Below are positions 1 through 64,000 of a DNA stretch of 64,000 nt, piece by piece. The notes below the pieces were generated by a model. That model did no database searches, was not told the DNA's origin, and was given only the letters and a program-made list of their open reading frames with translations. This DNA is from Cetorhinus maximus (lineage: Eukaryota): contig NC_135879.1 in the NCBI RefSeq assembly GCF_964194155.1, forward strand, positions 24,986,001-25,050,000. Reading direction: 5' to 3'. Position numbers and translations under genes: made by a program. The stretch's first letter is position 1. The number at the start of each line of letters is the position of its first letter.

Positions 1-1258
1 GGGTGGGAAAAGTGAGTGGCATACCACTTGGTGCCAAGCCCAGACTCAGGACATTCCCAATATTTCCTGCACAACACTCCCCAGTGCAACACACCTTGCA
101 GTTGCACTCATTTCCCTCTCTCCAGGCACCTCTTCACATCCCCATCTAAACAGCCAACACTTTCACTCATCCTCATCCAATTTCCCTCTCACACCCATGC
201 CTTACAGTCACCCTCTGCAAATAGTTCTTTCCCCACTCCGCAAAAAACATTTCTAACACTCGAAACTTCTTGCAGGAGAAGAGCGGGCATAACTTCAGGG
301 AGAGGTAAAGATCTGGGTGGGGAGGGGTGGGGTGGTAGTGATGAGTTGGTCCTCTAATGATAGCCACCTTGACAATCACTGGCAATACATGCGCACATGG
401 TCCAGTGGGAAAGAGGTCTTGTTCTCAGAGGACGCAGATGTCAGCAACAACCTGGCCTGAGTCTCCTGAAGCACTGATGCTCTGTCATGTCAAGAGAGCT
501 GATCCTTTGCCTGTAGGCATTTTATTATGGGTCTCCCCTTATTGGAGCTGCATCTCTGTGTCCATCCCCTCTGCTCTGTGGAATGGTATGTGGCTGAGAA
601 GGCAACTGGTGCTGTCGTTGGTGTTGCTCCTCCTGCTGCTGGTACTGTTGGTGTTGGTGTTGCTGTTGCTGCTCCTTTTGTGCCTTATCAGAGATCCATG
701 GCAGAGCTACAAAGGCTGTTCCCATGTCATGGTGAAGGCTGGAAGCAGAAAAGTGCAGCTGATGGTGAGTGAGGACCAAGGCAGGTGAACTAACTTCCAA
801 GAATTTGGCAATCACCTTTTCAAGCAGCACTTTGATAAGAAGCACTGTGAGCACCATCCTCTCACCTGGCTATAGCTAGAGCTCTTTGTTTTCGCTGTTA
901 GAAGAGTTTCAAGCCTGATGGTTTCACTGAGGAAGCACTCCCCGGAGTACACTCACCTCAGTGACAATAGCAAGTTGCTGACAGCTCAGGAAATAGGTGC
1001 ACTGGTTGTTAAAGCCAGAATGGTTGTTTAAAACAGCTAATGAGTATTCAAATGTTGTAATGGCTTACCTGATCGCTCCAAAGGGATTCCCCACTTGGTT
1101 GCGAACCTGCTCAGGTGAAACCCAAAAGTGAGCAGAATAATGTCAGGATCCAAACCTGATGGAACTTGTTGGGCATTTAACTCCCTACACACACCCAACC
1201 CCAGCAAACCACCCCCACCTCCCCCCCAACCCCTCCTCTGCCCATAAAAAAATTCCCT
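1..1258 (-). mobile_element. Decayed, internally deleted PIF/Harbinger transposon (partial; continues left of the window)
   Basis: The minus strand at ~730-360 encodes a Q-rich N-terminus, then YRQRISSLDMTEHQCFRRL..QVVADIC..LPVIVKVAI, homologous to the transposase N-terminus at 61.6 kb. The plus strand has a remnant exon EKSGHNFRER*RSG after ttgcag (~275), like the Myb/SANT partner gene. Terminus-like AAAATTCCCT at ~1249-1258. Confidence 0.65.
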
Positions 1259-2104
1259 AGGAGTGGCTATGCATATTTCATGACATACTTCTTCTGTGTA
1301 GTGAACAGGATTAATCTGCTGAATGCCTATTTCATGTTCCATACTTTCCTTACCCATTTTGGGGGTATCTTGACTTTGGATAATAATGTGAAATGGGTGA
1401 TATTAATTCAACTGTCTCCAGACTTTCATTTCAATTGAAAGCCAAGATTATCTCTTTCTGTTTGTACCAGAAGCAGCACTAATTGCAATCCAAAGGAATA
1501 CTGGAAGACAATTTTTAAGAAGTGGTTTGGAAAGTGATCGAGTGATCCAGTGAATTGTAGCACAACTGTTCCTTCATCTCTGAGGGCAGACTTTAAACCT
1601 GACCTATGAGTTGATTTCTTTTGTATTTGTAGGAGTTCAACATAAAATTATTTGCCAAGCCTCAATTTAGTTGCGAGTAAGACTGTGCCAAATGCACAAA
1701 AATGCCCAGATTTCAAACGAAATAACCTTTCTCAGAAAGACAAGGCATGGAAGTTGAAAATTTGCATTGCTGTACTTTGGGATGCTTTTCTGAGTTTGTT
1801 GGAACAAAATATAAGGATCTCTATTTAGGCTATAATATTTGTCAATGGAGTTCTTGGTGCAGTCATTTGATCCCCAAAGTGAACAACAATTCCATTCATT
1901 ACATTAGCAGCCTTAACCCAATGACCAAAAGAAAGAGCAAGAGAGAGAAAGAGAGAGAGAGAGAGAGGGAGGGGTGGGGTTGGCAGGAGGAGGAGGTCAG
2001 GAAAGAAGGAAGGAATCATAACTACTTAGGGAGAAAATGTTGTCCTGCTGAAAATACATTTACTTTTATGTACAGACACTTTGTTTTATAGCTTAGCTTC
2101 CATT

Positions 2105-2700
2105 CTTCACAGAATCGCAGAATTTTTACAGTGCAGAAGAAGGCCTTTCAGCTCTCCAAATGAACAGTTCACTTGGTGCCATTCTCCTGCCCTCTCCCCA
2201 TAACCCTGAACATTGTTCCTTTTCAAATAACGGTTCAATTTCCTTTTGAATGCTGCAATTGAACCTGCCTCTGCCACACCCTCAAGCAGTGCATTCTAGA
2301 TTTTAACCACTCACTGCGAGAACAAGCTCTTTCTCATATCGCTTTTGCTTCCTTTGCGAATTACTTTAAATCTGTGCTCTTTTGTTCTTTATTCTTTCAC
2401 AAGTGGGAACAGTTTTCCCCTATCTACTCTGTCCAGACTCCTCAGGATTTTGAATACCTCTATCAAATCTCCTCTCAGCCTTCTCTTCTCTAAGGAAAAC
2501 AGTCCTAACTTCTCCAATCCATCTACATAACTGAAGTTCCTCTTCCGTGGAACCATTCTCACAAATTTTTTCTGCACTCTTTCCAATGCCTTCACACCCT
2601 TCCTAAAGTGCAGCGCCCAAAACTAGACGCAATACTCCAGCTGAGGCTGAATTATTATCTTACACAAGTTCAGCATAACCTCCTTGCTCTTGTACTCTAT
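2105..2700 (-). mobile_element. CR1 LINE 3' fragment
   Basis: ORF 2389..2595, ALERVQKKFVRMVP...LEKLGLFSLEKRRLRGDLIEVFKI, is the canonical CR1 ORF2 C-terminus. Confidence 0.9.
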
Positions 2701-2854
2701 TCTTAAACAATCTTTCATTCACAAATTTACACACCTCCAAATAAATACCTTGCTGTATTACCAATCACCAAGCCAGTGACTGACTGCACTACTATTTCCA
2801 ATTTCTCCGAGCATGTACATTTCTGTGTAAGTTTGTTGGAAGATTATAGGATTG

Positions 2855-3240
2855 CAGGAAGATAGGAACAGAAGTTGGCCATTCAGCCCCTTGAATCTGT
2901 TCTGCCATTCATTTTGATTGTAGCTGATCAATACATCAACTCCATTTTTCTGTTGTTACAGAATCCCTTGACACCCTCACCTAATAAAAATCTATCGATC
3001 TTAGTATCTAGAGCCTTTTAGCAGTGAGTGTTGAATAGTTGCACTACCCTTTGTGTGAAAACATGCTCTCAACTTTACTCCTAATTGGCTGAGCTATAAT
3101 TTTAAGATTATGCCCGTTGCCCTTGATTTCTCCATAACAGGAAATAACTTTCTGTACCTACCCAATCAAATCCTTTTATCATTTTAAATAACTAGATTAG
3201 ATCATCTCTGAACCTTCTAAACTCAAGGGAATATAAACAG
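2855..3240 (-). mobile_element. CR1 LINE 3' end fragment (older)
   Basis: Plus strand taggaacagaagttggccattcagcccc...gatcatctctgaaccttctaaactcaaggga is the reverse complement of a CR1 3' UTR and its SLEFRRxRxDL coding region. Confidence 0.7.
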
Positions 3241-3241
3241 A

Positions 3242-3632
3242 GGGCTGGACTTTACAGATGGCGGACTGCTCGGCCACTCCCCTCTCCCACCCATTGCAAG
3301 AGTCGGCCGGCAGCCAACGCACAGAAAAGGAGCCTGCCTCGCAGCCACAACGTGCAGCCGGCAGGCTAAACAGGCCAAGAGTGGGACTTCCGCCCCTCAG
3401 AGAGAGGAAGTCACACCCTCGAAAGCTGCCGGCTAATCTGATTGGGGGTTCTAATATCTTGGAGGGGGGTGCCCCCGATGCGCAAGCGCTACCCTTCCGC
3501 TAATGTGCTCCCCCTTTCTTCCCATCTTTATATGTTTTTTTTAAAAAACAGACTGCCCACTCCCACCTGCCTGCCCACACCAGCCATTTTTGGCAATAGG
3601 CAGCGTATTATAAGTCTTAATTGGTTTGTTAA
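3242..3632 (+). mobile_element. Harbinger-type MITE family A, left part, interrupted by the Gypsy element
   Basis: Starts GGGCTGGACTTT. Colinear with the complete copy at 17019-17787 up to ...ttgttaa, where the LTR begins. Confidence 0.7.
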
Positions 3633-3888
3633 TGTAGTAATTATGGTTTTATTAAGTGTGTAATGTACCTTTGCGAATAATACTTGTTCAGCAAGATCAC
3701 ATGATCTGTAGTAACCAATAGGAGAGTAGCTCAGGCTACCTCTTCAGTCACTGTAGAGATAGAGTTGGAGTTGAAAGCACACGTGTAGTTGCTGCTGAGT
3801 ATATTGTAAATAAGCATAATTTTTCCACCCAAGAAGTGTCTGCAGATCAACTCTATCACTAGTAGTGCAACTCGACCACCCTACAACA
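3633..3888 (+). repeat. 5' LTR
   Basis: TGTAG...CTACAACA; directly repeated from 8038. Confidence 0.85.
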
Positions 3889-5149
3889 AACTGGCAAAGA
3901 GGATAAAACAGGATTTAACCAAAGAAATCATGTTAGAAAGAAATCAGCACTGTACCTCGCCCAGTGATTGTAAGGAACAAGCTCTGTTGGAATTGAAGAA
4001 GTTATCCTCTCTCAAACTGCCACAATTTGGGAGAATTGATCCTTTTGAACCAGAAGATTGATCTCAATACCTAGAACACCTCACGTTCATTTTTCAAGCG
4101 AACAAGATTACAGCAGAAGGGAACAAAGCCTACAGTCTGATTCAAAGTTTGATGGAACCCAGTGCCCCAGATTCAAAGAATGTCAATGAATTGGTGGATC
4201 TTGTGAAGGGTCACTTTCAACCCAAGCCCTCAGTCATGATGAAGAGGTTCAGGTTTAATTTGTGAAACAGAGCCCTGGGTGAGACAATTGCGTGCTGTGT
4301 GGCAAATCTAAAGCAGCTAATGGAACATTGTGAGTTTGGTATGGCTCTGAATGGCATGCTCAGAGATTGTTTAGTGTGTGGTGTGAAAGAGGACTCTGTT
4401 CAGAAAAGATTATTGTCTTAAGTGAATCTGGATTTCAAGGAGGAACTAGAGATAGCGCTGGCCATGGAAAGTGCAATAAGAGATTCAAAAGCAATACAGG
4501 GTGCACAAAATGGCACCTTCCTCCACACCGGGCGGGAAACCTCAACCGAAAGAGGCGCGAAAAAGCGGGACTCTGCTGAGAAGCAGGAAACAGTCCCCGC
4601 TAGCCAAAGAATAAAGAAAAATAACTTAAACAATCAGCCTTTTAATGAATGGCAGTTTAAAACAATCGAATGCTACTATTGTCACAGAAATGGACATATA
4701 ATGAGGCAATGCAAGGAAAGTTTCAAGCAGGTTTGTAAACAAAAGAAGAAGCCCAATGAAATCTACAATGTAGAAGAGCCTGAAGCAACAAATTCAGACA
4801 TTTACTTGTTGTTTAACCTGAAAGTTGGAAAGACAGAACCAATATTTGCTACAGTGAAAGTAAATGGCAAACCTGTTAGAATGGAAGTCAACATGGGAGC
4901 TTTCACTACAGTAATTAGGGAACATACCTTCAGCTATTTGAATAATGGTGAACATCAGCTAAGTTTAGAAGAAACAGCCGCCAAGCTAAAAACATACACA
5001 GTGAAAACATTCAAGCAAAAGGCATAAGCAGAGTAACTGTCCATTATGGAAGCTCATCGGCAGAACTACCAGTGTTAGTATTGAGAGACAGAGGACCAAG
5101 CCTTCTAGGGAAAAATTGGCTAAGGGAAATCAACCTTGATTGACCACTG

Positions 5150-5750
5150 AGATTTCCAAAAGGAAGCTAGAAGCATTTGTGTTTTGAAAAAGGAGTGTGT
5201 AAGGACTCAGTAACCTGAAGAAATGCAAGCAGTCCTGAGCCAAAACCTGGAAGAACAGCAGAAGGAACTCGAAGAGACCCTGCTTGATGACAGAGTTCGA
5301 GACGAGGTGAGCAACCTTCGAAGGGAAAAAGAAAACCTGTTGAAAGACCTTCACACACTACAAGATTCCCTCAGGTCAAAGTTTGTACATCTGGAAAAGT
5401 ATGAAGAGAAACAGAAAGAATTTGTCACCTCTCTGAATATACTGAAGAATGCTTTGGCAGAGAAGACACAGCAATGCTCAATTTTTCAGGAGACAGCAAA
5501 CAAATACTAAAAAGAGGCAGAAGAGCTGAAGAATCAGCTAAATGAAGCCAAAGAGGCTTTGGAAGCAAAAGTCGCAGAATTTCCCAAGAAACAGACAGAT
5601 AATGAAATTTTGGGAGACTCAGCCACTGAACTCAGACAAGTTGAGCTTGCATCTGAGAGAAGTCTAGCCAACAGTGAAGCCAAAAAGAAGGCTGAGATTA
5701 AAGTCTGTGCCAGAAAGAAGGAGGTACATAGAAAGAAGATACAGAAATAC
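5150..5750 (+). pseudogene. Host-like coiled-coil coding segment inside the Gypsy pol region (UACA/ANKRD24/RAI14-like)
   Basis: ORFs 5223..5510 and 5559..5753 are in one frame, separated by one TAA. E/K/L/Q-rich heptad sequence with no RT motifs, at the position where RT should be. Confidence 0.6.
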
Positions 5751-5796
5751 TAATAGGGATTTAATTCTCGCAACATACGGATGCACTTTCGTAATA

Positions 5797-6522
5797 GGAC
5801 AGGATTTTACCATCGGTGAACGGGCCCCGCCCCCGCTTGCCGACGTGTAAAATAACGCACGGTGACGCCGGGCGGAATTCCCGGCGTCAGCGTGCCCCAT
5901 TTAAATTTTCGGGAAGGCAGGGGCATAGCAAAATCAGCTGTGTGCCTGCCGACCTGTCAATGGCCAATTGAGGCCATTGACAGAGTCAATTAAGTAATTA
6001 AAGGACCTGCCTGTCCAACCTTAAGGTTGGCGGGCAGGCCAGGAGCCCCGGCGGAAATTAGAAAAAGCATGAATCCTCATCCACGGGCAAGATGAGGTTT
6101 CATGTAGGGTTTTAAAAATTTTTAATAAAGTTTTTGTAAAAACTATGGACATGTCCCAACTTATGTGACAGTGTCATATGAGGGGACATGTTAGGGAAAT
6201 TTTATCATTCTATTTTTAGCTTTTTTACATTTAGAGCCGATCTCCCTGAGGCAGCACTTAGCCTCAGGGAGATGAGTGCGCTCTTTCATGCGCATGCGCG
6301 AAAGAGTGCACTCTCGATTTTGGGATTCACCACCTCCCCCCACCGCCCGCACAGGGACCGCACAGCGCTTCTTCTGTGCAGACATCATGTTGGGTGGGCC
6401 AATGAAGGCCCGCCCACATAAAATGGCACCGTGCCCCCCAATCGGGGGCGCCGATCAGGAGAGAGAGAGCCTGTGTGCGCCCACCCTTCAACTTCGCCCC
6501 CGACGGGGGGAAAATCCTGCCC
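5797..6522 (+). mobile_element. Harbinger-type MITE family B, complete, nested in Gypsy pol
   Basis: TIRs GGACAGGATTTT / AAAATCCTGCCC; ATA on both flanks; splits the pol motif LILATY..TFV|HRSGNQIAN. Confidence 0.88.
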
Positions 6523-8037
6523 ATAGGTCTGGCAATCAAATCGCAAATGCCAATGCCCTTAGTTGTTTGCCTTTACAAGAAAATGATGAGCACGTCCCAG
6601 TTCCACAGGAACTTGTTTTACTGTTAATTTTCTTAGATTCCTCACCAGTATGTGCTCAAAAGATCAGAGATTGGACAAGTCGGGACCCAGTCCTATCTCA
6701 AGTACGAGAAGAAGTGCAACATGGTTGGTCACAGGAGCCTGTATCTGACTAAATGAAACCGTACTTCGACAGAAGACACGAAATAACCAGCCAGGATGGC
6801 ATCTTATAGTGGGGAGCACAAGTAACAGTCCCTCCAAGGGGAAGGGAGCCACTTTTAATTGAACTACACAGTGCCCATCCAGAAATTTCCCAAATGAAGA
6901 CCAAAGCATGCAGCTATCGATGGTGGCCTGGGATGGATGGTGAAATAGAGAGTTTAGTAAAGCACTGTGGGCAATGTCAGGAACTGAAAAAGTTGCCAGT
7001 GACAGCTCCATTACACCCATGGGAGTGGCCAGGTAGACCCTGGGTGTGGTTACACATTGACTACATTGGACCTTTCCTGGAAACAACGTTTCTGCTCATT
7101 GTGACACCCATTCAAAATGGTTGGATGTATATGAGGTGAAGTCACCAACATCGGCCACTACAATTAAGAAACTACATCAGAGTTTTGCCATTCACGGACT
7201 ACCAAAAGTAGTAATTTCTGATAACAGCACGGCATTTACAAGTGCTGAGTTTCAACAGTTTATTAGCCTCAACGGTATCACTCATGTGAAAACTGCACCG
7301 TACCACCCTTCCTTAAATGGACTGGTTGAAAGGGTGGTTCAAATGTTCAAGGCGGGCATGAGAAAACTATTTGGAGTTACAGGACTACCCTTCATACAAC
7401 AACAGGTATCACACCTGTGGATTTATTGTTGAAACGCCTTATCAGGATGAGATTGAGCTAAATAATGCTGGATTTAGAGGGGAATGTGGACAGGAGTCAG
7501 GGAAGCCAGGAAACCCGATACAACTGGCATAGTCGCGTAGAGAAATTTAACAGTGGAGAGCCGGAATACGTGAAAAACTTCAGGGAAGGACCAAATGGGT
7601 TACCGGGTGAAATAAGTTTGGTGGCTGGACCTCTATCTTACCATGTGTAGGTGGAAGGCCGGATCATCTGTAAACATGTGGACCATTTAAGGAAGAGAGG
7701 GACAAATCACTAAGATTTGGTTCCACCAGTGATCATGAATGAGTTTGCGTTTCCTGTTGAGAATACTCAACCCAGAACTGAAATGCCTGATGTCCCTGTA
7801 AGAGCTAAGGATACAGGACTGCAAGTGCCCACCAAAGTATCTGATGTTCAGGCAACTCTGGAAAAGGAGGTTCCTGATGAAGAATCTGAAGTTGTGAAGT
7901 TGCGACGTTCCACACGTACCAGGAAACCACCTGAAAATCTGAACTTGTAAATTCCTTACCCAGTGTAAATATTATGTTGTCTTGAAAATGATGTACTTGT
8001 AAATATAATATGTATAGCCGAGTTAAAGGGAGAGGAT

Positions 8038-8224
8038 TTTAGTTATTACGGTTTTATTTAGTGTGTAATATACCTTTAAGAATAATACTTGTTAGGCAAG
8101 ATCACATGATCCTGTAGTAACCAATAGGAGAGTAGCGTGTGATACCTCAGCAGTCAGTGTAGAGATAGAGTTAGAGTTGAAAGCACACATGTAGTTGCTG
8201 CTGAGTATATTGTAAGTAAACTTA
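8038..8224 (+). repeat. 3' LTR (truncated by a MITE insertion and a deletion)
   Basis: Closely matches 3633-~3815 (for example gcaagatcacatgatc...gtagttgctgctgagtatattgtaa) and follows the PPT. Confidence 0.85.
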
Positions 8225-8587
8225 GGCCAAGATTTTCCCGTCGGCGAGCGTGCCCCGCCCCCCGTTCGCCGACACGTAAAATGACGCGCGGTGACGCTGG
8301 GCAGAACTCCCGACCTCACCGCGCCCCATTTAAATTTTCAGGTAGGTGGGGGCGCAGCAAAATCAGCTGTATGCCCGCCGACATGTCAATAGCTAATTGA
8401 GGCCATTGACAGAGTCATTAATTAATGGACCTGCCCGTCCAACATTAAGGTTGGTGGGCAGGCCAGGAGTCCTAGCGGGAATTAGAAAAAGCATGAAATC
8501 TCCTTCATGGGTGGGATGAGGTTTCATGTAGGTTTTTAAAAATTTAATTAAAGTTTTTTTAAAAATTATGGACATGTACCAACTCAT
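8225..8587 (+). mobile_element. Harbinger-type MITE family B, left half, in the 3' LTR
   Basis: Starts GGCCAAGATTTT; highly similar to 5797-~6165; ends abruptly. Confidence 0.85.
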
Positions 8588-8619
8588 GTCCAGTGACATT
8601 ACCACTATGCCGCCATCTT

Positions 8620-8930
8620 CTTGGTGTAATTCTGATCAATTTGTACTGTATCCTTTCCAACATCAGTACAGTCTTCATGGGGTTCAGTTGCCAAAACTGA
8701 ATGCAGTGCTCTAGGTGGGAGTTGACCAAAGCTCTGTACAAATGAAACACTGCTTCCTTCAATTGTGTATTCTAACTTCTGGAGACAAAAGCCAACCTTT
8801 CTTAGCTCTTTTGATTAATTTTTACACCTGAATGCTAGCTTTTAGCAACATGTACATTTGGTAACCTACATCCCTTTGTTCCTCCACAGCCCCTAGTCTC
8901 TCATCATTAAGGAATTATTCCAATTTTGCT
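8620..8930 (-). mobile_element. CR1 LINE ORF2 fragment
   Basis: ORF 8559..8762, LYRALVNSHLEHCIQFW...LERIQ, is a CR1 C-terminal motif. Confidence 0.75.
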
Positions 8931-9779
8931 TGTATGTTTGCTTAAACAACAATATAGGCATCCTTAGTGCACCCGGGCAGCTGTCTTGTACAATTGAGCC
9001 TCATTGTTCGTGAGAGCACAAAGAACCTGGAGAATTTATGATAGGGAATCAAATGGGAAGCCCTAAGCTTTCTTGTAACCTCATTTCCATTTCAGCTACC
9101 TTGATCTAGCAGGTAATGGTTAACTTTGTGTTTAGATTTTTTGTTCCATACAAAGTTCAGTTTCAGACAAAAGCACTGGTCCAGTTTCTATAGGTAGAAG
9201 AAATAATACATAAAACATTGTTTAAAACAATGAGTGAAGATTGTTTTGGATTGTTAATGAATGCTGAGATGGAGCTGCTGTGTTCCTGACATAAATATGT
9301 GTCTCAGGCTTAAGCACAAGTAACTTTTATAGTCATGAACATGTGATTGACAGCCTAGCTACATATTCCATAATTTTTAAATGTAGGAGTCTTCCAATCC
9401 ACTGGATTTAATGGCTTCAGAGTGGTTTAAGTCCAAAAACAAAGAACATATTTTATTTTGATACTGACAAGGCTATAATACTCTATCACTACCTCAGTAT
9501 AGCAATTTGACTATTCAAACACTGGTTCTACACCTGTACAACACAGGTGTAACTTGCTGTAACTTATATCCTATTTGCTTGAAAATTCTTATTCTGCAAT
9601 CAGTTTTACATCTTCATCTTCCCCATTATAAATCAGACTTAATTACTCACATTGCAGAGCTAGATGGCTGTAATCGAAGAACACTTGGTACTTTACAGAA
9701 GACATAATTCTTAACAGAGCCATTGATTTAGTCTTCTCCTCACTGAAGATAACACACCATTTGTCAGCCACTTCTTTTT

Positions 9780-10040
9780 TCCCCCAATATCTGCCTACAA
9801 TTGTTCAATCCCCTCTTGTTTACTGACGGCAAATTAATGACTCTGTGAAGGGCGGTGTCATCAGCAAAAAGCCTGGCATGCTTGATGTCATTTCCCAGAT
9901 AATTGATCAAAATAAGGATTAGAATAAGATCCTGGGGGACTCATGCACAAGTATCCTTTATGACCAGTGAGGAAGTTTGCATGCCTACTTCAATAGTCAC
10001 CAAATAAGTCAGTTGCTACTCCTTCATAGGTGAACTTAAC
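9780..10040 (-). mobile_element. Very old non-LTR reverse transcriptase remnant
   Basis: The minus strand reads LFADDTAL at ~9872-9849 (YADD-type motif), preceded by a hydrophobic SPxxLF-like segment. Boundaries approximate. Confidence 0.35.
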
Positions 10041-10294
10041 AATGCAATGCTACAATCTCCATTCCCCCACATGTGCATATCACCAATCATCAACCTCCAT
10101 GTTTATTCTGTATATATTATAAATTTCCATTTTTCCATGTGCCTTCAGGTATTGATAATATCTACATCTCCACCTCATTATTATACTACATATCTTCATT
10201 CTAATCTCCGTTCTTTCATATTTGTATAGTATACTCACAAGTGCAAACACACTTCCAGTTTTATCTGAACTTTGTGCTTATCGAAGTGAAAATT

Positions 10295-10685
10295 ACTAGT
10301 GCTGGGAAAGAGAACACTTTCCATTTCAGTTCCCCAGTTTCAACATCAAGCACTTCTAGGCTAGGGAGAGGACAACTGGAAGGAGTATAAAGCAGCCTCT
10401 ACTCTGCCTCAATGGTGCATCTCGGCTCCAACCTCAAGCTCAGAAGAATATCCAGGGTTATATCTTTTTTTACTTTCCCACAACAAGCACCTTAAAGGTG
10501 GCTTCTCTGAAAGTGCCTGCCAAATTAGTGCCAAGTTAGCGGCTGTTTTGTGCTGATACCCAAATGACATAGAAACTTTTAAGAGGCAGCAAATGCAGGA
10601 GAACTTTTATCGCATCATTCTAATCTGGATTTCAACCCAGATACCGGAAATCAAAGACCAATTTCCACGGCACTGTGCAATCATC
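10295..10685 (-). mobile_element. Ancient tRNA-headed SINE, LF-SINE-like
   Basis: The minus strand has a B-box-like GGGTTGAAATCC and the core AACTTGGCACTAATTTGGCA that I recall from LF-SINE. A related copy lies at ~29560-29910. Confidence 0.45.
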
Positions 10686-10769
10686 TCTCAAATATATACT
10701 AATTTCAACTAATGCACACACAATCACAGTAAGCGATTTGAATGAAACTGGCTCTGTTCAATATACCAG

Positions 10770-11255
10770 GAAGATTCAATTTGAACAATGCTGCCCATGT
10801 ACTAACTTGTACCAAGTACCATTCACCTATCAATCCTGTCCTCTCAGACTTACATTGGATCCCAGTAAAGCAGTGGCATGATTTTAAAATCCTCATTCTT
10901 GTTTTCAAAACCCTTTCATGCCCCTAACCCTTCCTATTTCTGTAATCTTCTCTGGCCCGCAAACCCTCTAAGATAGCTACATTCCTTTAACTCAGACTTC
11001 TTGAGCATCCCTCATCTTAATTGCTGCACCATAAGTGGCCTTGCCTTCAGTTGCCTAGACTATGAGCGCTGAGATTCCCTCCCTGCATCTCTCTACCTTG
11101 ATTTCCTCATTTAAGACACACCTTAAAATTACCTTTTTGACTAAACTTTTGGTCAATGTCTCTTTATGTAGTTTCGTGTCATATTTTATTTCATAATGAT
11201 CCATGAAGCACCTTGGAATGATTTACTACATAAAGGTGCTATATAAATATAAGTT
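10770..11255 (+). mobile_element. L2-clade LINE 3' fragment
   Basis: ORF 10742..10927, AAHVLT..HSPINPVLSDLHWIPV...FKILILVFKTL; L2-type tail ...aaggtgctatataaat. Confidence 0.8.
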
Positions 11256-11363
11256 TGTGCAAAGTTTTTTGTATTTTTATTACTTCCTATTTTTGGTCCA
11301 CAATTAAAAAATTGTTCTCCCCTATACAACAGCCAAACTAACATTTTTGGTGTGCTGGATTAT

Positions 11364-14300
11364 GTTTTTTCTTATTCATTCATGGTATGTGCATGGTGCT
11401 GGCTAGGCCAGCATTTATTGCCCATTCCTAATTGCCCTTGAGAAGGTGGTGGTGAGCTGCCTTCTTCAACCGCTGCAGTGCCTGTGGTGTAGGTACACCC
11501 ACAATGCTGTTAGAGAGGGAGTTCCAGGATCTTGATCCAGCGACAGTGAAGGATCAGCGATATATTTCCAAGTCAGGATGGTGAATAGCTTGGAGGGGTG
11601 GTGGTGTTCCCATGTGTCTGCTGCCCTTGTCTTTCGAGATGGTAGTGGTCTTAGGTTTGGAAGGTGTTGTCTAAAGAACTTTGGTGAGTTCCTGCAGTGA
11701 GTGCATCCTGTAGATGGTACACACTGCTGCCACTGTGCATTGGTGGTGGAGGAAGTGAATGTTTGTGGATGGGGCGCCAATCAAACAGGCTGCTTTGTCC
11801 TGGATGGTATGAAGCTTCTTGAGTGTTGTTGGAGCTGCACTCATCCAGGCAAGTGGAAAGTATTCAATCACACTCCTGACTTGTGCCTGGTAGATGGTGG
11901 ACAGGCTTTGGGGAGTCAGAAGGTGAGTTATTCACCGCAGAATTCCTAGCCTCTGACCTGCTCTTATAGCACCATATTTATATGGCTAGTCCAGTTCAAT
12001 TTCTGGTCAGTAGTAACCCCCAGGATGTTGATAGTGGGGGATTCAGTGATGATAATGCCATTGAATGTCAAGGGGCGATGAGTAGATTCTCTCTTGTTGG
12101 AGACGATCATTGCCTGGCACTTGTGTGGTGTGAATGTTACTTGCCACTTGTTAGCCCAAGCCTGGATATTGTCCAGGTCTTGCTACATTTGGACATGGAT
12201 TGCTTCAGTATCTGAATGCTGTTGAACATTGTGCGATCATCAGCAAACATCCCCACTTCTGACCTCATGATGGAAGGAAGGTCATTGATGAAGCAGCTGA
12301 AGATGGTTGGCCCTAGGTCACTACCCTGAGGAACTCCTGCAGTGATGTCCTGGAGCTGAGATGATTGAACTCCAAAAACCACAACCATCTTCCTTTCGGC
12401 TAGGTATGACTCTAACCAGTGGAGAGTTTGCCCCTGATTCCCATTGACTCCAGTTTTGCTAGGGCTCCTTGATGTCACACTCGGTCAACTGCTGCCTTGG
12501 TGTCAAGGCCAGTCATTCTCACCTCACCTCTGGAGTTCAGCTCTTCTGTCCATGTTTGAACCAAGGCTGTAATGAGGTTGGGAGCTGAGTGGACCTGGGG
12601 GAACCCAAACTGAGCGTCAGTGAGCAGGTTATTGCTAAGCAAGTGCTGCTTGATAGCACTGTTGATGACCCCTTCCAACATTTTGCTGATGATGGAGAGT
12701 AGACTGATGGGGCGGTAATTGTCCGGGTTGGATTTATCCTGCATTTTGTGTACAGGACATACCTGGGCAATTTTCCACATTGCCGGGTGGATGCCAGTGT
12801 TGTAGCTGTACTGGAGCAGTTTGGCTAGGGGCTCGGCAAGTTCTGGAACAAAGGTTTTCTGTACTATTGCTGGAATATTGTCAGGGCCCATCACCTTTGT
12901 AGTATCCAGTGCCTTCAGCTGTTTCTTGCTATCACGTGGAGTGGATCTAATTAGCTGAACACTGGCATCTATGATGCTGGGGACCTCCAGAAGAGGCAGA
13001 GTTGGATCATCCACTCGGCACTCCTGGCAGAAGATTGTTGCAAATGCACTGATGTGCTGGGCTCCTGCATCATTGAGGATAGGGATATTTGTGGAGATTC
13101 CTGCTCCAGTGAGCTGTTTAATTGTCCACCCACATTCACAATTGGATTTGATAGGGCTGCAGAGCTTAGATTTAATCCATTGGTTATAGAATCGTTTAGC
13201 TCTGTCTGTCACTTGCTGCTTATACTGTTTGGCACACAAGTAGTCCTGTGTTATAGCTTCACCAGGCTGACACCTCATTTGTAGGTATGCCTGGTGCTGC
13301 TCCTGGCATGCCTTCCTGCACTCTTTAATGAACCATGGCTGATCCTCTGGCTTGGTGGTAATGATAGAGTGAGGATATGCTGTGCAATGAGGTTACATAG
13401 TGTCCTTGAGTACAATTCTGCAGCTGCTGATGGCCCACAGTACCTCATGGTTGCCCAGTCTTGAGTTGCTAGATCTGTTTGAAATCTATCCCATTTAGCA
13501 CGGTGGTAGTGAAACACAAAACAATGGAGGGTATCCTCAATATGAAGACCAGACTGCGTCTCCACAAGGACTATGCAGTGGTCATTCCTACTAATACTGT
13601 CATGGATAGATGCATCTGCAACAGGCAGGTTGGTGAGGATGAGGTCAAGTGTGTTTTTCCCTCTTGTTGGTTCACTCACCACCTTCCACAGACCCAGTCT
13701 AGCAGCTATGTCCTTTAAGACTTTGCCAGCTCAGTCTGTAGTGGTGCTACCAAGCCACTCTTGGTGATGGACATTGAAGTCCCCCACCCAGGGTATATTC
13801 TCAGTGCTTCCTCCATGTGGTGTTCAATCTGGAGGAGCACTGATTCATCAGCGGAGCAGTGGGGTGGGGAGGCAGTACATGGTAACCAGCAGGAGGTTTC
13901 CTTGCCCATGTTTGACCTGATGCAATAAGACTTCATGGGGTCTGAAGTTAATGCATTGAGGACTCCCAGGGCAACTCCCTCCTGACTGTATACCACTGTA
14001 CCACCACCTCTGCTGGGTCTGCCTGCCATTGGGACAGGGTGGTTGGTAACATTGGTATTTGGGACATTATTTTAAGGTATGATTCCGTAAGTATAACCAT
14101 GTCAGGTCACTGCTTGACTAGTCTGTGGGACAGCTCTCTCCATTTTGGCACTAGCCCCTTGATGTTAGTAAGGAGAACTTTGCAGAGTCGACAGTAATTT
14201 CCAGTGCCTAGGTCGATGCCAGGTGGTCTATCCAGTTTCATTCTTCATTGACTTGTTTTTAACAGTTTGACACAACTGAGTGGGCCATTTCAGAAGACAT

Positions 14301-14565
14301 GTACAAGTCAACCACATCCCTGTGGGTCTGTAGTCAATTGTAGGCCAGACCAGGTAAGGACAGCAGATTTCCCTCCTAAAGGGCTTAAGTGAACCAGGTG
14401 GGTTTTTATGAGAATCGACATGGCTATGATCAGACTTCCAATTCCAGATATTTTATGGAATTTAAATTCCACCATCTGCCCTGTGTGAGATTCAAACCCT
14501 GGTCTCCCAGAGCATTACCCTGGGATTACTAGTCTATCAATAAAACCACTAAACCACCACCTCCC
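11364..14565 (-). mobile_element. Near-full-length single-ORF LINE (APE+RT; CR1 group, Zenon-like) with a tRNA-like 5' head; degenerate
   Basis: APE start LLTNIKGL...DMVILTESYL at ~14170, then RGGGTVVY, EPTRGKNTLDLILTN, NYRPISLLSIISK, QFGF, GVPQGSDLGPTIF, MFADD and HH.CTVAAVCTIY. 3' tail catgaatgaataag-A-rich. Multiple frameshifts and stops. Confidence 0.88.
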
Positions 14566-15549
14566 ACCAAAGGCTTTTGGACAACCCAAGACAAAAACAG
14601 CTGCATTTTTGAAGCCAATTGAATGGACATGGTGGTGATAAATGGTTTTAAGAAATGACTAGCAAACTGGAACACCTAATAATAAAAAAAACCTACGTGA
14701 TTGAAATAAGACTGAGGTACAGTCGTGTTGGACCTGCAATTAATTTAAAATCATTTTGTTAAATATAAACTGTGTGAGTGCTTTACAAAATGTACAATTT
14801 CAAGAGTCTCCAAAACAAAAGAAACTCATTTTAATACTTAAATTAATTAACTTCACAGAAGAAAACATTTGCAAAATTAGAGGTCTCACAGATCTAACAG
14901 GAATATGGAACTGAAGGCTCATTAGTAAGAGACAGAGCTGAATACGTAGGGGAGTACAAACATATATGATGCACCAGTAGAAACCAAAAAATAAATGCAG
15001 GTTTTCAAAAATACAACCACACATCACCCTTCAACATGTTAAACACTGCACACAAACATTTAAATGGCACAGTTGTATGCAAATTATAAAGATATAAGAG
15101 AAAATATGTTGTTCTTTAAATGGCAAATGGCAAGCATATAAATAGGCTCTAAGCAATTATATTACTGGAAAAACTAAGGTACACCTGTTTTGTTTGCTGA
15201 CCAAATAATATGATATGACAATGCAATCTTTATCAAAACACGTCAATGCATTTTTTGCATGTGATGTTTCCTGATGAAAGAATTGCCCAACTCCGACCTA
15301 TGCTAATGACAGTAGAATAAATTCTTATTTGACTTTTTTCTTCATTCCTCATTATATGTGCCCATGGGACACAAAACTATGCACCAGGAGCACTGAAGAT
15401 GAAAATCTATCTCAGTGCTTTCTTTAAAGTGTGATTACATAGTATAATGTGCATGCTTGAAAGACAGTTATGACTAAGGCTCTACTGCAACAGGAAATAT
15501 GCAAGATAACTGAAGCCAAACTTGGCATCAATATAGGTATGAAAAAAAA

Positions 15550-15970
15550 GACTGACATTTGTATAGAGCCTTTCACAACCACAGAACATACCAAGGTGCT
15601 TCACAGTCAATGAAGTACTTTTGAAGAGCCGTCACTGTCTTATTGTAGGAAACATAGCAGCCAATTTGCACACAGCAAGCTCCCACAAGCAGCAATATGA
15701 TAACGACCAAATAATGTCTTTCCATGATTGAGAGCTAAATATTGACCAGGACTCCAGGAATAACTCCTTTACACTTCTTCAAAATAGATCAATGAGAAGC
15801 TTTACAGCCACCACCTCAGTTTAACATCTCATCAGAAAGACAACACCTTCGGTAGTGTAGTACTCCAACAGAGTACAAGCCTTGACTTTTACACTCAAGC
15901 CTTGGAGCTGATTTTAAACCACAATCTTCTGAGCCATAGGTGAGAGCATTACCAACTGAGCCACAGCTGA
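15550..15970 (-). mobile_element. DeuSINE-family SINE (SacSINE1/AmnSINE1-like)
   Basis: Minus strand: tRNA-like head gtggctcagttggtaatgctc, Deu-domain-like ctttctgatgagatgttaaactgagg...cctggtcaatattt...gtgggagcttgctgtgtgcaaattggctgc, and an L2-like tail. Confidence 0.75.
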
Positions 15971-17018
15971 CCTGAGCATCAGATTACCTCCATGATGAAG
16001 TTTCACACCACTCCAGCTTCATCTCAAATATAATATATTTGCAACCGTTATAAAGTGAACTTTCTAAGCTTTCATTTTAAGGGTAAAATGTTTCCCTGCT
16101 AGTTGACTGAACTGTCTTTCAATTCTGTCTTTTTATTTCAGATTATTTCTCTCTTTCCTGATGGCATTGATTCCTTGATAACTATGGTTCATCAATGTGA
16201 TGTGAGCACCCTGTGATACCTTGCCAAAGTAGTCATTATTTCTATCCTAATCGGCAATATCATCTGGGTATTAGACCATGAAATGCAGCAACCCTAAACA
16301 GCTCTGCACTCTGTCAGGAATTGCTGGAAAGTGAATCAGAATGGAAATCCTGATTTATTTCTCTTAGAGCTGTTAAGACAAATGTTGGACCTCACTGGCT
16401 GCTCAACTGAGATCTGCTCTATCTGCTTCTGATCAGACCAGGCACTGAATCTGGGACATAACTTGCTCATACAGTTCAGCCACATACTGCCTTTGAAACG
16501 GAGAGAGTCCAAATTTCATTTTGTAATGTCAACAAACAGCCAAGGGGTCCTTCAGCTCATTATAATCTTTAACAATTTCACTAGCATTTTCTCACCAATC
16601 AGCAGGTTGTTTAAGTATACACTGCTTGAGCCTGATTTCAAAATGGTGCAGCACTGGTCGTAAAACATTGCTTCCAGTTTTCACCAAAGTGGAGCAAATT
16701 CTAAGTGAAACTGTAGGACACCTGTAACAAGCAACTTATTCATGGAATGGTCAATCACAATTAATGCTTGTAAAATTCATGATAAAAATTATTGACTTGC
16801 CCATCTTGAGTTAAAAGTGGAATTTCTCATTCTTACAACAGCTGAGAAAATGTTTTGTGCACTTGTATTAATTTCTTCCTGACTGCATAAACAAAAATAA
16901 ATTATGAAGAAAACCACTATAGCTGCAGTACAACTCCAGAGCAATGGTTTGATCTAACCCTGAGGCACAGCACTCCATGAGGAGGCAGTCTCACTTCGCT
17001 CAGATTTGACAACACATA

Positions 17019-17787
17019 GGGCAGCATATTACAGAGGTGCGGACAGCCCCAAACACACGCGCACACACACCCCACCCCACCAGAAGCAAAGTTGGCGTGG
17101 AGCCGACTAACAGGATGCCAGCCCACCCTGCAGCCATAACGCGCTGCAGGCAGGCTAAATAGGCAGCCAGTTGGATTTCCACCCCTCACTGGGGAGGAAG
17201 TCCTGCCCTCGGGACCTGCTGGTCAATTGGATTGGCCGGCAGTACCAGCAGACCCAGCAGTGCCAAGAGCACATTAATGGGTGCTGCTGGGACTGCCAGC
17301 AAGCCTAAGGAAAAGGCTCTTGGATTCCAGAGCAAATCCAGGGTCTTGTGGGGGGTTGGGGAGTGGTGTGTTTTATAGAGCAAGCAGTTAGGAAGAAAAG
17401 GAGGGCACTATCTTAAGGGGTTGCCCCGATTCACAAAGGGCACCCCCGGAAAGAGTACCCCTCCCTCCTCCCTGCCCTTTTAAGAAGTTTTTTTGTGAAA
17501 TAACAGCCCACCTACTCCCACCCGACTGCCCACACCAACCATGTTATGGCATGGGCAACATATTATCGGGGTCTATTGGCTTGTTAACAAGCTCAGTTGA
17601 CCCATGATTATTTATTTCAGTATGGCGGACAGGCTGCCGATTTCAACACCCACCCGCTGCCCCCACCCCCACCCCCAACCCCATATTATGGGGATGGGTG
17701 GGCAGGTGGTGGGATTTTCGCCAGCCCTATTTTAGATACCTGCGCCTGCCAAAAACACGCCTGCTGGGGGGAGGTAAAATCCAGCCC
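17019..17787 (+). mobile_element. Harbinger-type MITE family A, complete
   Basis: Termini GGGCAGCATATT / AAAATCCAGCCC; ATA target-site duplication on both sides. Confidence 0.82.
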
Positions 17788-18170
17788 ATACAGTACAGTT
17801 CCAATGCTACATCAAATCTGGTTTGAAAAGTGCCCAATGACCCTTTGCATTTCCTGAGTATGCTCCAGTGTGGACACTTCTATTCTCATTTTCAACACAC
17901 TTATCAAATTTGGCATCAGATCAACTGCAGAAACCGAGGCGGATTCAAATACCTGGTTCAACCTGATAATCAACCTTGTACGACACTTCATTAACAATGT
18001 TAACTTACTTTTTGTTTAAACTTACAGTGTTAGCATAGCCAGACTACTCAATATATTTTGATAGATAATATTATTAAAGATCACTTCAATTTCCCTGCAG
18101 GAAATTATTTTTCATCTAGAGCACAAGGAAAATTTATAATCAACAAATTTTTGAGTTGATAAATACTCAC

Positions 18171-18470
18171 TTAAATATGGCGGCTTGTAAGGCGCACGTG
18201 TGTTGGGCAGAAGTGCATCATATTCTTTCTTTTCCAAATTAGATGGATGTGATTTTTCTTTTCCAAATGTAGAGAAGGATTTCTCCCCAGTCTGCTCTGG
18301 AGCTTCATAGACCTCGGTGTCAGGCACAGAGTCCATGCCGGGGACATGCAGATTGCTGCGGTAATCAGGACCTTGGCGGCCATCTGTGGGTACAAAGGTG
18401 GGCATCCAACAACGATCCGAGTGTCCCAGTGCTTTACACTCTTCTGTGCAATTGGAAAAGAGGTCAGCAC
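18171..18470 (-). CDS. PCDH10: PCDH10 exon 4 (300 nt, CM2 and WIRS motifs)
   Basis: Acceptor tttatttttgtag. Translates (G)ADLFSNCTEECKALGHSDRCWMP...KSFSTFGKEK...RAPYKPPYL. Donor A|GTGAGT; phase 1 to 1, compatible with exon 3 across a ~23 kb intron. Confidence 0.95.
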   Translation of the reverse strand: MLTSFPIAQKSVKHWDTRIVVGCPPLYPQMAAKVLITAAICMSPAWTLCLTPRSMKLQSRLGRNPSLHLEKKNHIHLIWKRKNMMHFCPTHVRLTSRHI

Positions 18471-19840
18471 CTACAAAAATAAACCAAAATAAACAGCATT
18501 CAATTATGATATTAGGAATGTTAACCTTCTTCTGAGGGGTGCAGGATACCATTTCTATATTAGTTGAGAAGGTTCTGACAGGTCTTAGGATGCCTGCCAC
18601 TAGAGCCTCCAATATATTTGCTCTGACTCAGCACACTCATCCGGTACAAATTTACACAATTTATCTTTAATTCTGTTCTGTACATAGATAAACACCAAAC
18701 AGTAAGGGCCCACAAAGTGATTTTCCCTTCAGGTCTCACCCCATGGTATGATGAACAAAGATCGTCCAGATACAGCACTACACTCAGAACTGCAGGGCCA
18801 AGGACATTTTAAAATTCAAATGAGCCTTTCCTCTGGTTAACAGCACTTATAGATTTTCCTATTGTAAATTTAAACATGCACTTTTTAAAGGGTATGTCTA
18901 CCCTGCTTGATGATGCAGACAAGTAGAAAGGTCATGTTTGTGTCCTGCTCAATTGTGATGCTGTTGGAAGAAGGCTCTCACTCTGCTTCTCACTTATGCA
19001 TAAAAACTGATTTACAGTTATGTCCAGAGTGACTATGATTGTTGATACTGCAGGCACCACTTGTAATACACAGACAGTGGTACAGTTCTAATTACAGATA
19101 AGGACTCCATGTTAATATAGCTTTAAGATATATAAGGCACTAATGAACTGATGTCATGCACCAGTGAAAATGCTTCGTTAGCTTATCTGTTACAAGAGAA
19201 GCCACAAGGACTGGTGTGCTACAGCTTCCAAAGTCACTTTAGACAGTGGCTTACTGCATTATGCTTGTGTGTTATACAGAGTTAGAATTTATTTTTTTGA
19301 AATTTGTAAATGATTTAATGTTTACCGGGTGATTATTGTCAGTTGTAGGAATATTTTCACTTTAAACATTGAGTGCACTACTTCTATTCTACCTCAACAA
19401 TGTAGCTAAACTCCTTTTTCAAAAGAGTACCAATATGATATTGTTATTATTAAGCAAGTTGCATCTCTACATCCTTGTGCCCTCTCTCACCGTGGAAATG
19501 AGTACAGGAGCTTGACCATTTCTCAAGCATGTTGTGAGCTTGTGGGGGCTGAAACTTCACTTTTCCTGGGTGCCAAAACAGAAGTCGTGGACTGGCTGCC
19601 CATTATACAGTGCCCCCAAATTCCGTTTCTATTTCGGTATGTTGTGGGCAGCCAATCCCCTATTGCTAGCTTTGTGCCAAAGCCGAGGTTGAATTTCACC
19701 CATGTGGCCTCACAACTTATAATGTTGTCTCGATTGCCATGTTAGCTCCTCACAATGTACAGGCACCAACACTAAATGAATCTGTGATTAAGTTGCCATT
19801 TTCTCCCGAAGTTCAACATATGTGGATTTTTAAAAGTCTT

Positions 19841-20066
19841 TCATGGGATGTAGCCGTCACTGCCAAGGCCAGCACTGGTTGCCCATCCCTAATTGTCCTT
19901 GAACTGGGTAGCTTACTCAGCCATTTCAGAGGGCCGTTAAGAGCCAACCGCATTGCTGTGGGACTGCAGTCACATGTAGGCCAGACCAGGTAAGCATGGC
20001 AGCTTTCCTTCCCGAAAGGGCATTAGTGAGCCAGGTGGGTTTTTACAACAATTAACATTGGTTTCA
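19841..20066 (-). mobile_element. SINE-like deletion derivative of the 11.4-14.6 kb LINE family (head lost at the MITE junction)
   Basis: 19841-19902 matches the LINE 3' UTR (11380-11440). It is joined directly to 19903-20050, which matches the LINE 5' region (14275-14415). Confidence 0.75.
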
Positions 20067-20068
20067 TG

Positions 20069-20790
20069 GGGCTGAATATTCACCTCAGTGTGTGGGTGCG
20101 CTCCCAATATGCATGAGTCTGAAATAGCGCGCGATGACATTAAGCGAGCGTCCCAACGTCATCACACACTCGCGCAATATTTCGGTTGGCGGGCACATGC
20201 AAGAGGTGGCAGCATGCCCGCTGACAATTAAGAGGCCTATTAAGGCCCTTACTCAATTAATTAAATTGAAACTTTCGCTGCCCGTCCGACTGTTCGGCTG
20301 GCGGGCGGGCGAAAAGGCCAAGCAGCCTTTACATTTTTAACGAAACCTCATCCACGGGCGGGACGAGGTTTCGGACAGTAAATAAGAAACCAAAAAAGGT
20401 TTTTAGGACTCATTTATAACATGTCCCTGCTCATGCGACAGAGTCACATGAGGGGAGATGTTTTCCTTATTTTTGAAATCTTTCCTTTGAATGTTAAAAT
20501 TCTTCAGCTCCCAGAGGCAGCTCTATGCCTTCAGGGAGCTTTCACTGCATGCTCCCCTGCGCATGCGCACACTTCGGTGCTTGCCCTCCTCCCCACACCA
20601 CTCCCCCTCCCCCACCCACCCCCAACCTTGGCAGCACTGAGTGTTTCAGCACACGATTCACTCTAGCTGCCCGTTAATTGGCTAGCCAGCATGAAATCGC
20701 AGTCGGGGCCCAATCTTGGGTAGTGGTCGGTTTTGCAGCCATTCCTGGGCCCACCCACCGCGCCCGCCCGACGAGGGGAAGATCCTCCCC
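20069..20790 (+). mobile_element. Harbinger-type MITE (family B-related)
   Basis: Termini GGGCTGAATATT / AAGATCCTCCCC; shares the internal hairpins gaaacctcatcc..ggacgaggtttc and catgtccc..gtcacatgagggg. Confidence 0.82.
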
Positions 20791-21439
20791 TATGTTATTT
20801 CCCCAGTAACCTGAAACTTCTATTAGAAACCATTCAGAAAACTTTATTTATGTGAGCAACAAGGTTATAGCAGACATGAAGATCATGTCGTAATTTAGGT
20901 TGTCGAATCCAAGAAAATCAAGGGATGCAGAAGAAATCTGTGGCACGGTTTTGAAGAAGCATGCAATGACAGCTCTGCACTTTTCAAAAACAATGAGCTT
21001 TCTTCCTGAAATCTTTAACAGTTTGCATATTTTTTTCTCCAATTGAACAGCAATGCACATTTTTATTGAACAAAAATTATGCCAAAGCGCTCTTTCGATC
21101 AATACTGGTAAGATCAAATCTCACTTACTGCACAGTGTAAACCACTAATATCCAGTCCATGAAGTCAAAACTCATCAGATTATTGTGAAAATTTAGGCAA
21201 TTTTCATTTTAAGATTGAAGTGCCACAATACTCAACAACAGTGTGGCTTCAGGTCAAATTTTGACAGTCTTAAACAACTTAAATGTAAATAGGACCTTAA
21301 ATCCAGGTAAACATCTCTTGCTGTTTCACAGAGGTGTGAAGAAGAAAAGGTAAATATCAAAATGAGTTATAGTTTCTAAGCTCTATAGTGACTCAGTTGA
21401 GAAAAACAACAAGGAGCTGTGGCATAGAAACTGAAATAT

Positions 21440-22090
21440 TACCGCTTCAAATGCTAAATTAGTTCACCTGAGCCAATATAGCAGTATTACAGATGACCTC
21501 TACACCCATTCTCCACAAAGCAGGAAAATCAGCTAGAGTTTCCACTTTTGTTTACTATTCAATGATCCCTCCTGGAAAATGTGTGTGTGTATGATGACAT
21601 TGGTGAAGTCAGGATTGAGCTTAACTTCATAGTCAAATAGACTACCAACAATGTCTAGGTTCATAACTGAAGAACAACCACTTGAGTGAAGTGCCAGAGC
21701 TTAACCCAAATTAACCTTGGGCATTCTCCAATGTCTAATGGGAGTTATCACCAAAGTTTGTTCCCTCTCCATTGTTTCTCCATCGTGCATGAGAATGGTA
21801 ATTCTTCTTGGGATATTATCTCCCAGGTACTGGCAATTCTCTAGCAACTAGCCCAACTGAACATTCCCCTATGCCAATTCCTCCTCTCCTTTCCCGAGAT
21901 GGTTACTCATGATGAAGTGTGGTTCAATAGGTTCCAGCAGCCCTCCTTTCCCTCACACAAGTGCTCATTCTCTATGAAAAATGAATATTGCATTCTATTC
22001 AACTCTGAGGCATCAGTCCTGTCCTCATCCAATGTTCACATATGTGCATGTCCCAGCAGGGGTCACTGGATATTGATCAGAAATGAAAAC
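21440..22090. repeat. Two opposed fragments of an old interspersed SINE-like repeat (also at ~16180-16500, ~22865-22950, ~30010-30310, ~59290-59500)
   Basis: Shared core resembling aaatcagctag..tgaccc.ctgctgg..gtgtg..gacattgg.tgaggacagga, on + at 21525-21700 and on - at 21950-22090. Confidence 0.5.
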
Positions 22091-22093
22091 CAT

Positions 22094-22861
22094 GGCCAGA
22101 ATTCTTAGGTCGGCAGGCTGGTGTGATCAGCAGGTCCGGGATAGGCCGGGGAACAGACTGCCGACCGCAATCGGCCCTCGACCGCGATTTCACGCTGGCT
22201 GGCCAATTAACGGCCAGCCAGCATGAAGCGTGCGCTGAGAGCTCAGCGCTGCTGGAGTGGGGGGTGGGAGGAGGGCGGTCGCTGACGTCAATGCAGGAAG
22301 GGGCCAGCGATGGAGAGAGAACAAACTTTGGTGATAACTCCCATTAGACATTGGAGGACGCCCAAGGTTAATCTGGGTTAAGCTCTGGCACTTCACTAAC
22401 AGAAAGCTCCCTGAAGGCAAAGAGTTGCCTCAGGGAGCTGAAGACCTGAAAAATCAAAAATAAAGGTTTCAGAAGTTGAAAGAAAGTGCCCATGCATCAT
22501 AATAAATCACCTGAAAATTTAGCTACTGAAAATGCTGTCCACAGAAATTTATTTATATTTTATTTAATCACAGAAACCCCATCCCGCCCGTGAATGAGGT
22601 TTGATGAAAAATGTTAAGACCGCCTGGCCAATTCGCCCGTAAGCCAACTGTAAGGTTGGATGGGCAACAAAAAATTGCAGATAATTGCGCCATTAATAGG
22701 CCTAATTGCCTTCTTAATTGTTGGCGGGCGCACTTCTGACTTTTGTGCGCGCCCACCGATCGAAATATTATGCTAGTGCAGGATGGCAACAGGATGCTCG
22801 CCCGATGTCACCTCACGCAATTTCACACTGGATCGGGTCGGCCAAGCTAAAAATTCAGCCC
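22094..22861 (-). mobile_element. Harbinger-type MITE (family B-related) with a 90-bp insertion
   Basis: Termini GGCCAGAATTCT / AAAATTCAGCCC; flanks CAT/CTT; colinear with 34048-34708. Confidence 0.82.
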
Positions 22862-24819
22862 CTTGGCTAATTTTTCACCTCTTCCTAGTCCAGGAGCACT
22901 GACACCAATTGTCGCATCTTCACAACCACTCCAGCTCAGATCAGCTAACCCATTGCTATGAAATGGATTCTGCTGTATGAGTTATGTTCTGATTGGTGTA
23001 TTATGCAATGAGGTCTGATGTTCAGGTATTAAACCTGTGTATGGCTTAGTAACATATTGGATGTCTGTATGTAGCCATCAACTTGTACAACCCTAGCCAA
23101 CGATGTAATTTGTAATATCCCAACTCATATCATGGGTGACACCAATCAAAGCGACAGAGCAATGCATTAAACCTGGGACAATCTGGACCTGTGAGTGAAT
23201 GCCGTATCATATGTTGCTTTACACAGTGAACTATCAAAAGAGCCACAAATTGGAATGTGAAAAAGAATTGCTCCTATAGAAAGATCAGTTTTAGCAGTTA
23301 ATAAATGTGCAAGTTTCAAAAGACAGTCAGTACTCAAAGGTTAATCTGCTCTGTTTCATTTCAGTGATGTGTGCCAGTGGCAAAACACTCTGACCTCCAC
23401 TGTGGATATCAATTTTCTTCAAATTTGTCTCCATCTATTTTCTTTAGAAAATAGAACACAGCACAGTAAGCTTTAAAAGTAATAGCAAACTTTATTAGTT
23501 TAACAGGCTTAGACTTGACAAAAAGGAAGAACATGATTACCCTCATTTGTTGGGATGGACTTCTGCTAAACACTCGTGAGATACATGGAACAGCTTGCTG
23601 TGAAGGGAGGAGTAAATTTGTGGGTACTTTGAAAAGATACATACTTACCCCTCTTGTATTGGACATGCTTATTTTTCCTTATTTGCTTTAAATGTGTATG
23701 TTACCCTTCTTACTGGGTTAATTTGGGCAGTGCATACTGTCTCAGGCATAAGGGAACATAAAATTCCCCCAGTACATGCTTGGCCCAGTCACCAGGAGAT
23801 ATGCAATAACAACCAGCTGTGATTCACCCTCTGATAACAGCTCCCTCTCAGTCATAGTGGAGCATTTGATTTTTACTTAACAAATCCTTAATTTCATAAC
23901 TGCTATTTTCTTTACACAGAAGTCCTTGGTTTAAAATAAATGAATTCTCTTTCACACAAGTGCACCATTTCAATGAAAAAGAAGTGCAGTAAAAATGGTC
24001 TTCTAACATTAGATGGACAAAGAGTATTTTTAGAGCGCCTATCCACAAGTCAGCACAGACAAGAACATAATTGATCTTGTTGAATATTACTGAAAGCATT
24101 TCTAATGAAGACTAGGTTAAATGTTTTTGCTGGAGACTGTGCGAAGAATAAAAAAGACGAGTGGTGATTAGTTTGCAAACAAACCATCTACATTTAAATA
24201 ATTGGTAGCTAGTGGACATGGTCTAGGGGAGATTACAGCTTTCATCCTTTTCACTGGAATGTCCTTTTCCCAAATTCCAAAGAAAAGTCTTCCACAAAAG
24301 ATTTCAGCAGAAGAAAAGAAAGCATTTGAAAAATAAATAAGTGGAATGCTTTAATGTCAGGCCATCAAGATCACATGTCAAGTTCTTTACATAAGCATAT
24401 GCACACCTACAATTACCTTTTTCCTTAATCCTCAGACATGTGCTCCTACAGTTACTTCCTTCTTTGGTTGCCTTGTGTCTATATGGTATTTTGTACGAAC
24501 ATTATTTCACTCAACACTCACCATACACTTTAGGTACTATACATGAAAAACATTTAACCTACTTAGGTACTTTAGAATGAAAATACCAGTTAACCTCCCA
24601 TCATCTTGTGCACAGAAAACCAAGATCAAGAGTAATTTCTCAGATGGAGCAAGATTCGAAGTTGGGTAATAATTGATCCAAGACTTACAGGATATCATTT
24701 AGTTCCCATTTTCAAGTTATATATTCAGTCCTTCTTATTACACATTCCTATATATTTTACATATTATTAATGAAAATCGACTGTGAAAACTAATCAGTCT
24801 TCAATCACACCATCCCACT

Positions 24820-25180
24820 GTGTTGCAGTGCCTTTACAGGGCAAGAGATGTAACAACAAGAACAATTCCAAAATCGAGAGATTATACCTATCAGGGATGG
24901 TTGAACAGGCTGGCGATCTTTTCTCTAGAAAAGATAAGACTGAGGAGTGACCTGATACAGATGTTTAAGATTGATTGTGTAGACATAGAGAGGATGTTTA
25001 CACTTGCGGGTGAGACCAGAAGCAGGGGCCAAAAATGTAAGATAGTCACAAGTAAATCCAATAAGGAATTCAGGAGAAACTTCTTCACTCAGAGGGTGGT
25101 TAAAATGTGAAACTCATGAAATTCACGACCACAAGGAGTGGTTCAGATAAATAGTTTGGTACATTTAAGGGGACATTAGC
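24820..25180 (+). mobile_element. CR1 LINE 3' fragment
   Basis: ORF 24820..25110, FSLEKIRLRSDLIQMFK...RRNFFTQRVVKM. Confidence 0.85.
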
Positions 25181-25620
25181 TTTACCTGGTATATCACCCC
25201 CGTTCCTTGGTGTACCTGGTATATCATCCCCCCTCCTTTGGTGCATCTGGTATATCTCCATCCTCCCCCCAGTGTACCTGTTATATTATCCCCTACCCTG
25301 GTGTACCTGGTATATCACCCCTACACGAAGTGTACCTGTTATATCATCCTCTTTCCTGGTCTACCTGATATATCTTCCCCATCCCCCCAGGTACACCTCC
25401 CCTCCTCCCCCCACCGTTCCCCTCCTCCGGTTACCTGGTAACTCACCCTACCCCTGGTGTACCTGGCATAGCACACTGTTCTACCTGGTATATTAACCCC
25501 CATTCCTCAGCGTATCTGGTACATCACGGCCCCTTCCCCTGTGTACATGATATATCAGCCCCCTTCCCCCCAATGTAACAGGTATATCCATCCCCGCCCC
25601 TGTGCACCTGCTAAATCTCC
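25181..25620 (+). repeat. Minisatellite, ~29-nt unit (GTGTACCTGGTATATCA followed by a C-rich tract), about 14 degenerate copies
   Basis: Repeated tacctggtatatca core, visible directly. Confidence 0.85.
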
Positions 25621-26470
25621 CTCATGGATGAAAAGGGACAGTAGCAACATAAGTACAAAATTGGCTGAGTGACAGGAAACAGAGAGTAGTGGTAAACGGT
25701 TGTTTTTGGACCAGGGGAAGATTTATACCAAAGTTCCCCTGGGATCAGTGTTAGGACTCCTGTTCTTCCTGATATATACTAATGACCTAGACCTTGGTGT
25801 ACAGGGCACAATTTCAAAATTTGCAGACGATGCAAAACTTGAAGGTATTGTGAACCATGGGGAGAATAGTGTAGAACTTCAAAAGTACATAGACAGGTTG
25901 GTGAAATGGGTGGACAGGTGACAGATGAAATTTAATGCAGACAAGTGTGAAGTGATTCATTTTTGTAGGAAGAATTGAGAGAGACAATATAAAGAGTACA
26001 AAGCAGATGCAAGAGCAAAAGGGACCTGGGTATATTTGTGCGTAAATCATTAAAGGTAGTGGAACAGGTTGAGAGAGCAATTAATTAAGTATATGGCATC
26101 CTATGCTTTATCCAATAGTGGCATACAGTGCAAAAGCAAGGAAGTTACGTTAAGCCTGTATAAAATACTGGTTCAGCCTTAACTGGAGTATTGCATCCAG
26201 TTCTGGGCACCACACTTTAGGAAGGATGTGAAGGCATCAGAGAAAGAGCAGAAAAGATTCATGAGAACGGTTTCAGGAATGAGGAACTTCAGTTACATAG
26301 AAAGATTGGAGAAGTTGGGACTGTTCTCCTTGGAGAAGAGAAGGTTGAGAGGAGATTTGATAGAGAGATTTGAGATCATGAGGGGCCTGGGCAGAGTAGC
26401 TAGGGATAAACTGTCCCATTGGTGGAAGGATCAAGGTTCTGTTGGGGTGAACAGCCTGTTTCTGTGTTTT
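25621..26470 (+). mobile_element. CR1 LINE RT and C-terminal fragment
   Basis: VPLGSVLGLLFFLIYTNDLD...SKFADDAKL and LEKLGLFSLEKRRLRGDLIE. Confidence 0.9.
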
Positions 26471-27234
26471 AAATGTTCTCTAATACTTTGTAATACATCA
26501 TAAAAAGTTTACATAGGTGATTTCCAATATAAACGTGAACATAGAAATTTAAATTAGAAAAGAAACTATGCTTAGGCATAATATGATATCATTGACATGT
26601 TATAGATTTAACTGAATCTTCACCATCTCTTTCAAATACTTTATATTGGAAGTTCTTAACCAAGCTTCTTCCTTTATTTAATTTAATGCAGCTGAAGTGA
26701 AAAAGGAGGAAATCTGTGCATACAGTAGCCTTCCTAGTAAGCGGAACTTGCTCTCAAGTTACAGCTGCCTAAATTCAAAAATATTGTGATTCAAAATTAA
26801 CAGCTTTTACCATTTGTTACATCATTGCAGAAATTACATAAACCCACCATAAAAATGCAATTGAATACAAATGGGTAAAACAAATCTGACCTTACTTTTC
26901 ATGAAACAGCAATGCTAGGATGTAACCTTTTCAGTTATAGGATGGTAATTTTGTTGTTTAAATATGATTGGCAAGGTATGTATTGACATTTGATTTCATT
27001 TTGCTTTAAGTGTTCCAGATTCTTGAACATTAAGCCCACACATACTAGGCAGTGAAATCCTTAAAAGATTTGAAGAGGAATTCTTACATTGAGCTTTCAG
27101 TGCATTCACTGTTTGATGGCCACAGCATTAACTGCTACTTGATGTCTGCAACACCCTTTGGAAATAATACATAGCACTGTAATTCCTAAAGGAACTAACA
27201 CCATCTAGTCATTTGGTAGTACAGAACTTGAGTA

Positions 27235-29160
27235 TTGCTGAAAAAAGAGACATTTGTAGCTTTTCGTCTTGCCTCATCAAGACACTTCACAAGAATACCA
27301 ATTTAAAGGGAGAAACAACAATTTGTACTGCATGTGAAGAGAGTGCTGATTGGTTGACAAGTGGACTCTGATTGGCAGAGGCATTGCCATGGAGAATGCA
27401 CCAGTGATGATGACTAATAGTTAACTGTCAAGCATTTTTTGAAATTTAAACCAGGCAGCTTGACTCTGATTGGTCAAGGTATTGCCCTGAGGAATGAATC
27501 AGGCTGTCACTTATTTTGTTTAGCTGAAAGAGGTGCATTGTGTGTATATGTTCTTTCTGTCTGCAAAGAACAGGGCCCTGTGTATATGTAGCTTCCAGTA
27601 CATGTAAAAGCACCACACTGCAAGCCTGACTGACAATCTTAAATTGGTTGTCAGCATAATTCTTAGCACACTGAGGATTATTTAGCAAACATTATCTAAT
27701 CGCAGAATCACATCTAATGTTGGCCACTGTGTTGAGTTTTGCAAGCACGGGCTGGTTGAGTACAGCCTGTAACTTGCCCATTCCAAACAACAGCTGGGAC
27801 ATGCTGTTTGATATCATCTGCCAGTCTTTGGGATGTATGGCCTACATACCTAGCATCACACTGGCACTGAAATTCATGTACCACATTACTCATTTGTGTG
27901 ATAAGCAGAATGTCTTTTAGGCTTGACGGCAGCGTCCTGTTAGTGGCAAATACCACTCGTGTTGCTGCTGCATAGAAGCAGCGTGAAACAGCTAGCTTCA
28001 CCTGTTGCTCAAACTTTTGAGATACCTTGCCCTTCCAGTGTAATCTGAGGTAGACTGGGCACTTTTTAGATCCAGAAATGATGGCCTTAGGCCCGTTCAT
28101 GAGTTTGTGTGATATACAGCGTGAAATGATCTGATCAGGGTAGCCATTATCCTGCAGGATACCTCTGATGAGCCCTATTTCAGCATCAAGCTTGCATGGT
28201 AAGCAAATGGCTCGGGCCTTATTTACAAGGTTGTCGATAAGACCAATCTTATACTGTGTGGAACATTAAGAATCCCAACGTGTATATTGACCAATGAAGG
28301 TAGGCTTGTGGTAGACCATGGTAGAGAACCCCCTGGCAGATTTCTCAACTAGCACGTCAAGGAAGGAGAGTTAATTTTTCTGCTCCATTTCAAAGGTGAA
28401 TTTGAGCGCAAGATGGAGCCCATTAGGACATGTAAGAAAATTATTACATGCAGCTGTGGATTTAAATATAGCAAACATATCATCCACATATGGAAAATAT
28501 GTGAGGGGTAGGAGGTTAGGTGTCGGTCCATCAAAGACATGTTTCCCATGGAATCCAACAAAGATTCAAGAACTGGGCCTAGAGGGGAACCAATGGCAAT
28601 GCCATGTATTTGGACATACATGGTGTCATTAAAACTGAACTCAACTGCGCGAGTTGCTGAGTTCATAAATTCAATGAATACTGATTTGCGCAATGGTGGA
28701 GGGTCTAGATCCACATGATATAGTGCTGTAGCACTAATATCTATGGCTCCTTAAGAATTACGCTGACAATCAATTTAAGATTGTCAGTCAAGCTTGCAAT
28801 GTGGCTCATTTGCATGTACTGCAAGCTACATATATTAATACCCAGGGCCCTGCTCTTTGCAGACAGAAAGAACATGTACATAATGCACCTCTTTCAGCTA
28901 AACAAAATAAGTGACAGCCATTTTCTGACTCATTCCTCAGGGCAATGGCTTGACCAATCAGGGGCAGGGTGCCTGGTTTAAATTTCAAACAATGCTTGGC
29001 AGTTAACTGTCAGTCACCATCACTGGTGCATTCTCCTTGGCAGCACTTCTACCAATCAGAGTCCACTTGCCAACCAATCAGCACTATCTTCACATACAGT
29101 ACAAATTGTTGTTTCCACCTTATAATGGTATTCTTGCGGCGTTTCCTGATGAGTGTAACA
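27235..29160 (-). mobile_element. Penelope-like element, 5'-truncated, with inverted pseudo-LTRs
   Basis: RT motif FSFNDTMYVQIHGIAIGSPLGPVL (ORF 28349..28714) and GIY-YIG-like NVVHEFQCQCDARYVGHTSQRL..IKQH (ORF 27714..28100). ~400-bp inverted repeats at 27272-27665 and 28752-29153. Confidence 0.9.
27250..27285 (-). ncRNA. Degenerate minimal type I hammerhead ribozyme motif in the Penelope pseudo-LTR
   Basis: The minus strand reads TTGATGA-G-GCAAGA-C-GAAA-AGCT. The opposite arm keeps CTGATGAG at 29146-29153. Confidence 0.5.
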
Positions 29161-29559
29161 GCATCTAGTTACAGAAATAGTACAGCACCAAAACTTCATT
29201 TTAATACTCCAAAGAAATTCTCCAAATTTTGAATACTATTAAAATAGGAGTTAATTCATTCCTGTGTTGTTTTTCAAGTATATTTTAGCAATGTAATTAA
29301 CACTGTTCATTATCCATACTGTAACTAATTACGATTTCTCTTTTATTTTACTTTAACAAAGGCAGTTTTTTTTTTAAGCTGATAAATCAAATACTTGTTT
29401 TTGTTGCCATTGGGAAGTTCAAGCAACAGATCTTGGTGAATCTTGGAGTAGCTCACTCAGAAAAGTCTACCAAAATGGCACCTTTCATGAGATGGAGCAA
29501 TCTGGGTATTGTTAGCAATACTATTTTTTCCTCGGTTTGTAGTTGAATTTTAAAAAGGA

Positions 29560-29910
29560 ATGGGTGATGCAAAGTGTTATTAACCTCCGCTAACTTGATT
29601 CAAATCCAGACCAGACCCATAAGGTGAAACCCTCTGTTGTCTGTTGCCCTGTGTAAAATAAGTTTAAGCAGTTTCAAACAGCTCCAATTGGGCACAGACC
29701 CACAGAAGAAAACTGCACTAACTTGGCAAATTTGCTTACAGAAATGCAGAAAATGATAACAAAATGCCTTTTCAGAATTGGGGCTAAAGTGTACTGTTGA
29801 TGTAAAACAGAGAAAGTTTTAATTTGCATCTAACTATATTGAACTTAATTTTGGAATACCCGATAAAATGCCCAACATGGAAGTGTTCCATTCTCAAGTA
29901 CAAACATTGC
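29560..29910 (+). mobile_element. Ancient tRNA-headed SINE, LF-SINE-like
   Basis: B-box-like GATTCAAATCC and core aaaactgcactaacttggcaaatttgc; similar to the reverse complement of 10295-10685. Confidence 0.45.
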
Positions 29911-30933
29911 TTGCTTTGATGAAGCCAAATACTCATAAAATAAAGTTAATTCCCTTGTTACAAAGTTTCTAAATTTGCTGCCCAATGTGCAACTGAACCA
30001 CACAGACTAAACAGGTGCCAGGATTGATTCCTGGTCAATGCTGACCATGATAATCCCATCTAAAATAGCAAAATAGGTGGCCCAATTGGCCTCAGGAAAG
30101 CTGAGCTAAGAAATAGCTAGGGTGCCTCTATTCGATTGCGATCCTGTGGCTGTTGTGAGGTATATTTGTGTGGACCTTGGATGAGGATATAATCAAGATC
30201 AGCTGTGATTTCTTCCAATGCTTCAACAGTTTCCTGGTATCAATAAATGAAGCTCACACAAAGAATTGCCAGTGTGATGAGGTACCAGATGACAGCTAGC
30301 ATCTGTATAACACCATAGCAAATACCGATCAAGTGATGAGAAATTCAGAAGTTGACAAACAAAAAGATAAAAAGGATGAAGAAAGAAGCAATTGGTGGCA
30401 AATGATGTCACTGCCTCACTGATGATATTGTTCGATATGATTACGGTTACAAACCGAATTGTAAGGTGACAATGTTCCTTTAGAGTTTTATCTTACATGC
30501 TGGCATTAGGATTGCCACGTCAAAGCGTCTCCTGTAATCTCATACTTAAGTTAATAAGTTCTATTGGGATTTTTTTTCCCCACGTAAAATTTGACCTTAA
30601 GAGGGCTCCATTGTAAAATGGTAAGCAACCTTGCATCTTAAGTAGGGTGATCCTCTCGTTTAAAGACACCACGGACAATTGAGGCAGCTCAAGCAGTTTC
30701 ATATTTCATTCCCAACCAGAATTACACATGTTCCAAGTCCCAGGGCTGCCTGTCACTCAAAATCAGTTGCCTCAGTTAGTTGAACTTCATCAGTTCTCGA
30801 CCAGACCCCTAGAGGAAGTGCTATGTGGAAGTAAAGGGTTCCATTCCCGGGGAGGGAGTATGGAGGGAGGGGAAAGAGAGAGAAGTGTCATTGTCCAACG
30901 CACCCTGCTCAAATCGCACCTCCTGCCAGCCGC

Positions 30934-31028
30934 TCACAGAGCTGCATTGACGGCAGTCGTGGAGAAGTCTGCATCCTGGACCGTCCTGCTCTCCCCCAGC
31001 TGGAGGAGGATGCACCTCGGTGAACGGC
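30934..31028 (-). CDS. Candidate alternative PCDH10 exon in intron 3 (terminal, or frameshifting cassette)
   Basis: Long polypyrimidine acceptor tctttccattttttcctgtctttctccccttgcag. Phase-1 reading gives (G)RSPRCILLQLGESRTVQDADFSTTAVNAAL*. GC-rich and not recognisably repeat-derived; possible donor GTGAGC at 30937. Confidence 0.4.
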
Positions 31029-33105
31029 CTGCAAGGGGAGAAAGACAGGAAAAAATGGAAAGAACATTTTAAATAACTGGGGGCACCTTATTCGTGGGAG
31101 CACTTTACATGTTAAAATCACGGTGGAATTCACTAATCAATGTCCATTAATGTGCATAACAATGGAACACTGACATACAAAGAAAATGTCAGTCTTGAAG
31201 CTCACCGTCAAGGCACTTTTAAAAAATATATTGAACAGTTGAGAAGATTATCAATCAACTTAATTATTTTTCTGATTACTTTTGCACATTTCTAATTTGT
31301 TTTCAAATATTTAGATTTACAAGGTCCCTGTTGATGACATAATTGACAGAACTTTACAAGGGGAATTACCCTATCTACTGCTGTAAGGACATGCAGTTGT
31401 GATTAACAAGTGGTGCTAATATGCTGATGCTATTCAACTGTTCGATACCATAGGAAAATAATATTATGCAAAAAGAGCGATAAGGATTGAGCAGCCCATT
31501 TAAGATACTTCTGTGCATTTTTGCAAATACCAGAATCTTGATCGGTTCAGGCTATTCAGTGCAAACTGCCAATTTACAAAATGGCAGCAAACAAGTGTAG
31601 AAACAAAAAACATCCATGTGCACATCTTTCCTGCCATTTTCGCTGACCCACTGTACATTTAACATTCGTGGCAGAAGCTAAACTGAGGCAGATTTCCAGT
31701 ATTTCAGGACTGAGGAAATGCAGCTTACTAAAATTATGAGTCACATCTGCTTAAGAACCGGTATGATGCCCTGAAGCACTCCAACCACTCGTGGAAAATG
31801 AAATAAATGTAACAACAAAGATATTTGGAGTTTAAAAATATGAGGCCAGTATCTCCTCAAAAGCAGTCCTACCATTGCTTATCAGTACTTGCCATTCAGA
31901 GATATTCCAAAAAAATGATTTGAAATTGAACAGGGAGTCTCCATTTTCGGAAATGAAATTTTCTAAGAAGATTCAATTACCTACAAAAGGTTTGCCTTAA
32001 AACAAATGTGATCACATCTCGGGTGTTCATAAAATTGATCCACTTTGTCTGTCAAATTGCGAGTTAGTACAAGCATAGGAAATGAACAGATGTATGTAAT
32101 ATAATTTCATACCAGCTCAAATGGCCCTGTCGCCAACCTACCAGTGCTCGTGCTACTGAAGCGCCTAGAGCCATGTAATTAAAGCTTGCTCTCTATTTAC
32201 AACCTGCCTCTTCTCTCCCCTGGGACTTCTACTGAGGAGATTTATCAAGCACAATAAAAACTAAAGTCCATGCCTACAAAGCAGGTAAAACACTTACTCC
32301 TCTTACAAGCTTGTTTCAGATATCACAGTCAAGTCACCAAAAAAAGTGTGATGGCATTGAGAAAAAGCATTGTCACAGAAATTAAGCCATGAAAACTGAG
32401 CCTCACTACCATATGGTTGAGGAGCATAAGGCAAAAAAAAACAGGGGATGACAGCAGGCAATTCTGCACAAATCTAAGAGTTTTCTGTTACTGGGCTGTG
32501 CCCTCTCAATGATAAATTTTACACTTTTCGTGTGACTTATAAGTTGTTTATCAAGCACAGAGATAAGGGTCAAATATCTGTGTGACAGAAGGGGAATTGG
32601 CTAGGGAAATAGCTGGGGTATACACAGCAAGGAAAGGGCTGAAAACGATACTGTGTAGCTTTGTGAGTACTGTATTTCATAAAATATGATCACGGGGTTA
32701 AGTGTTTTACACAAAATTCATCATCCAGGGTATATTAGACAGAATGTTTTTATAATATCTATAACAAGTGATGCCAAGTCCACAACAATTCAATGAGGAT
32801 AATTTCTCTAAGCATTTAAAATGTCAAAAGTCACTAATCAATGAATAATTGTTGAACTCCAGGAGACTGTCAGAGAATAATTCTGCTCTTGGAGAAACAT
32901 TTACCTAAGATGACCCAATTAGAAACAATTTTGGTGATAGCATAATGTTGCTTAATTTGGACCATTTTGCCTTGAGGGTCAACTGTCCTGTTACAAATGG
33001 CTCCTCACATGTGCAGAGGAAAAACAATTCCTCTGATCCTGTATTCAGCCATTCTGCATATCCCGCTGTGCATTTTACTTCAATACAGGTGAATGGCAAG
33101 TCAAT

Positions 33106-33762
33106 GGGCAGAATTTTGCCTTTGGCGTGCGGAATTGGCAGGGGCGGTCCAGAAGCCGACCACCGTCCGCAATCGACAGCACACCGCAGTTTCACACTGG
33201 CTTCCCAGTGTGATACCCGGGCAGCAGTGCTGAGCACTGCCAGTGCAGGCAGGGGGGAGGAGGGTGAGCAGGCCTAGCGTCCACTTCGCGCATACGCGCA
33301 GAAGAGCGCTCAATAATCTCCCTGTGGCATGGAGCTGCCTCAGGGAGATGAAGGATATATTGAAAAAATTACTAAACAGCAGAAAAATTAATAAAACATG
33401 TCCCCTCATGTGACTCTGTCACATGAGCAGGGACATGTTTTTAATTAAAAATTAAAGTTTATATCTCATTTGCATTTGCTTTTGGAAACCTCATCCTGCC
33501 TGTGGATGAGGTTTCCAAAAAAATGCAAAGGCTGCTTGGCCTTTTCACCTGCCCATCAACTGTTAGGTTGAAAGGGCAGTGAAAAATTCAGGACAATTGA
33601 TAACTTAATGGCCTCAATAGGCCTCTTAATAATTGGCGGCCATGCTGCCGGCTGTGGTGTGTGCCCATCGACTGAGCTATCGCACGTTTGGCTGACATCG
33701 ACGCACGTCATTTCATGCTTAGTCGGGTTGGGTACGCGCCCGTTGAGTTAAAAATACTGCCC
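33106..33762 (-). mobile_element. Harbinger-type MITE (family B-related), complete
   Basis: TIRs GGGCAGAATTTT / AAAATACTGCCC; AAT duplication on both sides; resembles the reverse complement of 20069-20790. Confidence 0.88.
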
Positions 33763-34047
33763 AATGACTGCTCTTTGTTTATGGCCAAAAGTATGTAAAG
33801 TGCCTGGCAAGTGGCAATCTAATGGTAGGTCTATGAATTCTAGTGAATTCCACATCAGGCTGCCTAGTAATTTAATAGGAGAGCAACAGGATCTATCCTG
33901 AAAACACTTTGGCTTCTGGCAAGTATTTGGTAGAGTCAATCCTGTTTGATCCAAAGAATGCAGCTTGAAGTAACAATGTATAATAGGTTCATAATAAGCT
34001 TCACGATAACATTTGAACACTGTATATTCAGAATCCAAATCAACTCG

Positions 34048-34708
34048 GGGTAGAATTTTTGGGTTGGTGGGCAGCCGCAATCAGCGGGCCCAGGAGCAGC
34101 CGGGAACAGGCCGCCACCCACAATCGGCCCCCGACCGCAATTTGAAAGGCGCACTGAAAGGCTGGGGTAGGGATGGGAATAGGGCGAGTGCTGAAGTCAG
34201 CGCGGGCAGGGGGGAGTGCGGAAGGAAAGCTCCCTGAAGGCAGAAAGCTGCCTCAGGGAGTTGGAGAATTTAAAACCAATAAGCACAGAATTTAAAATCT
34301 GGAAAAAATTGTAAATGCATCCGAATGAGTCACGTGTGCATGGACGTTATAAAAATTCTGTGCATAGACCTTTTTTTATAGTTAATTACGGAAACCTCAT
34401 CCCGCCTTTGGATGAGGTTTCCTGAAAAATGCAACGGCAGCTTGGCCACTTCTCCCACCCTGTCTTGTCCACCCGCCAACCGTAAGGTTGGATGGGCAGT
34501 GAAAAATCCCTGTTAATTGGTACTTCAATGGCCTTAATAGGCCTCTTAATTGTGGGTGGGAGCGCTGCCGACTCTCGCATGTGCCCACCGACCAAAATAT
34601 CGTGCGAGTGCATGATGACCTAGGGACGCTTGCCCGACGTCATCGCGCGCTACTTCACGCTCAAGCATGTCGGGCGTGTGCCTGCACGCCAAGTGGAAAA
34701 TTCTGCCC
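34048..34708 (-). mobile_element. Harbinger-type MITE (family B-related), complete
   Basis: TIRs GGGTAGAATTTT / AAAATTCTGCCC; flanks TCG/TCA. Confidence 0.86.
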
Positions 34709-37700
34709 TCAAAGTTTGAAGGAAAATGTATTGTTCTTACAGTGGACTTATCTATTGTATCATTCTTTCTGTAACTAAGACGCATAACTTCCATGACCTC
34801 ATATGCATCGTATAATTTGGTCACCTGACAGATCAACATGATATTTAATTACAGTTTGACGAAATTCTATGCAGCCAAAATTATTAATCTCTTTTAAAAG
34901 CCCTTCCCCTTTCTTATTTAGTTTTGTACATTTATAGCTTTATAAGGAAAGCTTTTTTGTAATGCAATCAGCATACCAATCAAATTCAAAGAAAGATCCA
35001 GTATGGCATCATTAGCTCAGCAAGATGGATTGGCCGATTAGAACATTATTTAGCTACATGGAATGGACTGGTATGATATTATCAATTTAGCAATAATGAA
35101 TGAGATTGTGGCACAATTTGTCTCAGCAAGCAGACAGGACTCACTGTACACTGCCACTAAGAGCAGCTTTCTTGTATTCGAAGCATATTTGTCCACTAAG
35201 CCTACCATATGTAACTAAGTGCCTCCACTGCAAAAGAATAGAAAAATGAAGGCAGGAGAAAAAGGAAAACTATGATCAAAAAGAGCAAAGACAAAAACAA
35301 AGCAACAAAGTGGTAAGGGATTAACAATGCAATGGCTGTGTTGGTACTGAAATTGTTATACAAAACCTGGTTTCATTGTTACTAAACTCCCCTGGCTATT
35401 GTAACTATTGGAGGCCTGTTTTTATTCAAGGGATGTGTATTCAGGCAAAGAAATAAGGTACAGTGCTTTAATGAGAAATAAATAGGCATATAAATCTACA
35501 CCCCAGCAACATGGATCTTTTAAAATCAATTGAAATTATAATGGTTTCATATATTAAAATTAAGAAAGCATTTCAAATTATGAAATATATTCTTAAGGAA
35601 GTTAGCCAACTCTTTGAGATTATTTTACTTTATTTCGCACATTCGTAATGACTATTGATAATTATTTGGAGGAAACTAATTTGAAGTGTGCCAAATAATG
35701 CACAGAGTAGAATTTTATATATCAAGCTCTTTGCACTGATTCATTATTGAATATTTTACACAAGATCCGTTTCTTGTAAATTACTATTATAAAACACCTC
35801 GCTGACTGCTGTTTGCTAATCTGTGCCATCATCACCTGTCAGCATATTAAAGTCACTAAATTCTGCATGAATGTATTTCAGTACAATTCTCTGTCACAGG
35901 ACAGTCAACAACTCTCCGTGACGGGTGATCCCCACAGAATAAAGCTATTATATCTTTAAGAAAAACTTAAATAAACTCATGAAATCAGTCAACATGCGGT
36001 GCAGATGTGACACACAATGGGATTAGATGGTTTATGGAAAAATAAATCACAAGTGATTAGGGTTTACTCGTCCTTTGGGTTCTTGAGGCAAATACCTGAC
36101 ATCACTGGATGATTTTCTTTTCACTTTTAGGCATTTCGTCCATTCTATGTCCTCTGCATAAGCCAACTGTTAAAAATAACAAATCTCGGTGGTTGGCCAA
36201 CTTAAGGTAAAAACTGACAATATTTTTTTTTTCATTCACTGTTACAATCAGTACCAGAAACACAATTTAAAACATTGCCCGTTCTGAGGAACGGTGTGGT
36301 TAATTGATTTAATTTGTGTGGAGAAACACTGCTCGGTTCTGTTTGACACGGAGGCAGATGCTATTGACGTGTGCTTGTTACTGCATGTTCTATTGGCAGC
36401 GCTTGTCTATGTAAATACAAAAGTGTTTTCTTACATGCAGTGGGAGCCTCGATTGACATGGGCTTTATTGGTGGCAAACGGTGAGGCAAACTCCTGCCAA
36501 TATCTAGGGAGCTATAAGCCATGTTTAAAAAAAACAGTAGTAAAGGGTTGCATCAGACATGTTTAACTGGACAGCGCCCCTTTACAGCTTTTACATGTTC
36601 CAATTCGCTTCAGCCGTTTCAATTTGACTCGAGAGTGTCCGACAATTTAGCAGGAAGCAACGACACTGGCGCCGCCACGAGAAAAAAAGCAACAGATACC
36701 AAATACGTATATCGGCATTGCACAACTCTCGAATCTAACCCGGCCCGTGGCAAACTGTTAGCAAATAGAGTGTTTACTTTGGTCAGCATGGCCTGGCACT
36801 TTTGCAGTTGTTCAGTGAGGGAGGAGCTGGATCAGTGGCAATAAGAGCGCCCTGAAGTCCCTAAGTTAAATAAAAACTGGCGCTTGGAATGCAACTCTGG
36901 TCTTCAACCAGCTCCTTTCACCTGCTGGGCGTTGCGCCAGTTCACATTCTCCAGGAGCTACAAGTGTGAGTAAACGGTTAAATACCGCGGCGAGGGAGGA
37001 AGGCGATGGTTATTATCTCTGCATTTCATCTCTCTTCAAAATTACTTTATATATATATATATATGCTAAATTAAAGAAGCTCGTGCAATGCAAATGCAAA
37101 GGCTTCGATCACAGTCCTCCATCAGTAATTGCTATGCAGAAGTCTGAGAGCAAATTACTGATTAGTGAGCTGTTGCAGACTGCGGACGTGAACTGGAAAC
37201 GGGATCACCAGGACCAGTTCTTTTTTTTTGGACAAAGAGCATCGGCGCGCAGGTTCTCCGCGGCTCCGATTGGGGAACCGCTTGCCGCTTGATTCTGATT
37301 TTATTTCGGTGTTGTTCAAACAGTACGGGACATTTCAACATCGGGTTTGATGTTTAAAATGCAATCACACGAGCATAATGACATTCGCTAAAACTGTTCC
37401 AAGTTGGCCAATGTTTACACTACAAAAGCCCTGCTGCGAGTCCATCGCTGGGGTTCGACCTTTTTTTTATATTACAATCCCGGTCTCTTTGTAAGGCTGG
37501 CAAATGTCCATTCTGTGCTAAAATAAACAAACACGTCTTTTTTGTTCTGAACTCGCAGCGGGGCGCAGGTCCTTGTGGGGGTGGGGGGGGGGCTGCTGCC
37601 TGTTCCGCGGAGTCATGAGCATTGAGACGATACGACTTGTGAGGAGGCCTGTGTGCAGCTTTGAATGAGGTTCCGCTGCCTATTTCCACAACCTATTAAG

Positions 37701-39389
37701 TTAGTCACTGTTGTGATAATCACTCTCGACCATTTCCCTAGATTTAACAAGTGACATCTTTCTGGTTTAATATTCATACCTCATGCACCATCTTAAAACA
37801 GTTCTTGCTATTCATACCAATTGAAGTTAGAGCGCTCAGACTGGCTGTCATACATCTTTCCCCCTGTTTTCAGGTCAAAGCTGATGTGATTCACTTTCTA
37901 CTTATCCCCTGAGGCTTGCATCCTGGTGTTTTTGCAATATTTAAGTTAACAATCCTTTCAAGTATCTGGCTTCAATTTAAACCTATATATGCTTTCTGCT
38001 TGTCAGGATAGTCCTTACTCGATTCGAGTGCTTTGGAATAATGCAGCAATGCTTCCAATGATGAAGTTTTGAAACCCACCGAAATACGTTAGTGAAAAAG
38101 GAGCAAAGATGAGCCATGTCTGGAGGGTTAAACGTGTCCTTCGCGTTTCTCCCTCCAGGAATATAGAGCTTTGGAGGTTTACTCTTCCATTATACTCCAT
38201 ACTACACCTGATGTCTCTATCTCCATGATTTTCCCCTGCATTTTATTCAGGCAACGTCAGAACTCAGTCAGCACTGAGGGAAGGAGGGCATTATAAGTGC
38301 CATGCGAAAACACATGTGTCAATTTACCTTCCACTTTAAGTTAACATCTTTAAAAGCTATCCAATGACTTGCCAATGTATGAGGTACACAGGAAACATTG
38401 AGATTGTTGATGCCATCTGTATTCTGCTGATACTATATTCCACTGCACATTGAAACAAAACTGCTTTTTAGACCAGCTATTCGTGAATTTCAACAAAGAA
38501 TATAAATCTTGGGAAGCCCAACGTCAGCATTTGCATGCATATATTCGTTATTGACAAGAATATGTAGCAATACTTTGTTGAATGTTTCTCCAAGAACATT
38601 CGCTGATTCTGATGTATTGTATGGCATTACTTTTGAGGGGTACGAGCCTATATTTACACCCCCCACCCCCTCAGTCCCACAAGATCAAGTACATTCTGAC
38701 CACTTGGGTGGGTGGATGAATTGCACCCAAATGTAACTTTCCACTCAGTGCCAGGGAGAGTTTGGCCAATTTTGCACCTTTCTTCCTTCACTGTGGCTGA
38801 AGTCCGTGGCTCAATGGTAGGAAAGGATCAAACGTGCATTCCTTTGCTACGGTTGCAAACCTGTGCTTGGAACATGCTAAACCAGCTTGAGCAATTCCAG
38901 AACCTCCTTAAATAGATGGACTCTCGACTACTAGGTACAACGCTGTATTGTCAAAGAGCTGACTGGTCAAGGGCCTGTGCTGGATTATCTGCATGTTCTT
39001 TGTTTTCCATAAAGTGAGGGATGTTACTGTTGGGGAATTCTCCTTTTCCATGTTGTCACATATTGACAGTGTCATGTCCTCACATGGCAATTGCCCCATG
39101 AATGTTTTCCACGCAATGTGAGCCTTCCCAGCATCAGAGGTTATAGCCCCGTGCATTTTTTTTCTCTTACATGAGCCATTTTTGAGGGTTTCAAATGTGG
39201 TCTGTCTAAGTAGTGCGGGTTTAGTTGTTTTACACGACAGGCCCAATCTTATTGGGGGCTCAGCTTAGACTACCCAAATGAATTTGACTTGCTCTCTAGT
39301 TATATTCCACTTTGAATTAGTTCTCAATTATCGCACAGACTAACTTCTGGTATGCTGCAGGAACTTACCTGAATTATGAGTAATGATGT

Positions 39390-39640
39390 AACTCAGCTTT
39401 GGTCTCTTGCCTCCTGAACCCGCCTCTCCCCTCCCGCCCATTCGCCCACCATTGGCGCCTGGGCCTTCTGCTGGCTAGGCTCCAATTCTCTCGAATTCTC
39501 TCTTGAAACCCCTCTGCCTCCTATTCTTCTTGAGAGACCCCCTCATTTTTTAAAGCCCATTTCCTTGACAAAGCCTTACTTCTCCCTCCTAATTCCTTCG
39601 TCTTTGCTTGGGCGCTCGTTTTGCATCGGTCTCTTCCACG
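39390..39640 (+). mobile_element. L2-like 3' remnant
   Basis: caccattggc..ggccttc..ctaggctcc..gaattctctc..aaacccctctgcctc resembles 11030-11150. Confidence 0.45.
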
Positions 39641-40508
39641 CTGCAATGCAAATACGAACGCTTGTTGTCATTCGGCGAAGGTTTGGCGGCAACATGGATG
39701 CAAGCTAACGCGCCTGAAATAATTCGGGTGGTTGTCCTCGTCCTTATTTTTCTGTGAGGCAATCCCAGGTAACAATGTAAATTGAGGGACAAGGGCCGTT
39801 AATGATACTTTTTGGAAGTATTTTTTTCAATCCTATCAGACAAACGCACTAACACCAACAGGAGGGGCTGCATTATCTCAAACACATTGCATTAAACTAG
39901 GTGGAAATTTGGTGCCAAAGTAACAGCTTATCTAAGCGTACGAGGGAAGATAATGTGCAACCGCTGACGGAGCACTGTTACAGGCAAACTCGCTACATAG
40001 TACCGGATATACTGGTACAACACCATCCCCAGTACCATTTATATCGGTTGTCTAGTTTAAGAGGGATGCTGTTGTAAATCTGCGAGTTCAACATTGCATG
40101 GAATATAATACGATTAAACATTTACACAGATAAGCCATTTTTTTAAAAAAAAGCACACTTGGAATTATTAAGAGATTTATATGCACGATCCTAAACTGCT
40201 TCATGGTAAAATAAAACAATTCACTAGTCCCTCAATCCGGTTGCAACCAATGTTGATCTGATATCCAGAATTACTTGTTAATCAAACGAATCCACTGGCA
40301 GCAGTTCAAGATTGTTCAATCAATGGCGTGCGGTTCACTGGCCAAGTTCAGTGACATTGTACGTGTCCTTATTTTGTTTGCTGGTTTTACAGTTACTTCA
40401 AACTGGCTAAGAGACATTCCGTAGATTTGGGAGGTTTGTTATCCTGAACAATAGTTCCCACTTCTGAAATGTGATGCAAAGGCCCTGCAAGGGTCTGATA
40501 AGTTTTGC

Positions 40509-40527
40509 ATTACTGCCATCTTCTGTG
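40509..40527 (-). promoter_or_regulatory. Possible CTCF site
   Basis: Minus strand CACAGAAGATGGCAGTA resembles the CTCF core CCASYAGRKGGCRS; motif match only. Confidence 0.25.
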
Positions 40528-41477
40528 ATGTGGGTGTATTTAATAACCCTCCATTTTGAAGGAGAGCAGCAGGATGGTGTACCAAACAGGCACTTCTAAT
40601 AAAAGCGAGCCTTTAAGACTCAATCCGCAGGGTTTGGGAAATTTGTAAATCAGGGGGGGTTGAGAACTTTATGAAGCAGTAACACGCGAAACTAGTCAAT
40701 CCCACCCCCCCAGTAAAAAGATGACTTGGGACATTTGGCAAAGACCAGCGCTTTGTGTCCTTTCGAATTCCCTAACCCTGCCACTATCACTTTTTCTTCC
40801 AAATTCCATCACGTCCAACAACAAGCGGGGAATGATGGAGACCAATGCAAGTCCTGGAGGACTCATTTCAGATTGCATATTCATTAACGGCAGAAAAATA
40901 AAGAGGCCATTGAGCGGCCGTTAGTGACAGACGTGTTTTCCATAATGAGCAGTAGTCGTCGGGTTGGATAAAAGCAACCCAGGAAACCAAAAAAAAGAGA
41001 GGGAAATTAGACTGAGAATAGTTTCTTCTAGGACAGCTTGTGCTCAGTATATATTACAAAGAAACAGGATTCGGTGCGACGCGATGAGCAGTAAATAACA
41101 ACATGCCCACTTCCTCCATTTCGCTCAACAGCACAGCGCACAATTCTTGCAAAGTCCGTGACTCAACCGTAATACGCATGAAACACACACCAAGGGTGAA
41201 ATTCGAGAGCCACTGTGTTAACTACACGTTAGTCTTAATTCAATACCCACATCAGCATGTGCTGACATACCCATTCATTCATTCATACATAAGAGCAGTT
41301 TGGTGAATGAGTGAGAAACCCCAGCACAGGCAGAGGAGCCTGAATTCAACACTGCAGCTCTCTGCTGAAATAAAACAAGAAGCCGGGGGAGCTGGCTTGC
41401 TATGCTTTCTGTCAACGCTCTGCAACATGCCCTCTCCCCACAGAAAGGACGTTGAAAAAGCCACTCAGCACACTTAC

Positions 41478-41584
41478 CAGAGTTGTGAGCTCGGTTGGTG
41501 GCATCGTGGTCACTATCCCCTTGCTCGCTGTCCCCGTGGCCACTGTCCTTCGAGCTCACTATATCCGCTTCCTGGAAAGCAGAA
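41478..41584 (-). CDS. PCDH10: PCDH10 exon 3 (107 nt, CM1 motif)
   Basis: Acceptor ttgccttccag. Translates SAFQEADIVSSKDSGHGDSEQGDSDHDATNRAHNS(G). Donor G|GTAAGT; phase 2 to 1. Confidence 0.95.
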
Positions 41585-41684
41585 CTGGAAGGCAAAAACA
41601 AAAACAACAGCGGCCAACGTTAGCGCCCGATATCAAATCCAAATGGGACAGCAGTGAAATCAGGCTGGCTTTCCAGCTGCCTAC

Positions 41685-41743
41685 CTGTTAACTCGACGGG
41701 GTCTGTCCACAAGAAAACTGAGTTCGGTCCGCTGGTGCTTTGT
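41685..41743 (-). CDS. PCDH10: PCDH10 exon 2 (59 nt)
   Basis: Acceptor ttttactcctttccag. Translates TKHQRTELSFLVDRPRRVN(S), against TKHQRAELSYLVDRPRRVNS in human. Donor AG|GTAGG; phase 0 to 2. Confidence 0.95.
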
Positions 41744-42471
41744 CTGGAAAGGAGTAAAACGTCAAGTCAATAATCGTTACTTATGAGGAAGGCAATGTGA
41801 AGCGACTGCGCCGTTAGTATCGTTAACAAGCGGAAAGATTCCGGCTAACGCACGCAGTTTTAGTTGAAGGTATCACTGTGTTGAGGAAATTTAATTATTG
41901 TCCTAATATGACATTGGACCTCGTAATGACTGTAAAATTACAGAATTGTGGGGTAGTTCAAAGCTCCAATTGGCAAAAGGATCAAGACACCGAATAACAT
42001 TTTAAAGGCACAAGGTAGTTTTGTTTTTGCAGGGCAGATAGTGGGACCCTTGCAGATTTGTTTCTGCTAAGAATGTTTAGTCAATTCTCAGGTCGCGTTA
42101 CCCTTACACTTCTTCATTTGACCGCAGTACGTCTGAGAATCTCGAAAGATTGAAGGCTGCTGGAGCTCTGAAGGCTGTCACAGTGCAGCAGTGTGTAAAC
42201 TGCTGTCTGTGCTGACATAGTTAATGGGCAATAACCAAAGTGCCAGCCTGTGCTTCCTGGTGAAGTGGTAAACCGTTTCTTTTCACGCGGAGACCGAGGG
42301 ACTTTCGTTTTTACTCTCCGGTCTGTGCTGCAAATGAGAGATTATTGAATCAAGTCACAACGGTCAATTGGCGCTGTTTGCCGGCACTGGCAACAGTTCA
42401 GAATGATGGTAAGCCGCCCTTGCTCTAAAAGCAATAGCTGGGGAGCATCCAAAAGCAGCCTCCAGCGGATT

Positions 42472-42654
42472 TCAAATGGGAGAGAGCAGAGAGTGCAGAG
42501 TTAATAGACCTAAATATGTGAGGCGGAGAAAGTGAAGATGGCATTCAAAGTATGAAGGAGATGTGTAAGGACAAACTGTGCTGGGTAAAATGAGAGAAAA
42601 CCTGTGAGTAAGGAAGGAGACAGGACAGGTCTGGGCGCAGTTGCAGTATCTTAC
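42472..42654 (-). CDS. PCDH10: Intron-1 read-through tail of a putative short PCDH10 isoform
   Basis: The exon 1 frame stays open past the donor (SNE-VRYCNCAQ...LLSPI*). Short isoforms that read through the exon 1 donor are known for mammalian PCDH10. Confidence 0.45.
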   Translation of the reverse strand, partial: VRYCNCAQTCPVSFLTHRFSLILPSTVCPYTSPSYFECHLHFLRLTYLGLLTLHSLLSPI

Positions 42655-45132
42655 CTCGTTTGACAATATACTCCCATTGGAAATGATGTCAGGCTGCTGG
42701 TCCGTGTACCCAGTGATGATGGCGCCACAGGGATTGTGGTCAGCGTCCGTACTCCGGGCTGGGCTACAAGGTTTCAAGAACATGAGATCCGTTTTGGCCG
42801 ATTCCGGGGTCAGGCACACCTGGTAACAGTAATTCTGGCTGTGGTGCCCAAAGGTCCCTTCCTCCACCGAGACCTGAGCCGCGTTGGTGTTGCTGGTCTG
42901 CACCAGCATGATGTCCGATTTGCTGAGTTTCTTCTTCCTGTTCCTCGCCTGCCTGCAACAGGCGCAGCACTCGCCGGCCAGGCAGCTGTAGATGTTCAGC
43001 TTCTTGTCCTTCTGGCACCGAATGGCCAACCCGATCATGGCCAGGAGGAAGACGAAGGACACCGAGCCCAGGGCGATGATGAGGATGAGGGTCAAATCCA
43101 GCGAGTTGTCCTTGGGATTCCCGGCCCGGTTGCCCCGCTCCCCCTGGCGATCCACGGCGCTGTCCACGGCCAGCACAAGGATGGTGGCGGTGGCGGACAG
43201 AGGAGGTTGGCCATGGTCCCTCACCTCGATCAGGAGCTCGTAGGGGGCGCTGGGGTCCTTCTTGGTGCTGGGCAAGCGCCTGGCTGTCTTGAGCTCCCCA
43301 CTCCTCCAGTCCATCCTGAAGAGCCCCAGTTCATTGCCCTTGGCGATGTAGAAAGTGAGGCGGGCGTTATCCCCGTCATCCGCGTCCACCGCCACTAACC
43401 TGGCCACCAGGTAGCCCGGCTCGGCCGAGCGGGGCACGATTTCTTTGGCGCTGCCGTTCCTGGCCACGGGCGACACGATGGACGGCGCGTTGTCGTTTTC
43501 GTCCACGATGATGATGTTGATGGTGGTGTTGCTGCTCAGGGGAGGACTCCCTGAGTCCTTAGCCTGAACCGTGAAGCTGAATTCTTTAAGCTGCTCGTAA
43601 TCGAAAGAGCGCAAGGCGTACAGGTAGCCATTCTCTGAGTTTATAGAGACATAGGTGAAAACGGACATCCCCTGAATATCACACTCCAATATGGAGTAAG
43701 AGATATAGGCATTCTGCCCTACATCGGGGTCCACAGCAGTCACGGCGTAAATATAAGCCCCGGGAACGTTGTTCTCAGTGACATGCACATCGTAGGAAGG
43801 TTGCGAGAAGCTGGGTGCATTGTCGTTCTCATCAGCCACTTGCACCTTGATGGACTTGCTGGAGGCCAGAGGGGGTGAGCCCCTGTCCTTGGCCATGATG
43901 GTGATGGTGTAGGAGTCGGTGAGCTCCCGGTCCAGCGGCCCGTCCGTCACGATGGTGTAGTAATTCTTAAAGGACGATTTAAGTTTGAAGGGGACCTGGC
44001 CCAGGATCTCGCACTGCAGCTGCCCGTTCTCAGCCGAGTCGCGGTCGGTGACACTCAGGAGGGCCACCACGGTGCCCGGGGCTGCGCTCTCGTTCACCGA
44101 GTCGGACACGGTGCTGAAGCTGATCTCCGGGGCGTTGTCGTTCACGTCGGTAACTTTGACCAGCACTTTGCAGTGAGCCGGCACCGCGTTGGGCCCCAGA
44201 TCTTTCGCCTGCACGTAGATCTGGTGCAGGCTGCTCTCCTCGTAGTCGATCGCCCCCTTCACCTCGACCCAGCCGGTCCTGGGCTCGATGCTGAACAGCT
44301 CCTTGACCCGGGGCGAGACGTGGTTGCTGAACGAGTAGACCACCTCGCCGTTCTTGCCCTGGTCTCGGTCGGTGGCGTTCAGCTGGATGAGCAGGGTGCC
44401 CAGGGGCGCGTTCTCCGGCAGGCTCACCGTGTAGACGGACTGTTCGAAGACGGGCACGTTATCGTTGGAGTCCAGGACCCTGATGGTGAGCAGAGCCGTG
44501 CCCGTCCGCTGGGGGAGCCCCCCGTCCACCGCCGTCAGCACATACCGGTGCACCGCCTGCTGCTCCCGGTCCAGGGCTTTCTCCAGCACCAGCTCGGCGA
44601 ACTTGTTGCCGTCTCCTTGGGTCTGCACGTCCAGCTGGAAGTAACTGTTGGGGGTGATCTCGTAGGTGCGGAGCGAGTTGCTGCCCACGTCCGGGTCGAA
44701 GGCGCTCTCCAGCGGCAGGCGGGTGCCGGCGGACGCGCTCTCGGAGATCTCCACCGTCAGGTCGGACTCCGGGAAGCTGGGCGGGTTGTCGTTGATGTCC
44801 ACGATCTCGATCTCGACGCGGAAAAGTTCCAGGGGGTTCTCCAGGAAGACCTCGAGGTGCAGCAGGCAGCTCGGGCTCTGGCGGCAGATCTGCTCCCGGT
44901 CGATCTTCTCGTTGACGAACAGCACCCCGTTCTCCAGGTTGACCTCCAGGTACGGCGAACGGGAGCTCGCCACCGTCTGGAAGCGGCGTGCCGCCAGCTT
45001 GGTCACGTCCAAGCCCAAATCCTCGGCGATATTCCCCACGAAGGTCCCATGCTCCTGCTCCTCGGGCACCGAGTAGCGGATCTGGCAGGCAACGCGATCG
45101 ACCAGCATGCAAACCAGGAAAAAGAAGATCAT
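42655..45132 (-). CDS. PCDH10: Protocadherin-10 coding exon 1 (signal peptide, EC1-EC6, transmembrane segment, proximal cytoplasmic tail)
   Basis: ORF 42472..45138. First ATG at 45132 gives MIFFFLVCMLVDRVACQIRYSVPEEQEHGTFVGNIAEDLGLD. Repeated cadherin motifs (DxNDNxP, LDRE, AxDxG), TM segment LILIIALGSVSFVFLLAMIGLAI, and tail QNYCYQVCLTPESAKTDLMFLKPCSP...DIISNGSILSNE all match vertebrate PCDH10. Donor GAG|GTAAGA follows 42655; 2478 nt, phase 0. Confidence 0.97.
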
Positions 45133-46100
45133 CTCCACAGCGCGCGAACCACCTCTCGCCCTCTCGGAAGGAAGTTCAAGCGGTTGCTTTAGTTCTCTCT
45201 CTTTTTTTTTAAATAATAAAAAAATGTTTTTTTAAAAATAAAAAATAAAAAAAATTATCATTGACCTCGCACCCTCTCTCCTGCTTTGAATTTTTCATCA
45301 CATTTGTCCGCAGGAGCCAGTTACGTGAAGCAACCTCATCGCACACCCGAAGCTGAACAACTTCTGGCTTCTCTTTACTGAGTGAACGGCTCCTTTGATC
45401 CCTCACTGTTCAGCAGTGGCCTGGATGAAGAGATTCCCGGGGGTTTTAGCTTCGCATCAACCCCTCTGACAGAGCGGCCGGTCATATCTTCGATGTCAGC
45501 AACGACAGTTGAGGCGAGAGTTTCCCATCAGACACTTTTTTTTTTGTTTTTGGAGCTCTCCTCCCCTCATCTGGGTGTCCCTGGGTCTTTTTTTTGTTGT
45601 TATTTAAAACCTCTCTTTCCTTTCTCTGCAACACCCACTCTCCCCCCCCCCCACTACCACCACCACCTTCTTCCCTCCCCACTCCCAGTCTGCCACTCTT
45701 GAGCTTTCACTTCTGCTCTCTCTCCCCCCCACCCCCGCCTCCCCCTGCTTTCTCCGTTGCAGTGACCGGCTCCTGTGCACTTCCCTCTGCTGACAGATTG
45801 CAGCTCGCTGGGCTCCAGCGCTCTGCTTTTGCGTTGCGCCCTCTTCGCGCCAGCCAATGGCAGCCCCGGGCGCCTGGAGCCGCGCTCCGATTGGCTGGCG
45901 GCGGGGCACCGAGCGGCTGTGCGTCTGGCCCGGGCCGGCCAATCAGCGGGCAGAGCGGGCGGGACCCGCTCCCCTTCCCCCCCCCACCCCTTGGCCGCGC
46001 AGTTAACGTGCCAGTCTCTCGACTTGCCCAGAGTTAGTGGGCTGCACTAGTGTAGGTGCCCATACTAATCAGACCATATCACAGCGCATCTCCACACGAA
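45133..46100 (-). promoter_or_regulatory. PCDH10 5' UTR and CpG-island promoter with three CCAAT (NF-Y-type) boxes
   Basis: High GC and CpG density. CCAAT at 45854-45858 and 45939-45943, ATTGG at 45890-45894. No obvious TATA box. The transcription start is not resolvable from sequence. Confidence 0.7.
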
Positions 46101-49100
46101 GGGACATTCTCGCTGCCATGATTTTAACCCCCCACACCCCCCTTCTCTCTCTCTCTCTCTCTGCGCCAAATGTACTTCTTGGTGTGCAGGCTGTGTGTGT
46201 ATTTCTTCTCCACAGCAACCCCTGCCTGATGCACTGAAATAAAATCCCACGCGCATACAGACGAGTGTTAAATACATGATCAAAAGAAATAGGCAACAGT
46301 TATTTTACTGGGGGGGGAGGAGGCGTCCAGAATTTTTGGCATATCTCCCGCCAGCCCAGATTGCTACTTAGCACCCAATAATATCAAAATATAGCTGTGC
46401 ACAAGCAGAAAGCGACACATCACTTTCCATGACAACATTTTATGTAACGGCAGTCCTTTACCCAAACGCATCCTTCAGGGTTGTTGGTTTGTTTGAATGG
46501 ACGGTAAACCCCGAGTGATATTTTCAGGAATTCCCCCCCCCCGCCACCACCACCACCACCTCCACGCCCCCGACTTAGCCTCTGTGCCTCGGTGACACGT
46601 ACTACATGTGGTAGGGGCGTCACTAACGGGCAGTCTCTGTTTAACCGGGTGATGCTGCTGGTGTTAGCAGCGAACTCGTGCGAACAACAGCGGAGATGAG
46701 CAAAGGCTCTGTGCGCTGCTCGCAGTTCTGCACAGTCGGTTTTCTTATCTGGAGGGAGGCGGGCTGCATCTTCCACAGTCTTGTGTCGCGCCTCGACTAT
46801 TTAATGAGTTGGGATGTTAGGATTGAGGAGGGTTTAACAGTGACACCGAAAATCCACACAATAAAATGTTCGCTCCGAGAAACCAAGGTAGGATATTCCG
46901 AACACATTTGCCAGCTTGCAGTCAGCACTTCACTTTCGCAACCAGATCCGTGCCCTGGAGCTTCTGGTGGAATGAAAGCTTTTTTTTTTTGGCCTCATAT
47001 TGAGCAAGTCTCAATAACAGCCAAACCGTCAAGTGCAATACGACTTGGAACAAGCATCCGAAATTACCCTCGGCGTGTGGGGCTTGCACGGTCGGAGATG
47101 TAAAATGCTCCCAGCCTATCCACATGTCAAGCAGGGGAGACGTGAGCTTGTCTGGAATGTGACGGCTGTCTCCGGGAGTCAGATAGCGTGAGGGTTAAAT
47201 ACCAGCAAAGGGGGAGAAATGGGGCTCCTTTCTGAGAAAGCCCGGGTAGCGTTTTGCACGCAATGATTAATATAATATAAATACGTAAAATTAAGTAATG
47301 ATGCTTTCTCCGGGCCGTGCATTGATTTTGCCGAGAGCATAATAAGCTCTTTCTGGCCGTTCGCCTTATTTCTGCAGCAGATAGAGACCGATTTCTGCGG
47401 CTTTTTAATCGCAGGTCCGGTGGCGGCTGGGGGTTGGATGCGTGGGGAAGGACTCCGTAGGCGCAAAAAAAAAGCTAATTTAATTTCAGTCTCGCATATG
47501 AGATGCAGAGAGCTCGGACAGTTTATAAAAGAATGGTTTGATCAATAAAAAGTAGATTATGGTCTATCAGAATATTAATGTACCCATCTAATCAATACGT
47601 GCTCCATGGCTCCTTTTACAGACACGGTCAGAAATAGAGTCTGAACATCTTGATCCGAAAATTAATCTTCCTTTCTTGTGTGTGAATATACATAAAGGCA
47701 ACTGCAATAGCTCTTTAGCGGACATTCTTTTTGAATGAATATATACTAATTGACCTTTATTTTTCGAGCACATCAAAACCCCTCCCATAATGAGTTCTTG
47801 TCAACTGCCTTTTATAGAATTAGCTGAAATCGTTCATTGGAAAAGATAGTGCTGGAATCAGCATGCCCTCACTGGGGTAGAGACACACGGTGAAATCTCT
47901 GCATGTGGCTCAATCTGCTGGGTATTCATGCCTCCTATCTGCGACTTAAATAATAGCACATACTTTTCTATAGATGTGTGAAATGTAGGGCTGTGGAGAG
48001 ACACGCAGACATATCCGTGCATAATTTGGGTTTACTTTCCACAATGACCTAAATAGTGGACGTCCACATGACATACTGCCAAAACTGAAAATCCCGCACT
48101 GATGCTCGCAATTCAGACTTAGTTTGTGAGCAAAATCGATGAAGTTTGTTACTAGTAACAGACCCTGGTGGTGCCAAGCTTGGAGCTTCCCCTCCTTTGT
48201 GCATTAGCTACATGCTACAACTGGCGTGTTCAGAATCAAAATAATGCACAAGGGAAAGAGTGTTGTCAGGAGCAGTGCTTATATTCAGACGGCTCTTTTC
48301 AGAACCTTCCAGCTGATGTTTGCAACTGGACATTGCCACTGGAACATTACAAAAGAATCGTGGCAAGAATTCTGAGGATCTCCCCTCACCACTTGAGGAG
48401 AAATCGTGGCCTATTGTGGATCTATATTAGTTCTCTAAATCTGATCACCAAATTGTGCTAAATGGTTCATTCATTCACCCTTTCTGTATGGAGGCATTCA
48501 TTTGATCAAATTCCATAGCCAAAATTTTGTGATCTTGCAAAGTTCTTGCAATATCACAGATTTTGGCCCACAGCATGCATCAAAAGTCTATTCCCACAGA
48601 GAGGCATCAGGTAGGTGCTGGCAGCATTTATGAGAGGCGAATGATTGAGGAGTGCAGTGGATGATTTTTGTGAGAAAGTGTGCTATTCACGAGTTGGCAC
48701 CATTTCTTGGATTCTGATATCAAAAACATGACTGCAAATTTCCAGTATCCCTGCTAATGGTTCACAGAAAACTATCTGTTAAAAATAAGTGTATATGTTT
48801 CCCTTTGAATCAATTTTTGTGCTCTTTTGGTGTAAAGCTATAGGATTTCTTGCAGCTCAATGTGAAGGAATGGAAAAATAATGTACTGTCATCAAGAATA
48901 TTCAAATTTGGTTTGGACATATGGGAGCTGGTCTCAAATCTATCGCAGAGAGATAAGATGCACATTCTTGAATTTACAAATCCTGAATTGAATAACTAAA
49001 ACTTGGACAACTTGCTCCAAATTCTAAGTGGACATTAGTACATAGCACAGAATTGATCATAGGACACTAATTATTGTTAAATGACCTTCTAACTCAAACA

Positions 49101-52100
49101 AGCATACAAGAGGACTACTGTGGGAAACAGAAATACTTACTCCACACTTGGTAGTTTAATATATGGTATGATTCTACATACAGTCCACCTTTTATGGGGT
49201 ATATGGAGAATGGTTATGCTGCTGCATCCTTCAACAAAAAACAATAATAACTTGAGTGTAGAAACAATATTTTGTAATACTTAGAAAGGCAGGTCATAAC
49301 AGCAATTTAGAGGGAGGGAGTGAATGGAAGAAAGGAAGATAGGGAGGGACTGAAGGCAGCAACCAACACGGTGTTATATAGAGGGGATTGGAGGCACAAA
49401 AATGCAGAGACAGATGAATGGCAGGTAGCAGGTAATGAAGAAAACAAGAGATGGTTTTGAAGACAATGGCATGTTGAAGATCTGGAATAAATTTATCGTG
49501 AAAATGGTATTGTCCATGCTAAAAGTTCTGTAGTATGCAAAATAAAAAGCCACAGAACAGACACAACTGCAAACCATCAAGAACAAATAACCAATTCATA
49601 GAAAAAAGTCATAATCTTGACAGAATGAACACATGGTCGAAATATACTCATCATTGACTTTCCTGGTAATCCAATGAAAGCACACCTTGTGATCAATGCA
49701 CAACAATCATTAATCCTCTAGTGTGAACTCCACTGCCCATCAATAATATGAAGCAGCAAGTAGTTGCTGTCAACACTGATAGTGACTGTCTGAAAAAAAT
49801 GAACTGAAGAAGTATAATACTCCCCTGCATATATGTATTATATATATATATAATATATATATATTTTTAATAACAGTATGTAGTGATTTCTAGGTAATAA
49901 TCTAATCAAGGGTTCAGGTGATCACTATAGACTGTTTGACCTTCATGCAAACTATTTGGTTAGGTTACTGCATTATGGTCATTCCCACATATCCATTATT
50001 ATTTATAATCTACCATGTAATTTCATACATCTGACATTATGAAGGTTAAAAAAAATCAAAATCAGTAAAACTGAAGAGCTAATGGTTCCCTAATACTGCA
50101 GCTACCATAATTCAGTCCTCTGGCCATTATCACATTGATGTGGACTTAGAACCACTTTGCGTCAATGTGAAAATAGCAATACAAATTTTCCTACAAATCA
50201 CGGCATTCAAGTTGAATACTATCTGGGAATCTTTCAAAGTTAAATAGAAGATTTCAAAACTACTTTTAAATGTCTCTATCTTTTGGGAATAATTAAGACT
50301 ATAGCAACCTGAAGTCTGAAAAGAGGACAGTTGGAATTCATACATAATAACATAAATCTGGAAAGGGTTTAAATCCAATGTTTTAACCAAGAGGTTGGGA
50401 AACATTCAAACACAGCTCAAGTTTTGTTTTCATATTATGTCTATTAACATGTATATACTAGTAATATGTTGGTGAAAAATAAAGCTAATAACAGTTCAAT
50501 AACTGCCATGTTATATACTGGATGTCGTCAGGTCTTATGTACCATCAGTTTTCTCTTAACAAACAGTACAACCAGTCAACAGCCCTGATACCAGCAGCAA
50601 GGAAGGCAAAATATTTTTTTAATCACATATGTACATAATTATTGAGTGTCAGCTGACTTTTCTTTTCTTTCAATGGTTTTTAAATTTTCAAAAAGTCCAA
50701 GTTTATCCACAATTTGCAAGATACCTGGGAAAGCGCTTTCAATAGTTCTGTCATAATCCTGACAGAATAGAAGAAAAAGCCTGTCATCTAATAGGTGGTC
50801 CTTTTTTCAGATTTAACCTCCAAGCTTCATCTTCAGCATATGCTCTCTTGTCAGTAAAGTAATTGGTCATTATTCCTCTGAACATTCTTCATTTTCTAAC
50901 CTCCTGAACTCGACAGTCTTGCATGTATTCCTCAGCCCTCATTGCAGTCAAATCAAGACACATTTCCTACTTATGTTCATGCTTTGTCCAGAACTTGGGT
51001 AATGTGTTAACTGTGTTACTCCCTCAGTCACTTTTCATCCTTCAATCTTTTAAACATGAGCTTGGCTTCACATGAAAGCTTGACTACCCAATCTTCTCTC
51101 CTTTTTAAAAAAAAACCTTGGTAGGTGTGCTGCACCACAGATCTTGGTCTATCACTTTGGTACCACAATAATAAATGACTGGCTGAGCCTTTACGGCTAT
51201 CTCATGAACTGTTCACCAATTGCTTAGACCTCATCCTTATGTCATATGCTGCCACCTGAACCAGTTAATTCAGATACAGTATTGAGACTCACCATCACTT
51301 CCTATTGCAATATATTGTGCACATTGATCACCTACCTCTTTATTGCCCTTCTTGACATGTAGAGACTTTGGTGTTTTTGTATATTGTATATAGTTTTCCA
51401 TGTAAACTTACAGTAGAGATGTCATAAAAGAATGCCATGGCTTTCAGCAAGCTTCAGGCTAAGGTTCTGAAATTCCTGAACAAATTGTTTACACAAAAGC
51501 AAAGATAAATTATTAAGAGCCATACATTGCACACGTTACACTGTTACACGTTAACGGAGAGTGAATTAAAAAATGGAGCATAATCTTGGAGATTTCCATG
51601 ATCAGTATATTTCAATAAGTCTCCTCGTATGATTTATTATGTCATCTAAATTAGGGTGCACTATTCAATTCACTTCCAAAATTGTATATCGCACAGTTTA
51701 TTTATTTTGACATTTGACATTACCGTAAATAATAGATTCTAATGACAATCTAAAGCTACAGTTACAGTACCATTTTCAGGTCGATGCCAAGTGGCCTCAG
51801 TTGCTCAATGGCGCAAAAGTGGTATTTTATCTCCCGCTTTAAATGAAATTGCACATTTTTTTCTCAATATTTATATGCAACGTGGTTCATGTTATCGGGA
51901 AAGGGACACTCGAGCTGTCTTAACATTAGGAAAAACTGGCGACAGCGGAAGCAAAGCTCATTTGTCACTGACCTCCCTTCAACCTCGACGGATGCGTGCA
52001 GCTAGTGATATTTGGGCAAAGGCATATCACGATTCACAGTTATGGGCTCTGACGTTGGTATTTCAGCTTAACTGCGGTCGAAACTTTGAATCGCAGAACC

Positions 52101-52649
52101 GTTCCTTTATCTGCGAGGAGCTTGCAAATAGCCATGTGCGTTATTTGTAATAAAGTTCACCCATCCTGGAACTACACACTTTAGGGTATTCTATGCTTGA
52201 GGTAAACCCCTGATGGTTGCGAGAAGTGCTTTTTAAAAATTTATTGTTTCCCAATATCACTTCTACTGGGCTTTACGTAGGCGCCTAGTGCAACATAGCA
52301 AGCACAATAACATGTCATCAGCTACCGAAATGTTACATACTTCAACCTGTTCTTGTTCACTGATTTGTACTATTGAACGAATCAGTCGAAACACATTTTG
52401 ATCGTAGGTTATACTGAATGTTTGGAATTCACAGGTAAACTATCACAAAGTGGTGGAATTGCGAAACTCTAAAGAAACGTCACTTTTACCAACCTTTATA
52501 TATATATTAAAAAAGTGAGATACGATCTCTGCACAGATACAGACGGTCCTTCAGATTTCAGTGATCACACTTAACACTACATGTTGAAATTAGCTTGGCA
52601 AACGCACCCAGCATTATGTATAGAAAGTGAAACTGATATTGCCATTAAC

Positions 52650-53312
52650 AATAACAGATTGCATTTATGCAGCGTTTTGGGTAAAACGCCTCAAGGCCTT
52701 CAAAGAAGGTAATGAAACAAAATTTGACACTCAGTCAAATCAGGAGATGGTTAAAATGCTGTCTTAAGTTGGGTTGTAAAGGAGGTGGAGCCGTTTAGAG
52801 AGGCAATTTCCAGGGCCCCGGGTAACTGAAGGCACAGCCAATAGTGGAATAATGAAAATTGGGGACATGTAAACAGTTGCCAACTGGGGTTAAATGTATT
52901 CCTGAAGATTCCATAACATGGCTTGTGCCTACGCTCCAGCCATTCGTCGGCCAACACATCCCTCCTTGTCGCGCGCTACTTTCCCAGGTTAACTGGAAAG
53001 CGAAAAGATTCAATACCCAATTGGATGATGCTGTCAGCCAAACAACCTCCCGCCCCCTCCATTTTCAATATTTTTACATCTGATAAAGAAAAACGTTGAA
53101 AGAATTTTTTTTTTTAAAACACCATCTTTTTTAATGTCCCGATGATTTTTCTCCGGGGTTGCACACGACAGTGTCCTGGAGATTGATTTTTCAATTCCTG
53201 GAGGCTCCAGGACAACCCCGGAGGGTTGGCAGCCCTAACCTGAGGCCAGAATGAGGCGAGTGCAGAGATCTCAGAGGGTTGTGGAGCTGAGGGAAATTAC
53301 AGAGATATGGAG
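52650..53312 (-). mobile_element. L2 3' fragment interrupted by a hAT-like MITE (~52873-53236)
   Basis: L2 tail ttgcatttatgcagcg at ~52660, and L2 sequence resumes at ~53240. The insert ends read (A)GTTGCCAAC / GTTGGCAGCCCT. Confidence 0.55.
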
Positions 53313-53314
53313 GG

Positions 53315-53486
53315 TAAAATACTGCAGATGCTGGAAATCTGAAATAAAAGCAGAAAATGCTGGAAATACTCAGCAGGGCGGACAGCTTCTGTGGAGAGAG
53401 AAACAGAGTTCAGGAATTTTAGCTCTGTTTCTCTCTTCACGGATGCTGCCAGACCTGCTGAGTATTTCCAGCATTTTCTGTTTTTA
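53315..53486. repeat. Fold-back inverted repeat derived from a Penelope-type terminal repeat
   Basis: Arms 53345-53410 and 53421-53486 are near-perfect reverse complements (cagaaaatgctggaaatactcagcagg / cctgctgagtatttccagcattttctg). Confidence 0.8.
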
Positions 53487-54677
53487 CCTATGGGGGTTTT
53501 AAAATAGTATTTGAACAAAGCTGCCTCTCAAATTGCTCTAACATCAAAAAATGTACTGTAATAAATATTTCACTGAGGAATTATGTTAAGTATCAGTACA
53601 GGGTGGTGTACAGCAGCATGCCTTCCACTGAAATTTCTTGCAAATCTCTAGGTACTTAAACTGTGTTAAACAGCAAAACTGAGATGATTTATTACTTTGC
53701 TTTTTAACAGTGATCGTCACTGTCCTGTACGAGATAAGAAAGTGGCTGTTGTCACTTTTAAATGGCGGCGTTCCACTCTGTCCCAAGAAATCAATCAAGC
53801 TGTGTTAAGCAGCATCTCCCAAAGGATACCACACGTCTTCTCATTAAATCCGTGGGAAGTGCATTGTTATTGGACACACATTATTGCGGCACAGGTTAGA
53901 GTTCTGTCAGAGGTTGCTTACAAAGAACAAACAACTTGGTCTCAGTTTTAAGACATCCCGGGAACCGGTTTAGCTGAGGGGTTTCAAACGATCCGACACT
54001 TTCCAAAGTTAATCGATGCCAAGCCTGCCCCGCGGGGCACTGAAATGGGCCCTAACAGATCAAACATACTGCCATTGCAGTTTCGATGCCAGCTTGGGGA
54101 ATTACGACTATTTACTCCACGTTCGTGTTCCCATCTGACTCCAAAACACAACAGTTTGAACTTCCCCCTCGGGACCAATCACTTTAATTTGACACTCTGC
54201 GAGGAATAATTCCAATTCAGGGCCAGCCAGGCTGGACTCTCTGCACGCTTTACAATAGGCAGAGCTTTTTACGACGCCCGGAGGAAGTCTGTGATCGCAC
54301 CAGCACATGCGAGGCAGGGGCAGAAGCGCTGACAAGTACCCCACCTGGGTGGGGTAAATTTCAGCCGAGGTTCGCCGCTCTTCCACCGTAACTTCGACGA
54401 AAGAGCCGCGAAAAGACAGAGTAACCTGTGGCGAAGCTCTCAATTCTAGCCCGAAAATTTAAGCTTCTAGTTTCTGACAACCCAAAGCAATAAGCTCACT
54501 CTAATCGCTAACCCGGACTCAAAACCTATTGACAGGGCTGTTTGCTGATTTTAGGGGATTGCTCTAATCCAAACCTAAATTACAATGGTAACTCTAACAT
54601 CACCCCAGAGACAAGGAGGTCCCTTTCCCACTAATACTGATCCTTACATTGTCCCTTTTTAGGAAAGCAATAGTATA

Positions 54678-55058
54678 CAGCACAGTAGCAGCAGTGTGTA
54701 CCATCTACAAGATGCACTGCAGGAATTCACCAAGGCTCCATGGGCAGCACCTTCCAAACCCACGACCTCTGCCATTTAGAAGGACAAGGGCAGCAGATAG
54801 ATGGGAACACCGCCACCTGGAAGTTCCCCTCCAAGTCACTCACCATCCTGACTTGGAAATATAAGCTGTTCCTTCACAGTCGCTGGGTCAAGATCCTAGA
54901 ACTCCCTTCCTAGCGGCATTGTGGGTGTACCTACACCACAGGCACTGCAGCGGTTAAAGAAGGCAGCTCACCGCCACCTTCTCAAGGGCAATTAGGGACT
55001 GGGCAATAAATGCTGGCCTAGCCAGCGAAGCCCACACCCCATGAATGAATAAAAACAA
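54678..55058 (+). mobile_element. 5'-truncated 3' end of the same LINE family as 11364-14565
   Basis: TVAAVCTIYKMHCRNSPRL; tail gggcaataaatgctggcctagccagcg...catgaatgaataaaaa. Confidence 0.88.
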
Positions 55059-55269
55059 CATTGTTGAGTTTCTGACCTGAGGGGCTGTTGTGTTTCTGAT
55101 CTGAGTTTTGTCAGCTGGAGAGGGGCTGGTGGGGAGCTGTGACGTTATTCAGCACAGATCTGGACGGTTACATGGATGGTTCATAATGGGGTGGCCCCTG
55201 GAACCTCTTGGTAACCCGTGACCGATAGTAGGGGCTACTTGGAAACAAGCCGTGCGTGCACCGTCTAGT

Positions 55270-55720
55270 TACAGACGCCTGTACCAACTATAGCAGCACC
55301 TTGTATCAACTTGGCATCGACGATGCAATAAATAACGCAATGTGTTTCCCAACTTAGTGCGTGAATAATGGTGCTTGGACCAGGAACGGAGAGATTGCAA
55401 GCAGCAATCCAGGAGATAGATTTTGAGGTTTGAGAGAAGGAGCGAGCGAGAGAGAGATGCAGAGGTGAGGGTTAGAAAGGGCGTTCCAAACAAATGAGTT
55501 CTGGTTAGCTGAACGCTCCGCCACTAGTGCTGGGGCGAATGGCTGAGAGGAGGCTGCACAGGCGGATGGAACAAAGAAGGAAATGTAGAGTCCTTGTAGA
55601 ACATTTCGGGGGGCAAGGCTGTGGAGGGATTTATAGAGGAGGACAGGCAACTTGAACGAAATACTCTGTTGAGTGGGAAACCTGTGAAAATCGACGAGGA
55701 AATGAATGGAATGCCAGGGA
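55270..55720 (-). mobile_element. Old L2 3' fragment
   Basis: ORF 55354..55752, DFHRFPTQQSISFKLPVLLYKSLHSLAP, is a degenerate LHWLP..FK..L.YK.L.GLAP. Confidence 0.6.
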
Positions 55721-57397
55721 GAATTAATGGAGGACGGTGGGCGCGTACCCAACCATTTTAATGAAAGTAGTTAAAGAGGTTACCTGGTAATTCCAATTCC
55801 AACCCTTCTCCTAATAACACAGCTTCCCTACACCCAGAATGACCAACTGCCATTGCTGCCGACACTTGTCCCAACTAATGCTCCAGACTATTAAGTGAGG
55901 TTCCAATTGAGGCGACAACGATGGAAATTCCCTTCTGTAAACTGGATCAAAACTGTGGTAAAATCTCGACACAATTAATAGGGCGACACATTTAAACTCA
56001 GGGGGGGTGGGAAAAAAACCACAGATCCCTGCTTTTGGCAAATCAAAGGGACTGACCTATAGATCGAAACGTTATTCTGGTCATAGCTATTTTTATGGTA
56101 ATGGTAGAAAGTTGATTCCCATGTTTCAACTCTGGCAGAGCAAGATAAGCGGGAAATCTGTGCCGCCGGTGCTGGTAACCTGGATCCAGGCACAGGTCCC
56201 TGTAAATGCTGCTGGGATGCGGACCAGCTGCACAATGTTCCACACTCGCACGCACACTACGGAGCAGCCACTGGCAATCCACCTGGGATGCGGCCGAATG
56301 GTTACAACAGGAGTAGCAATAAACAAATGCGCCATTCATCATTCACAAGTGTAATGTGCCGTTTAAATGAAGGAGCAAAGGGAAGCAAGGTCAAAACCCG
56401 CCCAGCAAATTCGATCGCTGTTTATTCGCAGAGGACAAATCAGCTCTTATCTCGTAGAGGCTCTGCCAGAGGATTAAGTATTTCCCCCCTCCTCCTTACA
56501 CAGAAACATTCCCACCCTTTATCCTGTGGTGTATTCCCCTGCTATAATAGGTCATTCACCAATACAACAACAGCTTGCATTTATATAGCGCCTTTAACAG
56601 CGCAACACGTCCCCAGGCGCTGTGTAGGAGAGTAATCAGATAAAAAATGACCGTTGAAGAGGATCCCTGAAAAAGGTGTAGGTTTGTGGTTCAACGTTAT
56701 TTTCTTTATTGATTGACTTTCATTACTTCTTAAACTGTACACTTTCCCAGCAAAACGGCTCTTTCACGAAAACAAAAACTGGGTTGAATGCCAAAACCGA
56801 CCTGAAGAATTATTCACTGGAGTGGCGACTTTAGAATCTACTCGCTGGCGAGTTCAGCGAGACGTTTGGCCGATTTCTTCAACCAGCCGTTTCCCCCTCA
56901 GCACTATCCCCCCGCTTAAGAGGTTTAGCTTTTCCCCATTAACTTGGGCAGCAGCCAGCTCAAGGGCACCGCGTAGTTTGTGTGCTAGTTAGGTCAACGC
57001 CTCCCATGCCTGTCCTGTACTTGAGTACCACGTCTGCACTAGTTTCTAGGTGAACATTGCGGGCACATCCTCAAACCACCGGAGTCGTATTACATGAATT
57101 AATTTACTATCATTTAATTTTTTTAAAGACTTTATCTCTAAGAAAATTAATAACCAATATTAGCGGAGGGTAAAAAACTGAAATCAATAATGTGACCAGG
57201 ATGGTAAGGAACAATTCCAAGACGCCAGCTCAAGAGCCGTGAAAACAAGAGATATTGAGATCAAAGCATGGACAATGGTTTTGGTTAACAGTGGTCCATC
57301 CAGTTAGGTTTGCATCAAACTCAAAGGGGATCATTTAAACTGGTGGAAATTTCATATAAAGTTGTAAACGTTTTTCAAACAGATCAAAAAAATCAAA

Positions 57398-57552
57398 GTG
57401 TCTACATTCACCTAGAACCCACAATTCTACATTCACCTAGAAATCCGAGTGTCCACTTTCATCTTGAACCCCCAGTGTCCAGTTTCACCTAGAACCCCCA
57501 GTGTCTACATTCACTTTGAACCCCCAGTGCCTAATTTCATCTAGAACCCTCA
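57398..57552 (+). repeat. Minisatellite, ~26-nt unit (GTGTCTACATTCACCTAGAACCCCCA), about 6 copies
   Basis: Direct tandem repetition is visible. Confidence 0.85.
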
Positions 57553-57759
57553 TTCATCCATCAAGACAGTGGAACCTTGCTGAGATAACCAACTTCTGAT
57601 AACATTAATCCTGCTAAAAAGACATTGCTATTTTACAAAGGGATGTTATTCCTTGCTTGGGATTGGAATGAGCACATGTTTTATTAAAGCAAACTGTTCA
57701 TTTCATTTTTGTGTTCTCACTGCTTTCCTTAAAGGCACAGACTGAAGATTTTGGAGGGT

Positions 57760-59205
57760 GGACTTTGGCTCTGAGCTAGCACTCTCACCTCTGACAGGAG
57801 TCTGAAGGTCCTGGATTCATAATAACATAAGAAATAGGAGGGGTAGGCCAGACAGATGCTCCTGCCCCGCTCCACCATTCAATAAGATCATGGTTGCTCT
57901 GATTGTGGCTTTAACTCAATTTCCCTGTGTGCGCCCCCCCCCGCCATAACCTTTGACTCTCTTGTCAGTCAAAAATCTAACTTAATTTTGAAAATATTAA
58001 TTGGTCCAGCCTCCATGGCTCTCGGGGTAGTGAATTCCGAAGATGTATTTCTTCACACCTCCACCTTAAATGGGAGACACCTCCTCCAGAGTATTGAGCA
58101 CACAAGGATCATGCTTCTAATGAAATGCTGAAGGAGTACTGGACGGTTGGAAATGCCAACTTTCAGATGAAATATTAAACTGAGGCCATGCATGGTATCT
58201 CAAGTGAATGCAAATCATCTCATGACCAAAAACAACAGGAATTTCTTCCCATTGCTGTGGCCAATATTGATCCCTCAATCAAAATTGATAAAACAGATTA
58301 GACCAAATTTTGTGGTCAGAATTACACTAAAAGTGTCTGTTTTCACCACCACATTTCAATGCAAATGACAGCAAGTTCAAGAGTGTGCAAATGCACAGAA
58401 TAACACAGATATCCAGAAATGGCTGTCTGTAACTCTGTGCTCCTCCAAAGGGTGCAGTGTTGAGGTTCCCTCCATCCCCCACCCCCACCCCCCAACAGAG
58501 TGCAATCCCTTAGCAGTCAAGGATTGATGAAAACATCCACTTTTACGTTATTATCTCACTGTAAAATCTTGAAATGTATAGGTGTAGCTGCATATGAACA
58601 ACATACTAACTTCATAATTACTGTAAAACACTTTCACGAGCCCTGAAAAGCCAATTTTCTATTTGTGGAACGTCAAATGCCTCTATTGTGGTAAAACCTT
58701 CTACATAGTTTAAAATAATAATTTTGAAAGTCTATTTATAATATTTAGCTTCTATCTTAATCCATAATCAAATTAATTTATTTTGCTACCTGTAAATGTA
58801 AATTAAATTGAAGGCATTCAGTGCTTTTGACTTTCTGCTTTACTGTTGAGATTACTTCAAAGTGATTGGTTGCTTACCCTCCTTGCTGATATCACTGCTG
58901 CTGGATACCTGGAATTCCCCTTGACTTGTTGCTAGATTTTAACTGGAAAGGGGAAAATCTACTCCACAGGGATGGATAAATCTTAGTGGGGAGCTTTCTT
59001 CAAAATCAGAACTGAGTGCCATTGTTTTGCAGCTGACTATAAAATCTACATGATCATATTTCTATTTGTGGGACCTTACTGCACACAGATTGGTGGCTGT
59101 ATTTCTGACATTGCAACTGTGACTACACCTTCGAAGTATTTAATTAGCTATAAAGCAATTTGGGACATCACAAGGTCATGAAAGTTTTATGTAAATGGGA
59201 GTTAT
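57760..59205 (+). mobile_element. DeuSINE-like SINE split by a CR1 3' fragment (57822-58080, minus) and a ~750-bp TIR element (~58300-59050)
   Basis: Head at 57760-57820, Deu-like core at 58085-58300 (ctttcagatgaaatattaaactgaggcc..ggccaatatt), tail at 59051-59205. Insert ends AAATTTTGTGGTCAG / CTGACTATAAAATCT. Confidence 0.65.
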
Positions 59206-59499
59206 TTCCTTTGTCATTCAATCTTTCAGAGAGCATGGAAGTTGCTTTGGAAATAATTAATATTAGCATGTGTTCTGTGAGCAACAGTGTAGGCAGACTA
59301 GTGGATTATGGGACAGCATAGCCCAGCCCTATCAGGGTTCCATATGAAGACTACACAATTGTACTTTTCAGCAGCCAGTAGCTGGTGAATGAGTTCCAGT
59401 GGTGGGGTGGGGATCCTAGTTGATTTTGCCCTTCTAAATCCTATTAATTCTGAGACCAAGTGCAGCGCTTTCACAATCGATTGGCCAATTGTTCAGGCA

Positions 59500-59850
59500 A
59501 CAGCTCAAATGTAATTTTTCATCCTTGTGTTCACATCCCTCCATGGCCTTGTCCCTTCTTATCGCTATAACCTTCTTCAGTCCTACAACTCTGATATTTT
59601 TGCACTCCATCAATTGTGTTACCCCAATTTCGAACTCTCAAGCATTGGCAGCTGTGCCTTCAGATGGCTAGCCAGTGAATTCTGGAGTTCCTTCACTATT
59701 GATCTCTTTTCCTTAAAACCGACCATTTTGACCAAGCAGTTCGTTGACAATCCTGATATCTGTTGATGTGACTCAATGGTGAATTTTGTTCAACAACTCT
59801 CCTGTGAAAGCATGTTGGGAAACTATAAGATGCACTGAAAGTTGAAGCAC
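59500..59850 (+). mobile_element. L2 3' remnant
   Basis: FTSLHGLVPSYRYNLLQ.Y and cattggcagctgtgccttcag motifs. Confidence 0.55.
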
Positions 59851-59864
59851 AAGGTTGTTGTTCT

Positions 59865-60245
59865 TCAATATAAACTCATGGAACAACACTTCATCTTTAT
59901 TTTGGCACTTTACAGCCTTCTGGATTCAACAGCATATTCAACAATTTCAGATCCTAGCCAATGATACCATTTTATTTTCAGAAAGCCACTGCTGCTAATG
60001 ATTCTCCTTGATTCTGCTTTTGTAAATCTTCAACTTGTCTAGGCCCATCTTTTTGCTTCTTCTCTGGTTTCTATCCCCTTTTGCTTTGCACCACCGTCCT
60101 CTTAATCACTGCTGCCTCTTACCCTTTCACAGGACTTCTCTTCTGTTCGTTCCTGCCCGCCTGCCGCTTTCCCTGCCTCTGCGCTTGCTTAACACCTCCG
60201 TTTTCCAGTTTGGATGAAAAACCACCAACCTGAAAGGTTAACCCT
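59865..60245 (+). mobile_element. Penelope-like 3' remnant with a decayed hammerhead motif
   Basis: KLMEQHFIF..GTLQPSGFN..FNNFR-like GIY-YIG C-terminus (frameshifted); GGATGAA...CTGAAAGGTTAAC at 60212-60242. Confidence 0.55.
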
Positions 60246-61389
60246 GTGGGTGGAATTTTCTGAGCCCGCTGATGGCAGGCTTGACAGGTGGCATGCATGG
60301 AAAATATGGTGTGACCTGCTTCAGGACAGTGTGAAGGCAGGTCGTGATTGTCCGCTCAGCCCACTGATGGCGGGTCATGTTTCCTACCATCGGTCAGCGG
60401 GGAACTAATTGTAATACATCAGCACATAGTTAAAAGGCCATCCTGCCAGGCTCTTGGAACCCCGCCGTATTGTCTGTCCACGTCAGTGGGAAAGCACGCC
60501 GATGTGTTTCACAATGTGAAAGCAGGCAACGTGCACTTGGTGGCCTTCACTTTGGAGGAACTGAGGTGAGTGGGCAGCAGCATTCTCCACAGCTCACCCA
60601 TTGTTTACAGGCCTCAGGGGCACAGAGGGGTGCATGGGGGCAACTGATTGCCTGGCCCCAGAGACGACTGCTGAAGGTGGAGGGTGGGGGGTGGCGGTGT
60701 CCGGGGGCAAGTGCTGGCCAGCCTCAGAGGCGACCATTGTCGGTGGGTGGGGCAGGGGGGGATCAGTGCTGCCCTGGTGCTGCAACCCGCACACAGGCAA
60801 TCAAGGTGGGGGGGCAGTTACCGACCAGCCATGGCTCACTGTTGCTCCTGGGCAGCATGTACAGGAAGTGGCCATGCATTAGGGACACCTGTATAAACTG
60901 ACCGTGCCTCTGAAACTGAGACAGATCAGGCGCAGCCACAGTGATATGTTTGGGGTCGGGTTCCTAGCCTGTCCACCCATGCAAGCATCGTGGAGGCACC
61001 AAAGGGCCACCAAGCGGTCCATACCTTACCCATCCCAAGGATCCCCCCAGCACAGACTTCGAATCCACCACCACTTCATTGGAGCGCAGAGCAGTTGGAC
61101 TGCACATGTTGTACAATCTCCTCGCCAACGCTGGCCATGTAGCAGTCACTGCTGGAGGCGCTCACAGCCCGTTGCAATCTCAGCCTCCTGGTTTGGAACA
61201 GTGTCCCCCATGTCGCAGGTAGACAGGGCAGAGCCATGCTGTGCACTCATCTCTGGCCATTTGAGGGGTGACCATCACTCTCCGGGAATTGTTAAGGGCC
61301 GGTTACACAGGGCCAGGAAAGGTGCTAAGTACAGCCATGATAACCATGTCTCCCTCTCTTTCATGCTGCAGGAGGACCACGTCAGGACT

Positions 61390-62626
61390 ATGGATCCTGG
61401 TGACCTAGCTGTATGCCTGATGGTCTACAGAGACCTTAGAAGACGGAGTAGAGAGAGACTGAGGCTACTGGCCGTGCAAAGGCAGGAGCAGCAACCTTAT
61501 GAAAGAGGGGCAGCATGGACTCCTGTACATGCTGCCCAGGAGCGACAGTGAGCCACAGTGAGCCATGGCTGGTCAGTGCATGGCAACACCCAGGGTCTAT
61601 AGACACCACCTGCCATTCCTGCAGATGACTGAGAACCAATGTCGCTGACAACTGCGCATGTCTAGGGACCTGGTGGCTCACATCTGCCGCTTACTACAGG
61701 ACTTGGCGTCAAGGGGACATGGAGTGCATCCACTGCCAGTGGTTGTGAAGTGACTGCGGTGCTCAATTTCTATGCCAGTGGCTCCTATCAGGACTCCACG
61801 GGTGACCTCCACAATCTGCCACCCACAATTGCATCAATGAGGTCATGGATGCCATCTTCTCCATGGCACACGACTTTGTGCATTTCACCCAGGACCGGGA
61901 CAGCCAGGATGCAAGGGCCATTGGATTCGCCCTGATTTCAGGATTCCCACAGGTGCAGGGTGCAGTTGACTGCACTCATGTGGTGCTCAGGTCTCCATTG
62001 CTACACTCAGTGGACTTCATCAACCACAAGGGATTCCACTCACTGAGCATGCAGCTGGTATGCGACCACCAGAACCGTATCCTGCAGGTATGTGCACAGT
62101 TTCCAGGGACTGTGCATGATGCCTACATCCTGAATTGCTCGCAGATCCCTGCAGTCTTCCAGGGTCACTGAGGCTGCAGTGTTGGTTTATTGTGGACAAG
62201 GGCTACCCACAGAGGCCGTGGCTGATGACACCTGTGTGGTGGCCTCAGACTGCAGCAGAGTGAGACTATAATGAGGCTCATGCTGCAGCTCGCAACTTGG
62301 TGGAGCAGACCATTGGGCTACTGAAGATCCGATTCCGGTGCCTGGACCGGTCTGGTGAGCCCTGTGATACAGTCTGCAGAGGGTGTTACACATCATCAAT
62401 GTTGGCTGCGCCCTTTACAACCTGGCACTGCAACGGGGAGAGGAGCTGATTGAGGAGGAGCTGGAGGAGTTGCACATCTCCTCCAATGAAGAGCACGCCG
62501 ATGGGAATGAGGGTGATGGGGTCCTCGATGGTGACAATGATGGGGATGATGCTCTCACACTGGCTAGATGAGGCAGGGGCACTCAGGAGGCCCTCATAGC
62601 TGCCAATTTGTGGAGGATGATGATAA
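61390..62626 (+). pseudogene. Harbinger DDE transposase (HARBI1-like), disrupted
   Basis: VLNFYASGSYQ, GFPQVQGAVDCTHV, NHKGFHSLSMQLVCD, FPGTVHDAYIL, DKGYP..PWLMTP, YNEAHAAARNLVEQTIGLLKIRFRCLD and CALYNLA; several stops and frameshifts. Confidence 0.92.
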
Positions 62627-63287
62627 CATGCAGTGCGGTGTCCCCATAAACCCTCACATCACGGTTGTAAATGTTTGACTCCAGCCTGGCTTAATGCAGT
62701 GCCAATACCCTCTGAGAGAATGATCCTGTCAAGGAAATGTAGTGGTGGCCCTGATAGGGAAGATTATGATGACATGCATTGAGGACACTCCATAAATCTT
62801 CACAAAGCCTCTGAGAATGTCTAACTCCTGTCTGGCCGAGGGCAGCTCGCTTGCGCTCTATGATCAGTGCCATCTCAGAGACGCAGCCATGAAACTTTAG
62901 ATGCATCTGAAGCTGTGTCCGCCTTCAGCACCTCAGACCTTAAGGGGCTGATGCACAGCATCACTGGTCACAGATGCAGAAGAGATGGTGGCCAACACCA
63001 CCTTAAAGGTGCTGAGAGCACACAGAGAGAATGAGAGAACTCTGTGGCGCATGCCCACTACATTCTGGCAGCAATGACCAGCACCGCCAAGGTGCAGGAA
63101 TCAGTAATGTTGACAGGGAGTGTGAGGCTGGACCATCACTGTGGTCTGAAGGCTGCACAGAGCACAGGGAAGAGGCCCTGGACTGAGACACCTGCCTTTT
63201 ATATTGTACAGAAAGGTTTCACACCTGAGTGAGAAGAACACTACTCATCAGAACAAGGAGCCATAGGCAGGGAGACATTCTGAGGAG

Positions 63288-64000
63288 TTTATTAACAATA
63301 TTGAACAGTATGTACAAGTGATCAACACCCATGCCCAGGCTGTGCAACTACTATTACCTAACCTTCCTAACCCTGCCGCTAAGTCTTGGTGCTCTCTAGA
63401 CATCCACAGCAGAGGTGGAGGCAGCCTGCTGACTGCAACACCCTGTCTGCGATGACTTTAGCAGGCATCCTCTGGAGAGCTGAAACTTGGTGGGCCCCAG
63501 CCTGCTTTCGAGGTCCTGCTGTGTGGCAGTGGCACCCTCCTTGGTCTGTGAAATGGGAGCCATGGAGGTCACAGGAAGAGGGGATTCAGATGGGCCGGTC
63601 ACTCCCAGAGTCACCTGGGTGGATGGCCCTGGAGTGTGCACCTGCTGATCTTCCTCCTTGTGGGTGTCCAAGGCTGACTCAGCTAGGCCCCTGGCTGACT
63701 GCGAGTGGGAGGGGTAGCTGGAGTGAGATCGAGCTGCCCAGCACCTCTCTCACATTCACACTGTTGGAGGCCAACTATGGCATCAGTGATGGAGTTAAGC
63801 CCACACAGCAGTGCAGGAGTGACATCCTGGACCAAGGTCTCCACGGTGGCTGCTATCCTGCCAGTGTTGACTTCAGTGTACTGCAATGCCGGTGCTATCA
63901 CCTCAGCCTGAAAACGGATGGACAGACTCATCCATCATGCCTTGCAATCTGAGGAGTGCAGCAGATATCCCTTCCTGATGTTACCTAGCTTGCCTTTGCA
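63288..64000 (-). pseudogene. 3' part of the Harbinger second gene (putative Myb/SANT partner C-terminus)
   Basis: Consecutive minus ORFs 63683..63931 and 63396..63671 (helical, then P/S/T-rich), with AATAAA at 63293-63288, convergent with the transposase. The Myb domain itself is not in the window. Confidence 0.5.

Follow-up and report, generated by a model that had tools for sequence, protein, structure and literature searches.

The window analysed here, a 64-kb stretch of shark DNA, holds an LTR retrotransposon in which sequence matching the host gene UACA (the cargo) stands where the reverse transcriptase (RT) would be. We resolved the element into the following features.

3633-8222, plus strand: whole LTR element, recognised by its LTRs, primer-binding site, polypurine tract (PPT) and domain order
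3633..3888, plus strand: 5' LTR (TG...ACA), common to the RT-bearing parent family P
3892..3905, plus strand: degenerate primer-binding site, which we take to be that for tRNA-Ser
4020..4800, plus strand: gag with zinc knuckle, broken in the window copy, assigned from full-length relatives (PF00098, E 0.008, below cut-off)
4840..5184, plus strand: aspartic protease (Pfam search, full-length relatives)
last ~140 nt up to 5184, plus strand: protease tail, 24-50% different from parent P, travelling with the cargo
5185..5533, plus strand: cargo piece 1, UACA coiled coil, ~aa 877-995 of P0001 (protein and host-gene matches)
5525..5636, plus strand: cargo piece 2, UACA, ~aa 1142-1180, joined to piece 1 by a 9-nt direct repeat
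5637..5756, plus strand: linker common to families 2 and 3, whose basic tail and two stops close the gag-PR-cargo frame
5757..5793, plus strand: last residues of RNase H, first part
5797..6522, no strand assigned: inverted-repeat (MITE-like) element with 12-bp terminal inverted repeats and ATA on either side, private to the window copy
6523..7950, plus strand: remainder of the RNase H tail, then integrase zinc finger, core and C-terminal part (PF17921, PF00665)
8022..8037, plus strand: polypurine tract
8038..8222, plus strand: 3' LTR (identity to the 5' LTR, 89%), truncated by a second inverted-repeat copy

Full-length gag-pol relatives match the element up to ~aa 390 (the protease end) and again from ~aa 840 (the RNase H tail). 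The element thus lacks about 450 RT and RNase H codons and has ~570 nt instead. The remaining parts are collinear with these relatives, in the order gag-PR-RT-RH-IN with integrase last, and the stretch after integrase aligns with their pol C-terminus up to the PPT, leaving no room for env. The host sequence lies in sense between both LTRs and replaces part of the internal ORF; parent family P has RT where the window's family, family 1, has the cargo. The element has no RT and RNase H of its own and is non-autonomous, as the original prediction had proposed. That prediction also described the RT motifs as replaced by a segment reading in one frame for ~175 codons, and we found 179 codons in one frame at 5214-5750 with one stop (5508-5510), followed by two stops at 5751-5756. 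Two of its statements stood only in part. The RNase H tail is present as quoted, but is split in the window copy by the inverted-repeat element; and of the proposed gag-pro-cargo-integrase order the gag-PR-cargo frame exists, but it stops after the cargo and integrase is read in another frame. A nested LINE ORF1 or other inserted transposable element was rejected as the identity of the segment, since RT is deleted rather than displaced, the protein matches are to UACA only and no transposable-element family was found in Pfam.

The remainder of the 3' LTR was not found in the 64-kb window. Since the window's 3' LTR is cut, target-site duplications were read at four wider family-1 loci, two of which show 5 bp, one being ambiguous and one mismatched. 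The second inverted-repeat copy occupies 8223-~8570 within the retrotransposon, and pieces related to this element occur in 12 fetched loci. Elsewhere in the window, a GC-rich region carries a protocadherin exon on the minus strand, a 919-codon open frame at 42475-45231 in which five cadherin repeats, Cadherin_2 and Cadherin_C_2 are recognised; the minus strand also has a LINE-type reverse transcriptase fragment at 12478-13730 (PF00078, E 1e-7).

The identity of the cargo was established by protein and nucleotide comparison. Searching the segment against longer proteins (3511 candidates) returned two matches, to a catshark UACA-like protein (53%, E 3e-19) and to sawshark UACA (E 2e-13), so that the UACA assignment of the original prediction holds beyond generic coiled-coil composition; Pfam gave the cargo generic coiled-coil matches only, below cut-off. 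The genome's own UACA gene, on G000 C27, is 80% identical to the catshark protein along one open exon of 911 codons, and over 301 nt it agrees with the cargo at 73% of nucleotides (E 5e-43). Judged by these matches, the cargo originates from host UACA. The ungapped alignment to UACA that had been claimed was not recovered. Instead, host positions h4297-4648 and h5090-5201 are fused in the cargo at a 9-nt repeat. The fusion removes 450 nt, there is one further gap of one codon, and the last ~115 nt of the segment are a linker without match at the corresponding place in the host gene. The linker had no match in the fetched UACA and TPR loci and only generic coiled coils in the Atlas. The UACA piece lies entirely inside that one host exon, with no intron there to lose.

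We then characterized family 1, starting from a first-look DNA search with 3519 candidates, of which 40 were scored. The protease runs into the cargo in 29/29 other loci, the cargo is joined directly to the RNase H tail in 26/29, and the inverted-repeat element is at the same place in none of the 29, which bears out a multicopy family with one common chimeric layout. A 23-mer over the cargo's internal junction occurs exactly 677 times (reversed control, 0), giving at least 677 copies; because it is exact in 18 of 30 sampled copies, the true number is probably above a thousand. Of 30 copies, 25 keep the cargo in the reading phase of the protease and 28 carry a stop at one or other of the two terminal codons. 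The breaks of the window copy near 5141-5153, 5211 and 5508 are absent from most others. Over 29 copies taken column by column, a single stop column interrupts the ~615 codons of the gag-PR-cargo frame. The RNase H tail and integrase are read in a separate frame, which stays open through 572 codons and shares ~210 nt with the cargo. No full gag-PR-cargo frame occurs in the best 150 of 9075 candidate cargo matches, the longest reaching 441 aa of ~620. Together with LTR pairs that are 83-89% identical, this indicates an old and decayed family. The catalytic Asp of the protease is present in 24 of 27 copies, which shows no selection because the backbone is nearly identical to that of P. Three family-1 cargo matches lie within 16 kb at G000 C3:202.20-202.22 Mb, possibly by local tandem duplication.

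Contigs of four runs that we guess to be RNA (two coded organisms, three studies) cover all 30 bins of the stretch, and several bridge protease and cargo; a flanking single-copy control gave no contigs, a comparison of multicopy target with single-copy control that cannot show LTR-driven transcription. The window interval 4900-5790 was also seen in runs of coded organisms A and B at ~0.4 of words and in contigs of organism C, and because it is present in all three, family 1 may predate a species split.

Family P comprises nine of the 30 RT-bearing loci, those that match the window at 72-94% in LTR, gag, protease or integrase. Counted by column, dS between family 1 and P is 0.16 for the protease, 0.03-0.07 for gag and 0.03 for the RNase H tail with integrase, and their copies form a single polytomous star in the tree (rough support values). 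Up to the final 130-150 nt ahead of the cargo, 0-7 columns in 100 differ; within that stretch the figure rises to 24 of 100 and 15 of 28, and none of the 30 RT loci matches this diverged protease tail above 63%. An old module of protease tail and cargo therefore sits on a young backbone, and we infer that it moved there by recombination, once or repeatedly.

Another LTR family of ~4 kb, family 2, carries longer UACA pieces, 80-88% identical to the host at the nucleotide level. In 18 of 19 UACA-bearing family-2 loci there is also a match to TPR (PF25481, E 8e-23; whale shark TPR, 68%, E 1e-42). Against the host TPR locus on C18, one family-2 copy joins eight exon pieces from 14 kb into ~680 nt, and most other copies join several TPR exon pieces: TPR was captured from spliced mRNA in the family-2 lineage. 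One family-2 subtype has the same 450-nt deletion and linker in 26 of 30 loci, followed by TPR. The linker departs from the host and matches family 2, and at 30 sites family 1 has the state of family 2 rather than that of the host, compared with 12 sites where it has that of the host rather than that of family 2. Because deletion and linker are shared, and the linker is absent there in the host, family 2 rather than host mRNA is the immediate donor; the family-1 cargo likely came from an older cargo-bearing LTR family, presumably by template switching. Of the original idea, host mRNA captured by template switching, RNA-level capture holds for the lineage, in which eight TPR exons are joined without introns; a direct host-mRNA donor does not. 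In a tree of piece 1, family 1 is one clade (100/100) whose attachment among family 2 and the host is left undecided; this tree omitted five rows, short or unmatched, and was not used for descent.

In family 2, UACA and TPR coils are encoded by one long frame free of stops. We presume its N-terminus to be Gag-like, for which Pfam, the Atlas and a gag profile built from 45 relatives gave no confirmation. No protease was seen in family 2, and no RT-bearing parent was among 30 loci, 28 of which have UACA downstream. Its subtypes differ in the order of UACA pieces (L043, L046 and L048-L050 versus L051-L053), one having the 3' piece and linker first. In L118-L147, ~350 nt of open coiled coil at ~2300-2650 in element orientation lie between UACA and TPR, possibly from a third host gene; neither the fetched UACA and TPR loci nor the Atlas revealed its source. 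After the N-terminal segment, L176 and L179 contain short tandem repeats coding GRQETP-like units whose number varies among family-2 copies, and L058 (G000 C10) holds a family-2-like TPR piece with a weak score to PF07926, an example of copies that confuse gene searches.

The cargo is present on more than one Gypsy backbone, a feature that the original prediction had missed, as it had the purifying selection described below. At one locus we found it before the integrase of a different backbone, Q, which is ~80% identical to the RT-bearing loci L078, L083 and L086. A search with the junction of this family 3, in which 40 of 3057 candidates were scored, yielded at least 40 near-full-length matches; gag-protease lies upstream in 11 of 12 loci and integrase downstream in all 12. 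Relative to family 1, the family-3 cargo is shorter at its 5' end and longer at its 3' end. The family-3 frame is stop-free for 529 codon columns and then stops, so that in families 1 and 3 alike the cargo is in frame from the protease with a stop before integrase. At 29 sites these two families have a common state that differs from family 2, and in both the frame shifts late in the linker, so that a common intermediate is likely; none was found. Candidate similarities at switch points are the 9-nt repeat at the internal deletion, a ~20-nt overlap inside the TPR piece and ~10 nt at the family-3 5' junction; family 1's own junctions are blurred by divergence.

To measure constraint on the cargo, dN/dS was computed by a counting method on column yardsticks of 12-30 copies. 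Comparison of family 2 with family 1 over 150 codons yielded a dS of 0.81, a dN of 0.26 and a dN/dS of 0.32 (CI 0.18-0.50) with no stop column, at a cargo divergence between the families of dS 0.7-0.8. For 24 deletion-type family-2 copies against 30 family-1 copies the ratio is 0.34 in frame, versus 0.62 and 0.78, with 9-14 stops, in the other frames; the two internal indels are whole codons. The core, residues 38-130, shows 0.18 (0.07-0.39), whereas the flanks give 0.52 and 0.73 with intervals that include 1, compatible with neutrality. Neutral simulations on the host piece with the copies' own mutation spectrum (200 each) had medians of 0.83-0.90, a lowest value of 0.41 in 400 runs and ~6 stops, only 0.5-1% being stop-free. 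Family 1 versus 3 gives 0.33 (0.20-0.55); the family 2 versus 1 value from that same comparison set takes in some codons beyond the late frameshift and is given no weight. For three TPR exons, host versus family 2, dS is 0.66, dN 0.077 and dN/dS 0.12, from which we infer a ratio of at most ~0.23 in the element lineage if at least half of the synonymous change took place there; host versus family 2 over UACA (0.43, CI 0.23-0.92) is uninformative. Within family 1, private variants are neutral (pN/pS 0.99), indicating that selection acted before insertion, and shared variants have a pN/pS of 0.42-0.56 in all four regions, a ratio that recurrent transitions can lower and that we set aside. Collectively, the comparisons of family 1 with families 2 and 3 indicate that the cargo was likely kept under protein-level purifying selection while the element was active.

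ESMFold2 modelled residues 38-130 as a parallel, in-register dimer, with a score of 0.46 (best of three controls, 0.00), pLDDT of at least 74 and runs agreeing in at least 67% of contacts. Among reference proteins, 21 of 30 microbial and 7 of 16 animal homodimers attained the dimer mark, against 0 of 23 monomers; coiled-coil dimers can pass it from likeness to solved structures. The predicted interface coincides with the most constrained part of the cargo: 45 of 54 interface residues are unchanged versus 24 of 39 others (p 0.03), with little difference in dN/dS (0.14 vs 0.19). The UACA-derived cargo is thus predicted to dimerise; the TPR coils are known to do so in TPR-MET. In HIV-1, RT-RT contact aids protease activation (PMC11998509), and a leucine zipper placed after the protease enhances Gag cleavage (PMC3291649).

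With moderate confidence, we propose an RT-less Gypsy element on which a selected and dimerising coil stands in for RT on Gag-protease. The gag-protease frame runs into the UACA coil, likely taken by template switching from the older cargo-bearing family, and then stops; the cargo was likely translated and selected while the element was active; the coil would dimerise, likely replacing RT in holding Gag-protease chains together; and RT, and probably integrase too, would be supplied by parent family P. A role in protease activation and particle assembly, by analogy with HIV-1, is the most speculative part. Against it, the HIV-1 zipper gave premature cleavage and fewer particles (PMC3291649), the interface dN/dS is barely below that of the rest, the cargo flanks are compatible with neutrality and the best 150 matches hold no intact frame. 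Moreover, family 2 keeps constrained coils (TPR dN/dS 0.12) with no protease seen, where the coil cannot serve a protease.

This last observation favours a broader scaffold role, a reading we regard as possible though distinctly less probable: the coil fused to Gag would cross-link or reshape the helper particle, or dock at a cellular structure, the shorter RT-less genome would be favoured in packaging, and protease activation would be incidental. The long stop-free UACA and TPR frame of family 2, the high copy number reached by each carrier family and the known existence of non-autonomous partners supplying Gag (PMC11302176) fit such a role, yet it leans on a Gag-like family-2 N-terminus that the profile searches above did not confirm. 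It is unlikely that the cargo is a harmless open spacer of no specific activity, purged of stops and helix-breakers for solubility, RNA stability or ribosome passage to integrase. The ~210-nt overlap with an integrase frame that is stop-free by column and the near-neutral flanks are what a spacer would leave, but a core dN/dS of 0.18 denotes amino-acid constraint beyond stop avoidance, families 1 and 3 both close the frame before integrase, and near identity to P (dS 0.03) explains the open integrase frame. It is very improbable that the copies stem from a single host-domesticated gag-PR-coil locus under selection; such a locus would account for constraint that brings the element no benefit, and contigs of the four guessed-RNA runs cover the stretch, but no intact frame is among the best 150 of 9075 candidates, the cargo is on two backbones, and a cargo dS of 0.7-0.8 against 0.22 for host versus family 2 fits a replicating lineage. 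A passive cargo, picked up a single time straight from host UACA mRNA and then carried along neutrally, is the usual outcome for LTR retrocopies (PMC5131818) and is left room by the piece-1 tree, but it is already largely refuted, and hardly credible, given the deletion and linker common to family 2 and a stop-free dN/dS below all 400 neutral simulations.

Our preferred reading, a selected coil in place of RT, combines features of several known systems. In acutely transforming retroviruses of the gag-onc type, host sequence replaces pol, is fused to gag and makes the virus dependent on a helper; unlike these, the shark element was seen without envelope and with no evidence of infection or transformation, and its cargo is structural rather than signalling. 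LTR-mediated retrocopies in animals (Tan et al. 2016, PMC5131818) have a partial mRNA replacing part of the internal ORF, as in the shark element, with short similarity at switch points, several parental genes and further rounds of retroposition, at a few young low-copy loci per species. In contrast, the shark families have hundreds to thousands of copies, backbone transfer and purifying selection on the cargo. Maize Bs1, as reviewed in PMC13317346, is an LTR element with pieces of several host genes and a new translated frame, and a title cited there refers to non-random cargo mutation; it is a plant element with a new chimeric gene, whereas ours is a vertebrate Gypsy with cargo in place of RT, fused to Gag-protease and on more than one backbone. 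LTR retrotransposons of bdelloids exchange accessory coding modules between retroelement types, but those modules are ORF3s of their own that follow pol in complete elements, have no host donor that is clear and do not depart significantly from neutrality (PMC5408684), unlike the shark module, whose donors are identified and which replaces RT. In the wheat pair RLG_Quinta/RLG_Cereba, the non-autonomous member has LTR motifs in common with its helper and continues to code for Gag, with no host-derived domain described in the text consulted (PMC11302176). Capture by LTR elements, multi-gene chimeras, re-transposition, exchange of extra ORFs and Gag-only partners are therefore already known. In the openly accessible literature that we searched, we came across neither UACA or TPR cargo in shark elements nor a selected host domain passed from one vertebrate Gypsy backbone to another; these families may stand without annotation in the repeat libraries of shark genome supplements.

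More generally, and only tentatively, shark satellite retroelements may use host coils, those of UACA and TPR, as a protein module that can be exchanged and that takes the place of RT, joined to Gag or to Gag-protease; the module would dimerise, steer the helper particle to the satellite's advantage and pass between backbones under selection. The thousands of UACA- and TPR-like fragments can mislead shark gene annotation and expression counts. Host sequence in animal LTR elements is usually read as passive cargo or as raw material for new host genes. Here the reverse is indicated: the element retained a host domain under protein-level selection, made at least hundreds of copies of it and carried it onto new backbones, which makes testable both the gain of host accessory proteins by non-autonomous retroelements and the structural contribution of RT to Gag-Pol.

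Follow-up and report, generated by a model that had tools for sequence, protein, structure and literature searches.

Background

LINEs and SINEs are usually kept apart by two properties, LINEs being coding and mostly made by RNA polymerase II (Pol II), SINEs being non-coding and made by RNA polymerase III (Pol III). The BovB elements, with their SINE-derived 5' ends, are a precedent for a LINE that crosses this line. [quoted passage not shown] In the literature searched, which excludes Repbase Reports and subscription journals, this passing remark was the only earlier account found of a coding LINE that is driven by Pol III or headed by a tRNA.

A single-ORF Zenon LINE accompanied by a short element that unites its two termini is likewise known from Lepidoptera, in the form of the Persaeus SIDE and its CR1-Zenon partner (PMC6740152). 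According to the parts of that paper compared, however, Persaeus lacks a Pol III promoter and is not homologous to tRNA, 5S or 7SL, whereas the LINE and the short form described here both start with a tRNA-like head. The shark SINEs SacSINE1 (Deu), HE1 (V) and CmiSINEs (CORE) likewise combine a tRNA head, a conserved body and a LINE-derived tail, but in the sections compared they are non-coding and partnered by L2 or HER1, unlike the coding Zenon (PMC5499810, PMC3747384). Single-ORF members of the CR1/L2 groups have been noted repeatedly (for instance in passages of PMC4120745, PMC6740152 and bioRxiv 788562), and 'CR1-Zenon like' LINEs have been counted in the whale shark (bioRxiv 443036, in part). 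The relevant portions of Stuart et al. 2026 (PMC13343379) report Zenon from five elasmobranchs, the coelacanth and hagfish, in every case without ORF1 and with a poly-A tail.

Here we present the analysis of a window, the whole 64,000-nt stretch of Cetorhinus maximus DNA under study (from an assembly of 4.0 Gb in 5,087 contigs), in which an initial annotation had marked a single-ORF LINE with a tRNA-like head. The family proved to be a catalogued one; its unusual part is the tRNA head together with a strand-specific avoidance of T runs.

Results

A decayed LINE copy and its parts

The element occupies 11362-14565 on the minus strand, with family homology from 14565 to about 11365, in agreement with the 3.2-kb APE-RT element first claimed. 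Pfam recognized RVT_1 (PF00078) in it and Exo_endo_phos_2 (PF14529) in a sister copy; the two endonuclease fragments of the window gave no match on their own. The A-box-like (14556-14546) and B-box-like (14498-14487) motifs are present as described, within a tRNA-like head (14470..14565) that forms the family 5' end. Next comes a conserved body (14274..14469) common to the LINE and a companion SINE, at the end of which the two diverge, and then a LINE-specific leader (14182..14273), where an AUG at 14241 starts a short ORF out of the endonuclease frame, the endonuclease frame itself forming a basic, AUG-less extension. The endonuclease N-terminus lies at 14181, 384 nt from the element start (425 nt in the family majority), close to the ~400 nt originally given. 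The single ORF for APE endonuclease and reverse transcriptase (RT) covers 11428..14181, and the 3' tail shared with the SINE (11362..11440) holds the final ORF codons, a hairpin, AATAAA and an A-rich end near 11362.

The window copy is dead. Its identity to the family majority is 86.4%, its ORF survives as seven tblastn segments spread over three frames, and the copy carries three runs of at least four T (T4+), one of them within the head, so that Pol III read-through is now impossible. It is a decayed member of a 3.3-kb single-ORF APE-RT LINE family with thousands of copies. The window also contains a 5'-truncated copy of the companion SINE, its body fused directly to the LINE tail (19830..20070, minus strand), and, from a further copy of this Zenon LINE, a 3' fragment (54680..55061, plus strand).

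The body of the window copy folded no better than its shuffles (z 0.48), and an Rfam scan of three copies gave no credible match between the body and a ribozyme or any other known RNA. By eye, no likeness was seen between the body and the Deu, Meta and UCON3 central domains in the alignments compared from the supplement of PMC7245038.

The head is the 5' end of the family

An alignment of 35 near-full-length copies defined a family majority, a unit of 3,293 nt, with conservation falling at the G run before the A box and unrelated flanks beyond. The majority contains one ORF, of 934 codons with APE and RT domains, and the copies have A-rich ends, as befits Zenon; the longest ORF in the 425 nt before the endonuclease has 63 codons, leaving it, again as in Zenon, without ORF1. 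Because many of the 35 copies came from a head-containing query, two samples were drawn by position on a single contig: the first 30 matches of an endonuclease 19-mer and the first 40 matches of the body-to-LINE junction, five copies being shared between them. The endonuclease-picked copies began at positions 1-20 (13 copies), 21-100 (9), 101-316 (6) or just before the endonuclease (2), so that 28 of the 30 extend into the head or body. None of them has an ORF1 or an ORF-sized alternative 5' region, and upstream of 17 truncated copies only short other repeats were shared, at varying distance and orientation, with no ORF1. From the junction side, positions 1-20 are reached by 21 of 40 copies; 32 continue into the endonuclease, and 11 span the full length. 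Exact 19-mer counts were 5,373 for the body-to-LINE junction, 7,692 for the endonuclease and 30,646 for the 3' end of the ORF, with 0 for reversed controls; since copies are about 10% diverged, true numbers are probably several times higher.

Many copies thus share a single unit composed of head, body, one APE-RT ORF and A-rich tail, and the tRNA-like head is a real, consistent 5' end of a coding LINE family, a point on which the 35-copy alignment and both position samples agree. The target-site duplications by which the insertions were expected to be bounded did not materialize: they are mostly absent, at least 7 flank bases being shared in 4 of 24 full-length copies versus 4.5% of mismatched pairs, and none adjoins the window copy.

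The family is a catalogued Zenon

Judged by sequence matches, and within the portions of the paper compared, the family is already catalogued: Stuart et al. 2026 (PMC13343379) include it among their Zenon consensuses from elasmobranchs. Two motif searches of Table S2 matched Zenon rows only, in the material covered, and over its first 400 nt CarCar_Zenon-1 is by eye nearly the same as our family majority, the respective lengths being 3,288 and 3,293. Like the family here, the elasmobranch consensuses compared have a poly-A tail and no ORF1. Within the first 400 nt of the rows, head and body start all seven elasmobranch sequences (CarCar_Zenon-1, RhiTyp_Zenon-1, ScyCan_Zenon-1, HypSab_Zenon-1 and SquAca_Zenon-1/2/3), and the head is missing from the two hagfish rows and the one coelacanth row. 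Both the family and its loss of ORF1 are therefore known, and the head stands in the published sequences, yet unremarked in the portions compared: 'tRNA', 'Pol III' and 'polymerase III' have 0 occurrences in the main text, the SINE junction motif has 0 matches in the supplement, and the portions compared mention neither the head, the avoidance of T runs nor the companion SINE.

As Zenon elements normally have no ORF1, its absence is ordinary here. The initial annotation had set the locus against the rule that CR1-group LINEs normally have ORF1; an ORF1-less coding LINE is what the copies bear out, but as an oddity the observation does not stand.

The nearest proteins show 40-47% identity, are mostly 900-1,050 aa long and lie on contigs of 3-4 kb, the closest named ones coming from Branchiostoma and Amphiura. 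The RT phylogeny that had been proposed was built with FastTree from 143 RT regions (one sequence was left out because its overlap was too short), with an RNase H-bearing element as the root; in this tree, which contains no named Zenon, the shark element falls within a 0.998 clade of 89 invertebrate-type sequences, apart from the canonical CR1 of the same genome. Having no ORF1, let alone an esterase ORF1, and clustering separately from vertebrate CR1, it is not a canonical vertebrate CR1. A metagenome scan with one protein found nothing, and a scan of a viral collection gave one short match. As a side observation, many GTDB MAG contigs (L239-L318) turned out to be eukaryotic LINEs, which seem to stem from contamination by the host.

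A genuine but degenerate likeness to tRNA

The A..B box pattern matches once in the window, at 14556, versus 0.03 matches per shuffle, a figure that is optimistic because the pattern was composed after seeing the site. ARAGORN at default settings found no tRNA in the window and called a tRNA-Thr in the family majority at a relaxed threshold only. Rfam found no tRNA in the window copy; a better copy gave a full-length tRNA alignment below the cut-off (14.8 bits, E=4, with an insert of ~20 nt), and a third copy none. Aligned to 22 tRNA genes of this genome, which represent five anticodon types only, the LINE majority reached a best z of 5.4 (Val), the SINE majority 6.6 (Thr) and the window copy 4.5 (Lys). 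The B box is no more conserved among copies than neighbouring positions, as expected if copies decay neutrally. By these comparisons the head is truly tRNA-like, though degenerate: the tRNA-related 5' head with A and B boxes that marks tRNA-derived SINEs (SINE2) is present, with weak tRNA similarity.

The coding strand avoids T runs

Pol III transcripts cannot contain T4-T5 runs. The scan for T4+ terminators that had been suggested for the consensus came out as Pol III predicts: the family majority has 0 such runs, and six TTT, in 3,293 nt, and the SINE majority, true to the SINE2 rule of no internal terminator, also has 0, versus the 3 of the window copy. Within the ORF there are 4 T3 runs versus 12.5 in synonymous-codon shuffles (p=0.0004), while the 0 T4 runs versus 2.1 in the same shuffles is not significant (p=0.08); recoding the ORF by fourfold-site frequencies gives an expectation of 4.9 T4 runs versus 0 observed (p=0.006). 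Runs of A, C and G are not depleted but lie at expectation. For comparison, 29 CR1 copies of this genome, treated likewise, yielded a majority with 13 T4 and 45 T3 runs, at expectation, and the raw copies differ tenfold, with 0.42 T4/kb in the 35 family copies versus 4.25 in the 29 CR1 copies. Among 160 loci of other LINEs, all 80 intact ORFs (those of at least 800 aa) carry at least one T4, the lowest counts being 1 and then 6.

Some relatives share part of this bias. L242, L212 and L236, whose 5' ends are not visible, have 0.4, 0 and 2.2 T4/kb, respectively, with T3 about four times higher than in the shark element, and L242 is depleted under the recoding test too (p=0.014). Phe is as scarce in several invertebrate relatives as in the shark protein, so part of the T bias may predate the head; the T-run-poor relatives reflect either a partly inherited composition or the use of Pol III in those lineages too. 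A search for tRNA heads with relaxed ARAGORN upstream of the invertebrate relatives gave eight scattered calls in 6 of 64 regions, none convincing, the closest low-T relatives having no 5' ends to search. Among invertebrate relatives, P0004, P0007, P0012, P0014, P0020, L242, L212 and L236 (one from Branchiostoma) match the shark element in their poverty of Phe or of T runs; they may also be Pol III-headed, or may indicate a bias older than the head.

A coding strand without T4 runs and with depleted T3 fits Pol III transcription but does not show it, because the low-T relatives are T-run poor as well and the ORF is opened by no AUG.

The leader and the start of translation

No in-frame AUG precedes the endonuclease in the family majority, although the first 425 nt contain 13 AUGs. 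One of these, 77 nt upstream of the endonuclease, starts a 35-codon ORF in another frame; its offset is kept in 25 of 35 copies, and the AUG can be seen by eye in six of the seven published elasmobranch consensuses (PMC13343379, in the portions compared). The Lys/Arg content of the leader is 31% in the endonuclease frame versus 4% in the uORF frame, and homologues have a median of 20% in the extension (22 scorable of 60 examined). As the endonuclease frame is Lys/Arg-rich in homologues too, the basic AUG-less stretch probably forms the authentic N-terminus of the protein, to which non-AUG initiation, internal initiation or a -1 shift would give access. Non-canonical initiation in ORF1-less LINEs is treated as an open question in the part of PMC3894237 compared.

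Three other candidates were rejected. In 12 of 40 copies, as well as in the Squalus consensuses, TAA comes immediately after the TTG at the SINE/LINE junction, which rules out this TTG as a start codon and likewise rules out read-through of the stop just upstream of it. Restart at the uORF stop would cost the endonuclease its conserved first strand; moreover, the older subfamily described below does not have that stop. A close relative, P0017, has a motif just before the endonuclease at its N-terminus, presumably 2A-like; the shark element has no such motif.

A companion SINE and two subfamilies

In a SINE of ~400 bp, the first 316 nt of the LINE are followed directly by its last 77 nt, final ORF codons included; each of the two parts is 90% identical to the LINE. 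Its junction has 5,613 exact matches, about as many as the LINE junction. Of the two elements, it alone is short and non-coding as a SINE2 should be; the 3.3-kb LINE with its ORF is not. Heads have diverged by 11.8% in 14 SINEs versus 10.1% in 24 LINEs.

A diagnostic insertion of the SINE is present in 4 of 24 LINE heads. A targeted pattern for it gave 107 sites, and 25 of 40 fetched continue into the endonuclease. The majority of this older subfamily (from the 22 longest copies) is 95.5% identical to the main subfamily, is more diverged (13.4%) and bears the head; it has one T4, at a CpG site, which we infer to be a decay artefact. Since the Squalus consensuses have the head type with the SINE insertion, this type is probably ancestral. 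The SINE may have arisen from the LINE by deletion, or its head may have been captured by the LINE. Further internal-deletion derivatives of the LINE, with breakpoints other than the main SINE junction, were seen at L118, L121, L127 and several of L470-L509.

Discussion

The initial annotation had proposed an autonomous SINE-LINE hybrid that may be driven by a tRNA-derived promoter. Its structural half, a tRNA-like head on a coding LINE family, holds; its Pol III half is read from sequence. That a coding retrotransposon is transcribed by Pol III in some form, including one in which translation is left to other transcripts, we regard as probable. More specifically, we lean modestly towards the RNA of the Zenon copy being made by Pol III from the A and B boxes of the head.

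The fullest version of this reading, in which elasmobranch Zenon would be an 'autonomous SINE', Pol III-transcribed end to end, translated without a cap or an in-frame AUG, and turned into a complete SINE by a single internal deletion, is tentative and falls a little short of an even bet. Under the favoured reading, with the A and B boxes of the head as promoter, an ancestor of the shark-and-ray lineage would have gained the head from a tRNA or a tRNA-SINE, every full-length insertion would bring an internal promoter with it, and Pol III terminators would have been removed by selection from the entire length of the RNA. Target-primed reverse transcription is established for LINEs; here it would copy the RNA by way of the 3' hairpin and A tail, and the ~400-bp SINE, with the same two ends, would ride on the enzyme of the LINE. 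The weakest step is translation of the uncapped RNA, most likely by non-AUG or internal initiation or by a -1 shift from the conserved uORF. A SINE with the head of the LINE needs no other promoter. If true, a 3.3-kb coding element in many thousands of copies under a tRNA promoter would break the LINE/SINE split, would be an example from nature of translation from a long Pol III transcript, and would offer a one-step route from LINE to SINE.

The strongest competitor, unlikely in our estimation though deserving serious weight, is that the head was captured from the 5' end of a SINE and today functions within an internal Pol II promoter or the 5' UTR, the RNA being capped and polyadenylated, as in other LINEs, and the T-poverty inherited. 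The 934-codon protein has to be translated, which favours a capped RNA, and the AATAAA before the A tail suits Pol II. An inherited composition would agree with the low-T, Phe-poor relatives outside sharks and with the clade- and host-dependent base composition of LINEs (bioRxiv 788562, in the portion compared). Against this, it is T on the coding strand alone that is depleted, and for T3 the depletion survives codon control; the A and B boxes are kept in the shark and ray consensuses, as far as these were compared; and 13 AUGs in the first 425 nt poorly suit cap-dependent scanning.

A rather improbable third reading divides the labour: Pol III would make the uncapped, reverse-transcribed RNA, and the protein would come in trans from capped host read-through of copies in genes, which makes the element a giant SINE carrying the gene of its helper. 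This accounts for the purge of T runs and at the same time for the difficulty of translating an uncapped RNA, and the SINE partner shows that the enzyme acts in trans. It is also in keeping with four RNA or RNA-guess assemblies whose contigs span the whole element, although they bear no strand, start or level. A sequencing-run search found the element in three coded organisms, two small-share metagenome runs being left out of the evidence. An ORF intact across sharks and rays would, however, be simpler if the copied RNA were also the translated one, and the absent AUG troubles capped transcripts too.

The last reading, a chance juxtaposition or one-off recombinant in which, at this single locus, a truncated LINE received a SINE at its 5' end by insertion or recombination, might appeal to the abundance of head-plus-tail SINEs and the scarcity of bounding target-site duplications, but has next to no chance after the copy survey, which refuted it with the same junction in 5,373 exact matches, in two subfamilies and in the portions compared of the published consensuses of five species.

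Other features of the window

A protocadherin-10-like gene has its large first exon at 42472-45231 on the minus strand (best PDB match protocadherin-10) and a likely downstream cytoplasmic exon at 18112-18627 on the same strand. The Zenon copy shares this strand and is situated downstream of both, either within a later intron or past the end of the gene. Other decayed mobile elements, among them a second LINE RT fragment, lie at 25626-26377 (plus), 27714-28750 (minus), 4422-7432 (plus) and 60883-62171 (plus); from the look of their translations, we take the remaining ones to be Penelope-like, LTR/gypsy-like and Harbinger-like fragments.
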